From a virus (lineage: Duplodnaviria > Heunggongvirae > Uroviricota > Caudoviricetes), in IMG/VR virus record IMGVR_UViG_3300042256_000013, positions 64,001-128,000 of that record: DNA of 64,000 nucleotides, one strand, 5' to 3'. Below are positions 1 to 64,000 of this stretch, in pieces. A program made the translations under genes and the position numbers. Below the pieces are notes generated by a model, which saw nothing but the letters and a program-made list of their open reading frames with translations, made no database searches and was not told the origin of the DNA. Numbering within the stretch: position 1 is the first letter of the stretch; every line of letters starts with the position of its first letter.

Positions 1-368
1 GGTGCTAATTGTGGTGTATCAGATTCATCTTCCACAACAGGTTCTGGTTCTTCAGGTTTAACAGCAGGAGTGTTTTCAGTACTAACAGAATTGTTAGTCT
101 CATGAACTTCCTTTTGTTCAACAACTGGAGATTGCGGTACTGACGCAGGTGATTCAGTACTTTTCGTTGGAGAAGCATCTGATTGTTTCTCAGTACCGGA
201 TGTGGTAGGAGTATTAACTGCTGGAGCTTTTGGTTGCTCTTGAGTTTTCGCCGGCTTATCTGCTGATGCCGATGCTACTTCAGTATCTGATGGGAATGGT
301 TCACACCCAGCTAATAATGCGGAAGTCATCACTACTACCATTGACATAACAATTACTAAACGTTTCAT
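1..368 (-). CDS. Putative lipoprotein, low-complexity Pro/Ser/Thr/Glu-rich (3' end outside window)
   Basis: ATG at 368; MKRLVIVMSMVVVMTSALLAG|C signal with lipobox; frame open to window edge. Confidence 0.75.
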   Translation of the reverse strand, partial: MKRLVIVMSMVVVMTSALLAGCEPFPSDTEVASASADKPAKTQEQPKAPAVNTPTTSGTEKQSDASPTKSTESPASVPQSPVVEQKEVHETNNSVSTENTPAVKPEEPEPVVEDESDTPQLA

Positions 369-370
369 TT

Positions 371-577
371 CTATTCCTTGTTGGAAGATTCAAGACGTTG
401 TATGCGAGCGTACAGAAATGTAATTATTTCCATAGCACAAAACCCACCACGTTGGTGAAGTTGTTCAAATGATTGACTTGTACCATATTTGGCAGCATAT
501 TCTTCATATGCCATACGAGCAATATCTTCATCAACTGTACTTGCAGAAGGTTTCATCATAGGTACTTTATTGTTCAT
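371..577 (-). CDS. Hypothetical protein
   Basis: 68 aa ORF in co-oriented run; TAG stop. Confidence 0.7.
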   Translation of the reverse strand: MNNKVPMMKPSASTVDEDIARMAYEEYAAKYGTSQSFEQLHQRGGFCAMEIITFLYARIQRLESSNKE

Positions 578-588
578 GATATACCCTA

Positions 589-789
589 TTAATGTTTGTA
601 ATCACCTGGTACTTCTACCATTTCTCCAAGGTACTTAGCCATGATATAGTAATCAGGAGTTTCTTCAGGTAAGTCTTTGTTGCATTCATGGATGGCAGCG
701 TTCGCTTCTTCTAGAGTTTCAAATCCTCTATGCCAGATTTCCCCACCCCATCCACGTTCGGATTCTACATATTGTACTACGTGCTTCAT
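589..789 (-). CDS. Hypothetical protein
   Basis: 66 aa ORF in co-oriented run. Confidence 0.7.
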   Translation of the reverse strand: MKHVVQYVESERGWGGEIWHRGFETLEEANAAIHECNKDLPEETPDYYIMAKYLGEMVEVPGDYKH

Positions 790-1043
790 AATATCCTTAG
801 ATGTGTAACATCTACAATGCTATCATCTTCTTCAAAAGTTAAACCCCATTTATGGGTATTTGGATTACGAGAAACACCTTTTGCGGTATTCACCTTTGAA
901 GTACTTTTGAAAGGTTTTCCAGAACGTTTAACAACGTCGAAACCAACCATCGAATGTGCGATTATATAATTCTCATAATCGTTTTCGATATGGTGTTTAC
1001 GCATTTTAGCCATTTCTTCAGTACTTGGAGGGATATACAACAT
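786..1043 (-). CDS. Hypothetical protein
   Basis: 85 aa ORF, ATGA overlap. Confidence 0.7.
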   Translation of the reverse strand: MLYIPPSTEEMAKMRKHHIENDYENYIIAHSMVGFDVVKRSGKPFKSTSKVNTAKGVSRNPNTHKWGLTFEEDDSIVDVTHLRIL

Positions 1044-1054
1044 GATATTCTCTC

Positions 1055-1339
1055 TTAATTTTTAAAAGTTTGAACAATATTGGCCATTTGATAATCTGAA
1101 ACTTCTTCACCAGCATCAATAACAATACAATCTGTTTCATTGCCAGTTAAAGTATTCAGAGATGTCCATCCACAATATAATGTGGAACGTGGATTAAATG
1201 GATGTTCTACAGTATCAGGAGTTATAATACCACCTGCACCATATCCTTTTGTAATACTTTTTGATACTTCATTTAAAATGTCTTGCAAATTTACTTCACT
1301 GAACATTTTATTATACATATAGATATATACTGTTTTCAT
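1055..1339 (-). CDS. Hypothetical protein
   Basis: 94 aa ORF. Confidence 0.7.
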   Translation of the reverse strand: MKTVYIYMYNKMFSEVNLQDILNEVSKSITKGYGAGGIITPDTVEHPFNPRSTLYCGWTSLNTLTGNETDCIVIDAGEEVSDYQMANIVQTFKN

Positions 1340-1364
1340 TTTGAAGTACCGTTTTATTTAAAAA

Positions 1365-1427
1365 TTAACTCTACACAGAAGATGGGTCTGATTGCCTCGG
1401 ATGCTTTCGCAGTTGCCGTAGTGTTAA
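1365..1427 (-). ncRNA. Possible divergent CAGCA-module hairpin RNA
   Basis: TTAACACTAC-GGCAA...GTAGAGTTAA closing stem directly 3' of tRNA-Tyr. Confidence 0.35.
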
Positions 1428-1428
1428 T

Positions 1429-1516
1429 TGGTGGTACGGGTAGGATTCGAACCTACGTAGCCCTTTCGGACGCCTGATTTACAGTCAGGTGGTTTTAGCC
1501 ACTCACCCACCATACC
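1429..1516 (-). tRNA. tRNA-Tyr(GTA)
   Basis: Cloverleaf, CCTGA-CTGTAAA-TCAGG, long variable arm, encoded CCA. Confidence 0.95.
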
Positions 1517-1525
1517 AGTTTTATG

Positions 1526-1554
1526 ATAGTACCGCATCGTTGCGGCACTGTCAA
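1526..1554 (-). promoter_or_regulatory. sigma70-type promoter
   Basis: TTGACA-N17-TACTAT upstream of tRNA-Tyr. Confidence 0.8.
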
Positions 1555-1559
1555 TGCTT

Positions 1560-1766
1560 TTATTTGATGAATTCAGTATGTGTTACTACATAGCAGTATT
1601 CATCATCGTAGTATGTACTTCCGAATGCACCCTTCAGTATTTGAATGCGATTCTTAGTACAAAAATCTTCAAATACAGAGATACTTTCGAATGCTTTGAA
1701 TACTACTTTAGAAGTACAATCATCTGTACGATGGTAGTACTCAACTACCACTATTCCCGTCGCCAT
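1560..1766 (-). CDS. Hypothetical protein
   Basis: ORF track 1560..1808; likely start MATGIVV. Confidence 0.65.
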   Translation of the reverse strand: MATGIVVVEYYHRTDDCTSKVVFKAFESISVFEDFCTKNRIQILKGAFGSTYYDDEYCYVVTHTEFIK

Positions 1767-1929
1767 CTTTTCTCTCCGCTTCAGATTTACGAATGTGATC
1801 AATAGCATCTTTCAAGCGATTATACGTGGCTGGATTGCTTGTGTCAAGGCTGTTATTAGCTGCATTTTCACCCATGCAAGCGTGAATTCCAACACAACCA
1901 CAAAGTGGACACTTGCCGAACTTTACCAT
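1741..1929 (-). CDS. Hypothetical protein with CxxC/CxxxxxC motif
   Basis: 62 aa, CPLCGCVGIHAC. Confidence 0.6.
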   Translation of the reverse strand: MVKFGKCPLCGCVGIHACMGENAANNSLDTSNPATYNRLKDAIDHIRKSEAERKDGDGNSGS

Positions 1930-2171
1930 ATACGTTTACCACAAATGAATACGGCACTTATGATAGTCATAGCAATAGCAGTTACCCACGAAGCAAATTT
2001 CAGTACTCCAACTACAAAGATACCAAAAGTCATCAATGTTGGGCCGAGTGTACATGCTTGCCAAACTGCAACTACTACTGCACCAATGCATAGAACACCA
2101 AAGAATATTTGCAGTGCTGTTACAATAAATGCAACAATTGTCATGAATACAATACCAAATGTATTTTTCAT
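1923..2171 (-). CDS. Membrane protein
   Basis: 82 aa, almost wholly hydrophobic. Confidence 0.7.
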   Translation of the reverse strand: MKNTFGIVFMTIVAFIVTALQIFFGVLCIGAVVVAVWQACTLGPTLMTFGIFVVGVLKFASWVTAIAMTIISAVFICGKRIW

Positions 2172-2174
2172 TTA

Positions 2175-2483
2175 TTACCTTATTTTAGTCTTTTGGTATC
2201 CTTCAATACTTTCAAGCTTGTTAATTTCATTAACAGCATGTTTGAAATTCAAGAAGACCCTTGATTTATTTTCACTGTACATCACTTCACCATTTTTAGT
2301 GATGCAATATCCCCAACCCCCGCCGCCATATTCGCGAGATACACCATATGGGCTTTTAGGTAAATCAGTTTCTACCATATCGCGATATAAACGTGCAGCA
2401 GTTATTTTATTCATCACATAAACTACGCCAATGGTAATAAATGCAATGAGAGAACATAAAAGTAGTACTGAAGTATCAGTCAT
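2175..2483 (-). CDS. Membrane-anchored protein, paralog 1
   Basis: N-terminal TM helix and LPKSPY motif shared with next two ORFs. Confidence 0.75.
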   Translation of the reverse strand: MTDTSVLLLCSLIAFITIGVVYVMNKITAARLYRDMVETDLPKSPYGVSREYGGGGWGYCITKNGEVMYSENKSRVFLNFKHAVNEINKLESIEGYQKTKIR

Positions 2484-2487
2484 TATA

Positions 2488-2817
2488 TTACTCCAATGTA
2501 GTTACACGAACACGATAAAGTTTTTCGTACCTGTTCATTTTTGTTAGAGCATCTTCAAATTCAAGATAAACTGTAAATTGATTATTTGAACCAGCCAAAT
2601 ACATATACTTACCATTACACAATATTGTATATCCAGGTTTTCCAGATTGTGTTTTAGCTGGATAAATTGTATATGGGCTTTCAGGCAAATCCGAATCAAT
2701 ACCCTCATGTACTCTTACTGTACGTATATAAATGTTTGCAGCGATGTTCTTTACATTCAGATACATAATACACGCCGCCCCAAATACAACTAAAGCAATT
2801 ATTACTAATGTATTCAT
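2488..2817 (-). CDS. Membrane-anchored protein, paralog 2
   Basis: N-terminal TM, LPESPY. Confidence 0.75.
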   Translation of the reverse strand: MNTLVIIALVVFGAACIMYLNVKNIAANIYIRTVRVHEGIDSDLPESPYTIYPAKTQSGKPGYTILCNGKYMYLAGSNNQFTVYLEFEDALTKMNRYEKLYRVRVTTLE

Positions 2818-2818
2818 A

Positions 2819-3142
2819 TCACACCAACTTTGTTTGTATGAAACCTGCAAGTAGTTCTAATTCATTCATTGAATCTTGAGCCTCTTTAGCGGTTTCGAAC
2901 CTGCGATTAACATGTTGAGTACTACCACGATAAATGTAATAAAAGTCTTTACAATTTGTTTGATTGTAAAGACGTACAATACGATAAGGTGAAGGTTTTA
3001 ATTCACCCGGTTTTAATGGTGGTGGAGTTTCAACAACCCTTATATACAACGAGTTAGCTATCTTAAGATAGCCGAAGTACACAAATACAGCAGCAATTAA
3101 TAACATTCCTGCTACAATAAGCAAAACTATATTAGTAGTCAT
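2819..3142 (-). CDS. Membrane-anchored protein, paralog 3
   Basis: N-terminal TM, LKPSPY. Confidence 0.75.
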   Translation of the reverse strand: MTTNIVLLIVAGMLLIAAVFVYFGYLKIANSLYIRVVETPPPLKPGELKPSPYRIVRLYNQTNCKDFYYIYRGSTQHVNRRFETAKEAQDSMNELELLAGFIQTKLV

Positions 3143-3270
3143 TTATGCTTTCCCATTCAGTACTGAACAGTACCATTGAAGTAAATCAAGGTACGCTTGT
3201 TGTTCATCGGTTCTTTCTTTGATAGAACGCATCGTTCGCATATCATCAATAATCCATTGTTCAGGTTTCA

Positions 3271-3432
3271 TTATTCACCTCGAATAGCTTTACGAATCCA
3301 AGCATACTCACAATTAGTTAATTTTTGAGCAAGCTCTCTTGTTTCATGTAAATCGAGCTTAATTTCTTCGCCATTAATAATAAGGATTGAACATCCTTCG
3401 TCATCTTCTTTTACTTCAACTTTCATCATCAT
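3271..3432 (-). CDS. Hypothetical protein
   Basis: Likely start MMMKVEVKE within ORF 3271..3537. Confidence 0.55.
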   Translation of the reverse strand: MMMKVEVKEDDEGCSILIINGEEIKLDLHETRELAQKLTNCEYAWIRKAIRGE

Positions 3433-3895
3433 CCTCGATAGGATTATCCAGATTAACTTCAACACCATCAGTAAGTTCTTTAATGTGATTCCACATTTCA
3501 TTACTGACTGGTACGAGGTTTTCAGGATGTTCATCAATGTCTTTGGATATTATATTCAAAATCTTTTCTTCATAATCACCTAAACACTCTTTAGGAAGTC
3601 TAGGATCAACAACAATTACACGTTTGTAAACATCGTATTTCCGTTCATAATCCCAAATTATAGATGGTGGTTCAACTACAGTACTTAGTACTTGAAGTGA
3701 TTCGTCAATAAGGTTTAATTCTATTGCATCAAGAAGATCTTCATAAGATAAATTCTCAGCATAATAGCGAATACTTTCATCCTCATTAAACAAAAACAAA
3801 CCTCTTCCATATCCTCTAGGGAAACTTCCCGAAGTACCTGTCATTGTTGGAGTATGTGATATTTTTGTTGATATAAATTCTAAATGATATTCCAC
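3416..3895 (-). CDS. Hypothetical protein
   Basis: 159 aa ORF. Confidence 0.75.
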   Translation of the reverse strand: MEYHLEFISTKISHTPTMTGTSGSFPRGYGRGLFLFNEDESIRYYAENLSYEDLLDAIELNLIDESLQVLSTVVEPPSIIWDYERKYDVYKRVIVVDPRLPKECLGDYEEKILNIISKDIDEHPENLVPVSNEMWNHIKELTDGVEVNLDNPIEDDDES

Positions 3896-3917
3896 AATAT
3901 GTACCTTAAAAAATTAG

Positions 3918-3990
3918 TACCCCGTGCTGGATTCGAACCAGCGACACTCCCATTAAAAGTGGGATGCTCTACCAACTGAGCTAACGAGGC
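3918..3990 (-). tRNA. tRNA-Lys(TTT)
   Basis: TCCCA-CTTTTAA-TGGGA; CTA instead of CCA. Confidence 0.95.
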
Positions 3991-3998
3991 ATAGTACT

Positions 3999-4076
3999 TA
4001 ATAGTAGGTGGGATTTGAACCGCACATTCTCCTAATCTTAATATGGAGTCGTTACCAATTAACTCACTACTATTAA
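3999..4076 (-). pseudogene. Degenerate tRNA-like element
   Basis: Acceptor stem AATAGTAG/CTACTATT, D-like AATTGGT, imperfect T arm GGTTCAAATCC, enlarged anticodon loop. Confidence 0.55.
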
Positions 4077-4254
4077 GTCCTGTTTTTTACACTTTAGTGA
4101 TTGCTTTTATAGTACTTTTACCTAACTTCTTTCCACAATCCTTACAGATACGTTGATATTCAAGTTCTGTAATATTAGGTTTATAATGAATTTTACAAAC
4201 TTCCATACTGACATAATGCCCGCAAAATAGCTGCTTGAAAAAGTTCATCATAGA

Positions 4255-4458
4255 TTAAGGCTCAAGTATATCCAACAATTCATCAGGGTAGTCTAAACTA
4301 CATGCTATAAGACCTTCAATGAATTCACCATTTTCAGGATCAACAGCAGTACCTTTGAATAGTTGGAATTCTTCTTCCAGTGAACCACCGGAAATATCTT
4401 GTACTTCATAACCTGCCATTCTAGCAAGTTTTTCAATTTGTTTACGATTTAAAATCAT
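4255..4458 (-). CDS. Hypothetical protein
   Basis: 67 aa ORF with AAGGA RBS. Confidence 0.7.
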   Translation of the reverse strand: MILNRKQIEKLARMAGYEVQDISGGSLEEEFQLFKGTAVDPENGEFIEGLIACSLDYPDELLDILEP

Positions 4459-4500
4459 AACTTTCCTTATTAGGGGAACCTGAGTTCCCCATGTAGACGA

Positions 4501-4968
4501 TTATTTAGCGTCTTTGGATTCCGTAACTGGATCATTCAAATGTTTATGAATAGAATCCGATACGGACATACCTTGATAACAACGCTTGCCTACATACACA
4601 TCATGTGTAACAAAACTGGCTGGCTCACCAGTACTGGTTTCCCATTGCAGCGGAGAAGGAACCAGACGAACACCATTATTAATGATGAAGTCCAGGATCT
4701 GTTCTGCTGTCAGACGCTGAGAAGCAGTTGACATGTCAAAGATTTTCGCTTCGTAGATTTCAGTTTTATCTACGCTTTTACAATAACACTGGAAAGTTAC
4801 TTCACCTTCCGTGTTACGTTCCGTGGTAGTACGTGCTTCCAGGATTGAAGAAACTTGTGCAGTTGCTTCTTTCTTAGAGGCCGAGAGAATCGTAACGGGC
4901 GTGTCTTCCACACGATTCTCAAGAGGCCACAGACTTACTAAGTTGATAGTACTTTTAATCTTGCTCAT
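4501..4968 (-). CDS. Hypothetical protein
   Basis: 155 aa ORF downstream of promoter at 5000. Confidence 0.75.
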   Translation of the reverse strand: MSKIKSTINLVSLWPLENRVEDTPVTILSASKKEATAQVSSILEARTTTERNTEGEVTFQCYCKSVDKTEIYEAKIFDMSTASQRLTAEQILDFIINNGVRLVPSPLQWETSTGEPASFVTHDVYVGKRCYQGMSVSDSIHKHLNDPVTESKDAK

Positions 4969-4999
4969 TTCATGTTTCCTGCATTGTTTAGATTACAAT

Positions 5000-5028
5000 A
5001 ATATAACATAAAGCCGATGCCCTGTCAA
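5000..5028 (-). promoter_or_regulatory. sigma70-type promoter
   Basis: TTGACA-N17-TATATT. Confidence 0.7.
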
Positions 5029-5046
5029 GGACATTTTAAAAGTAAT

Positions 5047-5123
5047 TGGTGTACCCAGCGAGATTCGAACTCGCGACCTTCGGACTTTCAAACCGACGCT
5101 CTAACCAACTGAGCTACAGGTAC
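5047..5123 (-). tRNA. tRNA-Phe(GAA)
   Basis: Cloverleaf, loop TTGAAAG, CCA. Confidence 0.93.
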
Positions 5124-5160
5124 AGAATAGCACATTTTTAAACGTTGTGCAACCGTTTTG

Positions 5161-5235
5161 TGTGGCTGGCGAGACTCGAACTCGCGTCATCTGCGTCACA
5201 GGCAGGAACGTTAACCAACTACGCTCACAGCCACC
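5161..5235 (-). tRNA. tRNA-His(GTG)
   Basis: CTGC-CTGTGAC-GCAG; G at -1; no encoded CCA. Confidence 0.9.
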
Positions 5236-5241
5236 ACTGAC

Positions 5242-5634
5242 TTATTCGATTATTTCAGCATATGGTAAGAATGGATATTCAGTACCGTCATCTAAATGAT
5301 GTGCTTCTTTTTCAGTACTTCCCCAATCGTAAAGGAACATACCATCAACCCACATTGCCCGTTCAACAGAACCGAATACTTTATACCAACGAGCTTGTTT
5401 CATCTCATGCTTAGGTATTACTCTGAAAGTAATATCTTCAGAAAGTGGTTCAAATACATCATGTACACTATCATCTTCTGGATGCATAATAGTCATGTTG
5501 TAAACATCACCGTACCACTCAGTTTTTTCGAAATGGAATTTGTATCCATCCCATACAGCTTCTGTAGTACTTCTAGATTTTCCGATGTACTTTACACCAG
5601 GAACTAACTGACTTTTAGGAATCATATTATTCAC
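5242..5634 (-). CDS. Hypothetical protein
   Basis: 130 aa, two related internal halves (A.WDG..F / AMWVDGMF). Confidence 0.75.
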   Translation of the reverse strand: MNNMIPKSQLVPGVKYIGKSRSTTEAVWDGYKFHFEKTEWYGDVYNMTIMHPEDDSVHDVFEPLSEDITFRVIPKHEMKQARWYKVFGSVERAMWVDGMFLYDWGSTEKEAHHLDDGTEYPFLPYAEIIE

Positions 5635-6034
5635 CCTTGTAGAACAGTCGCCATGTATCTTTATGCTGTTCTAACTTATCAAGTACTATCATTACTGAAT
5701 TATAAGTTTCTTCTGATATTTCATCTTTGCCTAAAACAGTACAACCAGACTTTGAATACATTTTATTTCTATATAAAATTTTTTTATTGTGCCAGCCAGC
5801 AACATCATTTAGACGTATACCTAATCTAGAAGAATAATATGGTGTATTTTCTATTTTCATTATATCTAGTTGAACTATACTACCAGAATACCATACCGTA
5901 TATGTTAGATCATCAATGTTTTTACTAAATGTACACCCAGCACCATATTCACTATAGTTCCATGTGGATAAATCAAGTTCATCATCGATCATTCTTTTCA
6001 GATAGTCTAATTCAATATTAGTTAATACATTCAT
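5627..6034 (-). CDS. Hypothetical protein
   Basis: 135 aa ORF. Confidence 0.7.
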   Translation of the reverse strand: MNVLTNIELDYLKRMIDDELDLSTWNYSEYGAGCTFSKNIDDLTYTVWYSGSIVQLDIMKIENTPYYSSRLGIRLNDVAGWHNKKILYRNKMYSKSGCTVLGKDEISEETYNSVMIVLDKLEQHKDTWRLFYKGE

Positions 6035-6227
6035 TTTTCTTTACTTTTTCAATTTCAGTTAAAATAGCTTTATCCGTATCTAAATTTTTATGAAAGTCCG
6101 GTGGATAGTTAGATTCTTCCAAACGAGTAAGAATGTTTTCACCAATACGAACTCGACCTGACCAAATCTTTTCTAGCCATTCTAATTGTTCAATTGTTAA
6201 TTCCAAGGACACTTTTTCAGTTTTCAT
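6018..6227 (-). CDS. Hypothetical protein
   Basis: 69 aa ORF. Confidence 0.7.
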   Translation of the reverse strand: MKTEKVSLELTIEQLEWLEKIWSGRVRIGENILTRLEESNYPPDFHKNLDTDKAILTEIEKVKKNECIN

Positions 6228-6251
6228 GATAATTCCTTAATTATTTGTCTG

Positions 6252-6518
6252 TTACTTTACAGTCTCTACGGTTGTGCATACTGTATCGTAACCTTCGCAA
6301 CAACGAACATAACCACGAAACATTTCTTCTGATATGCAATGTTTAACTATTACAATTGTATAAAAGCCATCTAGACCATTATCAATTTCATCTTCATTAA
6401 GAGGTTCTTCACTTTCTTCAACATAATCATAATCTTTATAGTTAGATATTCTTGAATTTTCTACAAATGCTGCACATGCCTCACCTGCTGGATGACCACT
6501 GAGATTTTCAATTCTCAT
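6252..6518 (-). CDS. Hypothetical protein
   Basis: Start MRIENL; upstream part of track ORF overlaps a tRNA. Confidence 0.7.
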   Translation of the reverse strand: MRIENLSGHPAGEACAAFVENSRISNYKDYDYVEESEEPLNEDEIDNGLDGFYTIVIVKHCISEEMFRGYVRCCEGYDTVCTTVETVK

Positions 6519-6546
6519 TATTAATTTTCTCTTAATATGAATTTTG

Positions 6547-6621
6547 TCTGCGTGAGAGGATTCGAACCTCTGACCCGATGCATCCAAAGCACCCACTCTG
6601 ACCAGGCTGAGCTACACACAG
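6547..6621 (-). tRNA. tRNA-Pro(TGG) copy 1
   Basis: GGTGC-TTTGGAT-GCATC. Confidence 0.93.
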
Positions 6622-6632
6622 AATTGTTTTTG

Positions 6633-6706
6633 TCCTTGTTACAAGATTCGAACTTGTGACTTCCACCGTGTAAAGATGGCACTCTAACCAACTGAGTTAA
6701 ACAAGG
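6633..6706 (-). tRNA. tRNA-Val(TAC)
   Basis: CCATC-TTTACAC-GGTGG. Confidence 0.93.
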
Positions 6707-6710
6707 TTTG

Positions 6711-6784
6711 TCCGTGTGGAAGGACTTGAACCTTCGACCCCTCCGCCCCAAACGGAGTACTCTACCAAACTGAGCCACACACGG
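6711..6784 (-). tRNA. tRNA-Pro(TGG) copy 2
   Basis: CTCCG-TTTGGGG-CGGAG. Confidence 0.93.
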
Positions 6785-6801
6785 AATGTGTTACTAAGAA
6801 C

Positions 6802-6830
6802 ATTATACCACATTTTTTAATGCCGTTTCA
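6802..6830 (-). promoter_or_regulatory. Class-II promoter TGRAACG-N16-TATAAT
   Basis: TGAAACG-N16-TATAAT upstream of Pro/Val/Pro cluster. Confidence 0.7.
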
Positions 6831-6835
6831 TGTTC

Positions 6836-7027
6836 TTAGCAGATATTTTTAAAACCGGTAAATTTAGAACCTGCAAACACTTTTGAATTTTTAGGTTTTC
6901 TAACTTTAATTTTCTTTGTTTGTTCTTTACTGAATAATACTTCTCCAGTACTGGAAGTCTTACTAGAGACTTCCCCTAATTTTACTTGACGACCTTTGTT
7001 TTTCCATTGGTCATAACTATGATACAT
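6836..7027 (-). CDS. Basic hypothetical protein
   Basis: Lys-rich, start MYHSYDQW. Confidence 0.6.
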   Translation of the reverse strand: MYHSYDQWKNKGRQVKLGEVSSKTSSTGEVLFSKEQTKKIKVRKPKNSKVFAGSKFTGFKNIC

Positions 7028-7445
7028 TTTCTTCTTCCTCAGTACTGTACATATCATGAAGTTTACGTAAGTACTTGATATATCGATGTTCTAAGAATCC
7101 CAAATCGTATTGGGTACTTAGTTGAAACATCCATTCTGGAGTAACATCATATTTCAATTCAAAGTTATGTTCTGAACCCCAACTAGTTTCTCCTGAACGT
7201 GTCTCTCTAAAATGACGACCAACCCAAACATTCATATGTTCTGGAAGACAAGTAATAATAGTTTTGGAATCATCTTTATCTACAATAATAGTTAATTGGT
7301 CAACCTCATCAACTTCAATAGATAATGTATCACCTTGTAAAAAGATTCCTTTTTGAACGTACAAAAAATTATATATAACATCTCTATCCTGATCACTAAC
7401 TTCGGTATAGCATTTAAATTTTTGTACTAACGTTCTTGCTGCCAT
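7017..7445 (-). CDS. EEW(H/F)FQLST-family protein
   Basis: PEWMFQLST motif shared with 4 other ORFs. Confidence 0.75.
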   Translation of the reverse strand: MAARTLVQKFKCYTEVSDQDRDVIYNFLYVQKGIFLQGDTLSIEVDEVDQLTIIVDKDDSKTIITCLPEHMNVWVGRHFRETRSGETSWGSEHNFELKYDVTPEWMFQLSTQYDLGFLEHRYIKYLRKLHDMYSTEEEENVS

Positions 7446-7477
7446 TTATTGCTCCAAATAAAAAAGGAGAGAACCCT

Positions 7478-7819
7478 TTATGGGAACTCTCCTATAATAA
7501 CTTCATAGATTTGTTTAAGTAGCATGATTTCATCGAATGTTAGATCGTAATAATCATGTACAGTACTTTGCTGAAAGAATGATTCTTCTGAATGTACTTT
7601 ATCTATGTATCGGGGAGTTCCGTTGAAATACACATATTGTGCGTTAAAACAAAACCTTGAACCCGGTAGATAACAGTACTTTCTAAAGTACTCATACGTG
7701 AAATTGAAGGATATTTCTTCAACTGTTCCAGAGGACAGTATTTCATGTAATTTCTTCCATTGTTCATCAGATAGTGCAGGTTCCTTTACAGGATACACTT
7801 TCCAACTTTCATCATGCAT
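7478..7819 (-). CDS. Hypothetical protein
   Basis: 113 aa; EESFFQQST may be a degenerate family motif. Confidence 0.7.
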   Translation of the reverse strand: MHDESWKVYPVKEPALSDEQWKKLHEILSSGTVEEISFNFTYEYFRKYCYLPGSRFCFNAQYVYFNGTPRYIDKVHSEESFFQQSTVHDYYDLTFDEIMLLKQIYEVIIGEFP

Positions 7820-8030
7820 TTTCTTGTTCTTTGGAAATCATCTCAAGATGTTTACGAATCCAACGCATGAAGAACGTGGCTTTGTCTTCATTTTTAAATT
7901 CTGCGTTACCAGTATCAGCTACGGGAACGGGGAACATAAAGCCACATTCAGTAGTATACCATAACTCATTTTCTTTATAATGGCTAAAATAGACTTTTTT
8001 ATCTTTCACCATAGATACTAATGTTTTCAT
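7812..8030 (-). CDS. Hypothetical protein
   Basis: 72 aa ORF. Confidence 0.75.
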   Translation of the reverse strand: MKTLVSMVKDKKVYFSHYKENELWYTTECGFMFPVPVADTGNAEFKNEDKATFFMRWIRKHLEMISKEQENA

Positions 8031-8051
8031 TTCTTAAATCCTTAGATTTTG

Positions 8052-8127
8052 TGTTCATGGCAGGACTCGAACCTGCGACCCTTTGTTTCGTAGACAAATG
8101 CTCTAATTCCAACTGAGCTACACAAAC
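8052..8127 (-). tRNA. tRNA-Arg(ACG)
   Basis: TTTGT-CTACGAA-ACAAA. Confidence 0.93.
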
Positions 8128-8135
8128 AATTATTA

Positions 8136-8245
8136 GTGTTCGATCCCTCACTGTTCTGAGGGATCTCAGCCATCTTTCGATGGGGCTTGACGTTTTACAG
8201 TACTGGACTAACCTTTTTACAGGAAACGGAGTGCGATATTTCTAT
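8136..8245 (-). ncRNA. Candidate structured RNA
   Basis: Non-coding; hairpins CCATC-GAAA-GATGG and GATCCCTCA/TGAGGGATC. Confidence 0.4.
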
Positions 8246-8267
8246 CCAAGTAACCACTCTATTTTAT

Positions 8268-8486
8268 TTATTTAGTCTCAAAGGTATCAGTACTTTTCAG
8301 TACACAACTATGAGTCATCAAACCGAAATCGCCATATTGAGTTGTTACCTTATTACGGCATTCGTTCTCAATTAGATGATTCAGTGCTGTTTGATTATTT
8401 GCTGTCAGTACTACAGTGTCTTCACGAGAAGATTCACCATCGTATGAATACCAAGTATGTTTAAAAATTAATACTGCTTTATGCAT
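8268..8486 (-). CDS. Hypothetical protein
   Basis: Start MHKAVL. Confidence 0.65.
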   Translation of the reverse strand: MHKAVLIFKHTWYSYDGESSREDTVVLTANNQTALNHLIENECRNKVTTQYGDFGLMTHSCVLKSTDTFETK

Positions 8487-8763
8487 TTTTATTTCCACAC
8501 ATTAGACCAACACTTCGTTCTAAGTGTATGTCGTCTTCAATTTGTTCTGGTGTTCTTTGCCACCGTTTTGCTTCTTCAGAATCATATGACAGTGATTTAA
8601 TCATTTCTTCTTCAGTCCAAGTACGACCATGACGACGATGTTTAAAACTGGTAATCATTAAAATCAGTTTTTTAACCATCTGCTCATGCTTTGGATTTTG
8701 ACAGTGTTCTGGCTTAGTAGCCATTACTGCATCAAATATACGTTTCTTAGCTTTCTTGTTCAT
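8479..8763 (-). CDS. Hypothetical protein
   Basis: 94 aa ORF. Confidence 0.75.
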   Translation of the reverse strand: MNKKAKKRIFDAVMATKPEHCQNPKHEQMVKKLILMITSFKHRRHGRTWTEEEMIKSLSYDSEEAKRWQRTPEQIEDDIHLERSVGLMCGNKNA

Positions 8764-8780
8764 AAGTTTCCTTATAAATT

Positions 8781-8855
8781 TAGCGGAACCAGCGGGAATC
8801 GAACCCGCCTCTCATCAGTGACAGTGATGTATACTAACCGATATACGATGGCTCC
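8781..8855 (-). tRNA. tRNA-Asp(GTC)
   Basis: CATCA-CTGTCAC-TGATG; ends G-CTA. Confidence 0.93.
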
Positions 8856-8863
8856 AACAGATA

Positions 8864-9076
8864 TTACAACCTGTTCAGGGCTATAATATCAAAATGTGTA
8901 TCTGGCATTTTATGTAGTTCTTTTAAGATATTCTGAACCTCATAAATGTCATCTAATTCTGTTTCAGTACTGATAATATGTGAATCAAATTCTTCAGTAC
9001 GTCCTGAACCTTCTGACTCCCACCTTATACCACGATAATAAGTGTACTGATAGCGTACAAAGTACGTGAACATCAT
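8864..9076 (-). CDS. Hypothetical protein
   Basis: 70 aa ORF. Confidence 0.7.
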   Translation of the reverse strand: MMFTYFVRYQYTYYRGIRWESEGSGRTEEFDSHIISTETELDDIYEVQNILKELHKMPDTHFDIIALNRL

Positions 9077-9582
9077 TTACCCTTAAACACGTCACGTGTT
9101 GCATCGCGTTCTTCATTTACATTCAGTAGACCACGATACGCCATACACCCTTGAATAAATCCAAGCCAACGTTGTTTTTTGGTTTCAGACATATCATCGT
9201 CTGATAACTTCTTTAACATCCAGGCAATATGAGTATCACGTAACGGTTCATCTGAATTTTCAATTGGTTCGCAATTTAAAAGATCAAAATAACGTTGACG
9301 AATATCAGGATAAAAATCACCATGAATTGGTTTGCTCTGTTCTTTAACTTTCAAGAACAAACGGTAATAGTAATTAATATCAAATGAATATAATTCAAAA
9401 TCAACATCATCCAATGTATCATTAAATAGATTTTCAAGAATAAACTGTACTTGTTTTGAAATATTTAACGTACCAGATTGATACATGTATGTAAGATGCG
9501 ACCGATCTTTAAAATACATGTTAAATACACTTTCTGCTTTTTCATATGCTGCGTTAGTCATATTACCCACCGAATCGTTCAT
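9073..9582 (-). CDS. Hypothetical protein (KKQRWLGFIQG motif)
   Basis: 169 aa ORF. Confidence 0.75.
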   Translation of the reverse strand: MNDSVGNMTNAAYEKAESVFNMYFKDRSHLTYMYQSGTLNISKQVQFILENLFNDTLDDVDFELYSFDINYYYRLFLKVKEQSKPIHGDFYPDIRQRYFDLLNCEPIENSDEPLRDTHIAWMLKKLSDDDMSETKKQRWLGFIQGCMAYRGLLNVNEERDATRDVFKGK

Positions 9583-9814
9583 TCAACCGACGCATAACTT
9601 CGTCAATGAATTCCACTGCTTTCTCTGGTGGCAAGTTATCAGGTAGAGTCATACGAAACATACCTTCATCTTCGCCAGAATCAATCATTCTCTGAACCAT
9701 TTCTTCGATTTGGTTAGTGAAATCATCGATTGATACAGGTTTAATACCAGCTTGTGCTTGTTCCATTTTCTGTACTTCTTTGAAATAAGCGAAATGCATA
9801 AACTCACGTGCCAT
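9563..9814 (-). CDS. Hypothetical protein
   Basis: GAGGA RBS before MAREF. Confidence 0.7.
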   Translation of the reverse strand: MAREFMHFAYFKEVQKMEQAQAGIKPVSIDDFTNQIEEMVQRMIDSGEDEGMFRMTLPDNLPPEKAVEFIDEVMRRLNERFGG

Positions 9815-9844
9815 ATCAGTGTTCCTCATTTTGAGAATAAAGAC

Positions 9845-9899
9845 TAGAATCTATTGTTTTTCATATAATCGAATGAGTAAGAGTTGCTGTTAGATTCTA
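9845..9899 (-). ncRNA. CAGCA-module RNA, stand-alone
   Basis: TAGAATCTA-ACAGCAA...AAACAA-TAGATTCTA. Confidence 0.7.
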
Positions 9900-9905
9900 A
9901 AATTG

Positions 9906-10232
9906 TTATTTGGTCTTAAGTTCTGCGACGATAGCAGTAACTAAGTCCGGTGTAAAATCAATGCCGAAAACTTCGGAATAATGTTTTACTGTACCTTCAT
10001 AACCATATCGCTTTTCGTTCAAGCGATAACGCAATTCCATAATTGCATTGTCATAGTTGAACCAAGGATTGTTCTGACTCGCATGTAAGCGACCCCAATC
10101 AGTCAATGGTACGAAACCTTCATCAGCAGACTTTCCCCGAAGAATATTATAGATAATATGTTCGTGTACAGTGTGCTCTTTCTCAAGTTTCCAGGTTGTT
10201 GTTACAGTAATGAATTGTTCTTTGTTTAACAT
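9906..10232 (-). CDS. Hypothetical protein
   Basis: 108 aa, HIIYNILRG. Confidence 0.75.
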   Translation of the reverse strand: MLNKEQFITVTTTWKLEKEHTVHEHIIYNILRGKSADEGFVPLTDWGRLHASQNNPWFNYDNAIMELRYRLNEKRYGYEGTVKHYSEVFGIDFTPDLVTAIVAELKTK

Positions 10233-10347
10233 AGTATGTTCCTTTTGGATAGTAATTAATTTAGTGTTTTGTTCTGAATTAATTGTATCCGGTGGACCAG
10301 TACTGAATTTCTATAGCATCATAAGATTTACCTTTTGTTTATTAAAT

Positions 10348-10424
10348 TAGAGCGAGTACTCGGATTCGAACCGAGGTGTGCGACTTGGAAGGACGCCATA
10401 TTGGGCCAACTATATGATACCCGC
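10348..10424 (-). tRNA. tRNA-Gly(TCC)
   Basis: GCGTC-CTTCCAA-GTCGC; ends T-CTA. Confidence 0.92.
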
Positions 10425-10459
10425 AGTTTGTACTGCCGCTCTCAGTACTGTATATACTT

Positions 10460-10565
10460 GATTATTACAATCCGACCTATACAGGTGCATCGCGGTTCCC
10501 GTCATATAATTTTGCAAGCTGGGGGAATCATACAAGCTTGTTTCACACAGGAAGTGAATGAAATC
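10460..10565 (-). ncRNA. Candidate structured RNA
   Basis: Non-coding; TTCAC/GTGAA and CAAGCT/AGCTTG hairpins, possible TTCCC/GGGAA pseudoknot. Confidence 0.35.
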
Positions 10566-10569
10566 TTTA

Positions 10570-10833
10570 TTAAATTATTGTTTCGCTAACATCTACGTTA
10601 TATACAGTGTAATATACTTCGTAGTCACGATTCTTGTTTTGATAATGTTCAGTAAACTTACGTTCAGCATCTTCCATATCAATTGCGTATACAATATTTG
10701 TTCTTTCAACCCGTTTTGAACTTTCACCATATGGTGTTATTTCTATTGTACCCGATACCGAAAATGCAATTTTAGAACGAACACTACGGTCATCATCAAA
10801 TTGTATTGGATTAAAATCTTCGTAATTACTCAT
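10570..10833 (-). CDS. Hypothetical protein
   Basis: Start MSNYEDF after AAAGGT. Confidence 0.7.
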   Translation of the reverse strand: MSNYEDFNPIQFDDDRSVRSKIAFSVSGTIEITPYGESSKRVERTNIVYAIDMEDAERKFTEHYQNKNRDYEVYYTVYNVDVSETII

Positions 10834-10854
10834 TGTATTACCTTTACTATTAAT

Positions 10855-10929
10855 TAGCAGGCCGGAGAGGATTCGAACCTCTGATCCGAGAATCAAAATC
10901 TCGTGTGTTACCAATTACACCACCAGCCT
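10855..10929 (-). tRNA. tRNA-Gln(TTG)
   Basis: CGAGA-TTTTGAT-TCTCG. Confidence 0.93.
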
Positions 10930-10933
10930 AATC

Positions 10934-10979
10934 AAGAATCTATATATTATTCAACCGTTTTAATTGCTGGAAGATTCTT
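10934..10979 (-). ncRNA. CAGCA-module RNA, stand-alone (minimal)
   Basis: AAGAATCT-TCCAGCAA...ATAT-AGATTCTT. Confidence 0.65.
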
Positions 10980-11024
10980 TGTTTTGTTTGGATTTATATT
11001 TTAAACCGCCCAAACATTACTTTG

Positions 11025-11098
11025 CGGTCGTGCTTGGACTCGAACCAAGATAAAAGAGTTAACAGCTCTCCGTAATTAAACCTTTATACGACACAACC
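11025..11098 (-). tRNA. tRNA-Asn(GTT)
   Basis: GAGAG-CTGTTAA-CTCTT. Confidence 0.92.
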
Positions 11099-11117
11099 TT
11101 TTGTTTTTCTTAATTAT

Positions 11118-11146
11118 ATTATACCACATTTTTTTGTGGCGTTTCA
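11118..11146 (-). promoter_or_regulatory. Class-II promoter
   Basis: TGAAACG-N16-TATAAT upstream of tRNA-Asn. Confidence 0.7.
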
Positions 11147-11153
11147 TTTATTT

Positions 11154-11489
11154 TTAATCGTCGTTGCAAGAAAAAATAACTGAATCTCTTTCGGTATTAT
11201 ATTTAAAAGAATTAGAATAATTTACTATTTCACTATTCTTAATAAGAACATACAAACGTTTATTCATTACACTTAACAATTCACGTATTTCTTTAATTCT
11301 TAATGGAGTACCATTTATTTCAGAAATGAATTCAACATATCTGATATTATCAATTTTATTGATAATTATTTTTGTTATTGGTGTGTAATCTATATCATAT
11401 ATAAAACACATATAATCATCAGAATATTTTGATATATGATATTTTAAAATACCATCAACTGTTAATGCGTTTTTAGGTTTAGTAATCAT
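11154..11489 (-). CDS. Hypothetical protein
   Basis: 111 aa, very AT-rich. Confidence 0.65.
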   Translation of the reverse strand: MITKPKNALTVDGILKYHISKYSDDYMCFIYDIDYTPITKIIINKIDNIRYVEFISEINGTPLRIKEIRELLSVMNKRLYVLIKNSEIVNYSNSFKYNTERDSVIFSCNDD

Positions 11490-11980
11490 TTTTCTAATTC
11501 TTCTTTCAAAGAATTCACACTACTAAACAATGAATATAAGTTTGGATAATTTTTCTTCGCATATTCATCTAATGTTGAATATACAGTAATACATCTAATC
11601 TCTTTTAATAGCATAGGCACCAGGTTTGGCACTTCATCTTTGAAGATTTTAGCTGCGTCAATGACGCCATCCTGCATATAACAAGTATAAAAATTATCAA
11701 AAGTTTTATACAACAGTTTGTTAAAATATTGAGTTATGTTCTCATCAATATAAATGTTATATGGTTTATATTCACCATCTTCCAATTTATAGAATTCAAA
11801 ATTAACCGAATTAAAACTTTCTGTACCATTACCATGAACTAAAAATATGTTAGTCCATTGAGAACCCATTTCCAAGTACCATATTTTATAATATACAGTA
11901 CTGTCTAATTTTTTAACTTGTTCTTTATTATGATCATACCCATTGTTAGGATGGACCATTTTAGCATAAAAATGACTCAT
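11486..11980 (-). CDS. Hypothetical protein
   Basis: 164 aa ORF. Confidence 0.7.
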   Translation of the reverse strand: MSHFYAKMVHPNNGYDHNKEQVKKLDSTVYYKIWYLEMGSQWTNIFLVHGNGTESFNSVNFEFYKLEDGEYKPYNIYIDENITQYFNKLLYKTFDNFYTCYMQDGVIDAAKIFKDEVPNLVPMLLKEIRCITVYSTLDEYAKKNYPNLYSLFSSVNSLKEELEK

Positions 11981-12001
11981 TTTATCTCACATAATAAGGC
12001 T

Positions 12002-12059
12002 GGAATCCATTTTGATTTTCAATTAACAGTTGATTCGCTTATGGTTGCTGCTAGATTCC
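12002..12059 (-). ncRNA. CAGCA-module RNA, stand-alone
   Basis: GGAATCT-AGCAGCAA...AAAAT-GGATTCC. Confidence 0.65.
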
Positions 12060-12067
12060 AAATTTTG

Positions 12068-12301
12068 TTATTCTACGTCACGTTCCCATACGAGAACCGC
12101 AGTGTCAAGAATATTTACATCACCATAATATGTTTCTAATGTATATGGGAATGTCAAATTTTCTTTTATAAATCGGTCAGGATTAGTCCAAATATGTTTT
12201 AGTAAATCAGAAACTACCATAACGTTAGTACCATTAAGTACCCCTACGTAATCATCATCTCGATTTTCACGCTGTAACAAATACATTTTTATATTTTTCA
12301 T
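12068..12301 (-). CDS. Hypothetical protein
   Basis: 77 aa ORF with AAGG RBS. Confidence 0.7.
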   Translation of the reverse strand: MKNIKMYLLQRENRDDDYVGVLNGTNVMVVSDLLKHIWTNPDRFIKENLTFPYTLETYYGDVNILDTAVLVWERDVE

Positions 12302-12327
12302 ATCAAACCTTTTAGTTTAATTAAAGC

Positions 12328-12383
12328 TAGAATCTATTGTTTTTTTCTATATCCGAGAAGTTTTTAATTGCTGTTAGATTCTA
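12328..12383 (-). ncRNA. CAGCA-module RNA, stand-alone
   Basis: TAGAATCTA-ACAGCAA...AAACAA-TAGATTCTA. Confidence 0.7.
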
Positions 12384-12500
12384 AATGAGTACAAATTGAG
12401 TTTAAAGAAGTCTTTTCAAGAGACTAATACGTATTCTATTCTGACCTAATAGGATAACATGCTATCCGTGTCACACCATAGTACGCCTGGTGAATTTGAT
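12384..12500 (-). ncRNA. Candidate multi-hairpin RNA
   Basis: CACCA/TGGTG, GGATAGC/GTTATCC and AGTCT/AGACT hairpins in series. Confidence 0.35.
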
Positions 12501-12507
12501 TAATACT

Positions 12508-12620
12508 GGAATTTATTTCTTTTTGAGGCGGCTGCTCTCCCACTGAGCTACAGTACAAGTACTGGCAGGACTCGAACCTGCGACATGCTGCGTGATAGAA
12601 GTTAGTTGCTGTTAAATTCC
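12508..12620 (-). ncRNA. Circularly permuted tRNA mimic (YrlA/Y-RNA-like)
   Basis: GGAATTT-AACAGCAA...T arm GCAGG-TTCGAGT-CCTGC, loop-closed acceptor CAGTAC-TT-GTACTG, D arm GCTC-AGTGGGA-GAGC, ...AAATTCC. Confidence 0.85.
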
Positions 12621-12638
12621 AAATTTGTTACTACCGCA

Positions 12639-12779
12639 TTAACGTTTAGGTTGGTGCGGGTTATTACGATTCAGGGTTTCGTAACTATGATCGTTGCGAC
12701 GAGACTGATGCGGATTATTGCGATTCAGCGTTTCATAACTATGATCGTTACGTTTAGAGCTATGTGCGTTACCGGACAT
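12639..12779 (-). CDS. 46-aa peptide with tandem 16-aa repeat
   Basis: MSGNAHSSK-RNDHSYETLNRNNPHQ-SR-RNDHSYETLNRNNPHQ-PKR; AAGG RBS; absent from ORF track. Confidence 0.8.
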   Translation of the reverse strand: MSGNAHSSKRNDHSYETLNRNNPHQSRRNDHSYETLNRNNPHQPKR

Positions 12780-12808
12780 ATTATTACCTTTTGTAATTAA
12801 ATTAATAC

Positions 12809-12944
12809 AAGAATTCATCGTTTATTGGATAGCCGTGTCTACCTATTTCACCATCACTATTCGTACTGACATAGATCGTAGGACTCGAACCTACACGCCA
12901 TAAGGCCGCTATTTGGGTTAACATTTAGTTGCTGTTGAATTCTT
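12809..12944 (-). ncRNA. Circularly permuted class-II tRNA mimic (YrlA-like)
   Basis: AAGAATTCA-ACAGCAA...ATAGC, variable arm GCC-TTAT-GGC, T arm GTAGG-TTCGAGT-CCTAC, D arm GTGAAATAGGTAGACAC, GCTAT...TGAATTCTT. Confidence 0.8.
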
Positions 12945-12953
12945 TAAATTGTT

Positions 12954-13068
12954 GTCTGGAAGGACGCCACCCTTTACAACTCTCCGTAATCTAACACGAA
13001 TGAGACATGTTGTAAAGCGTTCCCTTCATATTTTTTGTCACGGTCTTCGGCGATTTTCCGTGGTCAGA
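12954..13068 (-). ncRNA. Candidate long irregular hairpin RNA
   Basis: GAAGG-ACGC-TTTACAAC / GTTGTAAA-GCGT-CCTTC plus CACGG/CCGTG. Confidence 0.4.
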
Positions 13069-13070
13069 CT

Positions 13071-13147
13071 TGGTGGGAGTAGCAGGACTCTAACCTGCGA
13101 CCTCACAATTATCAGTTGTGCGTTCTAAACGACTGAACTATACTCCC
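13071..13147 (-). tRNA. tRNA-Ile(GAT)
   Basis: CACAA-CTGATAA-TTGTG; variant T loop TTAGAGT; CCA. Confidence 0.92.
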
Positions 13148-13161
13148 ATTTTTAATGCCCG

Positions 13162-13407
13162 TTACCAGGCATAATCACCAGTACCGATACGACATTCTTT
13201 ATGACAATGACCACTCATTGCATCAAGAATATCTTCCAGTTTACTGATACGATCATCATCTTCATTCATATCAAAATACGCATAAGTTAATGCTTGATAT
13301 AAATCAACATTGTTATCGTGTGAGTTCGCATCAACGAACTTACGTGTGCTTTGCATCATATTAGCACTATTTAGGATTTCATCTACGATGGTTTCCATAG
13401 TATTCAC
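13162..13407 (-). CDS. Hypothetical protein
   Basis: 81 aa ORF. Confidence 0.7.
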   Translation of the reverse strand: MNTMETIVDEILNSANMMQSTRKFVDANSHDNNVDLYQALTYAYFDMNEDDDRISKLEDILDAMSGHCHKECRIGTGDYAW

Positions 13408-13874
13408 CTACAAGGATATGGGATAATGTTATGATGTTCTCTAAGTAACTCTATACTATGATGTATTTGCATCATATCTTCGAAGTACTTAACGAACTCT
13501 TTTATCCGTGTTATGAATTCATAACTGAACGGAACTTCTTTTAACGTACTTAATTGAAAGTGCCATTCCTCACTTATATCGTAAGGAAACCCTGAGACTG
13601 AGAATATCATATCATTATTATATTCTTGGTCTTCATCCCAATACATAGCATTGAATCTATTTTTAAGTAGATTAACCAGTACTGAGAACGTATTATTATT
13701 TTTGTCCGTCAAATAAAAATGGATTATCCCTTCTCGTGAAGAATAATGATCATTTTCATTAAAAATCACGGTATTAGATAATCCATCGATATTTGATCTA
13801 CATTGTTCCGGTACATGTAATAACGAAAGTAAATATTCTTCACCAATTTCGTATAACATATCGTATTTGCTCAT
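13404..13874 (-). CDS. EEW(H/F)FQLST-family protein
   Basis: SEEWHFQLST. Confidence 0.75.
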   Translation of the reverse strand: MSKYDMLYEIGEEYLLSLLHVPEQCRSNIDGLSNTVIFNENDHYSSREGIIHFYLTDKNNNTFSVLVNLLKNRFNAMYWDEDQEYNNDMIFSVSGFPYDISEEWHFQLSTLKEVPFSYEFITRIKEFVKYFEDMMQIHHSIELLREHHNIIPYPCR

Positions 13875-14105
13875 TTAGAATGAATCCGGTTTTGCTACGC
13901 TCCGTACTGCCGACATAAAACCTTTCTGTAGGTCAGTCTTAGCTATAGCCAGCCAACGTTTATCAATATCAGGATGATCTTCAAGTGCTTCGATCATATT
14001 GCCCACTTTAGCAGCTAAGTCCTTAATTGCGTTCATCGCATTAATTTCTTGCTGATTCAAGTCTCGATACCCTTTAATTTGTTTGTGTTGATTATCCATA
14101 ATCAT
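13875..14105 (-). CDS. acb2: Anti-CBASS protein Acb2 (cyclic oligonucleotide sponge)
   Basis: MDNQHKQIKGYRDL...RWLAIAKTDLQKGFM...AKPDSF closely matches, from recall, Acb2 MDNQHKKIKGYRDL...RWLAIGKTDIQTGMM...AQPDSF. Confidence 0.92.
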   Translation of the reverse strand: MIMDNQHKQIKGYRDLNQQEINAMNAIKDLAAKVGNMIEALEDHPDIDKRWLAIAKTDLQKGFMSAVRSVAKPDSF

Positions 14106-14123
14106 TATCTCTCAATTAATACT

Positions 14124-14179
14124 GGAATCCACAAGGTCAAAGTAAAAGTTTGATTTTTGTGTGGTTGCTGGAGGATTCC
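14124..14179 (-). ncRNA. CAGCA-module RNA, stand-alone, 5' of acb2
   Basis: GGAATCC-TCCAGCAA...TTGT-GGATTCC. Confidence 0.65.
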
Positions 14180-14186
14180 AAATTCT

Positions 14187-14402
14187 TTATTCTACGTAGC
14201 CAATAAAGCCAACGTGTTCTTTAACAGTACTTTTCTTTTTGGTTTCTTCATCATGAACTTCACGTTCAAACATTACTGGTTCCAAAAGAACAACTGCTTT
14301 TTGTGCTCCAAAGATATTGCTAACTTGTTCGTCATTCAATTCTTCAGCACTAGTATGACGACGCAATGCACCATCTACTTTGTAATAGTAATCGTAAAAC
14401 AT
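14187..14402 (-). CDS. Hypothetical protein
   Basis: 71 aa ORF, AAGGA RBS. Confidence 0.7.
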   Translation of the reverse strand: MFYDYYYKVDGALRRHTSAEELNDEQVSNIFGAQKAVVLLEPVMFEREVHDEETKKKSTVKEHVGFIGYVE

Positions 14403-14421
14403 TTTTCTTCCTTGTGTAAAT

Positions 14422-14518
14422 TGGCGGTAAAGACAGGATTTGAACCTGCGAGGCTAGGGATTACCTAACCTGGCCGCTTTCCAGGCGACTGCATTAAGCC
14501 AAGCTCTGCCACTTTACC
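14422..14518 (-). tRNA. tRNA-Ser(GGA)
   Basis: GTCGC-CTGGAAA-GCGGC, long variable arm, CCA. Confidence 0.93.
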
Positions 14519-14718
14519 TGTACTATATAAACTTATTTAGTATTTTTCTTCGCAGTAATTTCAGGCTCATTTATAATGAACATTACCTTTCTACGTTTTT
14601 CAGTACTAAGATTTGGGTATAACTGTACACCTTTTTCTTTCAAAAGTTTAAGCATTTCTTCTGGACTACGTTTCATAGTATATCCGTTGTAGTTAATAAC
14701 TAAAAAGAATAATTGATA

Positions 14719-15009
14719 TTATACATTGTTATTAATAATTTGTTTTAAACAACTATAATAGTCATTTTTTGAAATTATGGAAACATCCCAATCTTCTGCT
14801 TTTTTAGCAAAAAAGTCAGCATTATTAGAAAAACCTATCATATTGGAATATGTATAACAATCTCCACTGTTACATTTTACTGGAATTTCACGATAAGCAC
14901 ATATTCTTCCACATTTATCTTGAGCATAATATTTAGCATCTGGATGCCAACCATCACGTTTTGTCAATTCTAACATTAAAACTTTAATTAATTTCATACT
15001 CAACACCAT
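14719..15009 (-). CDS. Hypothetical protein
   Basis: 96 aa, AKYYAQDKCG. Confidence 0.65.
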   Translation of the reverse strand: MVLSMKLIKVLMLELTKRDGWHPDAKYYAQDKCGRICAYREIPVKCNSGDCYTYSNMIGFSNNADFFAKKAEDWDVSIISKNDYYSCLKQIINNNV

Positions 15010-15026
15010 GTTATTAACTTAAAAAC

Positions 15027-15085
15027 TAGAATCTATATCTTTGTTTTCACCAATTGAATAAGAGTATAGTTGCTGTTAGATTCTA
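15027..15085 (-). ncRNA. CAGCA-module RNA, stand-alone
   Basis: TAGAATCTA-ACAGCAA...TAGATTCTA. Confidence 0.7.
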
Positions 15086-15087
15086 TG

Positions 15088-15207
15088 CGACGAGTGGTGG
15101 ATTCGAACCACCGACCTGGCCATTAAAAGTGGATGAAGTATAGTTGCTGCAAAATTACATACTGTAATTTGGGGGTTCTACCTGCTCTACCACTGAGCTA
15201 ACTCGTC
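15088..15207 (-). ncRNA. tRNA-Lys(TTT)-like RNA with ~48-nt CAGCA-module insert in anticodon stem
   Basis: GACGAGT/ACTCGTC acceptor, D and T arms; GG-[insert with AAATTAC/GTAATTT-TGCAGCAA]-CCA-CTTTTAA-TGGCC. Confidence 0.85.
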
Positions 15208-15214
15208 ATTTGTT

Positions 15215-15307
15215 TGGAGGAAGATGTGGGATTCGAACCCACGGGGGGCTGTTAACCCCCGCCTGATTTCAAGTCAGGTACAATAAGCCAAGCTCTGCCA
15301 ACCTTCC
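15215..15307 (-). tRNA. tRNA-Ser(TGA)
   Basis: CCTGA-CTTGAAA-TCAGG, long variable arm, T-CCA. Confidence 0.93.
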
Positions 15308-15337
15308 AAAAAAGTACTTCTCAGTACTTTGTATACT

Positions 15338-15491
15338 GGATTCTCATTAATTGAGCAACTATCTAGCACGGCTCAATATAACTAATTACTATCTCCCTAG
15401 TCACCAGGTGGATACGAAGGGAGTTTTACTTCCGAGTATCCAATCTCATTTATGATTGATTTTAAGATTTTATTGTTTGCTGTCAGAATCC
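15338..15491 (-). ncRNA. CAGCA-module RNA with large non-tRNA cargo
   Basis: GGATTCT-GACAGCAA...AGAATCC enclosing GGATAC/GTATCC and TTGAGC/GCTCAA helices. Confidence 0.65.
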
Positions 15492-15529
15492 GGTGCTAAT
15501 TCGGTATTAATTCGGTATTAATTAAAAAC

Positions 15530-15633
15530 AAGAATCGTTGTTTTCTATCCCTACAGCCAGTAGTTAATCGGAATCGAACCGAAGGTGTTTTTCGCCAATG
15601 AAATATAAGATTTATGTTTGCTGGACGATTCTT
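15530..15633 (-). ncRNA. Permuted, reduced tRNA mimic (YrlA-like)
   Basis: AAGAATCGT-CCAGCAA...TCGG-TTCGATT-CCGA...AAAACA-ACGATTCTT. Confidence 0.75.
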
Positions 15634-15634
15634 T

Positions 15635-15711
15635 TAGCGTTCCGTAGGGGACTTGAACCCCTAGACCCCACCTTGAAAGGGTGGTGACTTTACCAATTTG
15701 TCCAACGGAAC
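15635..15711 (-). tRNA. tRNA-Glu(TTC)
   Basis: CCACC-CTTTCAA-GGTGG. Confidence 0.93.
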
Positions 15712-15717
15712 TAATTG

Positions 15718-15870
15718 TTATTCAGGTTCTTTCAATGACCATTCGGCACTTTTATCGGTACTTTTGGTAACTTCAAAACCTAATTCGGACATTACTTCAT
15801 GAAGGTTATTGTTATCAATACCACCAAGGATACGACGAACAATTACCATGTTTTCTTCTGCTGTTGCCAT
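15718..15870 (-). CDS. Hypothetical protein
   Basis: Start MATAEEN. Confidence 0.6.
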   Translation of the reverse strand: MATAEENMVIVRRILGGIDNNNLHEVMSELGFEVTKSTDKSAEWSLKEPE

Positions 15871-15895
15871 TTTAATATCCTTTATTGAAGGAACT

Positions 15896-16011
15896 GAAAT
15901 CTTTGTTTTTCTAGCCCCATGCACAGCCTACATAGCAACTTGGCTGTTGCGGATTCGAACCGCATCGTTTTTTCGCATAAAAAATAATTGTTTTGTTTGC
16001 TGTAAGATTTC
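15896..16011 (-). ncRNA. Permuted tRNA mimic (YrlA-like)
   Basis: GAAATCTT-ACAGCAA...GCGG-TTCGAAT-CCGC, ACAGCC/GGCTGT, ...AAGATTTC. Confidence 0.75.
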
Positions 16012-16078
16012 GTGTTGCTAATACTTTTATTATACCACAAATATTTGAAACAAATCAAATATTTCTTAATTAAATTCA

Positions 16079-16200
16079 GGAATCTGTTTTTATCCAGCAC
16101 CAAGCTCCCACTATTTTAATAAGGCAGATGTTCGTGGGTGGGGATTCGAACCCCGTCGTCTTGTTTTCATCAAAAGGTTTAATTTTTGCTGTAAGATTCC
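16079..16200 (-). ncRNA. Permuted tRNA mimic (YrlA-like)
   Basis: GGAATCT-TACAGCAA...GGGG-TTCGAAT-CCCC, CCCAC/GTGGG, AGCTTGGTGCT, ...AGATTCC. Confidence 0.78.
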
Positions 16201-16217
16201 GCTGCCTTATGTTCTTT

Positions 16218-16246
16218 ATTATACCAGATTTTTTTCTTTCGTTTCA
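16218..16246 (-). promoter_or_regulatory. Class-II promoter
   Basis: TGAAACG-N16-TATAAT directly upstream of the ncRNA at 16200. Confidence 0.7.
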
Positions 16247-16666
16247 AATATTTTTCAAAACATCCGAAAGAAATTGTCCAGGCTCAAGTTCTATATAATC
16301 TGATTCATCATACTGTAATTCAAAGATGAAATCATCCCAATTTTCTTCAAGGTAAGTAATGAAGCTTTCGGGAGAACCACGTTCTCTATATCTCTCGATA
16401 TATTCTTCACCTAAATCAACTTCAGGATACACATTGGTATACTTCATACCAAGTGTTTGTAACAATTTTCTAACTGATTCATGAGTACTGATAAGTATAT
16501 ACTCATAACCATTATTCTCGGCATCAATAATAGCCTGAATATAATTCAATGGAAATGTTTTAATCTTACTGTAACCAGAACTATCTAAATCAATAACGTT
16601 ATCATTGTTCTGAACTACAGTACTTTTACCAATACCAGGGAAACCGCAAATAATCTTAGCTGCCAT
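16244..16666 (-). CDS. P-loop NTPase/kinase-like protein
   Basis: IICGFPGIGKS Walker A. Confidence 0.75.
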   Translation of the reverse strand: MAAKIICGFPGIGKSTVVQNNDNVIDLDSSGYSKIKTFPLNYIQAIIDAENNGYEYILISTHESVRKLLQTLGMKYTNVYPEVDLGEEYIERYRERGSPESFITYLEENWDDFIFELQYDESDYIELEPGQFLSDVLKNI

Positions 16667-17339
16667 ACTTCTCTAATTTGTTCCTGAACTGTACACCATC
16701 TTCAGTGTACGTTTGTGCCAATTTTGGATTTTGTGTGTTGTTAACATCGTTGATCATAATTGGTACGAAGGATACACGAATGAATGTGCGAACCTTACCA
16801 GTACTTACAATAGGACGACGATGAAGAATGTAAGGATCTAAACAATAAACCACATTCTCTTTACAACTTTTCACTTCAGACGTGATGTTCTTCTCAAGGA
16901 AGTAATTCACGTTGTGTTTCAGTGGATCGAAATCTTCAGGAAACTTAACAGAAACATTGGTGTATTCTGTCGGAATACGATTAGTCCAAATGTAGTTCTG
17001 TTCAGGAACATGAGCGACCTTAGTACTGAAACCATCAACATGCCATTCGTCATCAGTTACTGATTTAACAACACCATGACGTACAGTAATGTAGCAGTAC
17101 TGTTTATCAGAATCAATCGCATTTTTCTGATGCGTAAGAGCTTCTACCAGTACTGGTGTTAACCAACGGAGATTATCAGGAAGAACCAGATTTTCACCAT
17201 CAGCACATACACACATACGTAAAATATATTGTTCATCGAAAGGACATACTACATGAACTTCCGATAATTCAATTGGTTCAACATTGTTTTCAAATTCACT
17301 TACAGAAACATTACGCTTTGCTCGTTCAATGATACTCAT
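16656..17339 (-). CDS. Putative 2OG-Fe(II) dioxygenase-fold protein
   Basis: WHVDG...LHRRP...RTFIRVSF (HxD...H...R pattern). Confidence 0.6.
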   Translation of the reverse strand: MSIIERAKRNVSVSEFENNVEPIELSEVHVVCPFDEQYILRMCVCADGENLVLPDNLRWLTPVLVEALTHQKNAIDSDKQYCYITVRHGVVKSVTDDEWHVDGFSTKVAHVPEQNYIWTNRIPTEYTNVSVKFPEDFDPLKHNVNYFLEKNITSEVKSCKENVVYCLDPYILHRRPIVSTGKVRTFIRVSFVPIMINDVNNTQNPKLAQTYTEDGVQFRNKLEKYGS

Positions 17340-17354
17340 GATGTACCTCTTATT

Positions 17355-17376
17355 TAAAATAGGGCATTGCTGCCCC
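17355..17376 (-). terminator. Rho-independent terminator
   Basis: GGGGCAGCAATGCCC followed by TATTTT. Confidence 0.55.
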
Positions 17377-17377
17377 G

Positions 17378-17860
17378 TTAGTCCAGTACTACTTCTTCGT
17401 CTGAGCTACGTTTAGTAGCTTTCTTTGGTGCATCAGGTGATTCCTGATTACCAGAAGTATTATCCAGAGATTTTTCAAGTTTCATAATACGCTTGAAAGT
17501 TTTAATGTCAGGTTTGTTACAAGCCCATTCTTTACTATCAGTTGCACCGTAACGATACAAATTCCCGTATGAATAGTACTTATTACCTACCCAAATGGAA
17601 CCTGCCTTTAAACCATTTTCTTTATCGATAAAGATAAGTTCTTTGGTTTCACGGCGAACAGTTAACAAGCCAGCTTCATACTTATCCATAAGAAGGTTCA
17701 GCTTAACTGTCGCTTCTTCATTATAAGTTAAAGATGACATTAAGAACTGAGCAGTTTTCAATCGTTCAGTACCCATAGATGTAGTTACAGCCAACATCCA
17801 AATAATGAACAACACCAAAACCGTCAGAATACCATATATTGCTATAGCAGTAATAGACAT
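17378..17860 (-). CDS. Membrane-anchored hypothetical protein
   Basis: 160 aa, N-terminal TM. Confidence 0.75.
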   Translation of the reverse strand: MSITAIAIYGILTVLVLFIIWMLAVTTSMGTERLKTAQFLMSSLTYNEEATVKLNLLMDKYEAGLLTVRRETKELIFIDKENGLKAGSIWVGNKYYSYGNLYRYGATDSKEWACNKPDIKTFKRIMKLEKSLDNTSGNQESPDAPKKATKRSSDEEVVLD

Positions 17861-17872
17861 TTTTCTCTCCAG

Positions 17873-18115
17873 TTACGAGTTAATTATTTCAGAAATAACC
17901 ACTTCTTTCAGATCACGGAAGTCCATTTTACGACCACGAATATCATAGATGAGGCTAGATTGCAATTGACGCAACTTAGCAAGATGCTTTGTTTCGTCTT
18001 TTGTTTTGTTCTCTATAGAATCAACTTCATCGATTTCAATCATAACCAATTTGAGTTGACTTGTCAAGAGTTCAATACGCTTATGTAGGTTTTTGAGTTC
18101 AGTAGCACTTTTCAT
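17873..18115 (-). CDS. Coiled-coil hypothetical protein
   Basis: 80 aa ORF. Confidence 0.7.
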   Translation of the reverse strand: MKSATELKNLHKRIELLTSQLKLVMIEIDEVDSIENKTKDETKHLAKLRQLQSSLIYDIRGRKMDFRDLKEVVISEIINS

Positions 18116-18179
18116 GATACGTATTTCCTTTTCACTTACTTAAAGATGCCGCTAACGATGTTAACGGCATTGGCTGGCA

Positions 18180-18395
18180 TTACTTGTGGTAACGTGCCTT
18201 GCTCTGAGCTTTGCGGATTTCGTGCAGTTCAGTCTGCAACGATTTCTTCCAGTCCAGAAGATGTGCATAGCAGATCTTAGACTTATCGCTGTTAGCGAAC
18301 GGAGCCAGCAGTGCATCTGCCTGAGCAATCTGGAACTGAATGTAGTTCACGTTGCGTTCTACTTCGCCAATATCAGTAATAGTATTTTTAGCCAT
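18180..18395 (-). CDS. Hypothetical protein
   Basis: 71 aa ORF. Confidence 0.7.
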   Translation of the reverse strand: MAKNTITDIGEVERNVNYIQFQIAQADALLAPFANSDKSKICYAHLLDWKKSLQTELHEIRKAQSKARYHK

Positions 18396-18484
18396 GTTTT
18401 TTAATGCCCTTTTCGTTATTCATTAGATAAGTACCTTCGAAGTGAAGTATACCTGATACGTTTTTTCATCCGTCGATGTAGTAC

Positions 18485-18513
18485 ATAGTACTGGAATCTG
18501 GCAGCCCTGTCAA
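18485..18513 (-). promoter_or_regulatory. sigma70-type promoter
   Basis: TTGACA-N17-TACTAT. Confidence 0.8.
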
Positions 18514-18521
18514 GGACTTTT

Positions 18522-19022
18522 TTACAGTTGAAGACCGTAGTCAAGGATTACTATTTCACCGTTAACATCTTCACCCATATTGTCAAACCCTACGTCATAC
18601 AGTATATCACAAATTTCATCCTGCGTCAAGCCGCTTTCTTTAAATTTGTTCGCGAAATTCGTGAATTTTACGTTTTTATTCGATTTAAGAAAGTATTCAA
18701 CTTTATCTGGATTGAACTGAATGTCAAATACAAGTTGATCAATCTTTTGCATAAAGTTTAAAGGAATATCATACATACAATTGTATGGAGTAACACGTTC
18801 CATTATTATACGCGTTTCGTTGCTACTGTCAACCAAAATTTTACACAACGGCAACTTAGAACCGTACTTAATATAAGTTTCCAATTCTCTTCGACATTGT
18901 TCTATACCCCAAGAAGACGTACCATCTTGATATTTGGCAACCTTTATTACCAAGTTATCGTTGATTTCATAAACTGTACGTGATACACCTTCATTTATGT
19001 ATTTAAAGGGTTCAGTTAACAT
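18522..19022 (-). CDS. Protein-kinase-like fold protein
   Basis: GVSRTVY...VIKVAK...E...NMG...ILDYGL. Confidence 0.6.
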   Translation of the reverse strand: MLTEPFKYINEGVSRTVYEINDNLVIKVAKYQDGTSSWGIEQCRRELETYIKYGSKLPLCKILVDSSNETRIIMERVTPYNCMYDIPLNFMQKIDQLVFDIQFNPDKVEYFLKSNKNVKFTNFANKFKESGLTQDEICDILYDVGFDNMGEDVNGEIVILDYGLQL

Positions 19023-19047
19023 GGAGTATTCTCTTATTATCTCAATT

Positions 19048-19071
19048 AAAAAGGAGAACCGAAGTTCTCCT
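19048..19071 (-). terminator. Rho-independent terminator
   Basis: AGGAGAAC-TTCG-GTTCTCCT-TTTT after the autotransporter gene. Confidence 0.85.
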
Positions 19072-19082
19072 GTTACGTAGTA

Positions 19083-20678
19083 TTACCACTCTACGCCTAC
19101 ACCAGCACCCCAAAGTACTTCAGACTGCGTGTTAGTACTGACGGATACTTTAGTGGTTACACTGTTAGTTACGCGAGCACTGAAGCCCACTGCAACTGCT
19201 TGTTCGCCATCATACCCACCGATACCAGCACCCACTGAGAAGTTACCATCACGAGTAACTTGTGGAATGTTAGCCATTGCACCTGCACCTGCGATACCAG
19301 CACTTGCTACTTTACGGTTATCACCGATACGTTTATCAATATCGTTGAAACGTTTGTTAGTACTTTGTTCCAGATTGGATACACGACCTTCGACAGTACC
19401 AATACGTTGAGTATTGCTGGTAATGCGTTCATCATGTTGTACCAACGTAGCATCGTTAGTATCGATACGGCTTGAAAGAACGCTATCTGCTTTTTGACGG
19501 GCAGTACTTTCATTTGCCAATTCGACTTTACTTGCTTTAGTTGCGATAACTTTATCCTGATTAGAATCAGTTACAGCCTGGGCAGCCTTGTTCTGGTCGA
19601 TGTTAGCTTTCAATGCAGTATCAGCAGAGATACGATTATAAGTTTCAGTACTGAGAGCCTTATCTTGTTTAGCGTCAGTTTTAGCCTGTTCCGCTTTATT
19701 CTGATCGATATTGTTCTTCAACGCAGTATCGGCATTAGCACGAGTTTTAGCTTCAGAATCAATATTGGATTGAAGTACTTTATCAGCGTCTTTACGTGCT
19801 GCGACTTCTTTATTCAGATCAGCTTTGTCAGCTTTAGTTACAGCAAGACCGACAATAGCGGCATCTTGTGCGGCATCATGAACAGCTTGCTTCACTTTAT
19901 CAACGGCATAGGTAGATTTATCTACTTTACCATCAATTGCAGCGTTTTGATTTGCATCAGTTACTGCCTGGTCTGCTTTGTTCTTGTCAATATTGGCCTG
20001 AAGTTCTTTGTCACCATTTTGGCGGTCAGATACTTCTTTATCCAATGCTGCTTGGTCTGCTTTACCAGAGATCGCTTTATCTTGCTCATCATTTTTGGCT
20101 TCTACACCATCCAAACGAGTTGCATTATCAATGCTGCGAGCATCAGTTACTGCTAACTGATCGTTGGTTTCACGAATTGCACCTTCAGTTGCATCGGCAC
20201 GATGCTCCAGATCGGTTGCACGGTCATTAGCTGTTTGTGCAGCATCTTGAACGGCATTGATATGGTCATCTTGATCTTTGTCAACCGCAGCTTGTTTGTC
20301 GTCTTGCTTTTGTTGACTTTCGTCAAGTTGTTGTTGAGTAATACCCGAACCACCATTTGAACCACCACCTGGATTAGTAGGTGTTGTTGGAACAATTGGT
20401 TTCCATGAATTGCTTCCGTCACTTTCACAATAACCGTCAAATTGGTTATTTTCAATAGCAGTTTTCCAGCTATTGGCGACTTGCCATGCTTTAGTAGCAG
20501 TTTCATTGCTTGCTACAGCAGCATTGACGTTATTCACAAAGCCATTCCAATTACCTTGGGAATCGTTTTGTTTATACGAATTGTAATTTGAACACGCAGA
20601 GGTTAATTCCCCCTTTGCGTCAGCAAACACATTGCTGGACAATGCCAACAACGCTACCGCTATCAAAATCTTTTTCAT
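19083..20678 (-). CDS. YadA-family trimeric autotransporter adhesin
   Basis: Signal MKKILIAVALLALSSNVFA, coiled-coil stalk, C-terminal anchor AGIAGAGAMANIPQ...VGAGIGGYDGEQAVAVG...GAGVGVEW. Confidence 0.92.
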   Translation of the reverse strand: MKKILIAVALLALSSNVFADAKGELTSACSNYNSYKQNDSQGNWNGFVNNVNAAVASNETATKAWQVANSWKTAIENNQFDGYCESDGSNSWKPIVPTTPTNPGGGSNGGSGITQQQLDESQQKQDDKQAAVDKDQDDHINAVQDAAQTANDRATDLEHRADATEGAIRETNDQLAVTDARSIDNATRLDGVEAKNDEQDKAISGKADQAALDKEVSDRQNGDKELQANIDKNKADQAVTDANQNAAIDGKVDKSTYAVDKVKQAVHDAAQDAAIVGLAVTKADKADLNKEVAARKDADKVLQSNIDSEAKTRANADTALKNNIDQNKAEQAKTDAKQDKALSTETYNRISADTALKANIDQNKAAQAVTDSNQDKVIATKASKVELANESTARQKADSVLSSRIDTNDATLVQHDERITSNTQRIGTVEGRVSNLEQSTNKRFNDIDKRIGDNRKVASAGIAGAGAMANIPQVTRDGNFSVGAGIGGYDGEQAVAVGFSARVTNSVTTKVSVSTNTQSEVLWGAGVGVEW

Positions 20679-20856
20679 TTTTTCACCCTTGAGGTAAATT
20701 GAAGTTTGAACTACATTTAAACCAGTCTCACTGGCCTTGAACAACATAGTACAGGAACGCTACGAGACAGTCAAGTACTTTTTAGCTGTTTTTTTACGAT
20801 TTTCTCGAACCTACCATAAATATAGTAATATTTACAAACTCTTACCGGAGGTTCGA

Positions 20857-21552
20857 ATGAACAAAAATATTTCAAAAGAAGAGTTAGAATCACTTATTAA
20901 AGAATCTAATTCTATTGTTGAGGTTTTCACTAAATTAAAATTATCAAATCTCGATTCAAGTAATCATTATAGAATTTTTAGAGAACTTGTTCAAAAATTT
21001 AATATTGATTGTTCACACTTTACTCGTGGTTCCAAAGTGAATAGAACATATGTTGCTAAAAGAGAAATATCTGAATATCTTGAAAATAAATTTCCAATAC
21101 AATCTAATAAGCTCAAAAAGAGACTATTAGCTGAAAATATATTGGAACATAAATGTTCAGTCTGTAATAATGATACTTGGATGAATTCACCTATCCCTAT
21201 CGAATTAGATCATATAGATGGAAATTCAAGTAACAATAACTTAAGTAATCTTAGATTACTATGTCCAAATTGTCATGCTCAAACTGATAACTATTGTGGT
21301 AAAAATATCAAAAAGGGTAAAAAGAATCAAAAACAATTCATTAAACCACCTAAAGAAATCAAAGAAAAGGAACCATATATTAGATCTAAAAAGTGTTCTT
21401 TGTCAGATGAAGAAATATACAGTACTTTTATTTCTAATAACAAAAACTATACACATACCGGAAAAGCTTTAGGAATTTCTGATAATGCTGTACGTAAAAG
21501 AATTAAAAACATAGTTGGTGGGAATAGTCGGACTCGAACCGACACGGATTAA
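20857..21552 (+). mobile_element. Free-standing HNH homing endonuclease gene
   Basis: GGAGG RBS then ATG at 20857; CSVC...IELDHIDGNSSNNNLSNLRLLCPNCH; only plus-strand gene. Confidence 0.9.
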
Positions 21553-21601
21553 ACCGCCACATTTTGAGTGTGGTGCGTACTACCAATTTCGCCATATTCC
21601 C
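21516..21601 (-). tRNA. tRNA-Leu(CAA)
   Basis: CCACA-CTCAAAA-TGTGG, long variable arm, CCA. Confidence 0.95.
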
Positions 21602-21606
21602 AAATT

Positions 21607-21636
21607 AAAAAGCCCTTTATCAAAGGGCTTTTTTTT
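21607..21636. terminator. Bidirectional terminator
   Basis: AAAAAGCCCTTT-ATC-AAAGGGCTTTTTTTT. Confidence 0.85.
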
Positions 21637-21638
21637 AT

Positions 21639-22013
21639 TTACAGTACCTGAATTTTCGTAATATGAAGACGATCAGCCGAAATCTCAATATTAGTATGTT
21701 CAGATACATATTCAGCCAGTTTAGGCAGAATTGATTCTTCAGTCAGTTGACCATTTGAGTAATGATACAGGTTCGCCGTAAAGTGCTCATTTGGTTCTGA
21801 GACAAAGTTGTACTCCACGTATACCGCGTTAGTACCTTCTGGTACTTTACCATCTGCTTCTGCAATGATCTGCTGAACGGACTTACCAACAGTAGTTGGT
21901 GAATACCAGATGATAGCAGTGATCATACCAGCAAAGATTGCCAACGGAATTTGACCGAAAGAGAACAGAATAATAGCAATGGCCAGGAAAAGTACTTCGA
22001 AGAATGGTTTCAT
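21639..22013 (-). CDS. Membrane protein
   Basis: 124 aa, two N-terminal TM segments. Confidence 0.75.
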   Translation of the reverse strand: MKPFFEVLFLAIAIILFSFGQIPLAIFAGMITAIIWYSPTTVGKSVQQIIAEADGKVPEGTNAVYVEYNFVSEPNEHFTANLYHYSNGQLTEESILPKLAEYVSEHTNIEISADRLHITKIQVL

Positions 22014-22162
22014 GTTTGTTTCCTATTAATTAGGTATTCAATAAAGCATCCAGCGATAAACACTATGATGCCGACAAATGCAATTATAACACTCTTTGTA
22101 ACTATCGTCAACAACGCAATGATAATAATAATTGCAATTAAAATTTCGTAGAAGTATTTCAT
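22010..22162 (-). CDS. Small membrane protein
   Basis: Start MKYFYEIL, 50 aa. Confidence 0.65.
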   Translation of the reverse strand: MKYFYEILIAIIIIIALLTIVTKSVIIAFVGIIVFIAGCFIEYLINRKQT

Positions 22163-22175
22163 ACCCCACCCCCAT

Positions 22176-22204
22176 ATGATAGCGGGGTGTTGGCATTCTG
22201 TCAA
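22176..22204 (-). promoter_or_regulatory. sigma70-type promoter
   Basis: TTGACA-N17-TATCAT. Confidence 0.75.
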
Positions 22205-22225
22205 GCGTTTCCCGCTGATTTTTTC

Positions 22226-22855
22226 TTAGTAATAACCTGATACGTTGAACATTGTGCCGTTCGCATCAAAGTACGTTACTTCGTCAATGCTACCAGACGC
22301 AGCAAACTGATTGTCTGCTGTATGGTCGCCCTGACCTTCGAAACGTACATCAATACCTTCAATACTGAATGAACCGCAATAACCATCAACAATAATAGGA
22401 ATTGCTGCTGATGGTGCATAGAGATCTTCGTTATTAGGTATTTCGTATTTAGTACCGTCATTTCCAATAATAATTAGCACTTCTTCAGTACCGTCAATTA
22501 CAGTACCGGATTTCATTTGACGGTCAACGGAGTACGTCCGTTGTACTTCATTAATGAAATGGATATTAGTACCAACAAGTGGAATTCCAGTTTCTTCATC
22601 CATGTTAGTACTGTTCCAGTCGTCATCATTCATTAAGAATGGTGCACGGTGCCAATCATCTTCATCCATCCATGCCAACCCAATACTGATACCCTCAATA
22701 ATACGGGAGATCAGTTCTTCGTTTTGAGGAACATTTTGGATGCTAAAAGTTTCATTACTGTAACCATCAGCATCGCCATGCATGAATTCAACTTTAACAC
22801 GTAATGTGTTTTTTGGATTTGTTGATGGTACTGCTGGTGTAAGCTTAATTGCCAT
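22226..22855 (-). CDS. Hypothetical protein (FMHGD family)
   Basis: VEFMHGDADG...VTYFDANG shared with 34623..35030. Confidence 0.8.
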   Translation of the reverse strand: MAIKLTPAVPSTNPKNTLRVKVEFMHGDADGYSNETFSIQNVPQNEELISRIIEGISIGLAWMDEDDWHRAPFLMNDDDWNSTNMDEETGIPLVGTNIHFINEVQRTYSVDRQMKSGTVIDGTEEVLIIIGNDGTKYEIPNNEDLYAPSAAIPIIVDGYCGSFSIEGIDVRFEGQGDHTADNQFAASGSIDEVTYFDANGTMFNVSGYY

Positions 22856-23105
22856 TAGGTAATACCTTCTTAGCGGAGTTAATTACATTTTCGACAACAT
22901 CACCGATTACTTTGTCCAATTTAGACATTTCACCTGGTTGATAATGATATTTTTTGTAACGATCATATGTAGTCGGATTTTCCGATTTAGATGATTGTTC
23001 ACGTGCAACAGCAGGGTCAACCATAGTTACATCAGTACTGACGTAATCTTTAAAATCTTGAACCGTAGCTTTGATAATACGTTTAAGTTCATCTGCGATA
23101 TACAT
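22845..23105 (-). CDS. Hypothetical protein
   Basis: 86 aa, GAGGA RBS. Confidence 0.75.
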   Translation of the reverse strand: MYIADELKRIIKATVQDFKDYVSTDVTMVDPAVAREQSSKSENPTTYDRYKKYHYQPGEMSKLDKVIGDVVENVINSAKKVLPNGN

Positions 23106-23125
23106 AATACATCCTCATTTTTTTG

Positions 23126-23242
23126 CGGTGAGTGCAGGAATCGAACCTACGACGACGGCGTGACAGGCAATAAGTGTATGCTGTTAGATTCAGTACTGGA
23201 ATCCATTTTATAAACGCTATTTTACCACTAAACTAACTCACC
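23126..23242 (-). ncRNA. tRNA-Asp(GTC)-like RNA with ~46-nt CAGCA-module insert
   Basis: GGTGAGT/ACTCACC acceptor; GCG-[..GGATTC-CAGTACT-GAATCT-AACAGCA..]-GC-CTGTCAC-GCCGT; T arm GTAGG-TTCGATT-CCTGC. Confidence 0.85.
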
Positions 23243-23248
23243 AGATTT

Positions 23249-23605
23249 TTAAGTGCGATTAGGACGTGAGTTTTTGATTAACTCAACACCCGCAGAAGTA
23301 CAACGTTCAATTTGAGCGTTATACAGTTTCTCTACAACATCTTTATCAGAACTATGTAGATAGATTTGTTTCAGTTTCGGAAAAGCATTACGCTTCAGAC
23401 GGAGAGTTACCATCAAAAGCAAATCAGCCCCCGTATGGGTACGATCCCCCAGGAAGTTATCAAAGTGCAGTACTTCAACTTCTTCACTATTATCGAAAAT
23501 GAAGTTCCTTGCTTCCCACCACTCTTTCAGCCAAATAATACCTTCTGCTTGTTCAGCCGTCAAATGGTTTTCAGGATTACGAATATCATCTACGTAAATT
23601 TTCAT
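23249..23605 (-). CDS. Cyclic-phosphate-processing Receiver-like domain protein, paralog 1
   Basis: MKIYVDDIRNP...LHFDNFLG...TGADL...IYLHSSD pattern. Confidence 0.7.
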   Translation of the reverse strand: MKIYVDDIRNPENHLTAEQAEGIIWLKEWWEARNFIFDNSEEVEVLHFDNFLGDRTHTGADLLLMVTLRLKRNAFPKLKQIYLHSSDKDVVEKLYNAQIERCTSAGVELIKNSRPNRT

Positions 23606-23970
23606 TAGTAGTTGTTCCTCTGACTGTTATTGATTAATTCAACGCCAGCTTGTGCAAGTTCTTCAGAGAAGTTTTGAATCAATCCTTCAACTGTATCAGT
23701 ATCAGATGAATGCAAATAGATCTTTTTCAGATTTACCCATTCTTCTTTACCGCCCCACATACAATCACCAGATACCATATGGAACAAATCAGTACCAGTT
23801 AGTGTTGGTTCATCCATGTAGTGGTCGAAATGGATTACTTCAATAGAAGCAGCATTTTCAATTAAGAAGCGTTTGGCCTCCCACCATTCTTTAATCCATA
23901 CAATCCCTTCTGATTCTTCAGCAGAAAGATAACGGGCTGGATCACGAATATCATCAATATAAACTTTCAT
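23605..23970 (-). CDS. Cyclic-phosphate-processing Receiver-like domain protein, paralog 2
   Basis: MKVYIDDIRDP...IHFDHYM...TGTDL...IYLHSSD. Confidence 0.7.
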   Translation of the reverse strand: MKVYIDDIRDPARYLSAEESEGIVWIKEWWEAKRFLIENAASIEVIHFDHYMDEPTLTGTDLFHMVSGDCMWGGKEEWVNLKKIYLHSSDTDTVEGLIQNFSEELAQAGVELINNSQRNNY

Positions 23971-23971
23971 A

Positions 23972-24286
23972 TTAATGTCCACCATCAACAGTTAAATGTT
24001 TACCACCTGAAGTGGCAATAAAACGGTCAACACCGCAACCACGTGGATCAATTTCAGAAACTTTGAAATCAGCTTCACCGAGATCTACGTAAGTCGTAGT
24101 ACCGAAAGTACGGTCTACCCGTAATTCATACACATGGTTTTCCTGAAGTTCCTGAACACCATTCGCCGAAAAACATTTTGGTACTATATGACCAATAATG
24201 ATACCACCAGGCATAACCTGGATACGTGCAGTAATAGCCATTTCTGTACCCTCATTCGCGACAATTGAAAACGGTATCATCTTCAT
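23972..24286 (-). CDS. Hypothetical protein
   Basis: Likely start MKMIPF. Confidence 0.6.
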   Translation of the reverse strand: MKMIPFSIVANEGTEMAITARIQVMPGGIIIGHIVPKCFSANGVQELQENHVYELRVDRTFGTTTYVDLGEADFKVSEIDPRGCGVDRFIATSGGKHLTVDGGH

Positions 24287-24599
24287 CGGTATATTCAACC
24301 TCGAATCCACCACCTACTGTAATACAAAGCATCCAGTACTGAACATGTTCTTTATCTTCATCAGATAACGATTTATATTTTTCGTTCATCTGAACAAGTT
24401 CATGTAATAGATTTTTAGTACCTTCGCCTTTCCAGTGAGATTGGCGACAAATAATACGAGTAAACATACCAAGATGATCTTCGTATACAGTGTTATTTGC
24501 AAAAGCTAATTCACCATAATCCCTTCGAATTAACGCACGAATAAGTTTATCAGCAAATTCTTCATGATCAATTTCTGAACACATTATTTGAATCTCCAA
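24252..24599 (-). CDS. Hypothetical protein
   Basis: 115 aa below promoter at 24615. Confidence 0.65.
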   Translation of the reverse strand: MEIQIMCSEIDHEEFADKLIRALIRRDYGELAFANNTVYEDHLGMFTRIICRQSHWKGEGTKNLLHELVQMNEKYKSLSDEDKEHVQYWMLCITVGGGFEVEYTDEDDTVFNCRE

Positions 24600-24614
24600 T
24601 TAAAATGTACAGAT

Positions 24615-24643
24615 ATAATATCATGATTATTTTTTTCTGTCAA
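24615..24643 (-). promoter_or_regulatory. sigma70-type promoter
   Basis: TTGACA-N17-TATTAT. Confidence 0.8.
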
Positions 24644-24653
24644 GGAAAATTTG

Positions 24654-24775
24654 TGCAGGGGGATGGAATCGAACCACCGACACGGAGTTTTACTTAGAAG
24701 AAGATAAATGCTGTTAGAATCTTAGTACTAGATTCAATGATTTCTCTCCTGCTCTACCAACTGAGCTACCCCTGC
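24654..24775 (-). ncRNA. tRNA-like RNA (Phe-like body) with CAGCA-module insert
   Basis: GCAGGGG/CCCCTGC, GCTC-AGTTGGTA-GAGC, GGAG..GAATCT-AGTACTA-AGATTC-TAACAGCA..CTCC, GGTGG-TTCGATT-CCATC; anticodon not callable. Confidence 0.82.
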
Positions 24776-24781
24776 TATAAG

Positions 24782-25084
24782 TTATGAGTAATTCACATAA
24801 CCTTCATACTTTATATCAATTGCTGGTCGGCGTTCACCATCAGGAATAGTAAGATAACGATACAATTCAGGAACAAATTGTTCAATTGTACGCATTACAC
24901 GTTCTTTTTCTTTGATAGTACTAACGTCATGAAGTTCAATACCTACATGAAAATATTCATGCAATTCGGACTTCAATTTCTGAACAGCATCTTCATCTGA
25001 AATACTTGATTGGTTACTGAATCGAACAATAGTTCTCCATCCTTCACCAGTTGCAGCGTATTCAAAAAATATTACACTTTTCAT
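24782..25084 (-). CDS. Hypothetical protein
   Basis: 100 aa ORF. Confidence 0.75.
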   Translation of the reverse strand: MKSVIFFEYAATGEGWRTIVRFSNQSSISDEDAVQKLKSELHEYFHVGIELHDVSTIKEKERVMRTIEQFVPELYRYLTIPDGERRPAIDIKYEGYVNYS

Positions 25085-25101
25085 GTGTTATCCTTAGTTT
25101 G

Positions 25102-25213
25102 TGGAGAGGGCTGGATTCGAACCAGCGTTACGTTCTATGAATGAAATTTATGGATGCCGTAAGATTCCATCTGGAATCGCTTTTCGTGTCCTGGGCCGCT
25201 AGACGACCTCTCC
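25102..25213 (-). ncRNA. tRNA-like RNA (Glu-type D arm) with CGGCA-module insert
   Basis: GGAGAGG/CCTCTCC, GTC-TAGCGGCCCAG-GAC, GATTCC-AGAT-GGAATC-TTACGGCA, GCTGG-TTCGAAT-CCAGC. Confidence 0.82.
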
Positions 25214-25221
25214 AGTTTTAA

Positions 25222-25458
25222 TTAGTCACTAATAGTGACTGTTGGTGGTTCAAATTCAGTATAACCATTACGGTTAAGAATACGAGTCATTTGTTCCTCC
25301 AGTTTAGTATCCTGGTCTGAGAAAACATTAATTGGATAATTAACTGCTTCCAATTCAGCCAGAATTGCTTCAGGTGATGGTGAATCCTCTGAACCTTTGA
25401 ACAATATCAAATACGGCATTGAGAAATCACCAATTCGTTCAATTGCTACAATTTTCAC
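25222..25458 (-). CDS. Hypothetical protein
   Basis: 78 aa ORF. Confidence 0.7.
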   Translation of the reverse strand: MKIVAIERIGDFSMPYLILFKGSEDSPSPEAILAELEAVNYPINVFSDQDTKLEEQMTRILNRNGYTEFEPPTVTISD

Positions 25459-25871
25459 ACATAGTCCTTAGTCATGTCATAGACCGCAGAGTTAATATCG
25501 GAGAACTTCACTTTCCACGGTGCATAGTACTGCTGAAGAAGTTGATCTTTCTTGAACAGTGCTTCTAACGCTTGGATAGCAAATTTCGCATCCTCAAGAA
25601 ACTTATCTTTAACTTTCTTGATGTATTCCGGTTTCATATCTTCAAAACCTAAAATATAGGCAACTTGCAGTTCACGATATGACTGACCTAAATCACCTAA
25701 TGGATTCTTTTGACCATCAGGAAATACGAAGCGATAAACTTCTTCACACGTATCTTTAAGTCGTTCTTCAGCTTTCGCTTCTTTGCCGTACTTCTGGAAG
25801 AAGATTTCAGCAGGTGGATAAGTCTTTACGTTCTTCATCCACGTATCGATTAATTCATTCATATTATTCAC
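25455..25871 (-). CDS. Hypothetical protein
   Basis: 138 aa ORF. Confidence 0.75.
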   Translation of the reverse strand: MNNMNELIDTWMKNVKTYPPAEIFFQKYGKEAKAEERLKDTCEEVYRFVFPDGQKNPLGDLGQSYRELQVAYILGFEDMKPEYIKKVKDKFLEDAKFAIQALEALFKKDQLLQQYYAPWKVKFSDINSAVYDMTKDYV

Positions 25872-26142
25872 CTTTTATCTTTTTAACGATACTATTGATC
25901 ATTTCAGATAGAGCTTCATCTGAAATCAATTTATTCGGAGAACCTTTACCAGTACTTAAATTTAACCCAATAACACCAGGTACAATAAATTGAGTACGCT
26001 CTAATGTACCGTTTTTTAATGCAGTACGAATATGTTCTTCAAGTTCATCTTCAATAAGGATTGGGTCTTCAAGATGAATAATAATTGGTTCGTTGTTCTT
26101 CTTATTGGGTTTACCGTATGAAGAGAAATGAAAAAATGGCAT
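25864..26142 (-). CDS. Hypothetical protein
   Basis: Likely start MPFFHF. Confidence 0.6.
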   Translation of the reverse strand: MPFFHFSSYGKPNKKNNEPIIIHLEDPILIEDELEEHIRTALKNGTLERTQFIVPGVIGLNLSTGKGSPNKLISDEALSEMINSIVKKIKGE

Positions 26143-26143
26143 A

Positions 26144-26959
26144 TTAATCTCCAGTATGAACTTTTTCAGTGAATCCAGGAATAGATGCCATTTGTTCAAC
26201 ATCATTCGTCATATCCAGAATTTCCGCACCATGAATTGGGGAACCCGGTTTAATATTTGCTTTTTCGTACAGTACTTTCATCATTTCACGCCAATTATCT
26301 ACATTAGCAATGTAATAAGAATGGTCTTGACGATAACGTTCAATGTACTCATTGCACAAAGCAGTAAATTCACCTTTCCAGAACACAAGAATAGTTCCAG
26401 AACCATACTTATGATCACTGGTTATGTCTTCAAAAACAATACGCAGTTCCAGTTCAGATGGTTTATTTTCTTCTTCATAGAACAAATTGTCAGAATCATC
26501 ACCGCGATCATCAAAATCACTGATGCTATGAAATTCATTAAAAGTTTCTTTAAGAATATTAAAATTAGCATCACCAACTTTTTGTGCATTCAATAAATCA
26601 TCCCAAGTTGGATTTACCAACTCAATAGGAGTGAACAAAGAAGTTTCAATATAACGAGTTTCAGGAAGAAATTCAATCATTTCATCTTCACTGAAACCAG
26701 TACTAAAGAAATAATGATGACCATCACTATTCCTGACAAATTCAAATACTTCATGCTGAAGATCTTCACCCATTGGATAAACTACTTTATTTTCATTTGT
26801 GAAGTTAATCAGCACATCAATTTTTGAATTTGGTAAAAGGATTGGATGAACCATTAAGAATTTTTTCTCAGAAATGATACGATTATAGAACTGAGAATTA
26901 CGGCGATAATTGCTATAATATTCTTTTAAGCTATCAATAAATTTCTGTTCAATAGTCAT
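26144..26959 (-). CDS. Hypothetical protein
   Basis: 271 aa ORF. Confidence 0.8.
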   Translation of the reverse strand: MTIEQKFIDSLKEYYSNYRRNSQFYNRIISEKKFLMVHPILLPNSKIDVLINFTNENKVVYPMGEDLQHEVFEFVRNSDGHHYFFSTGFSEDEMIEFLPETRYIETSLFTPIELVNPTWDDLLNAQKVGDANFNILKETFNEFHSISDFDDRGDDSDNLFYEEENKPSELELRIVFEDITSDHKYGSGTILVFWKGEFTALCNEYIERYRQDHSYYIANVDNWREMMKVLYEKANIKPGSPIHGAEILDMTNDVEQMASIPGFTEKVHTGD

Positions 26960-27198
26960 TATTTTTTATTCCCATTAAAACTGTAATCCATTGCTTTATG
27001 GATACATACACAAATAAGAACTAATTCCAAAATCCAAAGGAATGTAATTCCACCATTCATCAGGCACGTTACCAAACGGTCTTCAGTGCTCATATCACGC
27101 CAGAAACCAGTTGGCACAAATGGAATAGTAAAACACGTGATTAAAATAGACACGGCAAAGGATGCTATAACTATTATCCAAAAATAACTAGCTTTCAT
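26959..27198 (-). CDS. Membrane protein
   Basis: 79 aa, two TM segments; GGAGA RBS. Confidence 0.75.
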   Translation of the reverse strand: MKASYFWIIVIASFAVSILITCFTIPFVPTGFWRDMSTEDRLVTCLMNGGITFLWILELVLICVCIHKAMDYSFNGNKK

Positions 27199-27264
27199 GG
27201 TGTTCTCCGGTTCAATTAATATGACAGTACTTTATCATACGGATTCGGCACTGTCAAGTACTTT

Positions 27265-27708
27265 TTACTGATCCAGTAATTCTAAATCATAGAGAATTTG
27301 TGCCAGGTCATCAAACTCAATATGTTCATTAATTACATGGGTGAATACAAACTGACCTTTTGGTGTTACTCGCCAGCATTGACCTGGGTGAGAAGTAAGA
27401 TAACGGTTTTCTTCACCTGGAGGCCATGACAGATGCATAGTACGTACAGAAAAGTCATCGTAAACAAAATCCACAATAGTAATATCAGTACGGTTCTGCC
27501 AGTTGAATGAAAATGCTTGTGTTTCTTCTACCAGCAACTCAGCATTGTTGGCGAAACAAAGACACATCATTTCATTATTAGCTTCTTCGTAAGGAAAACG
27601 AATTTCCTGATTCTTTGTATAATCAATCCAAGTTAGATACTTAGCATCGAATGTAAAGATTTCGCAGTTCTCAGTTACGAGAGATACAGTTTTCAATACT
27701 TTTGACAT
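27265..27708 (-). CDS. Hypothetical protein
   Basis: 147 aa, GAGGA RBS. Confidence 0.8.
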   Translation of the reverse strand: MSKVLKTVSLVTENCEIFTFDAKYLTWIDYTKNQEIRFPYEEANNEMMCLCFANNAELLVEETQAFSFNWQNRTDITIVDFVYDDFSVRTMHLSWPPGEENRYLTSHPGQCWRVTPKGQFVFTHVINEHIEFDDLAQILYDLELLDQ

Positions 27709-27732
27709 GATTAATCCTCTTGAATAACAATT

Positions 27733-27754
27733 AAGGGCATCACGTGATGCCCTT
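27733..27754 (-). terminator. Hairpin terminator
   Basis: AAGGGCATCACGTGATGCCCTT perfect palindrome. Confidence 0.6.
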
Positions 27755-27766
27755 CTTCAATAGAGG

Positions 27767-28027
27767 TTAGAAATCGTCGATGATACGAATAGTTTTCGCA
27801 TTAGGATTATCTTCGAAAATCTTTTCAAAGATTGCCGTAATCATGTCGTTTTCAAACCTCTCACCACGACTTACATTGTAAGAACCAGAACCGTCTTGAC
27901 CATAGATACCTTCTTCTTGACAAGCATCGCAGACTGAGTTCCAATCGAACCCAAGAAGTTCACCAACAACGTTAATATCGCTGTTGTCTATACTGTAAGA
28001 TGGTTCGATAATGAATGGTTCAGGCAT
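27767..28027 (-). CDS. Hypothetical protein
   Basis: 86 aa ORF. Confidence 0.75.
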   Translation of the reverse strand: MPEPFIIEPSYSIDNSDINVVGELLGFDWNSVCDACQEEGIYGQDGSGSYNVSRGERFENDMITAIFEKIFEDNPNAKTIRIIDDF

Positions 28028-28287
28028 TATTTCACCTTAACAGCGGAACGAGCCGCATCGTAGTACTTGTTGACTTTGTTGCGATACGAAATCACCGCTT
28101 TGAATTCATCGGTATCATGATTTACCGGAACGCGAGGTTGATTCTTCCAACAATCAGCACAATCGCAACCTACTGGAACTTCAGTACTATAGAAATGCTT
28201 ACTGATATGAGCCAGTACTGACAGGCGGTGTTGTTTCAAACGCTGAAGATTCATTTTCTTCAGTACTTCATCTTCTACTATCTTCAT
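28027..28287 (-). CDS. Hypothetical protein
   Basis: 86 aa, CDCADC. Confidence 0.7.
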   Translation of the reverse strand: MKIVEDEVLKKMNLQRLKQHRLSVLAHISKHFYSTEVPVGCDCADCWKNQPRVPVNHDTDEFKAVISYRNKVNKYYDAARSAVKVK

Positions 28288-28583
28288 GGTTTCACCATAT
28301 TAATTTTACAATCGGTATTAATGATTTGAACCCATTCGCCATCATCATTAATCATCGTAAGTTCTTTTTTGTCCTTAGACATAGTATACTCTTTCGTGTA
28401 AACATAGTCGAAGCGACCGCAGTTCAGACGAAAGTACTTATATCCAGGTTTGATGGTGTAGGTAGTACCTACGTCTGAAGGAACAACTTCAGCAGTACTT
28501 GTTTTATCATCTGCCAGTACTGAAACAGAGAACACTGTTAACAGTGCTCCGAGAATGAATTTATTCAACTTCTTCATCGTCAT
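28284..28583 (-). CDS. Secreted hypothetical protein
   Basis: Signal MKKLNKFILGALLTVFSVSVLA. Confidence 0.7.
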   Translation of the reverse strand: MTMKKLNKFILGALLTVFSVSVLADDKTSTAEVVPSDVGTTYTIKPGYKYFRLNCGRFDYVYTKEYTMSKDKKELTMINDDGEWVQIINTDCKINMVKP

Positions 28584-28869
28584 CTTCCGCTTCTTCATAT
28601 CCAGACTTTTCATGATTCCGCTGAACTGCGAGTTTGAATTCATCGGTTTCAGATACTTCATCAGTACAATATACCAGTTCCCACTGACCAGCACCATACG
28701 TTTCATTGTACGTATCGTGCTTCCAGTTAGACCCAATACCCATATCATGCTTACCCCAATCAGTATTGCTACTGAGATGGCTTGTAATACAATCACCATC
28801 TTCGGTAAGTGCTAACATCTGAACACCGAAAACGTGTGTAGCGTAAGGAATTACAAAGATCTTTTTCAT
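28561..28869 (-). CDS. Hypothetical protein
   Basis: 102 aa, SHLSSNTDWGKHDM. Confidence 0.7.
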   Translation of the reverse strand: MKKIFVIPYATHVFGVQMLALTEDGDCITSHLSSNTDWGKHDMGIGSNWKHDTYNETYGAGQWELVYCTDEVSETDEFKLAVQRNHEKSGYEEAEDDDEEVE

Positions 28870-29051
28870 TTTGTCTCCTTCAAGACTACTTCGAAGTTTT
28901 GAGTAATTGTGCTAAGTTGTTCCAATTGAGAAATAGCAGCAGCTAAACCTTGTTGGGCGATATGATATGCAGATTCCCATGAATGAGTATCTTTAGCACG
29001 TTGATGAATCTTTTTAAGGTTATTTAAACCTTCTTGTGAAACAATTGCCAT
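28866..29051 (-). CDS. Hypothetical protein
   Basis: 61 aa, GAGGA RBS. Confidence 0.7.
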   Translation of the reverse strand: MAIVSQEGLNNLKKIHQRAKDTHSWESAYHIAQQGLAAAISQLEQLSTITQNFEVVLKETK

Positions 29052-29067
29052 GAGTATATCCTCAATT

Positions 29068-29158
29068 TAGTACGGGTGACGAGATTCGAACTCGTAGAAC
29101 CATCAAAGGTTCGAGAGATTTTAAGTCTCTTGTGTACTGCCAATACCACCACACCCGC
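29068..29158 (-). tRNA. tRNA-Leu(TAA)
   Basis: AGAGA-CTTAAAA-TCTCT, long variable arm. Confidence 0.94.
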
Positions 29159-29167
29159 AATTTTTAA

Positions 29168-29620
29168 TCAGTAATTAGAAGTATCTAATTCAAAGTACTG
29201 ATCTGCATTTTCAGTATGTAAATCATTCATCTTTCCCCAAAAATTTAATGAACCAATTACACCACTTCCAGCTTCAAAGGAACCTTCGAAACCTTTTTCA
29301 ATAAGACGCTTATTCAATTCTTTATAAAGCATCTTACCATAACCTTTAAGGCGATGTTCTTCTTTAATGAACGCCTGAATATTGGTTCCCCAATAACGAT
29401 GACTATATTCGTTATTATGATACATAGCACCAATATACTTACCCAAATCACTCTTTAATAAAATGAGTTCAGAAGTTTTAGCTACATCTGAATCCTGAAT
29501 AATATCACGATAACAATGAATAATTGTCCATGTTGGTGAGTGATACAATTCAGAATCTAATGCAATTTGTGCTAATTCTGAAATTGGAATATTATCAGAC
29601 GTGATGATTTTCATTACCAA
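29168..29620 (-). CDS. GNAT-like acetyltransferase (putative)
   Basis: FIKEEHRLKGYGKMLY motif A. Confidence 0.6.
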   Translation of the reverse strand: MVMKIITSDNIPISELAQIALDSELYHSPTWTIIHCYRDIIQDSDVAKTSELILLKSDLGKYIGAMYHNNEYSHRYWGTNIQAFIKEEHRLKGYGKMLYKELNKRLIEKGFEGSFEAGSGVIGSLNFWGKMNDLHTENADQYFELDTSNY

Positions 29621-29814
29621 AGCCCTGTATGATTTACCGAGAAGATACGCAGAAACGTATCACACCAAACAATAGCGAATGGAATAAACATACCACACGC
29701 TGACCAAAACTTTTTCACATCCCAAGCAATTATTGCTTTAATTGAATTACCTGAGTAGTAAATTGAAAATAAAAATGACCAAATACATATAAACGCAAGT
29801 ACTGGACTCATCAT
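29614..29814 (-). CDS. Small membrane protein
   Basis: 66 aa hydrophobic. Confidence 0.65.
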   Translation of the reverse strand: MMSPVLAFICIWSFLFSIYYSGNSIKAIIAWDVKKFWSACGMFIPFAIVWCDTFLRIFSVNHTGLW

Positions 29815-30026
29815 TTTATGTCCTTTTTATCCGTATTTGGAGGATTCGTATTATCAAGACGATGATAGAATTCACCAAATAGCTTACCAACAAGAAAAAC
29901 ACTAATCATAATGATGGTCAGACCAATACTGCCAATTGAACCACTGACTAATGCACCATACATCAAGCTGGATACAAAACCAATGATAACTGAAATTATA
30001 AGTTGAAAGACGAAAGAAAGTTTCAT
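29811..30026 (-). CDS. Small membrane protein
   Basis: Start MKLSFV. Confidence 0.65.
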   Translation of the reverse strand: MKLSFVFQLIISVIIGFVSSLMYGALVSGSIGSIGLTIIMISVFLVGKLFGEFYHRLDNTNPPNTDKKDIK

Positions 30027-30226
30027 GTTACAATTTCCCAATCTGAAATATTCAATTCAAGTTGCATAAGTTCAACTTCATAAACGTGACCATCTATCAA
30101 TTGCCAGGTCTTACCATTTTTATTAATGTACAGAACAATATCTAATTGTTCAAAGTGTGGACGCCGAATATACAATCCGTTTTTAAATGAAGAATTAAGT
30201 ACTTTTAAAATTTCTGCGATGGTCAT
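30023..30226 (-). CDS. Hypothetical protein
   Basis: 67 aa ORF. Confidence 0.6.
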   Translation of the reverse strand: MTIAEILKVLNSSFKNGLYIRRPHFEQLDIVLYINKNGKTWQLIDGHVYEVELMQLELNISDWEIVT

Positions 30227-30409
30227 AAAATATATCTCATTTGTTGATTTTGTAAGTATCGTTAATCATTTTTTGTGTAATTATACGATCAATACCATCA
30301 GCAACTGCGTTAATCACAACTGCACTGATTATTACTACAAGTACACCGAACAAGATAAAACAAGCATTTTCTTTCAAGTACTTAATCATATCAAGTTCCT
30401 ATAAATTAA

Positions 30410-30577
30410 TGGAGCCGCATTAGGGGTTCGAACCCTACTCAAGTGAACACGCCAACCAGACGTTCAAGAATATCTTCTTGACACTCTATCACAATACCAT
30501 TATTGATACTTGTACCTTATTGTGCACGTTCCAGTACTTTCTCTCAGTGATGAATGGGAATCGAACCCATCCACGGC
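30410..30577 (-). ncRNA. 168-nt tRNA-like RNA with two T-arm hairpins and 3' CCA
   Basis: GCCGT..ATGGG-TTCGATT-CCCAT ... TAGGG-TTCGAAC-CCCTA-ATGCGGC-T-CCA. Confidence 0.7.
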
Positions 30578-30624
30578 ATAATTCTCAATTAAAACCTACA
30601 TAATTTATTATGTAGGGGAATAAC

Positions 30625-30945
30625 TTAGTTCACCAGAAGGACGTAATAACCGCCGACATATTCAATATCATCCCATTTGGGAGTATCTTCATCGTCTTCG
30701 TCCATGTGCTGGTCGTATTCGTTTTCTTCAATAACGCGAATACGTGGAGCACCGTCAACTTCAACGTCGATGGTATGATCCCAATTACCATTGAAAACGT
30801 AATTTTCAATATCTGCCGCTATTGTATCAATATGCGGCTGGAAGTCAAATTTTTCTTTGAAGTGATCAACGAAAGTTTGAGCTAACTCCATTGATTCTTC
30901 TGCAATGGTTTTGCTTTGAAACGGCATCATGTAGTTCTGGTTCAT
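30625..30945 (-). CDS. Hypothetical protein
   Basis: 106 aa ORF. Confidence 0.75.
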   Translation of the reverse strand: MNQNYMMPFQSKTIAEESMELAQTFVDHFKEKFDFQPHIDTIAADIENYVFNGNWDHTIDVEVDGAPRIRVIEENEYDQHMDEDDEDTPKWDDIEYVGGYYVLLVN

Positions 30946-30970
30946 GAGTCAGTACTCCGCATTTTGTTTG

Positions 30971-31060
30971 TGGTGATCCCGGCTGGATTCGAACCAGCGA
31001 TGTGTCATTAACTGTGACGGCTTATGAGGCCGCTGCCTTCGGCCTCTAGGCAACAGGACC
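30971..31060 (-). tRNA. tRNA(CAT), Met or Ile2, with long variable arm
   Basis: GCGGC-CTCATAA-GCCGT, 18-nt variable region, A-CCA. Confidence 0.88.
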
Positions 31061-31067
31061 GGATTCA

Positions 31068-31340
31068 TTAACGATAACGAAAATTACGTTCACTTTTCAG
31101 CAAATCAATCAACTCTTGTGATGGATTTGCTGGTTCATCAAGAATTTTCAGAAGTTTATCAAATTGTTCAGGAGATAAAATCTTTCTGGTTTCATCGATA
31201 TTAATACCGCAGTACTCACATTGTACTACTACGGTTGGTTCAGAACCTTCTTCACCAGTGATGAACTCTGAAGGAATAGATTCTGTTACGAACTTATGAC
31301 CAGCACCACTTGCTGGACATTCATCATATGGATTAGACAT
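31068..31340 (-). CDS. Hypothetical protein (Zn-ribbon plus C-terminal LDEPANPSQELIDLL)
   Basis: 90 aa, CPASGAGH...CEYCG. Confidence 0.7.
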   Translation of the reverse strand: MSNPYDECPASGAGHKFVTESIPSEFITGEEGSEPTVVVQCEYCGINIDETRKILSPEQFDKLLKILDEPANPSQELIDLLKSERNFRYR

Positions 31341-31355
31341 TGTATATACCTTTCG

Positions 31356-31742
31356 CTAAACTAATATTAAAGTAATTACCCAATAATATTTGTTGTTTTC
31401 ATGAAGTACTTTAACATTCGATAATACAGAGAATGTTGGTGTACCATCTGTATTATACACATCAACAGTACTTTGCCCTTTAGTGAAAGGACAAAACTTG
31501 TCAATATGTTGTGGACGAACACAACTACGTTCATATGTTCCGACTTTTTTAACATCAATGACATTATCATTGTCGTCAATTTCAGGAACATCATAAAGAC
31601 TTGGACCGTGGACACGATACATATCTTTATAAAATCCTTCAGTTACGAGTTCAAAAACATCATAACCTTGAACTTCTACTTTCAGTGTTAAACGACGAGA
31701 ATCAACCAACTCTTGCATTTCAACAGCATTCAGTACTATCAT
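31356..31742 (-). CDS. Hypothetical protein
   Basis: 128 aa, GGAGA RBS, TAG stop. Confidence 0.75.
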   Translation of the reverse strand: MIVLNAVEMQELVDSRRLTLKVEVQGYDVFELVTEGFYKDMYRVHGPSLYDVPEIDDNDNVIDVKKVGTYERSCVRPQHIDKFCPFTKGQSTVDVYNTDGTPTFSVLSNVKVLHENNKYYWVITLILV

Positions 31743-31763
31743 GATATTTCTCCAATTAAAAGA

Positions 31764-31873
31764 TGCTAAGAACAGGACTCGAACCTGTAAGGAAACCTCA
31801 CGGTACTTCCCATGTCCTATTGTCGCGATTCGCTATCGTCAGACACTACGTTTACCAATTCCGTCATCTTAAC
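31764..31873 (-). ncRNA. Leu-type tRNA-like RNA with 25-nt expanded anticodon loop
   Basis: GTTAAGA/TCTTAGC, ACG-GAATTGGTAAA-CGT, GTGTC/GACAT stem, long variable arm, ACAGG-TTCGAGT-CCTGT. Confidence 0.75.
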
Positions 31874-31874
31874 T

Positions 31875-32030
31875 TGGCGGGGATATTCCGCACCCTACCT
31901 TGCGTTGGAAGCCAAAGGGTGTTTATCGGCTATATGCCCCATTATATGTTTGCCAATATAAGGTAGTTTCATCTACGCACGACCCTACAGGTACTTGACC
32001 TGTACCGCCGCTTCGAATAAGCCTTTCTAT
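31875..32030 (-). ncRNA. Candidate structured RNA
   Basis: GTACAGGT/ACCTGTA, GTAG-ATGAAA-CTAC, ACCCT/AGGGT helices; ends CCGCCA. Confidence 0.45.
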
Positions 32031-32036
32031 TAGCAT

Positions 32037-32112
32037 TAGTGGCTCATACCAGATTCGAACTGGTGTGGACAGAGATTTAGAGTCTCCCGCTACGCCTCTC
32101 AGCTAATGAGCC
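32037..32112 (-). tRNA. Amber suppressor tRNA(CTA)
   Basis: GGCTCAT/ATGAGCC-A, GGAGA-CTCTAAA-TCTCT, ACCAG-TTCGAAT-CTGGT. Confidence 0.9.
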
Positions 32113-32133
32113 ATTGCTGCATTTGATACGTTT

Positions 32134-32162
32134 ATTATACCAGAGTTTTTAAAGTCGTTCCA
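32134..32162 (-). promoter_or_regulatory. Class-II promoter
   Basis: TGGAACG-N16-TATAAT directly upstream of the suppressor tRNA. Confidence 0.7.
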
Positions 32163-32177
32163 GATTTTTTTTGTAAA

Positions 32178-32399
32178 TCAAGTATTTGAAGATTCTCGCA
32201 ATTTTTGAAATTCACGTTCAATATGTTGAACACATTGTTCATATGTCGTAATACTATTAACAGTAACATCAACACCATTGAATTTAAAAATTACCGTAGT
32301 GTTCAGTTTTTTAGCAATGTCGGATGCTTCTGCATGGAGAGCAAAAATGTTCGTACCAGCAAATGCTTTTAATTGCAACGGGCTTTGAAAGTTTTTCAT
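32178..32399 (-). CDS. Hypothetical protein
   Basis: 73 aa ORF. Confidence 0.7.
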   Translation of the reverse strand: MKNFQSPLQLKAFAGTNIFALHAEASDIAKKLNTTVIFKFNGVDVTVNSITTYEQCVQHIEREFQKLRESSNT

Positions 32400-32408
32400 A
32401 AATTGTCC

Positions 32409-32675
32409 TTACTCACAATCATTATAAGTTAAGAAACGATTTTGAAGTACAGAGAATAAATGTGTCCAAACATCATTTTCTTCAAGGTCAGCGGAACAGA
32501 TGAATACACCTTCTTCGGTATCGCTTTTCCAAATACCTTCAGTCATATAAGGTTTCTGGAACCATGCCTGAACTGAACCATACATGTTTACAGATACAAT
32601 AGGCATTCCAGTAGGAATTGCCAATTCACATCCGTTTACATGACAATGTACTTTATTACTCTGACGTATTTTCAT
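32409..32675 (-). CDS. Hypothetical protein
   Basis: 88 aa ORF. Confidence 0.7.
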   Translation of the reverse strand: MKIRQSNKVHCHVNGCELAIPTGMPIVSVNMYGSVQAWFQKPYMTEGIWKSDTEEGVFICSADLEENDVWTHLFSVLQNRFLTYNDCE

Positions 32676-32953
32676 TTCGATTCACCATGAACGAATTTCA
32701 TAGCCGTTTCATAACCAGTACGAAGATTATCATACGCAGCCTGAAGTTCAGGAATATCGTTACCTTGACCATTAGAACCACGATTCATTATGATGTTATG
32801 GTCTACCAAATGGCGAAGAATGCGTAATTCACTAATCCAGTACTTTTTATCTTTTGCACAACCAGACTTAGCACGTAAATTGCGATAATCATATACTGAA
32901 TTGTAAATTTCACTGTTCGTCATACAAATTCCTCTTATCGCTTCTTCATACAA
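32672..32953 (-). CDS. Hypothetical protein
   Basis: 93 aa ORF; start may be MTNSEIY. Confidence 0.65.
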   Translation of the reverse strand: MYEEAIRGICMTNSEIYNSVYDYRNLRAKSGCAKDKKYWISELRILRHLVDHNIIMNRGSNGQGNDIPELQAAYDNLRTGYETAMKFVHGESK

Positions 32954-33216
32954 GCAATAATAAAGTTGAATGGTTTAAATGTCATAGCTAGCATTAACAG
33001 TGTATGAATAATATTCAGTACTGGAATAAAAGCTAAACCTGCCATAACAAAAATAAACCAACGTTCATCCACAAAGTGATATTTATATGATGTACCGGAC
33101 GTTTTGTTTTTATATAGGCGGTACAAATCATTTACCGCGAAATACAAAACAAACAATCCACCATATACCAAAGTAACAATACCATACCATTTAAGAATGG
33201 ACAAGATAATATCCAT
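32935..33216 (-). CDS. Membrane protein
   Basis: 93 aa, two TM segments. Confidence 0.75.
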   Translation of the reverse strand: MDIILSILKWYGIVTLVYGGLFVLYFAVNDLYRLYKNKTSGTSYKYHFVDERWFIFVMAGLAFIPVLNIIHTLLMLAMTFKPFNFIIACMKKR

Positions 33217-33364
33217 TATTACTTCCTCGCGAAGTCCACGAATACGACATTGCTATCTTTGTTTATCATAGCTTTCAGTCGTGCCTTTTGTTCATCACTC
33301 ATTGAAGTGACATAACCACGTGTAGGTAAATCTTTCATTCTGCACCTCTCGTCGGTAGGAGTAC

Positions 33365-33393
33365 ATAATACTGGATAACACACTGTCTGTCAA
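33365..33393 (-). promoter_or_regulatory. sigma70-type promoter
   Basis: TTGACA-N17-TATTAT. Confidence 0.8.
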
Positions 33394-33507
33394 GGACTTT
33401 TTTTGTCTTTTTTCGCTGGTAACTCATGAACAGGCATCTTCGGTGTTTTAAGAATATCTTTCATCCGTTCCAGCGGGTTTTCTTTTTGTGGCTCAGGTTT
33501 CATTTTA

Positions 33508-33891
33508 TCACTCATGGACGACTGGTGCAAGGATTTTATCAAAATACTCACGAATTACTGGGAAATCAGCATGTTCAAATTGACCTGCTACAAAATTAGA
33601 AGTACTAACCTGGAAATGCCATTCTTCTGTAATAGTTGGGTAATTTTCAAAATCAACACGACCACCACCATTATAAAAGAATGTGAAATAATCTTCATGG
33701 ATATAAAGAGTACCATCATCCACATAAAGACAGATATGTCCAGCATTAGGATTCAATTCAAATCCACCATCGGTGATGATTTGTTCTTCTTCAGGCATTA
33801 ACATTTCTGCAATGAATTTGACAGGTTTACCATGTACAGAAGTATACAAGTTGTAAATGTTTTCTAAGGCTAACAGTACTTCTTCACGCAT
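33508..33891 (-). CDS. EEW(H/F)FQLST-family protein
   Basis: TEEWHFQVST. Confidence 0.78.
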   Translation of the reverse strand: MREEVLLALENIYNLYTSVHGKPVKFIAEMLMPEEEQIITDGGFELNPNAGHICLYVDDGTLYIHEDYFTFFYNGGGRVDFENYPTITEEWHFQVSTSNFVAGQFEHADFPVIREYFDKILAPVVHE

Positions 33892-33911
33892 ATATAATTC
33901 CTTACAAAAAG

Positions 33912-33935
33912 AAAAACCAGCATAAGCTGGTTTTT
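33912..33935. terminator. Rho-independent terminator
   Basis: AAAAACCAGC-ATAA-GCTGGTTTTT. Confidence 0.8.
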
Positions 33936-33940
33936 AAATA

Positions 33941-34017
33941 TGGCCTTCCCTGAAGGATTCGAACCTTCGACCCACGGCTTAGAAGGCCGTTGCTCTACTC
34001 CACTGAGCTAAGGGAAG
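33941..34017 (-). tRNA. tRNA-Arg(TCT)
   Basis: ACGGC-CTTCTAA-GCCGT, G-CCA. Confidence 0.95.
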
Positions 34018-34046
34018 ATAAGTACTACAATGTAGTACTATTTTAT

Positions 34047-34406
34047 TTATTCCGCAAGCAAAGCTTCATCAAATGGGGTATAAGTGATTTCTGCTTTTTG
34101 GGATTTGCCATTATAGTAATAATGGCATGATGTATCACCAGGTTCTTCACCATGTACAACTACAGTGAACAAAACACCAGCATACATAGCTGAAAGCTGT
34201 TTCATATGTTCATCGTGTTTGTACCAGTATGCTTCAGAATCGAACCCACACAAGATAGCATCAGAACCAGATATTACGAAACGTTCATCAGTTTCCAGTA
34301 CTTCAAGTGAATCGAAGATAGCAGAAATATCAAGCTTAGCAGCTTTGATACCTGCTGGTAATTTATTGATCTTAGCACGAATGTCAAACGTTGAGCGATA
34401 ACTCAT
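34047..34406 (-). CDS. Hypothetical protein
   Basis: 119 aa, WYKHDEHMKQLS...GEE. Confidence 0.78.
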   Translation of the reverse strand: MSYRSTFDIRAKINKLPAGIKAAKLDISAIFDSLEVLETDERFVISGSDAILCGFDSEAYWYKHDEHMKQLSAMYAGVLFTVVVHGEEPGDTSCHYYYNGKSQKAEITYTPFDEALLAE

Positions 34407-34407
34407 T

Positions 34408-34602
34408 TTAAACCTCTGTAGTTTCAGTTTCTTCTTGTTCGTCGATAACGTAATCTAAATCTGAATCTTCGCAATCCTGTATCCAGGCATCACGTTCTTC
34501 TTTAGTATCGAATACAAACACAAACCCACGATAAGTGAATCCATATTGTGAACCATAAGAAGGATTTAGATTGTCATTAATAATAACTTTACTTGTAACC
34601 AT
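34408..34602 (-). CDS. Hypothetical protein
   Basis: Start MVTSKV after AAGGA. Confidence 0.65.
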   Translation of the reverse strand: MVTSKVIINDNLNPSYGSQYGFTYRGFVFVFDTKEERDAWIQDCEDSDLDYVIDEQEETETTEV

Positions 34603-34622
34603 ATTGCTTTCCTTAGCGTACA

Positions 34623-35030
34623 CTACTTCGTGTACTTAACTTTTACTTCGTGTTCGATACCATTAGCATCGAAATAGGTTACGGTAACATCAGATAATGA
34701 TGCCCAGCAACCTTCATTTCCTGGCCAACTCAGACAATCGAGTTCTTCGTAATCTTCAGGAGCCAGTTCATCATCATACATGTTAAAGAATAACCAGAAG
34801 TCCTGAACTTCATCATAATTATCATAACCACCTTTACCACTTGGGTACAGTTTTTGACAATTCTTCAGTACTTCAAGAAGCTTTTTAACGATTTCTGAAT
34901 CTTCATATACTGCGGTTTCAGATTCATTGAAATCCCCATCACCGTGCATAAAATTCATCTGAACCACATATTTGTTTTTATATGGTGCAGGAGGAACTAC
35001 AGGTTTCATTACTTCTAATTCAACATTCAT
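34623..35030 (-). CDS. Hypothetical protein (FMHGD family)
   Basis: MNFMHGDGD...VTYFDANG. Confidence 0.78.
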   Translation of the reverse strand: MNVELEVMKPVVPPAPYKNKYVVQMNFMHGDGDFNESETAVYEDSEIVKKLLEVLKNCQKLYPSGKGGYDNYDEVQDFWLFFNMYDDELAPEDYEELDCLSWPGNEGCWASLSDVTVTYFDANGIEHEVKVKYTK

Positions 35031-35033
35031 ATA

Positions 35034-35477
35034 TTACTCGCTTAGTTCGTTAAACTTCTTCATTAGCAATTCATAATCATCAATTATAACAGGTGCTGTA
35101 TATTTTGGTTTAATATAAGCTGATAAATCCAGAATAAAAGTACCACCAGTACAATCGCCGTAACCACTAAAGGTAACAACCAAATGATCGTTTGAATCAT
35201 AATTTCCATTTTCGGCAATTACTTTTGCCATAGAGAATATATAACCCATATCACCCTTTTCAGTACTGAAAAGAACTTTATGAGCAGATTCACGACAATT
35301 CATTTCACCAATCTTATGATACCAATGTGTATTATAACGTTTAACGTATTCAAGCTCAAACAAATCGTATGTTTGTTCAGGAGTGAAGTACTGTAACTGT
35401 AAAGTACAGAGATCGTGAAGACCAGAGTTTTTACCTTCATAGATAAACGCTTGAAATTTCAAAGTTGGTTCTTTCAT
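35034..35477 (-). CDS. Hypothetical protein
   Basis: 147 aa ORF. Confidence 0.78.
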   Translation of the reverse strand: MKEPTLKFQAFIYEGKNSGLHDLCTLQLQYFTPEQTYDLFELEYVKRYNTHWYHKIGEMNCRESAHKVLFSTEKGDMGYIFSMAKVIAENGNYDSNDHLVVTFSGYGDCTGGTFILDLSAYIKPKYTAPVIIDDYELLMKKFNELSE

Positions 35478-35488
35478 GAGGATTACCT

Positions 35489-35522
35489 TAAAAGAGCACT
35501 TTCGAAAAAGTGCTATTTTTTG
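35489..35522 (-). terminator. Terminator after the amber-containing operon
   Basis: AGCACTTT-TTCG-AAAGTGCT-CTTTT. Confidence 0.7.
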
Positions 35523-36089
35523 TTATTTAGGTAAAGAGTTTAAGTATCTCTTACCCGCCTGGATAAGTTTCTTCTTCTTGATTTTAAAAGAAGTACTATC
35601 CTGTCCACCAAACATTGTACAGTTCGCAAGGATTTCAGCCCAAGCGGTTATATAAAGAGTAGGTGCTAATGGATCAGACCAAATGGTATCAAAGTCTTCG
35701 GACTTAGCCATATGGAATGTCATATCCTTACGCATCAATTCTGAAATAACTGATTCTTCTGGAAATAGGTTCGACCACACATCAGCACTAACATTAGCGT
35801 GATCCGGGAAGTGAACTTTTCCTTCATCATCAACAGTACGACACAATGGTTTACCACAATCATGATATTCTTGATAACGCAGTACAATATCATCTGACAG
35901 AATCTTATCTTTGATTTTGCCATATACTTCAAGAAGTACAGGATCGCCCTATCCAGTGTCAAGTTCAGAGATCAGTACTTTATACTGTTCTTGAACCATC
36001 AGACCATGTGCGTGAACACTAAGCCCTTTCATCTGTTCAGTACTCTGCATTGCATGAAGTAATTCTTCGAAAGTGTTAGGATAAATCAT
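35523..36089 (-). CDS. HD-domain-like protein with in-frame TAG at codon 47
   Basis: ATG at 36089 overlaps upstream TGA; SVHAHG..ELDTG*GDP..YHDCGK..HFPDHA..DMTFH; TAG at 35949-35951. Confidence 0.75.
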
Positions 36090-36424
36090 TTAGCACCTCC
36101 GTGAAATAGTTGATATTTCTTGAAGATACTACGCTGTTCAGCAGTTACTGGAGCACTTGCAAATGCAGTAAAGCCATAATCCCAATCAGGTTCATGGAAC
36201 TGGACAAATCCAATACCAGAATCATTGAGTTCATCAAATGCTTTTTGTAACTTATGTTTATTCTTACATGAAATAACGATAAGAGAACTAGTCTCAGTAC
36301 TGTTATTTTCGAAGGCCAAGCCGCTTTCATAAGCTGCGTGGTTTGATTGTACTACAATCTGTTCTAACGGTAAGTCCGTGCGAACAAATACGTAGATCCA
36401 AGTTTTTTCATTCTAGTGAGCCAT
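36086..36424 (-). CDS. Pth2-like peptidyl-tRNA hydrolase with in-frame TAG at codon 4
   Basis: GAGGA RBS, ATG GCT CAC TAG AAT..., then WIYVFVRTDL..QIVVQSNHAA..LIVI..F.EPDWDYGFTA; TAG at 36413-36415. Confidence 0.78.
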
Positions 36425-36448
36425 TTTTATTTCCTCTATTTTGGTTAC

Positions 36449-36655
36449 TTAACTTTGGTTTTTTACTTCTTCCCAACGCCACAAATTACCATTTACTGGC
36501 ATAGTGTCATTAGTATCCTGAACAACTTCACCTTCGTAGATAATTGGAAGGGAAAGTTCAAAACGAGTGTTATTATTTAACAGATAACTAGCCTCAATTA
36601 TTGTACCTAATGGCACTTTTTGACCAGCAGAAAATACACATACAAATTTAGCCAT
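36449..36655 (-). CDS. Hypothetical protein
   Basis: 68 aa, GAGGA RBS. Confidence 0.7.
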   Translation of the reverse strand: MAKFVCVFSAGQKVPLGTIIEASYLLNNNTRFELSLPIIYEGEVVQDTNDTMPVNGNLWRWEEVKNQS

Positions 36656-36678
36656 TATGATTCCTCTATTAATTAAAA

Positions 36679-36924
36679 GGCCGTTGATGGTGTGCTATTA
36701 CGCCAAAGTCTCTAAGGGCATATATTAACATTGGACTTGATCCCAGGCTATCATACCCTTCGCATCCTTAGATCCATGCTGCTCATGAACCATATTAATA
36801 TATTCATTTCAGATTCTTCCCCTGAGCTTATACGGTTCCTAATTATGATAGATTTCGGAATACGGATCGCTCTTGACACTCATTATATGGTGGCTGCTTT
36901 CAAGCCTACATCCCAACAACGGTC
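36679..36924 (-). ncRNA. 23S rRNA GTPase-associated-centre (H43/H44) mimic RNA with internal insertion
   Basis: GGGATGTAGGCTTGAAAGCAGCCACCATATAATGAGTG ... GGCGTAATAGCACAC, closed by CCGTTG/CAACGG. Confidence 0.75.
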
Positions 36925-36932
36925 AGTGTTTG

Positions 36933-37130
36933 TTACATTTTAACTAGTTTGATTTCAACTAGTTCTACTTTGAAGTCAGGATGTTCATCTTCCCAATCTT
37001 CGCCGTATAGACGCACCATTTCATCAATGGCATCGCCTTTATATTTGAACATAGTAGTGAGGAACAGATCCGTAGTACGTGAATCATGTCCAGCCCAATA
37101 CTTAGTACTGTATTCTTGATCAATTTGCAT
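36933..37130 (-). CDS. Hypothetical protein
   Basis: 65 aa ORF. Confidence 0.7.
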   Translation of the reverse strand: MQIDQEYSTKYWAGHDSRTTDLFLTTMFKYKGDAIDEMVRLYGEDWEDEHPDFKVELVEIKLVKM

Positions 37131-37443
37131 TAACTATCTCCATCCACTCATCATGAGTTTTAAACTGTTTGTACTTTTCATATGCTTTTTCGGTTAATAC
37201 ACGAAATGCAACTTCAGACGTTTCCGATTCATTCCTGAATTCAAAGTACTGGAATATATTTTGTAGTACTGAGTGAATGAGACTTGATTTAATATGATAA
37301 TAAATCAAATCGTCAATGTGGTCATTTGGATATTCACCTAATGATTTCAATTCCTGTATTTTTTTATCCCGAAGAATAAATTGACGACCATTCATTTCAA
37401 GTGCATGAGACAATTCATTTACTAGCTGATAATTAATTTCCAT
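37120..37443 (-). CDS. Hypothetical protein
   Basis: 107 aa ORF. Confidence 0.75.
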   Translation of the reverse strand: MEINYQLVNELSHALEMNGRQFILRDKKIQELKSLGEYPNDHIDDLIYYHIKSSLIHSVLQNIFQYFEFRNESETSEVAFRVLTEKAYEKYKQFKTHDEWMEIVNAN

Positions 37444-37452
37444 ATCAGTACC

Positions 37453-38151
37453 TTAGTATCCATCATAGTTGTCAGGATGCAAGACAACAATCTCAATTAC
37501 ATCGTTGACATGAGTTTCGTTCTGATAGAACACAATAACCTTACCATGATTTACAGAATCAATCAAGTACCGCAAGATACCTTTACTGGTATAAACACGT
37601 TCAATTACACCAGTGTCTTCAATTACAGTACCATCAATTGTAGTACTGAATTTGACTTCATCCAGGTAATTAGGTTTATCTTTCAGGAAGTTCTGCAATT
37701 CTTCCTGTTTACGCCAAGCAGATTCACGTTTTAAACGTGACGCATTACGTACCATATATTCTGGAGTACTGTAATCAAAATCTGCAACAGTGGTTAAAGT
37801 ACCTTGACCATAAACACTGGTAATACGAATTCCAAAGTTAGGAAGTTCAATGTAATACGTTGGAAACGTAGCCGTCAAATCTTCGTAATCTGAACGTGCA
37901 TTATTTTGTGCATAATTCCAGAAAAGATTAGAAATTTCTGGATGTGGTGCATCTTCTGGATGGAACGTATAACTACCATCAACAAAGAATGTACGAAGAT
38001 AATCAAGTTCAGTTTTGAACGATTCTTCAGTATATGCCCTTTCTTCATCAATAGTATATCCATAGATTGATTTATATAAATCAGCCTTTGACATATTATC
38101 AAGTGCTTTTTGTGCCAATTCTAAAGATTTGCTTAATTGTGGCTCAGACAT
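37453..38151 (-). CDS. Hypothetical protein
   Basis: 232 aa, SVYGQGT. Confidence 0.8.
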   Translation of the reverse strand: MSEPQLSKSLELAQKALDNMSKADLYKSIYGYTIDEERAYTEESFKTELDYLRTFFVDGSYTFHPEDAPHPEISNLFWNYAQNNARSDYEDLTATFPTYYIELPNFGIRITSVYGQGTLTTVADFDYSTPEYMVRNASRLKRESAWRKQEELQNFLKDKPNYLDEVKFSTTIDGTVIEDTGVIERVYTSKGILRYLIDSVNHGKVIVFYQNETHVNDVIEIVVLHPDNYDGY

Positions 38152-38191
38152 ATATTATACCCCTCAATTCAATATTAAGTTCAATTATACA

Positions 38192-38728
38192 CTACTTCCA
38201 GAGTTTAGTCAAGCACTTTAATTCTTCTGGAACTTCATTATTTTTGGCATATTTTAATAAATTTTTACCAACAATTCCAGGTTCGAAGAAACGTGGCTTT
38301 TTGTGCAGTAGTACATAATCATTTGGATTATTCATCACACTGCTGGTAGTAGCTTTATACATCGTAATTGCTGAAATACGGATGGTATTACCATCGCGAA
38401 TAAGTTTCAGTACTACAATGTTCTGGCGATACAAACTTGTGTGACGCATGTTGACCAGTTTATATTCAACTTCTGAAGTTATTGCTTTAGAAATTAAATG
38501 TGCATAATTACTGATGAACAAATCCAAATAAGTGCTTAACAATGAACTTGCCACTTCATATGTAGGATAACGTTGCATGAAACGATCCTTGAAATGAACA
38601 CCAATTTGAAATTCAATATTGTAGTCGAATAAACGAAATACTTTTTTAATTTCGTCAGCATAGTGAAATGCCATTTTATTCAAATTATCGATAACGACCA
38701 AACGTGGCAAGTCCATAATTAACCTCAC
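38192..38728 (-). CDS. Hypothetical protein
   Basis: 178 aa, HFKDRFMQR. Confidence 0.75.
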   Translation of the reverse strand: MRLIMDLPRLVVIDNLNKMAFHYADEIKKVFRLFDYNIEFQIGVHFKDRFMQRYPTYEVASSLLSTYLDLFISNYAHLISKAITSEVEYKLVNMRHTSLYRQNIVVLKLIRDGNTIRISAITMYKATTSSVMNNPNDYVLLHKKPRFFEPGIVGKNLLKYAKNNEVPEELKCLTKLWK

Positions 38729-38876
38729 TCATAATCATCATAATTTTCTTTCAGACGTTCTTCCACCGTCATATTACGCATTCGTTGCGATAACGCATCT
38801 AATTGTTTACGTGTCATACGTGGAATTGTTGCTGGTTTCCTATTAGATGGTTTAGTTTCCACTTTCTTTTTCATGA

Positions 38877-39452
38877 TTACATACCAAATTCGTCTTCAGC
38901 ACGGGAAATGACTTCAATTGAGTCATGATACCAACATGGATTGTTGAGGAACACATAATGTTCCCAATTCATAAATCCTTCCTGTTTAATTTTGTACAGA
39001 ACCATACCAGTTTCCATGTTTTTAATTTCAACACGAGTAATAACACCAGTGGCAAGGAAATGAGTTCCAGTATCATCAGTTGTCTTGAAAGATACCGTAT
39101 CCCCAAGTCGTGGCTTATCTTCAAGGAAAGCCATTTCTTGTTGGAACTGAGTAAGTTCAGTACTACATACTGAAGTTTCGCACGGTGAACCAAGGAAAGG
39201 TTTAAAGTTTTCTTCAACGTGCTTGATAGCATCAATCACTGAATCAACAACCACTTCTGGAGCATGACCGGACATAGCGAAACGAACATCATTAATCAAT
39301 GAGTTCAGGAAGCTGATTTTCGCATTACACAATACAAAACAGTACTGAGCACCAGATTCCAACGATTCGTTAGAACGGTTACGAAGATCGGACACTTGTT
39401 TGAACAAATCATCTTCGGCTTTTTTAAGAAAATCTAGTTTTTCTGTATTCAT
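38877..39452 (-). CDS. Hypothetical protein
   Basis: 191 aa ORF. Confidence 0.8.
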   Translation of the reverse strand: MNTEKLDFLKKAEDDLFKQVSDLRNRSNESLESGAQYCFVLCNAKISFLNSLINDVRFAMSGHAPEVVVDSVIDAIKHVEENFKPFLGSPCETSVCSTELTQFQQEMAFLEDKPRLGDTVSFKTTDDTGTHFLATGVITRVEIKNMETGMVLYKIKQEGFMNWEHYVFLNNPCWYHDSIEVISRAEDEFGM

Positions 39453-39575
39453 TAATAGTATCTCACTGTTAAAACTTGATTTTGGTTGAGAGATTCAATA
39501 GTACCACCAGTACTTGAAATAAAGTGGTACAGTACCAAGTTATTACGTACTTCTTGCTGTACAACATTCAGTACT

Positions 39576-40460
39576 TCACGTGTCTGACTGTTTAGATAGG
39601 TCAACATCAAATATCTCTCTTAATAGATGTTCAATTACTGGAACCGTCCAGCCATTACCAAGCATTTTGTACGCTTGTGTGTTAGAGGACACTTTAAAGA
39701 AATCATCAGGAACTCCCTGAAGACGACAACATTCTACCACGCTGAGTTTTCTGTAGTCAACCCCATTTTTTCCATTTTCTAACAAAAAATGCTTTCTGAT
39801 GTTCGGATTAAAAAATACAACCTGCCTACGGGATTTATTGAAGTACTGATTACAATCTCCACCCTTAAAATAGTTCGCATCTATACAATAAGATTTTGAT
39901 CTATCAGTATACCCTGATTCTAGGATAGTACTTAAATCTGGAGACAACATTAATGCTGGTGGGATAATAAAGTTATCAGTACTAACCCAATAATAACGTT
40001 GTCTAAAATGAGCAGTATAATGCTGAGAGTTAATGAGATGTGGAGTTCTTCCAATAATACTAGTACAGTATTCTTCGAAGTCCTTCTTCATCTTAACATT
40101 CTCGAACAAGTACTTCACATCTGGATTAACACTCTTGATGTGATTAAAAATATCAATCATCGTATGGAATAACATTCCACGAGGATCATTTGTTCCACCT
40201 TGTTTACCAGCTACTGACCAAGCCTGGCAGGGGAATCCACCCATCAGTAAGTCTATTGAACTCCAGTCAATATCCCATTCTTCCCATTTAGTAACATCAC
40301 CCAATTGAACAATGTCAGGGAAGTTTTCTTGACTTTCCGCAATCGCGTACTTGTCAATCTCTGATGAGTAATAAGTGTGTACAGGCACTCCAGCATTCTG
40401 TAATGCCATGTACGCACAAGACATGCCGTTGAATAACGACAGTACTGTAATTGGTTCCAT
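39576..40460 (-). CDS. C5 cytosine DNA methyltransferase
   Basis: LSLFNG (I), EID, DLLMGGFPCQAWS (IV), FENV (VI), KMLGNGW (X). Confidence 0.93.
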   Translation of the reverse strand: MEPITVLSLFNGMSCAYMALQNAGVPVHTYYSSEIDKYAIAESQENFPDIVQLGDVTKWEEWDIDWSSIDLLMGGFPCQAWSVAGKQGGTNDPRGMLFHTMIDIFNHIKSVNPDVKYLFENVKMKKDFEEYCTSIIGRTPHLINSQHYTAHFRQRYYWVSTDNFIIPPALMLSPDLSTILESGYTDRSKSYCIDANYFKGGDCNQYFNKSRRQVVFFNPNIRKHFLLENGKNGVDYRKLSVVECCRLQGVPDDFFKVSSNTQAYKMLGNGWTVPVIEHLLREIFDVDLSKQSDT

Positions 40461-40479
40461 AGAAATCCTTTTCTATTGT

Positions 40480-40842
40480 TTATTCGTCGCCGTACTTTTC
40501 ATCCATGTAATCGTCATCTGGATCGATAACACTGTAGCGAGCTTTTAGTTCTTTAGATACGAGAGATTTAGCACCAGGATCATGAGTTACACTATTCTCA
40601 TAATCATAGAGGGAAGTTTTACCATCCATTACGTACTGTACTGATTCCAGCATAAGCTGAAGTTCATCCTTCAAAGCTTGAAGTGCTTCTGTAGGAGTTT
40701 CACCACAACCCATTGGGGAGATTTCATCAGTACTAGCTACACCTTCTTTGGTGTAGTATACTTCATGAATAGTCGCAGAGTACTCTTTAGTACCGTCAGC
40801 ACTTTCATGAATATTCATTTGTACTCGGTTATTCCAAGACAT
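40480..40842 (-). CDS. Hypothetical protein
   Basis: 120 aa, MSWNNRV..IHEVYY. Confidence 0.78.
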   Translation of the reverse strand: MSWNNRVQMNIHESADGTKEYSATIHEVYYTKEGVASTDEISPMGCGETPTEALQALKDELQLMLESVQYVMDGKTSLYDYENSVTHDPGAKSLVSKELKARYSVIDPDDDYMDEKYGDE

Positions 40843-40852
40843 AATTGTATCC

Positions 40853-41119
40853 TTATTTAATTACGGTAAATTCATGTTCAGATGGATCAAGTTCATCGAT
40901 TGTGATAACACGAAGCATACCACGTTTTATATACAAATTAAAGACAGCAAAGTAGTTACCAAAGATATTTTCTGGTTCTTCGTAATGTTCAGTTACTACC
41001 AACTGATGTTCACCACGACATAAACGGCGAAACAACTCACGGTGAATATCAAGGGTTTTAAATTCATCAGTATCCAGTACTCGACGTTTACGCACAACTT
41101 TAGCCATTTTGAATCTCAC
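40853..41119 (-). CDS. Hypothetical protein
   Basis: 88 aa ORF. Confidence 0.7.
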   Translation of the reverse strand: MRFKMAKVVRKRRVLDTDEFKTLDIHRELFRRLCRGEHQLVVTEHYEEPENIFGNYFAVFNLYIKRGMLRVITIDELDPSEHEFTVIK

Positions 41120-41279
41120 ATTTTACGAATTTGAATTGTGCTATAGTATAACAGAGTGTTACCGTTCGCGTCAACCTCTTTTATGGGGTCTTCGAACACA
41201 ACAAGCGTTTTAGGTTCATAACTAGTAATCATAAATGTTCGACCATTATGAGTACTTACAAGAAAGACAGGTTTATTCA

Positions 41280-41648
41280 TTAGTGCACATCGTCTGGATG
41301 CCCGTAAATCAGAATCAGTTTACCAGCAGGGTTATACTCGCGAGTTACTACACCTTTACGATCAGAACCACGAGTCCATTTAATCATACTAACTTTAGTA
41401 CCGTCAGCACAATTGTAGAAAGTGTTATTCTCTGGATCAGTACTTAAACTGCATTGTTCAGTTTTAATCTTTTCCAAAAGACTAATATACATTGGTTCGT
41501 TTTGACGAGAAGGCTCATTTAGTACTTTCTGTTCTTCTTTAAACCGTTGTTCAGGTTTAACCTGATAAATGTACAAATTCAAACACGTGAATAGAATCCA
41601 AAATACAAGAAAACAATTAAGATTCGTATTACTCATTTTCGTTCGCAT
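41280..41648 (-). CDS. Membrane-anchored hypothetical protein
   Basis: 122 aa, N-terminal TM. Confidence 0.7.
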   Translation of the reverse strand: MRTKMSNTNLNCFLVFWILFTCLNLYIYQVKPEQRFKEEQKVLNEPSRQNEPMYISLLEKIKTEQCSLSTDPENNTFYNCADGTKVSMIKWTRGSDRKGVVTREYNPAGKLILIYGHPDDVH

Positions 41649-41665
41649 TATGTTACTCCAGAAAT

Positions 41666-41689
41666 AAAAAAAGCTGCATTAAGCAGCTT
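41666..41689 (-). terminator. Terminator
   Basis: AAGCTGC-TTAAT-GCAGCTT-TTTTT. Confidence 0.75.
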
Positions 41690-41814
41690 GAAGACTTAAC
41701 ACCACCATTGTTACATAACATGGCTTGTGTGTCAAGGAAATTGTGAAAGGCGTGTATAAAAATTAGGGCGAACCCTAATGGACTCCAAAAAAAATAAGGA
41801 CACTATTAAAATAA

Positions 41815-41899
41815 TGGTGGGGATGGTCGGACTCGAACCGACACAACCGAAGTCGCCAGAACCTAAATCTGGTGCGTCTACCAATTTCGCCACATCCCC
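41815..41899 (-). tRNA. tRNA-Leu(TAG)
   Basis: CCAGA-TTTAGGT-TCTGG, long variable arm, CCA. Confidence 0.95.
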
Positions 41900-41919
41900 G
41901 TACTTCTTTATTTATCTAT

Positions 41920-41948
41920 ATTATAGCACAAAAAATTGTTACGTTCCA
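41920..41948 (-). promoter_or_regulatory. Class-II promoter
   Basis: TGGAACG-N16-TATAAT upstream of tRNA-Leu. Confidence 0.7.
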
Positions 41949-41952
41949 TTTT

Positions 41953-42315
41953 TTATTCTATAATATTTAAAATATTTTTCACCATCTGAATATGATCATA
42001 GCTGATCAATGTTTCGATGGTACTTAACTGGAAATGCCATTCTTCTGATATATCCAGTTTATGATTGACGATAATACCATTAATCATATATTCTAACTCG
42101 TTATTTAACACATTCACATCAAGTACTGGCTTATTATCTACAATAAAACGATGTAAATTTGAATCTCTATCTATAGAACGAATATACGTAAATTCAGTAC
42201 CTTGATGGAAATATCCATATAAAGGGGTATTTCTAACCCCTTCTTTTACTGATTCTGAACATTCAAGTATACGTTCTATAGTACTTTCAACACCAAGTAA
42301 ATCCACTACCAGCAC
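41953..42315 (-). CDS. EEW(H/F)FQLST-family protein
   Basis: SEEWHFQLST. Confidence 0.75.
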   Translation of the reverse strand: MLVVDLLGVESTIERILECSESVKEGVRNTPLYGYFHQGTEFTYIRSIDRDSNLHRFIVDNKPVLDVNVLNNELEYMINGIIVNHKLDISEEWHFQLSTIETLISYDHIQMVKNILNIIE

Positions 42316-42734
42316 CTTAAACGTTTGACCGCCCTTATTTCATCCTTATTAGGATAAATTGCTAATCCAGTTAGAGTTAAACCATCAAAAAAATTGAAAC
42401 CGTAATCAAAAATATCATGTACATAAAACCCTGGATGAGTTTCACGTTCAGAAATTTCAGATTGTATTTTGGCTTTGATTTTATTAAGATGATCTTCATC
42501 TTTAAGACGAAGAATTATTTTCCTTCGTCCTTCATTATGCCATCCTTCAAAGTTCAGTACTTGAGGACTTAATTCATCAGTACTAGACTCACTGGAGCTA
42601 TTTTTAAAAGAATTATATAAACTCCAAACCTGGTCAATACCATGACCAACTTGTGCACCAAATTTGCCTACAGGCATATTCAGGTCTTCACGTAAAAGAA
42701 TATAACACTTATATTCAAGTACTGGCTTTTCCAT
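42306..42734 (-). CDS. Peptidyl-tRNA hydrolase, Pth2 family
   Basis: YILLREDLNMPVGKFGAQVGH...EGRRKIILR...IFDYG..F..LTLTGLAIYP. Confidence 0.82.
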   Translation of the reverse strand: MEKPVLEYKCYILLREDLNMPVGKFGAQVGHGIDQVWSLYNSFKNSSSESSTDELSPQVLNFEGWHNEGRRKIILRLKDEDHLNKIKAKIQSEISERETHPGFYVHDIFDYGFNFFDGLTLTGLAIYPNKDEIRAVKRLRCW

Positions 42735-42740
42735 TTTAAT

Positions 42741-43004
42741 TTACCTATTATATGTCAAATATGTACCGGATGAAGAATGAACTGGAATATACATATTACG
42801 TTCTACTTGATAGACTGTGATATAAGGATTTATTAGTTCATATTCGCGTAGTGTATCCACACGTTTAACAGTTCCATGTGGTGAAGTTTTTGAAGGTTTC
42901 CACAAATAAACTTCACCATCGTCTGTATTGAAAACTGCAACACCTTTACCATCGTTAATACCTGAATAGCTTACAGTTGCAGTAATATATTCTCGATTAT
43001 CCAC
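42741..43004 (-). CDS. Hypothetical protein
   Basis: 87 aa ORF. Confidence 0.65.
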   Translation of the reverse strand: MDNREYITATVSYSGINDGKGVAVFNTDDGEVYLWKPSKTSPHGTVKRVDTLREYELINPYITVYQVERNMYIPVHSSSGTYLTYNR

Positions 43005-43058
43005 GCAAGTATGTTCTATTTTATAACATCTCCATGTTTAATGTGGAGATTAACCAAC

Positions 43059-43511
43059 TCACGTTCTGGCATGTCGAATTCTCCTGGTAGCTTCGATAAT
43101 CTTATCACAAAATTCAATGTGAGCAATTATAGCATCCATAGGCAGTACTGTCAAGTCCTGTCGGGTCATTTCCATGAAATATCCTTCCTCAGTGCATATC
43201 TTTCTACAGCGGGTGAAATTCACTATTCCATCAGGTGCAGAATGCCGATAATTACCACTATATCGATTAGTGTAATACATCGTTAAGGTATCATTACGAG
43301 AATCATAATTCATGTAAAACGTTCTACCCGTATAAGGCTTATATAGTACTTCTACAAGCCCTTCATCGTTACATTTAATCGTGTAGTTTTCAGAAACATG
43401 AGTAAATGTAAAATAACAATGGTCAGCACGGTTTATAGTTTTATAGACAGTACTAGCTCTCTTTGCGACTCTGCCTAATATGTCGCTGATTGGGTTGGCT
43501 ATCCAACTCAT
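43059..43511 (-). CDS. Hypothetical protein
   Basis: 150 aa ORF. Confidence 0.7.
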   Translation of the reverse strand: MSWIANPISDILGRVAKRASTVYKTINRADHCYFTFTHVSENYTIKCNDEGLVEVLYKPYTGRTFYMNYDSRNDTLTMYYTNRYSGNYRHSAPDGIVNFTRCRKICTEEGYFMEMTRQDLTVLPMDAIIAHIEFCDKIIEATRRIRHART

Positions 43512-43995
43512 TTAAAATCCCTTCCAGATAATCAGAACCTTCTGAGTAATCATTATGTTCCAACCATTCTTTAAGGAATTTTATGGCAAAACTTTGATCT
43601 TCTGTAGACATAACCCGATTCCGTACAGTACTTTCAAAAAAGCGTACATAGTCCAGATAATCAGATGAAACAGAACCTTTTTCTTCACAAAATTCGATAC
43701 ACGTTTGAACATAATGCCTCGTTAGATCCATAGTTCGTTCAACTTCGTTCGAACGTTCCCAGGCATTTGACCACACCTTGTAATGTTCGAACCCAGCTTT
43801 AAAGATATATTCCTCTGGTACATAACCAGACCATTTATCGTTTATATAAACACAATATTCGCTAACTGCCGGGTGCCAATGAACGTATGTAGCACTCCAC
43901 ATAACCTCTGGAAATTCATCAGCAAGATAATCAATGAAATCCTCATTGAGATTAGGGTCTTTGCATTCAAATTCACGGTTAGCGTTGTCTGTCAT
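43453..43995 (-). CDS. Hypothetical protein
   Basis: 180 aa ORF. Confidence 0.72.
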   Translation of the reverse strand: MTDNANREFECKDPNLNEDFIDYLADEFPEVMWSATYVHWHPAVSEYCVYINDKWSGYVPEEYIFKAGFEHYKVWSNAWERSNEVERTMDLTRHYVQTCIEFCEEKGSVSSDYLDYVRFFESTVRNRVMSTEDQSFAIKFLKEWLEHNDYSEGSDYLEGILNELDSQPNQRHIRQSRKES

Positions 43996-44264
43996 TTTAT
44001 CAGGTCATCCATAAAAGTGCAATCGTCATTTTTTGGAGTTTCAACGATTACAACTCCACCGTTGTAATCTGGATGTTCAATATTCCAGTACTCTTCAAGC
44101 ATATCTTCTTCTTCATAGCAAACATCAACATCAAATTTAATGTCAATACCACGTTCAGCAAGAATCTTGTTAACTTGACCAAGAACATATTCAGCACTAT
44201 CCCAAATAGAATGTGCATATTCCATATCTTCATCAGTTACTTTAAATGTTACATTAGTACTCAT
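43992..44264 (-). CDS. Hypothetical protein
   Basis: 90 aa acidic. Confidence 0.72.
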   Translation of the reverse strand: MSTNVTFKVTDEDMEYAHSIWDSAEYVLGQVNKILAERGIDIKFDVDVCYEEEDMLEEYWNIEHPDYNGGVVIVETPKNDDCTFMDDLIK

Positions 44265-44491
44265 TTTTCATCCGTTGGATAGTTATAGAACCCATATCCA
44301 CTAACTTCTTCATATAATTGTCGCATAATACGACGATTAGCTTCTTGTCGGTTATGATGTTCTTCAGTAGTTTCTAAATCAAATTTTCCATCACGCATAA
44401 TCACTCCACGCATTCCGTGCGAATGATCATAACGCATACACATACTTTCTATCAATCGAGCATCCGGCTCTTTTGGTAAATTGGGTTTCAT
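44261..44491 (-). CDS. Hypothetical protein
   Basis: 76 aa, MCMRYDHSHG..MRQLYEEVSGYGFY. Confidence 0.75.
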   Translation of the reverse strand: MKPNLPKEPDARLIESMCMRYDHSHGMRGVIMRDGKFDLETTEEHHNRQEANRRIMRQLYEEVSGYGFYNYPTDEK

Positions 44492-44826
44492 TACTTATCC
44501 TTTATTCCGTTTAATACATCCATGAACTTCTTCACGTCAGTACTTTCAAAGGACAAATGATCCCATTGGGTCATTTTCTGAAAGTGACATGCTTCATCAG
44601 CTAAACGAGAGAAGTTAGGATATTTATAACGGCGTTTAGTATCCATCCAATCTTCTACCAGAAGATAATCAGTATCAGGATAATAACGAAAATTCCAGCA
44701 CTTGTTGAACAGGAAGGTTAAATCAATTTCAACTAACGGAATACCTTCTTTTTTGGTATAACGTTTTGTTAATTCAAAAGCCAAATCATCCGTTCGGTTG
44801 AAATATTCTTTAATGAAATTCATCAT
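44491..44826 (-). CDS. Hypothetical protein
   Basis: 111 aa ORF. Confidence 0.72.
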   Translation of the reverse strand: MMNFIKEYFNRTDDLAFELTKRYTKKEGIPLVEIDLTFLFNKCWNFRYYPDTDYLLVEDWMDTKRRYKYPNFSRLADEACHFQKMTQWDHLSFESTDVKKFMDVLNGIKDK

Positions 44827-45617
44827 AAAGATAACATAGCCTCAACGATAGGTGGAATCTCACATTCGTAGAATCCAGCACAATTGATATTATTAATTTC
44901 CAGTACTTTGAAACCTTCAGATGTTTCAGCGAAGTCCATTACGAAAGCATCAGCAGGAACCCATTTAGAACAGAGTTCTTCAGCCTTGTCAATGATTTCT
45001 TGTGGAACAACTTTGTTGGTACAGAAATTACCACGAACCTTATACAAAGAGTGAGATACTACTTTACCTTTTACAATAAAAAGACGGTACTCAGAGATAA
45101 TATCTTTTGCTTCAGATAGCAGTACTTCAAAATCAGGTTCACCGTAGAATGAAAAATATGCATCAACTTCTTGTTTGAAGTTACAACGTTCAACTACACG
45201 TGCTGCCATAACTTTAGTGTCATGTACTGGACGAATGAAGAATTTGTTCCAACCTGGATCTTGAATAGTACCCATAGTAGTGAAAATACATTTACCGTTC
45301 AGGAAGTTCTCAGAACCCCATTCACGCATTTGAACTTCAATGCTTAGATTTTCATTAATGAATCCACCAGGAGTATACCCTTCCTCAATCAATTGTTGAG
45401 CTAAGGCATAACTACCAAATGACATAGTAGGAACACTTTTATCAAAATATTTCTCATATGTAGCATCACTGTAATCTTCAACATCTTCAGGAACGAAGAT
45501 ATTCAAATATGGAACAGGTTTAACAGAAGTATGTGAAATGTTGTTCTGTACCATGTATTCTTTCATGATACGGAATCCATCTTCGTTGAAGTACTTATCC
45601 ATAATCAAGAAGTGCAT
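44823..45617 (-). CDS. ATP-grasp domain protein (R2K-like)
   Basis: FFIRPVHDTK..EYRLFIVKGKVV..FVMDFA..KVLEINNINCAGFY; start MHFLIM. Confidence 0.8.
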   Translation of the reverse strand: MHFLIMDKYFNEDGFRIMKEYMVQNNISHTSVKPVPYLNIFVPEDVEDYSDATYEKYFDKSVPTMSFGSYALAQQLIEEGYTPGGFINENLSIEVQMREWGSENFLNGKCIFTTMGTIQDPGWNKFFIRPVHDTKVMAARVVERCNFKQEVDAYFSFYGEPDFEVLLSEAKDIISEYRLFIVKGKVVSHSLYKVRGNFCTNKVVPQEIIDKAEELCSKWVPADAFVMDFAETSEGFKVLEINNINCAGFYECEIPPIVEAMLSL

Positions 45618-45618
45618 A

Positions 45619-45759
45619 TTAGTTTCCACCTGGACAGAATACATTACCGCATAGCGGACCACCGTCATTATCCCTGCGACCACAAGTACTGCAAGTACCA
45701 TAACATGGGTTTTGTTTAATAGGAATTAGACGAATAATTTTAAATTTAGATGTTTGCAT
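45619..45759 (-). CDS. 46-aa Cys-rich peptide
   Basis: MQTSKF..CYGTCSTCGRRDNDGGPLCGNVFCPGGN fills the gap; absent from ORF track. Confidence 0.5.
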   Translation of the reverse strand: MQTSKFKIIRLIPIKQNPCYGTCSTCGRRDNDGGPLCGNVFCPGGN

Positions 45760-45994
45760 GAAAGTAATCCATATATTGATACGGAATAGTAAAGCTGTTC
45801 AAAAGTTTAACACCATTCTCAGTGTTATAATCTTCAATAACAAAAGTATCACCAACTTTAATATCATTAGGCAAAGCCCAACCATATTCAGTAATGAAAC
45901 GTTCATCAATTAGTTTTAAACGGTCATACCCATTACGAAGATCCGACATGGTATAACACCATGTATAATTAGTACTTTCGTTAAAATCGCCCAT
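45746..45994 (-). CDS. Hypothetical protein
   Basis: 82 aa, GGAG RBS. Confidence 0.7.
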   Translation of the reverse strand: MGDFNESTNYTWCYTMSDLRNGYDRLKLIDERFITEYGWALPNDIKVGDTFVIEDYNTENGVKLLNSFTIPYQYMDYFHANI

Positions 45995-46010
45995 ACGTAC
46001 TCCACAAATG

Positions 46011-46034
46011 AAAAAACCAGCAAGAAGCTGGTTT
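46011..46034 (-). terminator. Terminator
   Basis: AAACCAGC-TTCTT-GCTGGTTTTTT. Confidence 0.78.
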
Positions 46035-46041
46035 AATTAAT

Positions 46042-46164
46042 TAGTTGGGAATCAAGGAATCGAACCTTATCTCACGGCTCCCTATGCAATTGTATTGGTT
46101 GCTGTGAAATTCCTGTTGCAAGAATTTATGTTATAACGTTGTGCTGCCATTACACCAATTCCCG
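46042..46164 (-). ncRNA. tRNA-like RNA with CAGCA-module insert
   Basis: CGGGAAT/ATTCCCA (C-A at 1-72), GTG-TAATGGCAG-CAC, AAATTCTTG/CAGGAATTT-CACAGCAA, TAAGG-TTCGATT-CCTTG. Confidence 0.8.
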
Positions 46165-46169
46165 ATAAG

Positions 46170-46360
46170 TACCTTTCGGTACTGTTTAGTGTCATTCTGT
46201 TTCTTGGCTGACATGCCTCAGAAATAATTCGAGTACAGCTAGTGCTGTGTTTGAGCTAATAATAGCAACAGTTTAAGTCTGCTTGCTAAGACTTTATGAA
46301 TAATAGAAAAATAAGCATTACAGCTTTTCTACATAGTTACGAGGTAAGAACTTACCAAGT
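46170..46360 (-). ncRNA. Candidate multi-hairpin RNA
   Basis: GGTAAG/CTTACC, AAGTCT/AGACTT, AGTACC-GAAA-GGTACT; no credible ORF. Confidence 0.35.
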
Positions 46361-46363
46361 AAA

Positions 46364-46438
46364 TAGTGCTCCCACTCCGAATTGAACGGAGATGAGCGGG
46401 TTACAAATCCGCCATAATAGCCTTTATATGATGAGAGC
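46364..46438 (-). tRNA. tRNA-Thr(TGT)
   Basis: GCGG-ATTTGTAAC-CCGC, loop TTTGTAA. Confidence 0.9.
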
Positions 46439-46440
46439 AG

Positions 46441-46790
46441 TGGTACATTTTTATTTATCAATATAAAAATGACCAAAAAGATTGTGTTGAAGAAGCGAAG
46501 CAACCAGGCAACCAGGCAACCCAGCAACCGTACAATCAAGTTGAATGCCGTTTCCACAACCAAGCAAGTTATAATAACTGTTCAGTATAAACGGAGCAAA
46601 CTCTTCAATAGTAGATTACATAAATTGTAATTGACCATTCTTCATATGAGAAGATAAAAGCGTTGAAAATTCATTCAACGTGCTTCTTCAACAAGGGGAG
46701 TTAGAGAGAGTATGTTAAGCGACAATCAATAACTCCAAATAGGATAGTTAACTATCTCCACCACCAGCTTTTTACTTTAGCTGGAAAAGT
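46441..46790 (-). ncRNA. Long non-coding structured region with (GGTTGC)x4
   Basis: Hairpins CCAGCT/AGCTGG, GATAG-TTAA-CTATC, CGTTGA/TCAACG; four GCAACC at 8-nt period 46500-46529. Confidence 0.45.
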
Positions 46791-46792
46791 GA

Positions 46793-47371
46793 TTAAAGAA
46801 CCTGAAGTTCTTTAAACAGTACTGCAAACTTGTCGTCGATTTCGATCTCAAGCTTGTTGTTGATATAAGCGAGTTTATCGCTTACACCTTCTTGTTCTTG
46901 TTTCAACTGAACGTACAGCGTGTTCAAGTTGTTGTGCATCACTTCAGAGATTCCACCTACACGAGTGTAAGTACTGCGATACTCAGAAGAACTGTTGTGC
47001 ATATCTTGTACTTCACGTACAGCCTTAGCCAGCAATTCTTCATCAGTGGTTTTTATTTTCTCACGGAACGAAGCCAGTACTTTCATCTGGCCTTCAATCA
47101 GAACCTTACGGCTCAGAAGGGCATCAACGGAATTACCGTCGATTTCAGTTCCGTTCGCTTTCTGCAAAGCGGCACGAATGACGTTAATCGCTTCGTGGAC
47201 ATTCAATGCAGTTTCCACTGCTTTGAAATTGCTGCTATTTACAGCTACAATAGCTGCTTGTACTTCTTCAGCACTTGAAGTATGGTGTAAGTCTTTTTGT
47301 TCAAAACGCAAACCGGACTTTTGGCCTAAATCTTTAACCAGGCGATGTGCCTTACGCAATGTCAATTTCAT
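46793..47371 (-). CDS. Coiled-coil hypothetical protein
   Basis: 192 aa, MKLTLRKAHRL, GGAGA RBS. Confidence 0.8.
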   Translation of the reverse strand: MKLTLRKAHRLVKDLGQKSGLRFEQKDLHHTSSAEEVQAAIVAVNSSNFKAVETALNVHEAINVIRAALQKANGTEIDGNSVDALLSRKVLIEGQMKVLASFREKIKTTDEELLAKAVREVQDMHNSSSEYRSTYTRVGGISEVMHNNLNTLYVQLKQEQEGVSDKLAYINNKLEIEIDDKFAVLFKELQVL

Positions 47372-47412
47372 ATTTGATTCTCCACAATTTGTTCAATTTC
47401 TTTCATGTCTAC

Positions 47413-47441
47413 ATTATACCACAAAATTTTGAACCGTTTCA
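47413..47441 (-). promoter_or_regulatory. Class-II promoter
   Basis: TGAAACG-N16-TATAAT. Confidence 0.7.
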
Positions 47442-47488
47442 AAATTTTTAACTTAAAGGTGGATAATTTTTATTATCCACATATGACA

Positions 47489-48049
47489 TTATTCTACTGA
47501 ATTATGAGATGCTTCAACTTCATCAAATAATTCATTATTCATAGCAATCAAATCAGCGTACCAGAAAATTCCGGTATCACCAGTACTGATCGGCAAATCA
47601 TTTACAGCAGCGAACAGCAGTTCTGCTTTAGTAATATCACAACGTGTCCAAGTACCATTGGTAAATCCTGTTAGGATAGTAAATTCACCTCGGCTATCTT
47701 CAGAAAGTTTTTCAGTCAAATAGACAGTATTAATCATGTCATCCTGGTGGGATCGAAGCATTTGATTAGTACTATTAATATAAGACATAAGATTGAAGTT
47801 CGCTTCAGTTGTTACTAGGAAACGTTCAAAACCTTCAGATTTATCTAGTTTAAAATCTAGAGTAAATCCAAGTTTCTGAACTACTTTCTCCATAAGGAAC
47901 AATTCATAACCATGATAAATGGTTGGATCACCATCACGTGCAAATACACGGATTGCCAAGTAATCGTCTTCAATTACAGTTTCAAAATTATCATTATCAG
48001 CTAAAAACGCTTCAATGCGTTTAATAACGTCTTGTACTTCTTTTAACAT
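47489..48049 (-). CDS. Hypothetical protein
   Basis: 186 aa ORF. Confidence 0.75.
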   Translation of the reverse strand: MLKEVQDVIKRIEAFLADNDNFETVIEDDYLAIRVFARDGDPTIYHGYELFLMEKVVQKLGFTLDFKLDKSEGFERFLVTTEANFNLMSYINSTNQMLRSHQDDMINTVYLTEKLSEDSRGEFTILTGFTNGTWTRCDITKAELLFAAVNDLPISTGDTGIFWYADLIAMNNELFDEVEASHNSVE

Positions 48050-48627
48050 TAGATTCCCTCTATAAATTGTAATACTTCATTCCAGGTCGGAAATTCTTCT
48101 GAACCAAAATGAATGAATGTACCTTCAAATGATTCGCAGTTCGCTTTATGCGGTCTGTCATCAATAAGTACATCTCCACGCAGACAACCCTTGTCTGGTG
48201 TAATAATTGTTTTATCAAGTAATTCTGGAATATATTCGTTAATCCAGTGTTTTTTCTCAGAATCTGCTAAGAGATTATGAGTAGGAGTTTTAGTTGCGAT
48301 CCAAACATTGTGTCCAGCAGCAATTAATTTACGAACTGCTTCTATAGCACCTTCAATTGGGTCTAAACGAATATAAGTACCTGGTTTCAGTTTTACTGAT
48401 TTAGGATTACGACCTTTAAGATTAGCTTCAAAGTCTGCAATCACACCATCCATATCAACATATATACGTAATGGTCTAGTGCTTTTCAGTACTGATAATG
48501 GTACAGGTTCTGATTGTCTTTGTGCATGTGGATATTCATGTCCATTAGCACAAGTTGTCGGGCCAACCGGATTACGGGCAGCACTTACACCTTCAGCACC
48601 ACATTTGGGGCAATAGCCATATGGCAT
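48049..48627 (-). CDS. 5'(3')-deoxyribonucleotidase (HAD, NT5C type) with N-terminal Zn ribbon
   Basis: IYVDMDGVIADF, IATK, GDVLIDDRP; N-terminal CPKC...CANGH. Confidence 0.88.
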   Translation of the reverse strand: MPYGYCPKCGAEGVSAARNPVGPTTCANGHEYPHAQRQSEPVPLSVLKSTRPLRIYVDMDGVIADFEANLKGRNPKSVKLKPGTYIRLDPIEGAIEAVRKLIAAGHNVWIATKTPTHNLLADSEKKHWINEYIPELLDKTIITPDKGCLRGDVLIDDRPHKANCESFEGTFIHFGSEEFPTWNEVLQFIEGI

Positions 48628-48629
48628 AG

Positions 48630-48962
48630 TTAGTCCTTTTTTGATTCTTCTGGAGGGGTTGGATTAAACATTGGTGGAATAGTACCGCGAGGTTTCTTTC
48701 CATAATGTATATCATGACGAATCCAATCATGCTCACTTAGGCATTTTCTAAATTCGTTATATTGGTAACTATTTAGTTGGACTAAATTGGTAGTTGGACG
48801 TATGAACACCTTTCCTCTATCCCAATCAAACCCTTTTTGAGCACCACGTATTTGAGCACATGGAGATGAACCAACTGTATAATACGTGTAAGTAGCAGGA
48901 ATTACTACTTCAGCATCTAAATCACAATCTAATAATTGTTCGATTAATTCTTGTACTGTCAT
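48630..48962 (-). CDS. Hypothetical protein
   Basis: Start MTVQELIEQL. Confidence 0.7.
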   Translation of the reverse strand: MTVQELIEQLLDCDLDAEVVIPATYTYYTVGSSPCAQIRGAQKGFDWDRGKVFIRPTTNLVQLNSYQYNEFRKCLSEHDWIRHDIHYGKKPRGTIPPMFNPTPPEESKKD

Positions 48963-49009
48963 TATTGTACCAATAAAAAAAGACGCGTTAAGCATCTTTC
49001 TGTTTAAAT

Positions 49010-49038
49010 ATTCTATAATATTAGTTTCAATCCGTCAA
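49010..49038 (-). promoter_or_regulatory. sigma70-type promoter
   Basis: TTGACG-N17-TAGAAT. Confidence 0.65.
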
Positions 49039-49046
49039 GGATTTTT

Positions 49047-49121
49047 TAGCGGAAGCACAAGGAATCGAACCCTGATCTTGTGGTTTGGAGCCACACATAA
49101 TCGCCGTTATACTACACTCCC
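49047..49121 (-). tRNA. tRNA-Trp(CCA)
   Basis: TGTGG-CTCCAAA-CCACA. Confidence 0.93.
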
Positions 49122-49182
49122 AAATCGAGAGAGGGGGAAGTACTGAAAAAGTACTAACAATTCCTCTCTCTGGTATTATTTA

Positions 49183-50376
49183 TTACTTACCATCGAACAT
49201 GGTTTCAATCACATCCGGTGATTCAGCTTTACTGAATTTAACGTGCAGACGGTGTTCACCGAACTGACGATTAATAACAATACTGGTACTGTTAACAACG
49301 GTATCAGCTTTGTTGAATTCCAGATTCAGCAAGTACTGAATTTCTTTGACTGGTGTTTCAACTTCTTCACCATCAACATCTACTTCAGTTCCGTCATCTT
49401 CATCTTCCCAATCAATGTCGTACACACGAGCCTCGATTGCTTTCAACTCTTTCTCAAGAGTTCCTTCATCTGCGAAGAGATATGCACGAAGGGTATCGTA
49501 CTTCGCCATGAATGAGAAGCTTGTCATGCGGTTTGTATATTTCTCGTCAAACTTGACTTCTTTACCATCAATGGTGAATTCAGATATTACGAAGGAGTTA
49601 CCTTCACGAGCTTCTACTTCAACGTTCAGTTCACGGAAGGTTTCAGTGAAACTTTGAGTTGGGTAGCGGTTCAGTTCTTCAATAAGACACTGGATCATAT
49701 CGAAGCTGATAGTTTCAGCTACTTCCCAAAGGGTTTCGAACTGAGGAATATAGCTCTTATTTACCAGTTTGTCGTTCAGCAGTTCTACCATAACCTGCTT
49801 AGCCAGTTTCTTATACTCGAAGTGGTAGAAAATACGGCTTGGACGGTTACGAAGGAACTCGGAAACGTTACGGTTGTTTGAGGTAAGGATGTACAACTTG
49901 TTGTACGAACCAGTGCCATCAAGCAAAGTTAGAATCGCTTCCTGATGTTCACGTTCTGCGTAAACTTTCTCAAATTCATCAAACAGAATCAAAGCTTTGT
50001 CTTCGATAGCTTTGATGAAGTTAATGAAAGAACCATCAGTATAGCAGTTCTGGATGATAATGGTTGGAATACCCATTTCACCTAAAGCAATACTCACATC
50101 TTTTGCAAGCTGAGTTTTACCAGCACCTTTAGTACCGCTTAGCAATACACCAGTATTAGAACCTTTACGAGATAAGAAAGTGTTGATCACTTTGTTGTTA
50201 CGTGAAGCCATTTCACCGTAAACTTTCGCAGGGCGAGTAAACGGAGTGGACTTCAATAGGTAGTACTGCCCATTTTGTGGGTTGAATTCCACGGTATAAG
50301 TACCCGCTGGAATCGCCTCAATTTTGTTACCAAATTCACGAGCAATCGTGATAATATCACCGCTTTGATTGTACAT
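49183..50376 (-). CDS. AAA+ ATPase
   Basis: GVLLSGTKGAGKT, ILFDEFEK, LTSN, NRPSR. Confidence 0.9.
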   Translation of the reverse strand: MYNQSGDIITIAREFGNKIEAIPAGTYTVEFNPQNGQYYLLKSTPFTRPAKVYGEMASRNNKVINTFLSRKGSNTGVLLSGTKGAGKTQLAKDVSIALGEMGIPTIIIQNCYTDGSFINFIKAIEDKALILFDEFEKVYAEREHQEAILTLLDGTGSYNKLYILTSNNRNVSEFLRNRPSRIFYHFEYKKLAKQVMVELLNDKLVNKSYIPQFETLWEVAETISFDMIQCLIEELNRYPTQSFTETFRELNVEVEAREGNSFVISEFTIDGKEVKFDEKYTNRMTSFSFMAKYDTLRAYLFADEGTLEKELKAIEARVYDIDWEDEDDGTEVDVDGEEVETPVKEIQYLLNLEFNKADTVVNSTSIVINRQFGEHRLHVKFSKAESPDVIETMFDGK

Positions 50377-50428
50377 CTTAATTCCTGTATAGAGATTTAG
50401 GTATTTGCTTCTTTGTTACGTGTTACTT

Positions 50429-50458
50429 AAAAAGAAAGCCCAAGTTATTGAGCTTTCA
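50429..50458 (-). terminator. Terminator
   Basis: GAAAGCTC-AATAAC-TTGGGCTTTC-TTTT. Confidence 0.65.
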
Positions 50459-50464
50459 TAAATC

Positions 50465-51739
50465 TTATTTTGCTTTAAGATGAAGTTCTAAGTTCTTGTT
50501 CCAGATAAGGCTGCGAAGGAATTTATTTTCTTTTTTAGCTAAATCTTCTGAACTGAACACTACAACATCTTTATCGCCAATCAGATTATTAATGTACGAT
50601 AAATGTTCTTCAAGCTGTTCTTCACCTTCGTACCAGTATTGTAAACGTTCTACAATTTTCGGTACTGTCAATTCTTGCCATGATGCAGTGAATTTTTCAG
50701 TTAGAACATGTTCGTCTTCTTCCCACTCAGCATCAAGTACTGATATTGCATTTGCTACTTTATGTAAGAATGCACTATCAGCAGCACGATCATGGTCTTG
50801 ACCAGAAATCATAATTGGGCGATACATCAAATTACGAGCTTGCATACGTTCATTGAAATAAATTGCTTCATGTTCCAATGTACGAATAGCAGTTAAATCA
50901 AGTTCTACCGCTCGATCAGGATTCTTTGCATTGAAATCAGTTACAGCATCTACAATGTCAGCATAGATAGTAGTAGTATCGTAAGCATAATGCATTTTAT
51001 ATGACGCACGTTCATGAACACGACGAGATGCCATACGTAACGCACGGGTATGCATTTCGTCTTCTGTAATTTTTCCAGATTTCATATCATCTTGAAAGTA
51101 CTCATAGTATTCCTTGGATGCCAATGCAAGTTCAATATCAAGATTTCGAGAAAGTTCTTTCTGTAAAGAAATTTGGAAATTGCGATTTTCATAAGGATGA
51201 AAATCACTATCATATCCAACACCATCAGGATAACCAATATATACTTCGTGAATTTCATCCAACATCAATTGATATACACTTTCATGAATCGCCATGATGC
51301 CAAGGTACGGAGTATTAATATCTGCATACCCGCTCAACCAGAAGCACTCACGATGATGCATATCAAATACAAGTTTCCATGTAAGATCAGATGCTGGAAT
51401 ATCGAGAAAGTCTTCTGCCCATCCACCACGATAATCTTTACCTTCTTCACGAGTTTGCATTACGTAGTTCTGACGCAGTTTCATCATAATGAAACGTGCT
51501 TCAATACTTTCTTCATCAACTTCGTAATTGTCATAATCTGCATATTTCGCTTTCAGCGGGAATCCACCGATTACCTGAAAATCATCCCAAGGATAACACT
51601 GACAGCCATGAGCTAAGCCAGTTTTCTTTACGTCAGTTTTAACATAAAGCTTACTTGAGGCTAAAAGAAAAAGGCGAACTTCATCACCTTCAAGGATTGG
51701 CGTATTAGAAACCGCACAAGTGGTATTGAACGAACCCAT
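50465..51739 (-). CDS. Hypothetical protein
   Basis: 424 aa, MGSFNTTCAVSNTPI. Confidence 0.85.
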   Translation of the reverse strand: MGSFNTTCAVSNTPILEGDEVRLFLLASSKLYVKTDVKKTGLAHGCQCYPWDDFQVIGGFPLKAKYADYDNYEVDEESIEARFIMMKLRQNYVMQTREEGKDYRGGWAEDFLDIPASDLTWKLVFDMHHRECFWLSGYADINTPYLGIMAIHESVYQLMLDEIHEVYIGYPDGVGYDSDFHPYENRNFQISLQKELSRNLDIELALASKEYYEYFQDDMKSGKITEDEMHTRALRMASRRVHERASYKMHYAYDTTTIYADIVDAVTDFNAKNPDRAVELDLTAIRTLEHEAIYFNERMQARNLMYRPIMISGQDHDRAADSAFLHKVANAISVLDAEWEEDEHVLTEKFTASWQELTVPKIVERLQYWYEGEEQLEEHLSYINNLIGDKDVVVFSSEDLAKKENKFLRSLIWNKNLELHLKAK

Positions 51740-51744
51740 TAAAG

Positions 51745-52563
51745 TTAACCTTCATAGTAGGCTTGAATAGTACTGAACAACTTCATGGTATCCATGTGGT
51801 AAAGTCCAGAACAGTTCCAGCAATTATATTCAACAATCTTAATGCCATTTGGCGTTTCAGCCAAATCCATAGTATAGAACTGAGCAGGAATATACAGTTC
51901 AGCATATTCATGTGAAGCAGCTAATACGTTTTCGGGAATTTCAGAACTATAGACAGTACTGTTATTCCGGCGATACTGCGACCCGCTAATAGGTTCACCA
52001 TACTTACAGATGAAACGATATTCAGCGTCAATCTGAACAACATCATTTACCAGTACTGTTTCTTCCTGATAATTTTCACGATGATAGTTAGTTTCGATGA
52101 AGTTTTTCAGTACTTCACCAGCTTCCATAACTCCAGCCGTGAATGCTTTCAGGTCTGAGCTTGGTTTTACAAATTTGTCAACCCCAAAGGATGCAAATAA
52201 ATCACGTTCATCTTTGAGATTCAAAAACTCAGGCGTTCCGTTCAACAATGGTAATCCTAAAGTTGAATAAAACGCCTGGTCGAAATTACGAATGTCATAG
52301 GACAAGCCCTGACGCATTTTGGCAATCAGTTCAGGTGATAGATTATCAGAAGTACCTGACTCCAAAATTTCTACCATCTTAGTACCACCACGCATGATGA
52401 AGGTATCATTCACATCCAAATCATCTAAGCCAGTAATTGTCTTAGTGAAAGGAATAACACCGAATGGTACAATCTCATAACCTAACTTTTGGAGAGGAAT
52501 AAATTCATCTTCAAGAGCTTGATACATACGAGCAGTATCTTGTACTAACCATTTAATAGCCAT
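51745..52563 (-). CDS. ATP-grasp domain protein (R2K-like), second copy
   Basis: FVKPSSDLKAF..EYRFI..TMDLA..IVEYNCWNCSGLY. Confidence 0.8.
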   Translation of the reverse strand: MAIKWLVQDTARMYQALEDEFIPLQKLGYEIVPFGVIPFTKTITGLDDLDVNDTFIMRGGTKMVEILESGTSDNLSPELIAKMRQGLSYDIRNFDQAFYSTLGLPLLNGTPEFLNLKDERDLFASFGVDKFVKPSSDLKAFTAGVMEAGEVLKNFIETNYHRENYQEETVLVNDVVQIDAEYRFICKYGEPISGSQYRRNNSTVYSSEIPENVLAASHEYAELYIPAQFYTMDLAETPNGIKIVEYNCWNCSGLYHMDTMKLFSTIQAYYEG

Positions 52564-52574
52564 ACGTTCCTCAA

Positions 52575-52880
52575 TTAGCCGTTACAGAACCAAACACCAA
52601 TACAGTCTTCTTTGTAATCATCTGGCAGACAACTTTTGATTGCTGCGGTATAATCAACAATTTCTTCATCTGGATCACCTTCAGTTGGATCTTGAAGAAG
52701 GAGTGGTTCAGACAAATCAAAAACCGCCGCAAAATCACCGTCCATATAATCGTACATGTTTTCTGTTTCGATACAGTGATTGATTAAATCTTGTAATTCA
52801 TCTTCTGTAAGATCAAGATCGTCTGCATCAATTTTGAATGGTGCAGGTTGTACCCAAGGTTTAACTTTAGCAATTGTCAT
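52575..52880 (-). CDS. Acidic hypothetical protein
   Basis: 101 aa ORF. Confidence 0.75.
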   Translation of the reverse strand: MTIAKVKPWVQPAPFKIDADDLDLTEDELQDLINHCIETENMYDYMDGDFAAVFDLSEPLLLQDPTEGDPDEEIVDYTAAIKSCLPDDYKEDCIGVWFCNG

Positions 52881-52907
52881 TTATATGTTCTCACATATGG
52901 TTTATAT

Positions 52908-53002
52908 TGGAGGTAGATGTGGGATTTGAACCCACGGGCCGCTTTTAAGGGCGACCGCCTTCTTAGCAGGAAGGTGGTTTAAACCGACTCACCCAATCTA
53001 CC
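52908..53002 (-). tRNA. tRNA-Ser(GCT)
   Basis: CCTTC-CTGCTAA-GAAGG, long variable arm, T-CCA. Confidence 0.94.
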
Positions 53003-53014
53003 GTTCATGCTTCT

Positions 53015-53043
53015 ATTATAGCACAACTTTTTGAATCGTTTCA
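53015..53043 (-). promoter_or_regulatory. Class-II promoter
   Basis: TGAAACG-N16-TATAAT inside the 3' end of the upstream ORF. Confidence 0.65.
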
Positions 53044-53459
53044 TCTTTTTTCAAGATTTTTAACAGTTCATTGTGCAAGTTATACAGGACAATGAAGTTT
53101 TCACGTGTAAGACCTAAATGTTCCAAATCTGAATCTTGTACATCATCAATACTTGGATACATCAGAAGTGCATTTTCATCTGATGCAAACAATGCGGTGT
53201 TAAAGAACTGAACATTTTCTTCTGGATCATTATCAGTGAAAATGACATGTGAAGTTTGCATATCCCATACATCAAAAAATTGAACATGGTAATTAAACTT
53301 ACTCAGTGTAACCGATGCTACCAGGTTTCCACCTAGTTCCATAGTACTTTCAAAGCACATATGATTTCCATTGATTGCAGATGGAAATTCATAAAATGTA
53401 TCAAATGTACGTTTAGCATTTTCAGCATCTAATGATACCAAAGAATCGTATTTGCTCAT
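53016..53459 (-). CDS. Hypothetical protein
   Basis: 147 aa ORF. Confidence 0.75.
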   Translation of the reverse strand: MSKYDSLVSLDAENAKRTFDTFYEFPSAINGNHMCFESTMELGGNLVASVTLSKFNYHVQFFDVWDMQTSHVIFTDNDPEENVQFFNTALFASDENALLMYPSIDDVQDSDLEHLGLTRENFIVLYNLHNELLKILKKDETIQKVVL

Positions 53460-53761
53460 TGTAGACTCCTATAATGATTAAGAATTGCGTTAACATCATT
53501 TTTGGAAATCCCAAATACTTCGTCATTCTCACCATCAAGAAAAACGTTGTAATCGATAGATGCTATAGTTTCACGATTAAAAGGAATACCATGATGAGGA
53601 TTGACTAAATTCATGTTGTACTGAACCTTGTCAAGTTTCATATAGGTAGGAGTAACTTTTACTTCATAATCAATTGTACTAATAATCAGTACATTATTGA
53701 TTCCGTCATAACGTTCATAACGGTCAGTACCTAATAAGGCTTCAAAGATTGAATTTAACAT
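53456..53761 (-). CDS. Hypothetical protein
   Basis: Start MLNSIF after AGGAG. Confidence 0.7.
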   Translation of the reverse strand: MLNSIFEALLGTDRYERYDGINNVLIISTIDYEVKVTPTYMKLDKVQYNMNLVNPHHGIPFNRETIASIDYNVFLDGENDEVFGISKNDVNAILNHYRSLQ

Positions 53762-53763
53762 AA

Positions 53764-54138
53764 TTACTCTCCTGTACATAAGGTGTTGAAAACGTCTTTC
53801 AAGAATTCAATATCAGAGTACCGCAAAGAGCCAAAATCATGAAGTGTACATAGTTGGAAAAACCATTCTTCAGTGATATTTGCATCAAGTTTCATTCTTT
53901 CTACTGTATCATCTCTAAGCCAGAATTTCAAGCCATTTTTTGTAATTTTTATCGTATAATCATCGCCGCTCAGTGAGGCATAAGATAAACGAGGTATTAC
54001 TAATCCTGTATTAATTTTAACAATCTTATATTCACCATCAAGAGTTATCTCGGATGAAAATAGTCCAGTTTCAGGATAATCAGTAATAAAAGAGTGCGTC
54101 GTAACGCACTCGCAGTTTTCAAGGTATTCAAATAACAT
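53764..54138 (-). CDS. EEW(H/F)FQLST-family protein
   Basis: TEEWFFQLCT. Confidence 0.75.
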   Translation of the reverse strand: MLFEYLENCECVTTHSFITDYPETGLFSSEITLDGEYKIVKINTGLVIPRLSYASLSGDDYTIKITKNGLKFWLRDDTVERMKLDANITEEWFFQLCTLHDFGSLRYSDIEFLKDVFNTLCTGE

Positions 54139-54488
54139 TACAGTACTTCGTAGTGTGTCCAGGTTCGTTGTTCTTTGGAAGAAGCTTTTTGCTCGTCAGT
54201 ACGAGTATCTTCAAGACGACTTACTGCATCTTTCAGTACTTCTACATCTACCATAGTATCCATATAATGCATATGGTTAGTATACCCGAACATGTACTTA
54301 ATTCCAGTCCAAATACGCTTATACCACTTCTGACGAATTTCTAGGCACATGTTAATATTACAAATGCCTAAATGTTTATCATCATTTGTATCACCAGAAT
54401 TGTATTGAGCAATATGAATAGAATGTTCACGTACATCGCCACAATGACAACGGATGATAATTTCTTTGCTTTCGTTGTTAGAACTCAT
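54138..54488 (-). CDS. Hypothetical protein
   Basis: 116 aa, IRCHCG..WYKRIWTGIKYMFG. Confidence 0.78.
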   Translation of the reverse strand: MSSNNESKEIIIRCHCGDVREHSIHIAQYNSGDTNDDKHLGICNINMCLEIRQKWYKRIWTGIKYMFGYTNHMHYMDTMVDVEVLKDAVSRLEDTRTDEQKASSKEQRTWTHYEVL

Positions 54489-54595
54489 AAAGTTCTCCTT
54501 AGTTATTTTACCGACATTATCGGTTTGTACTGCTGTTAACTCAGCTTAGTGTACAAACCGTACATCGGGATAAAACTAATAGTCATAATTATCTC

Positions 54596-54898
54596 CTACA
54601 GCAAAGTAAAAAGTAAGTCCTCAGTAAAGTGAGGGTAATGATCACTTCCAGGATATGGCACTTTATATGTTTCAGTAAGAACTACCAAATCATAATCTGT
54701 ACCATTAAACATCCAGAACTGAACATTTTGAACTGGAATGCTACGAATTTTCATGCAGTACCGGAAACCATACAGCATAGATTCTGAACTTACAATAACA
54801 GAACCATTAGTGCTGTCAAGATGTAAATTACAAAATTCCAGGACTGCTGCATCTGGTAGTACAACTCCATCATGTGGATTATAAAAAATATCGATCAT
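54596..54898 (-). CDS. Hypothetical protein, tandem paralog 1
   Basis: YNPHDGVVLPDAA. Confidence 0.75.
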   Translation of the reverse strand: MIDIFYNPHDGVVLPDAAVLEFCNLHLDSTNGSVIVSSESMLYGFRYCMKIRSIPVQNVQFWMFNGTDYDLVVLTETYKVPYPGSDHYPHFTEDLLFTLL

Positions 54899-55236
54899 TA
54901 GAACAAATCCATCAACATTTGGGTCATGTAATCAGGATAATTAAAACTTCCATCAAGACCATAATCCAGGTTATAAGTAGGTTCAACCAGTACTGTAGTA
55001 CTGGCTTCTACACCATCAACAACAGCAGGAACAACAAAAACAATACGAGAAGCATCGATGTTGTTCTTTTTCATTGAATAGCGAAGTGCAGTCATCAAAA
55101 ATTCATTACCTACAGTAATGTCAAATTTTTCTGCATGAACCATACGATCTGCGTACATCATCGCAGCTTTATCTGGCATTACTAAACCGTTCATATCGTC
55201 ATAGCGAACGATAAAATCAAATTGTTCAAGATTCAT
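54898..55236 (-). CDS. Hypothetical protein, tandem paralog 2
   Basis: YDDMNGLVMPDKA. Confidence 0.75.
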   Translation of the reverse strand: MNLEQFDFIVRYDDMNGLVMPDKAAMMYADRMVHAEKFDITVGNEFLMTALRYSMKKNNIDASRIVFVVPAVVDGVEASTTVLVEPTYNLDYGLDGSFNYPDYMTQMLMDLF

Positions 55237-55245
55237 ATCATTTCC

Positions 55246-55704
55246 TTAGAAGAAAGGTGGTGGTTCAGGTAAAACACCTAAACGATCAGACCAATAATGA
55301 TATACAAAAATAAATGCACCTTCAGAATTTACTTTGTAAACACTATGGCAATTCGGATGACCAATACGAACATAACCGGACTTATGATCACGTTTAGCAA
55401 ACATCTCTGCCATATCGCGAGTTGGGTACAGGTTATAGAACCGACGATATGCATTTTCATCGTGTTTATATTCAAACAACTTATTGAACAGAATACCAGT
55501 TTTGTACTGTTCTTCCGTAAGTTGTTCTGCACTGGTACGACGACAATCCATAACGAATACCCAGCTATTGTTCTCTTCAAATAAAGAGATAGCTTCATCC
55601 AGTAGTTCTTCATCTGACAAAGAATATTCGTTTAAAGCGAAGTATCCCCAAAACTCAAACCCACCACCGGATGCATCAGTTTCGTTTACGCGAAAGTATT
55701 TCAT
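55246..55704 (-). CDS. Hypothetical protein
   Basis: 152 aa ORF. Confidence 0.75.
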   Translation of the reverse strand: MKYFRVNETDASGGGFEFWGYFALNEYSLSDEELLDEAISLFEENNSWVFVMDCRRTSAEQLTEEQYKTGILFNKLFEYKHDENAYRRFYNLYPTRDMAEMFAKRDHKSGYVRIGHPNCHSVYKVNSEGAFIFVYHYWSDRLGVLPEPPPFF

Positions 55705-55910
55705 TTTTTATAATCCTCAAAGAATCCAGCAATAGCACATGTTAGTTGAATAATAACAAGTCCTGTACCGATTATATTACCTACAGTACCTTCAATTAAT
55801 AATAGTACTGGAAGCTGTATTAAAGGAAGAAAGATTGCTAAAAGTGTAAAATCATTTCCTATACGTGTACGTAGTTGGTATAAAATAAATTTCCAATACA
55901 GCATGAACAT
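55701..55910 (-). CDS. Membrane protein
   Basis: 69 aa, AAGGAG RBS. Confidence 0.7.
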   Translation of the reverse strand: MFMLYWKFILYQLRTRIGNDFTLLAIFLPLIQLPVLLLIEGTVGNIIGTGLVIIQLTCAIAGFFEDYKK

Positions 55911-55961
55911 ATAGTACTCCTTCTCGATTAAAATGTCCAGTACTAAGTACTGGACTTTGTA

Positions 55962-56204
55962 TTACAACTGAACCAGAGTTTCAGTCCAATTGGTATCTTC
56001 AAGGTCGAATGTACCAATATCGTACATATCTGAGCGGTTCGGATTTTCCCACCAGTTGAATTCTTCATCTGGTTTAGGGCGTTCTTCGAAGCCCAAGGTT
56101 TTACCATTTTTATCAGTCGCGATGAAGTGAATATTATCAGGAACATGTACTTCAGTACCGTGATAATTCACTGCTTTCATTTTTAGTAGTTCAATTGCTT
56201 TCAT
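55962..56204 (-). CDS. Hypothetical protein
   Basis: VNYHG..FIATDKNG. Confidence 0.72.
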   Translation of the reverse strand: MKAIELLKMKAVNYHGTEVHVPDNIHFIATDKNGKTLGFEERPKPDEEFNWWENPNRSDMYDIGTFDLEDTNWTETLVQL

Positions 56205-56817
56205 TTTTCCTGCCCTCAAATATGATACTGTTTTCTAAATGATATTGTAACACAGATTTAAAATTTTCTAAAGCTATTTTTACATCGTTATCTGAAGTCT
56301 CAATGAATTCATCAATATATTTTATTTTCTCCGAAATCCATTGTAAATGAGAATCTAATATAGTATCAAAATATCCATGATATTTTTTACCACATATACA
56401 TCCGTATCTTCCTTCAGATTTCAAGTATACACCTATTGGAAATTCACCACGACTATTATGATTTTCATTAAGAAATCTATTCAAATCAGGTGATATGAAT
56501 AGGCACGTATCTGGAGAATAAACCATATTCCCAAGTACTTTTAGATCTTTGTCAAGTTGCTTTCCTTCCCAATCTTGGGTTTCCATCCAAGATTTGAAAT
56601 TAGAAAATGTTAACCATTCTTCACATATAGTACATCCTCTATATGTTGGTCGTTTTAATAATGCATTTTCATCATAACAACGCGAAATTAAATTATACCA
56701 CTTAACATAATAAGGGCATCTCCACACAACTTTACGTTTTCCGTTTATTACTTCTTCTTTAAAAGTAACATAGTCGGCATCATTGATGCCGACATTTAAT
56801 ACTAATTTATTTGCCAT
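56191..56817 (-). mobile_element. Putative free-standing homing endonuclease (HNH/AP2-associated type)
   Basis: WYNLISRCY..YRGCTICEEW..FSNF..WM..LDKDL...YSPDTCLFI. Confidence 0.7.
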
Positions 56818-57610
56818 GTTTCCATTGATACCATCCGTAGATGGAGTTGAGCCAAAATGTGATCCACATCGCTAAAATGGAGAAACCCTGGTTCTGATGA
56901 TGCATAACTGCTATGATCCACATAATAATGGCAACAGTGTTTACAAGAATCCAGATTAACCACTGTTCAGCGTAACGCATGACCATCAATGTAGTCGCTA
57001 CGATACTCAGAATAGCTGTAGCTGAATCTAATCCAGGAGTTGCCCCTTCGAGGTAACGAAGGAAACCAGCATATGCAGCAATCGCAACGGCAGTACCGAC
57101 GAATAACAGAATACGCTGTTTAGTACTCATCACTTTACGAATTACGTCAGTATTCTCTACCTTGCTGTTACGAATCCAGTAATAATATCCGCTGACCTGC
57201 ATTGGTAGGAATAACAGTGCATACGTAATTGTTTCACCGTACAGTTTATACTTATACGAGATAAGAATATACAAACCAGTACCGACGAATCCCCAAACGT
57301 AAGAACTAATCTTACCTTTAGCAACCAAAATCGCACCAACAATACTCGTGAATGAGCAGATGAATTCAATCCATCCACCACCCATGATAACTGATGTTGC
57401 CAGAATAATGGATGGAGCAATAAGCACCCACGCATATTCTTTTGCTGACCAGCCTTGGAAATCAGTTACACAAGTACTGAATACCTGCGAGAATTTCAAA
57501 TCTGTTTTAGCAATACGGAGTACATAGAAACCGCATACGAAAAACAGGAATGCTGCATAACTCCACAACAATTGTGGAGAGAGATTAAGACTCGTCACCA
57601 GTGTGTTCAT
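56807..57610 (-). CDS. pnuC: Nicotinamide riboside transporter PnuC
   Basis: Polytopic membrane protein; KGKISSYVWG, LDSATAILSIVA..EQWLIWILVN; adjacent to nadR. Confidence 0.9.
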   Translation of the reverse strand: MNTLVTSLNLSPQLLWSYAAFLFFVCGFYVLRIAKTDLKFSQVFSTCVTDFQGWSAKEYAWVLIAPSIILATSVIMGGGWIEFICSFTSIVGAILVAKGKISSYVWGFVGTGLYILISYKYKLYGETITYALLFLPMQVSGYYYWIRNSKVENTDVIRKVMSTKQRILLFVGTAVAIAAYAGFLRYLEGATPGLDSATAILSIVATTLMVMRYAEQWLIWILVNTVAIIMWIIAVMHHQNQGFSILAMWITFWLNSIYGWYQWKHGK

Positions 57611-58661
57611 TGGGTTTTCCTTGAAGTAAATTTTGAACCATTTTTACTGCTGTTTTGAAACGTTCGTCATAGTCCGGCCCGCTAATCAGGTGGTACTTGA
57701 CACCATGTGCTTTACAGAGGAACTTCAACAATTCATTCGTCTCTTGACGGCGTTCTGTTGAGAAGTTCAGCCTAAGTGGATCATACACCCACGGAACATC
57801 TATGTCAAGCATAATTACTAGATCATAGTCTTCTACGTGTGCCATCTGACTTAGTACTTTACTGGTTTTACCCATACATTCTGCGGCGAACAGAGTAATA
57901 AGATTGTTAGTATCGCTGAACATTACTTTGTTCGCAGTCTTAGCAACCTTATGTTCTTTTACTTTATGCTCCATTGCGACATATTCATAATCTTCGATAT
58001 TCATCATATCTTCAGACCAATGATATTCATCTTCGCAGATAGTGCGACCAACTTCTTCCACGTATTGAGTACTGAAATGGTTGGCGAGGTTAATTGTTAA
58101 AGTACTTTTACCAGTACTCTCAACCCCAATGATACAAACCTTCTTAACGAAGTGTTTGTGTGCTGCTGGTGCTAATAGATCCCAATGCTCATATGGATTA
58201 GCACGTACACGAGTAGCACTAATATCCACAAATTCACGTGGAGGATCAATTAGGATATGTTCAGCTTCAGGCCAGTACGTTTGAAAGTATTCAGTATATT
58301 CAGTTTCTGAACTGAAAACCCAATCCATATCTGGTGCTTCACGACTTCCAGTACTATGAAATATTTCATTACGTACAAGGTCAGTGAAATCTTTACTACC
58401 ATCTGGATAGGACTGAATAGGAGATTCATCTACGTACAACACATTAATTTTAGACATGTGCTTAAAACTATCTTTCAGCCACATCAAACGGTTGCGTTTA
58501 GTCATGATCTTTTGCAATTCAGGAGTTAATGTATCCTGAAATTTTTGATCCCAGCACATTACTACAAATAGTTCATCAACTAAAGTAGCTGCTTTCTGAA
58601 TTGCCGCGATATGTCCAGTCGTAAGTGGAGCAAATTTACCAAAGAATAATCCACGTGACAT
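57585..58661 (-). CDS. nadR: NadR-type NMN adenylyltransferase / ribosylnicotinamide kinase
   Basis: FGKFAPLTTGH, ISATRVR, IIGVESTGKSTL. Confidence 0.93.
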   Translation of the reverse strand: MSRGLFFGKFAPLTTGHIAAIQKAATLVDELFVVMCWDQKFQDTLTPELQKIMTKRNRLMWLKDSFKHMSKINVLYVDESPIQSYPDGSKDFTDLVRNEIFHSTGSREAPDMDWVFSSETEYTEYFQTYWPEAEHILIDPPREFVDISATRVRANPYEHWDLLAPAAHKHFVKKVCIIGVESTGKSTLTINLANHFSTQYVEEVGRTICEDEYHWSEDMMNIEDYEYVAMEHKVKEHKVAKTANKVMFSDTNNLITLFAAECMGKTSKVLSQMAHVEDYDLVIMLDIDVPWVYDPLRLNFSTERRQETNELLKFLCKAHGVKYHLISGPDYDERFKTAVKMVQNLLQGKPNEHTGDES

Positions 58662-58673
58662 TGTTATGTTCTC

Positions 58674-59033
58674 TTATAGTTTAGGGTTCACACCATACGC
58701 TAACAATCCACCACGAGTGTCATTATCAGCGTCTTTGAATTTAACATCAGTGTTATCAATACAATGTACTGTCAATTCAGGATCAACAAAATAAAATAAC
58801 CACAAAGGTATTAACAACATTTCATCAGTGGTGCTCCATTTACGGAACCCCAATTCTTTCATTTCATCAATATTTAAATCAGTTATATCAAGATATGAAA
58901 AATCTGGTTTTTCTTTAATTATATGTGATAATCCTTTTAATCTGTCATAATCATGGTTAGGATTCCACGATTCAGAAGTAGCAATATGATTGATAAGATC
59001 ATATATAACTTTACATTTTTCAAAAGTACTCAT
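58674..59033 (-). CDS. Hypothetical protein
   Basis: 119 aa, LGFRKW..DNDTRGG.LAYG. Confidence 0.78.
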   Translation of the reverse strand: MSTFEKCKVIYDLINHIATSESWNPNHDYDRLKGLSHIIKEKPDFSYLDITDLNIDEMKELGFRKWSTTDEMLLIPLWLFYFVDPELTVHCIDNTDVKFKDADNDTRGGLLAYGVNPKL

Positions 59034-59275
59034 TATTTCCCTAATACGGAAGTTTGAACGTAGACTTTATGTTGACTACGTTTTTGTAATGTTGCTTTAA
59101 ATTCTTCACAAGCTTTATCAGCTTTGTCTTTGTCAAAGTATACGCCAATTACACGATCTACATCATGGTGAGTACTGCTGATACGCATGACACAATATAC
59201 CGGAATATCAACATCTGATGATTCCGCATTCGATAATAACTTGTTCAGTTCTAACAGCAAATTAGGAACACTCAT
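59033..59275 (-). CDS. Hypothetical protein
   Basis: 80 aa ORF. Confidence 0.7.
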   Translation of the reverse strand: MSVPNLLLELNKLLSNAESSDVDIPVYCVMRISSTHHDVDRVIGVYFDKDKADKACEEFKATLQKRSQHKVYVQTSVLGK

Positions 59276-59285
59276 ATTTTTATCC

Positions 59286-59600
59286 TTACTGGCATTCGTA
59301 AACTTGCGATACGCGAGTTACGGTTTTTTTGGTTGGATTGAAAGATGAACCCTGATACCAGCGAGATTCAGAACTCAACACCTTACCAGGCTGAGCTTCA
59401 GCTTTAGGAATAACTGCATCAAAGCAGGTTTCGCCCATGCTATCTTTCATGTGTTTCCAGATGCTCAACGAAAAGCGTTCAAGTTTATTACAAACCTGAA
59501 CACGACAAAGAGGTTCAGGCTGAATTTCAGCATGAGCCTGAGTTGACAGTACTGCCAGAGCAATAAAACCAGCCATCATTACTTTTTTCATTTTGTTCAC
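59286..59600 (-). CDS. Secreted hypothetical protein
   Basis: Signal peptide; Cys-containing. Confidence 0.75.
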   Translation of the reverse strand: MNKMKKVMMAGFIALAVLSTQAHAEIQPEPLCRVQVCNKLERFSLSIWKHMKDSMGETCFDAVIPKAEAQPGKVLSSESRWYQGSSFNPTKKTVTRVSQVYECQ

Positions 59601-59624
59601 CCGTCTTCATTAAAGTAGGCAATC

Positions 59625-59653
59625 ATTATCACTGATTGCCTTTGGAATGTCAA
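59625..59653 (-). promoter_or_regulatory. sigma70-type promoter overlapped by inverted repeat
   Basis: TTGACA-N17-GATAAT; AGGCAATCA/TGATTGCCT spans the -10. Confidence 0.65.
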
Positions 59654-59661
59654 GGATTTTT

Positions 59662-59871
59662 TCAGTTAATTTCAAAATCTTGCACATCACCGTAAGTACG
59701 GTAAATTTCAGCCAACTCATTACGAGTCATATTTGGAAATTGAACTTGAATACGATTCAATGCTTCTTCTTCTGAACCAAAGAACCCGTTACGGTCTAAT
59801 CCCCGAATAGCACGTTGAACGCATTCGAGGGGTTCATCAAAATTGAAACTATCATTTTCTGGAGTTGACAT
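59662..59871 (-). CDS. Hypothetical protein
   Basis: 69 aa ORF. Confidence 0.7.
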   Translation of the reverse strand: MSTPENDSFNFDEPLECVQRAIRGLDRNGFFGSEEEALNRIQVQFPNMTRNELAEIYRTYGDVQDFEIN

Positions 59872-59874
59872 AAC

Positions 59875-60120
59875 TCACCTCGGAATGTATAGATATTCAT
59901 AGTACTGAACAGTGCAACCTTCATAGATAGGATTATTTTGTAAAATCTGATCTATGATTTGTGGATGTGCATTACACTGCCAGGCTTTTGACTGTTTATA
60001 ACGAAGAACAGATCCTTCGTGAATAATCCAGTAACGCTTGAGGTACACTATACTCCCATCAGTCGGCTCAGTCAAGGACTCTATGGGATATTTTTCAAAT
60101 AATTCTTCGTTGAAAGCCAT
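59875..60120 (-). CDS. Hypothetical protein
   Basis: 81 aa ORF. Confidence 0.72.
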   Translation of the reverse strand: MAFNEELFEKYPIESLTEPTDGSIVYLKRYWIIHEGSVLRYKQSKAWQCNAHPQIIDQILQNNPIYEGCTVQYYEYLYIPR

Positions 60121-60129
60121 AGCTATTCC

Positions 60130-61113
60130 TTAGATGTGACAATCCACAAGAATAAGAAGATCATTATCATCGAAAGATTTTACCTTTTCAATAAACAATT
60201 CATTCCAGTTAGATTTTTCATTATTTGAGATACCGAACCAGCCCATTTCACCCTTTTCGTACCATGCATCGTCCAGTACTGCATAAGTACCGATTGATCC
60301 AAATACACGATCTACGATAAACTGTTCACGTGAAACGTTCCAGAAATTATCAATTTCAGTTGCAATCCATGAAGTTTCTTCATCTTCAATTTGAGACATA
60401 ACATCATAAAATTCTCCACGGAATGGCTGATTCCAATAGAACTGACGAGCAGCACCAGTATCTGACGGATAAAGATTACGACAGTCTTCCCAAGTATGAT
60501 ATGTATTGGAAAATTGATGTGAAGTATAAAGATCATGATACTTCATATATTTCAGTACTGCATCAGTTGCTTCACGTTCAATATCCCAATCACCTTTAGT
60601 GATAATATCGTGACGATTTCCTTCTTTATCCAGGAAATGATTTGACCAGCGACCGCCAACTGTCCACCAATCCCACTGACGATTCGGGTTCGTGTAACGA
60701 TAAAAACGACCATCACGGAAATCTGAATATTCACCATCCATAGAATATCCGCACCAATCTGTTAAATATTCTTCGAAATTCATTACATCTTTAATTAATG
60801 TATTACGAATTTCCCATCCATCAGGTAGATGTAATTCATCATCACGATCTTTATATTTTGAAAGTTTATCAGAATATTGTGATGCAACAAATTCATTATA
60901 ATTATTGAATACTGCATAGAATGCTTCTTTTTCATAAGAAACAATATGGTCATCAGTTTCATCAGTTTCAATTACATATTGGTCTTTAACACCAGTACAT
61001 TCAAACTCGTGATAAGGTTGTAATTTATCAGCAAGAACGTTTTGAATACTTTCTGAATCAAGATTTTCTAATTCTGCTGCCGGGATACGAACAAGTACTG
61101 TAAAGTGTGACAT
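60130..61113 (-). CDS. Hypothetical protein (NPN..WDWW..GGRW type)
   Basis: 327 aa ORF. Confidence 0.85.
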   Translation of the reverse strand: MSHFTVLVRIPAAELENLDSESIQNVLADKLQPYHEFECTGVKDQYVIETDETDDHIVSYEKEAFYAVFNNYNEFVASQYSDKLSKYKDRDDELHLPDGWEIRNTLIKDVMNFEEYLTDWCGYSMDGEYSDFRDGRFYRYTNPNRQWDWWTVGGRWSNHFLDKEGNRHDIITKGDWDIEREATDAVLKYMKYHDLYTSHQFSNTYHTWEDCRNLYPSDTGAARQFYWNQPFRGEFYDVMSQIEDEETSWIATEIDNFWNVSREQFIVDRVFGSIGTYAVLDDAWYEKGEMGWFGISNNEKSNWNELFIEKVKSFDDNDLLILVDCHI

Positions 61114-61181
61114 TATTTCTACCTATTGTAAAATATTACGGTTTAATTAAAAAGTTCTCTGATAATTCAGAGAACATATAC

Positions 61182-61856
61182 TTATATACGCTTGTCAGCT
61201 TCGAATTCTTTACCACGTTTAAGGTATTCATTCGCTTTAGTTACAGCTTCGTACAAGGTACGACCGAAGAATGTATGATGCCAAATTCCATCTTCATCCA
61301 TTCCTTGATATGGTGCTTCACGATGACGAATACTCCAACGTTGACGATCATTATATGAATCAGTCATTCGTGGATCATTAGTATTGTACTGTACCAACCA
61401 TTCTTCATTGATAGCAATTACTTCAGAGATAGAGCAGCCAAAGTACTTGAATACTTCAGAAGATTCGTCTACGCTACTAGTTTCAGCTACCGCAGTTGCC
61501 ATTCCAAGAGCATTGGCAAGCAAACAATAATTCCATTCATTTAGATTATCGTTTTCATCATATTCATGACCAGTGATGTACCAAATACCATCATCGAAAG
61601 TATATGAATAACTTTCATCTTCTTCACGTTCAGTACTAATACGCATATCTGAACCATCATTGTAATATTCTACATGAGTAATGATTTCGGTTAACCCTGA
61701 AAAATCACCTTTAGAAACTAACAATTCTGCAATTTCTTGAGTATTGTAATAATGATAAAGAATATAACCTACGAATGATGGATAACCATCATAGTTTACA
61801 GTCGCTGTATGATATACATCACCAACTTTAACATTAATATTTGCTGAAGTTCCCAT
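61182..61856 (-). CDS. Hypothetical protein (DGYP type)
   Basis: 224 aa, MGTSANI..NYDGYP. Confidence 0.8.
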   Translation of the reverse strand: MGTSANINVKVGDVYHTATVNYDGYPSFVGYILYHYYNTQEIAELLVSKGDFSGLTEIITHVEYYNDGSDMRISTEREEDESYSYTFDDGIWYITGHEYDENDNLNEWNYCLLANALGMATAVAETSSVDESSEVFKYFGCSISEVIAINEEWLVQYNTNDPRMTDSYNDRQRWSIRHREAPYQGMDEDGIWHHTFFGRTLYEAVTKANEYLKRGKEFEADKRI

Positions 61857-62209
61857 TATTTTTTATCCTGTTCCATAATATCAGCTAAATCCAAATACTT
61901 ATTTGCCCGTTCACAAATAGCTGATTGTAATTGTTCTAATGCTAGTATTGCAGAATCTGCAAAACCACCAGATTCTGAATTATTATCGTCATATTTTATA
62001 CCAGAATGTATAGCAATATATTGGTTTTTATCAACATAATACGTCATTTCAATATAAAAATAATCTTCTTCTTTTGAATGAGTGAAAACATAAAAAATTG
62101 GCATATTCAAATCAGAGTGCTTGAGTGAATATTCAGTACTGTTATATAGTATAGTCCAATTATCATAAATTTCAAGAAGTTCTTGTAGTACTTCATTAAT
62201 AGTCTTCAT
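61856..62209 (-). CDS. Hypothetical protein
   Basis: 117 aa ORF. Confidence 0.72.
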   Translation of the reverse strand: MKTINEVLQELLEIYDNWTILYNSTEYSLKHSDLNMPIFYVFTHSKEEDYFYIEMTYYVDKNQYIAIHSGIKYDDNNSESGGFADSAILALEQLQSAICERANKYLDLADIMEQDKK

Positions 62210-62558
62210 CGTCTGAACCTAAGTCTCTACCAGTACCCCATTCGAATTTCATTTTATATGCATCGTGCCAACGTGCATCTGCACCATATTGTGCATAAGG
62301 ATTGAAGTACTTCAATCCCAATTTACCATCTTGATAACCTAGATCACCAGCATCTTTAATACTTGGTTTACCCTCTTCGAGTTCTACAAAGTTATAACAA
62401 TCGCAGTACTTACATCCTACTGGATACATATTATCATAAGAATCAAAATGACGATCATAAGTATGTCCACATTCACATATACGGTCATCACCATAATTGG
62501 GATTATAAGAACGATCTTCTATTGTTCTAATAGTAATTATATATGGCTGTTCACTCAT
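62196..62558 (-). CDS. Hypothetical Zn-binding protein
   Basis: CECGH..H..CKYCDC. Confidence 0.75.
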   Translation of the reverse strand: MSEQPYIITIRTIEDRSYNPNYGDDRICECGHTYDRHFDSYDNMYPVGCKYCDCYNFVELEEGKPSIKDAGDLGYQDGKLGLKYFNPYAQYGADARWHDAYKMKFEWGTGRDLGSDDEDY

Positions 62559-62755
62559 TAAGATTTTTCCTCATCTTTCTGAGCTTTTCCCCATTCGAAG
62601 CCACGCTTGTACTGTTGATGAAGTTTATCTTCTTTCATAGCTTCTGCACCACCAAGACCTGAAATAAATTCCAGATGTGGATTTGTATATTCTTTTTCTT
62701 CGTAACCACTCTTTTTACCTTCGTAAAAAGCATTCAATTCGTCATCACTAAACAT
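62558..62755 (-). CDS. Hypothetical protein
   Basis: 65 aa ORF. Confidence 0.7.
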   Translation of the reverse strand: MFSDDELNAFYEGKKSGYEEKEYTNPHLEFISGLGGAEAMKEDKLHQQYKRGFEWGKAQKDEEKS

Positions 62756-63114
62756 TAATCTTCTCTCCGAAAGGTATTATAATCATCATCAATACTTTCA
62801 TCAGTATATTGATTATTGAAATCATAATCAGCTTGTTTTCTACCTACGATTGCTTTATGCATCTCGTATTCTTCTCTACGGTTTTCTTCTGCTTCTTCTA
62901 AAGCAGAAATTTCATTTTCTTCGTTATAAAGATTTTCTTCAATTTCTTCTAAACGATCAATTAGTGTATGAGCTTGATCCCAAAGTGCCTCATAAAATTG
63001 TCGTTCAGATTTAGAAAGTTTATCAGGATGAAACCCATCTTCATACATCTTATCAATAATATCTTGCATGTCGTTAGATGTATTTTCAAACATACAATGT
63101 TCCATATTTGGCAT
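62755..63114 (-). CDS. Acidic hypothetical protein
   Basis: MPNMEHCMFENT. Confidence 0.75.
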   Translation of the reverse strand: MPNMEHCMFENTSNDMQDIIDKMYEDGFHPDKLSKSERQFYEALWDQAHTLIDRLEEIEENLYNEENEISALEEAEENRREEYEMHKAIVGRKQADYDFNNQYTDESIDDDYNTFRRED

Positions 63115-63115
63115 A

Positions 63116-64000
63116 TTAATTATTCCAGTCGTAAAGTCTTTCAGCTAAAGATACAATCCCTTCTGAATTGGTAATCTTCTGTACCCACTCTTTAGGAATA
63201 GCATCAAACCCATAGTATGCACCAGCTAATTGTCCAGTAATTGCAGCTACAGTATCTGCATCATCTCCTAAATTAGCAGCTAACAGTACTGCCTCTTGGA
63301 ATGATGCTGTTTTTGCGAAGCACCATAAAGCAGCTTCTAATGAGTCAATGACGTATCCAGTACTCTTAATTTCAGAACGTTCTTTACAGAAATAATTTTC
63401 AATATCAATAGTACTCTTTACTACGTCATTAGTGATACCAAACTTTTCTGGCTCAAGAATTTCAAGAATTTCAAATTTATCATAACCCTGAATAGCACGG
63501 TTCATCATTATTGCGAATGCAACACATGATTGAACAGCAGTTTCTGTTGCATGAGTTGTAGTTGAACTCAATGCAGCATAACGAATCAGATCAACAAAAG
63601 CATCTGAATACATTTCTTTTGTATTATAGAAAATTGGAATAGGAGCTAACCGCATAAGGCTACCATTTCCTGCATCGAGGAAATGTTCATTATGAACTAG
63701 AGTTTTATCTTTAAGAAAAGAACGAATAGCATTTCGGGTGGTAGTTCCAATATCAAAGCATACGCCAGTACTACTCATATATCCGTGAGTCATCCAGTTA
63801 GAATATCGAGTTAACTGATCTTCAGAATCAAAACCATAACGAGCTAACAGACTAGTACCTAAGCATAAAGCCATACTGGTATCATCGGTCCATTCTCCTG
63901 GTTTCAAATCAAATGGTCCACCACCAATCATATCAGTGATATGTTCATAAGTATCACGTTCATGAAATTCAAGAGGTGTTCCCAATGTATCACCTACTGC
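63116..64000 (-). CDS. ADP-ribosylglycohydrolase (DraG/ARH family), 5' end outside window
   Basis: WTDDTSMAL, DIG.TT, GNGSLMR.AP, ANLGDDADTVAAITGQLAGA. Confidence 0.93.
   Translation of the reverse strand, partial: AVGDTLGTPLEFHERDTYEHITDMIGGGPFDLKPGEWTDDTSMALCLGTSLLARYGFDSEDQLTRYSNWMTHGYMSSTGVCFDIGTTTRNAIRSFLKDKTLVHNEHFLDAGNGSLMRLAPIPIFYNTKEMYSDAFVDLIRYAALSSTTTHATETAVQSCVAFAIMMNRAIQGYDKFEILEILEPEKFGITNDVVKSTIDIENYFCKERSEIKSTGYVIDSLEAALWCFAKTASFQEAVLLAANLGDDADTVAAITGQLAGAYYGFDAIPKEWVQKITNSEGIVSLAERLYDWNN

Follow-up and report, generated by a model that had tools for sequence, protein, structure and literature searches.

A phage RNA family resembling the GTPase-associated centre of bacterial 23S rRNA

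Why would a large phage keep, between two small open reading frames, a piece of sequence that reads like part of the bacterial ribosome, and what could such a piece do there? The window analysed here, a stretch of 64,000 nucleotides, covers positions 64001-128000 of a phage genome that is 371 kb long and carries direct terminal repeats, and whose nearest cultured relatives, by BLAST against cultured phages, are jumbo phages of the GAP32/CBB/BF type. On its minus strand, at 36922-36681, lies an intergenic element of 242 nt that is present once in the source genome and is flanked by two small ORFs on the same strand (37130-36933 and 36655-36449). Two pieces of this element match E. coli 23S rRNA nucleotides 1051-1108 (helices H42-H44, the GTPase-associated centre, or GAC), and the initial annotation of the locus had read them as an RNA mimic of this uL11-binding site. 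On the comparative evidence set out below, the locus is very probably a gene for a noncoding RNA with the GAC fold.

The two pieces are found where they had been quoted, the 5' piece at 36914-36877 and the 3' piece at 36704-36690 of the minus strand, and the E. coli 1051-1108 sequence that had been quoted for comparison is the true sequence of the rrlH gene from NC_000913, the reference used here. In silico removal of the 174-nt insert between the pieces leaves flanks that match E. coli 23S 1055-1100 in an ungapped alignment over the junction, so the insertion point falls precisely between the counterparts of 1090 and 1091. The E-value of this insert-free alignment to rrlH is 1e-3 for the window copy and goes down to 4.5e-15 for relatives, with a register that is identical in the window copy and in all of them. 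No other rRNA similarity was found at the locus, and the flanks are ORFs, so the element is not part of a 23S gene. The resemblance to the 23S GAC is far beyond what chance would be expected to produce. The features of the window copy are listed here.

36917..36922, minus strand: closing helix, 5' strand CCGUUG, which replaces H42 and continues past a U.U mismatch as UGG/CCA
36878..36917, minus strand: GAC 5' half, equivalent to E. coli 23S 1051-1090 by colinear alignment to rrlH
36911-36887, minus strand: H43 (1057-1081), within the GAC 5' half
36901, 36896, 36907 and 36878, minus strand: numbered bases G1067, C1072, A1061 and U1090 of the 5' half, from the numbering table
36704..36877, minus strand: insert of 174 nt between 1090 and 1091, with a three-way-junction core
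36875..36877, minus strand: P_i, 5' strand GUC, which pairs with GAC at 36710-36708
36710-36708 and 36707-36704, minus strand: P_i, 3' strand GAC, and the UUUG linker that returns to G1091
36824..36872, minus strand: P_a arm, in which GAGC (36872-36869) pairs with GCUC (36827-36824)
36860-36836, minus strand: variable hairpin in the interior of P_a, which also holds the conserved strands GAUCCGUA and CCGUAUAA
36715..36822, minus strand: P_b and the domain it encloses, with GGGG (36822-36819) paired to CCCU (36718-36715)
36803-36792 with 36731-36720, minus strand: P_c, a long AU stem inside the P_b domain, which covaries
36787-36775, minus strand: apical hairpin CAUG-AGCAG-CAUG, then GAUCUAAG (36774-36767)
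36686..36703, minus strand: GAC 3' half, equivalent to 1091-1108 by colinear alignment to rrlH
36703, 36702, 36695 and 36693, minus strand: numbered bases G1091, C1092, G1099 and A1101 of the 3' half
36701-36696, minus strand: loop GUAAUA (1093-1098), within the GAC 3' half
36681..36686, minus strand: closing helix, 3' strand CAACGG, with CCUUUUAAUU coming next

The structural elements of the initial annotation are all among these features: the closing helix (CCGUUG at 36922-36917 with CAACGG at 36686-36681), the long AU-rich stem that is here called P_c, and a structured insert that had been put at about 170 nt and measures 174. Single-sequence minimum free energy folding of the element was uninformative (z = -1.55), and the case for a structured RNA therefore rests on covariation among relatives.

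Such relatives are numerous. BLAST against cultured phages placed the element, unannotated and intergenic, in Erwinia phages (Kaldavass among them), Xanthomonas phage XbC2, Serratia phage BF, Pectobacterium phage CBB and Cronobacter phage GAP32, and more distantly in Acinetobacter phage ME3 and Xanthomonas phage XacN1. Further relatives were found in Ralstonia phage RSP15, Yersinia phages fHe-Yen9-03/04, Xanthomonas phage XaC1, Pseudomonas phages pf16 and Astolliot, and the Lak megaphages of Prevotella. Two pattern scans of IMG/VR brought the family to about 84 loci in large phages with 65 distinct inserts, numbers that are partly biased by the search patterns; the bias was countered by judging the 5' half on loci found via the 3' half, and vice versa. 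Comparison with 23S rRNA and with phage genomes, which had been suggested along with the first reading of the locus, has thus returned a conserved GAC copy. Among 185,579 prokaryote genomes scanned, one match came up, on a 1.8-kb contig of a metagenome-assembled genome (MAG). Of three IMG/VR pattern scans for forms without the insert, the third returned two sequences, both true 23S rRNA.

At gathering thresholds, Rfam 15 called nothing but tRNAs across the whole window; it gave no match in 36500-37100 at E up to 10, and none on the element in eight relatives at E up to 1. A mimic of the uL11 site is absent from the Rfam families that match the window or its relatives, and no description of a phage GAC or rRNA mimic was found in Rfam 15 or in the literature searched, where this family of GAC-like phage RNAs is undescribed.

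Covariation was assessed with RNAalifold on 13 diverse members, for which the closing helix, H43, H44 and three insert helices are predicted, with compensatory changes in 26 of the 36 consensus pairs. The closing helix carries such changes in every column and covaries freely between families, measuring, for example, 9 bp in the XacN1 element and 14 bp in that of RSP15. Among the 53 distinct copies in the numbered table, the pair 1058-1080 occurs as U-A, A-U, G-C and C-G.

The tertiary contacts covary as well. In the E. coli GAC, a cis WC/H pair between C1072 and C1092 is accompanied by a C1072-G1099 bond, and a G1071/G1091 pair by a G1071-C1100 bond (PMC2952862). In the phage copies, the contact of 1072 with the pair 1092-1099 takes the form C with C-G in 21, U with U-A in 23 and U with U.G in 9, 1072 being identical to 1092 in 53 of 53; the window copy has C with C-G. 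This 1072/1092 state switches inside at least three insert families, and both states occur in the GAP32-like family (the window and locus L002 versus locus L029), in the L052/L085 pair and in UGC-type families. G1071 with G1091-C1100 is invariant across the family, and U1082/A1086 is jointly swapped to A/U in four copies, in the lineage of the window, the window copy itself having A/U. The covarying contacts argue that the two halves do come together as a GAC-like domain, and selection keeps the GAC tertiary fold.

Which bases are held and which are free bears on what the fold may be kept for. The invariant fold core consists of U1060, U1066, G1071, U1083-A1085, G1087, A1088, G1093, U1094 and A1098. 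Position 1061 is A in the window and in 24 of the 53 copies, and U1061A is a substitution that was introduced to stabilise the GAC tertiary fold (PMC1802607). The nucleotides of the uL11 C-terminal-domain interface (1058-1060, 1062-1065, 1075-1083 and 1088; PMC1802607) are invariant or covarying in the phage RNAs. Contact bases for thiostrepton, the uL11 N-terminal domain and the GTPases are the loosest. At 1067, 33 distinct copies have A and 20 have G; 1068-1070 are variable, 1095 is A in 50, C in two and G in one, and 1096-1097 are nearly free. Of the adenines A1067 and A1095, universally conserved in the rRNA and contacts for factors, thiostrepton and Tsr, the window copy has the second, with G at 1067.

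An interface and core that are fixed, with 1067 and 1095-1097 loose, argue for selection on the fold and on the face read by the RNA-binding domain of uL11, and against selection on the two signature adenines; the low constraint on 1067 and 1095-1097 weakens readings based on GTPases or on thiostrepton. The pattern favours a partner that recognises the folded domain, and the fixed interface fits the proposal, made in the initial annotation, that the RNA binds or senses uL11. The AG to GA change remarked on in the 1067 loop is real (G1067 at 36901, followed by A1068); that both signature loops are retained does not serve as a functional argument, since 1067 and 1095-1097 vary. The central claim, a real RNA copy of the uL11-binding GAC, holds in the form of a conserved family whose tertiary fold is under selection.

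The insertion site (1090/1091) is constant across the family, and insert lengths run from 82 to 358 nt. The window insert belongs to the main family type, a three-way junction in which P_a and P_c covary, and reads in the order P_i, RA, P_a, A, P_b (GGGG/CCCU), UAGA, back to P_i, and UUUG. P_i is formed by the first 3 nt of the insert and the 3 nt preceding a 4-nt linker; it is fully paired in 61 of the 65 distinct inserts, in 15 different complementary sequence types, and the linker is UUUG in 61, UUUA in three and UUGG in one. P_a occurs in relatives as GAGC/GCUC, GAAC/GUUC, CGUG/CACG and GAGU/ACUC. The inserts of 82-105 nt have a different interior, without the common core. The 3' strand of H44 (1099-1102) is uninterrupted by the insert, so that upper and lower H44 could stay stacked while the insert branches off, a geometry that would be that of an expansion segment. 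An RNA profile of the large insert type matched E. coli rRNAs in the GAC region only. The remaining short BLAST matches of inserts to rRNA looked like chance and were set aside.

The genomic setting is that of stable RNA genes. In 31 of the 84 loci the element has a same-strand tRNA gene no more than 21 nt away, and in 46 no more than 300 nt away, some relatives abutting tRNA genes by 2-21 nt, and all 57 tRNAs found at most 1 kb from family loci share the strand of the element; in locus L024 a tmRNA gene lies about 750 nt upstream. RSP15 has a perfect TTGACA-17-TATAAT promoter (12/12) 23 nt upstream of its element, the XacN1 element is bracketed by a promoter-like site and a terminator, and in locus L018 a terminator follows 6 nt downstream. 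The window itself has 25 tRNA genes in 64 kb, the nearest 2.7 kb off; over 36300-37500, promoter and terminator calling gave nothing terminator-like and no convincing promoter-like site. The family thus has the behaviour of a discrete gene for a stable RNA, which in many phages is processed with tRNAs.

Protein genes give no such common thread, as none is shared beside the element across families, and the flanking ORFs of the window have no Pfam family. The element had been described as lying directly upstream of an amber-gated operon; a 68-codon ORF (36655-36449) intervenes, the two read-through (UAG-containing) ORFs downstream have no Pfam match, and a tie to these neighbours finds no support, tRNA genes being the sole context common across families. 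No uL11, translational GTPase or RelA/SpoT domain was found in the source genome, so a partner of the RNA is probably a host protein.

We propose that the locus gives rise to a stable, highly structured noncoding RNA of about 240 nt, whose ends would fold into the GAC tertiary structure (H43 and H44 on a short closing helix). The 174-nt domain would branch from the 5' strand of H44 and stay in the mature RNA like an expansion segment, with the U-rich 4-nt linker letting the branch return and the opposite H44 strand continuous. In relatives, the RNA would be made from its own promoter and terminator or together with tRNAs. It would then serve, outside the ribosome, as a folded-GAC decoy for a protein that recognises this fold. 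That the RNA is a decoy or mimic acting off the ribosome is a view towards which we lean slightly; the full decoy reading, with the partner left unspecified, we regard as evenly balanced.

The first-choice partner is host uL11, bound through its C-terminal domain, because this domain recognises RNA tertiary structure (PMC1802607) and the surface that it reads is conserved in the phage RNAs. Free or exchangeable uL11 would be drained in this way, and processes that depend on it would be weakened. One such process could be the activation of RelA, for which uL11 is required. As uL11 is plentiful and most of it is bound to ribosomes, titrating it would take very large amounts of the RNA, and our assignment of uL11 as the partner is a tentative one. 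The elaborate conserved insert, with an additional ribosomal motif in the large relatives, suggests that the partner sees more than the uL11 site.

That motif resembles the sarcin-ricin loop (SRL). All inserts of at least 313 nt, which fall in six insert families, carry an SRL-like hairpin of the form xGUAC-GNRA-GGAxx, often an exact match of 12 or 13 nt to E. coli 23S 2653/2654-2665, and a GAMUUAA motif follows it; one of these families has relatives in the Lak megaphages. Where the insert is smaller, the hairpin at this place before GAMUUAA is a plain one, commonly with a loop of the GCGAAG type. The window insert is without the SRL-like (AGUACGAGAGGA-like) hairpin, and CAUG-AGCAG-CAUG occupies the corresponding place. 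A lone exact AGUACGAGAGGA elsewhere in the source genome lies inside a 448-codon ORF and was rejected as a chance match. The family thus tends to join both rRNA elements of the factor-binding site, of which the window member carries the GAC alone.

The RNA could accordingly be read as a mimic of the whole factor-binding site, GAC and SRL together, that captures a translational GTPase, RelA, a toxin or a defence enzyme. The SRL-like hairpin in every large insert and the small-type hairpin at the same position, in the window too, speak for this, as does the toxin Tre23, an ADP-ribosyltransferase that modifies H44 at 1095-1098 (PMC8661411). The bases used by factors, thiostrepton and Tre23 (A1067, 1095-1097) are, however, the variable ones, the window copy lacks the SRL-like hairpin, and one large-type lineage has AAGC in place of the GNRA loop. 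EF-G and EF-Tu would moreover be too abundant for titration, and the source genome encodes none of the factor-site proteins looked for (translational GTPase, RelA/SpoT, uL11). We consider this reading unlikely, although it is the best placed of the alternatives to a decoy of the folded GAC.

The working part of the RNA might instead be the insert, with the GAC fold as a very stable clamp, perhaps locked by uL11, that presents a variable domain. Insert size and architecture vary greatly (82-358 nt) on a constant clamp, and the three-way-junction core of the main insert type is conserved as well as the GAC halves are. A plain helix or a tRNA-like fold would do for this purpose, though, and base triples together with a uL11 interface seem costly; the shortest inserts have no common core, and the GAC part is nonetheless unchanged. 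A mere carrier role is thus distinctly unlikely, and a GAC fold that is itself recognised remains the preferred reading.

Could the insert be an intron, self-splicing or cut out by an enzyme, with a GAC hairpin RNA of about 70 nt as the mature product? Its insertion is nucleotide-exact, U is the last base of the upstream piece and G usually that of the insert, and removal of the insert restores a perfect H44. Yet the Rfam models, group I and group II included, are silent at E up to 10 at the locus and at E up to 1 in eight relatives, the last insert base is A in 3 of the 65 distinct inserts, attempts to draw a U.G pair at the 5' splice site or an internal guide sequence pairing with the upstream piece gave none, and a common catalytic core is absent from the inserts of 82-105 nt. 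No insert-less allele appeared in three IMG/VR pattern scans. Contigs from three wastewater RNA libraries run unspliced through both junctions, at 36816-36986 for the 5' one and at 36669-36808 and 36666-36812 for the 3' one, and contain no joined 1090-1091 form, which is a weak hint only, as DNA carry-over is possible and contigs reveal neither rare spliced forms nor transcription, RNA ends or abundance. A group I intron and a bulge-helix-bulge insert were each considered as candidates and rejected on junction anatomy and the missing core. Splicing is improbable, and the insert most likely belongs to the finished RNA rather than being an intron.

Still less probable is a cis-acting leader or attenuator through which downstream ORFs would respond to free uL11 in the way of ribosomal-protein leaders. 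The window taken by itself could be read so, with the element between same-strand ORFs, no promoter or terminator called, and its end 25 nt ahead of the next start codon with a U-run following. Across families, however, the downstream neighbour changes every time (a tRNA, a terminator, unrelated ORFs), no ribosomal-protein gene is near and the flanking ORFs belong to no Pfam family; relatives with their own promoter and terminator, or abutting tRNAs, make a discrete RNA out of what had been offered as a possible leader. A dead fragment of host 23S rRNA acquired by the phage would account for the sequence similarity but has next to nothing in its favour otherwise, given a 58-nt domain alone with precise boundaries, family-specific features (U1090-A1101 and GCACAC) that are foreign to E. 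coli rRNA, covariation over about 84 loci that amounts to purifying selection on structure, and the single MAG-contig match among the prokaryote genomes.

With the bacterial 23S GAC (E. coli 1051-1108, the 58-nt uL11/thiostrepton domain), the phage RNA has the secondary structure in common, and it keeps the tertiary contacts 1072/1092-1099, 1071/1091-1100 and 1082/1086 as well as the uL11 interface. It differs in being a free-standing gene outside any rRNA, in having an arbitrary closing helix in place of H42, without the uL10 site, and in being split after 1090 by an insert of 82-358 nt. The pair 1090-1101 is U-A in the phage RNA and A-U in rRNA, and A1067 and 1095-1097 are unconserved in the phage RNA.

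Ribosomal-protein mRNA leaders that imitate the rRNA site of their own protein, such as the L1, L10, L20 and S15 leaders, are likewise extraribosomal RNAs that imitate an rRNA site, and they compete for the ribosomal protein. Such leaders act in cis as 5' UTRs of cellular ribosomal-protein operons and are partial mimics, whereas the phage element is a discrete RNA gene, a near-complete copy that includes the tertiary contacts, and is unlinked to ribosomal-protein genes. In the "ribosome in pieces" experiments, EF-G was reportedly bound by GAC and sarcin-ricin-loop RNAs in isolation, which would be a precedent for ribosome ligands recognising a free RNA copy, and 4.5S RNA has a decamer in common with 23S 1068-1077. 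Those are laboratory fragments or a 10-nt similarity; the phage RNA presents a whole domain, and the large phage relatives add an SRL-like hairpin in one molecule.

RNAs that mimic tRNA, promoters or antitoxins have been described, but we know of no free-standing gene that reproduces a functional rRNA centre including its base triples. The GAC RNA family has its genomic setting in common with phage tRNA arrays and tmRNA, and phage RNA decoys such as pseudo-ToxI, an antitoxin RNA mimic, follow a similar logic of mimicry (PMC3475682). The GAC RNA differs from all of these in that it imitates a piece of rRNA and not a tRNA or an antitoxin.

The structure-level claim is, in our view, strong, and the mechanism is put forward as a proposal. 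Even at the level of structure, the phage RNAs amount to a natural mutagenesis series of the GAC, with a permissive 1090/1091 insertion site and a frequent A1061, which would be useful to RNA-folding and ribosome engineers; cultured carriers exist.

The family is widespread in the largest phages (GAP32-like jumbo phages, Lak relatives, XacN1, ME3 and RSP15), and its place amid tRNA and tmRNA genes makes it probably part of a phage takeover or protection of translation. It is plausible, if somewhat short of an even chance, that the RNA is a free-standing model of the ribosome's factor-binding site (the GAC, with the SRL in the big versions) that captures a host protein. If so, the candidates are uL11, RelA or a ribosome-targeting defence toxin, and a ribosome-linked alarm or attack would be switched off; a virus that imitates a functional centre of ribosomal RNA would be without known precedent. 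A toxin as partner would be a sign of anti-phage defences that target the ribosome at its GAC, and uL11 or RelA as partner would mean a new viral way to silence the stringent response.

Relatives of the large type of the GAC-mimic RNA, in which the insert measures at least 313 nt and carries a sarcin-ricin-loop-like hairpin, lie without annotation in the ~540-550-kb genomes of the Lak megaphages, namely Prevotella phages Lak-A1, Lak-A2, Lak-B1 to B9, and Lak-C1, with 73% identity across ~320 nt (for example, MK250022.1 420037-420364). The large type is also represented by its 3' third only, at ~2400-2650 of phage contig IMGVR_UViG_3300029849_000007, immediately downstream of two tRNA genes. 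This is a truncated or rearranged copy.

One family member, on phage locus L041, has an extra insertion besides the one between 1090 and 1091 (E. coli 23S numbering):

3152-3427, minus strand, family member of locus L041

The second insertion, a hairpin of ~36 nt, separates the counterparts of 1078 and 1079 on the 3' side of H43 and marks a second permissive site of the GAC fold.

On a 307-kb phage contig (L024), the GAC-mimic RNA at 7552-7919 has tRNA genes on both sides, and ~750 nt upstream Rfam identifies a complete tmRNA gene with a score of 86 bits. In Xanthomonas phage XacN1 (L008:637-1287), the element directly follows a gene whose annotation is 2'-5' RNA ligase, a neighbor absent beside the element in the other families examined.

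The window itself encodes an amber-suppressor-type tRNA called by ARAGORN and three oversized tRNAs (117-122 nt) called by Rfam, none of which ARAGORN recovered:

15088-15207, minus strand, oversized tRNA
23126-23242, minus strand, oversized tRNA
24654-24775, minus strand, oversized tRNA
32039-32112, minus strand, tRNA with anticodon CUA, labelled Pyl

In the two oversized tRNAs inspected, the anticodon-stem region holds an insert of ~46-48 nt containing a GCAGCAAC/ACAGCA motif, and these inserts appear unrelated to that of the GAC copy. With UAG translated as Q, the two ORFs at 36424-35526, which the initial annotation had read through UAG, matched no Pfam family.

In the RNAalifold consensus of alignment A2, built from family members, the last two bases (UG) of the 4-nt linker that ends the insert before G1091 are paired with C1102 and A1103 (columns 304-318, window 36705-36691), replacing the native G1087-C1102 pair. 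Given this predicted pairing, formation of the lower H44 stem could face competition from the conserved linker, resulting in an alternative conformer.
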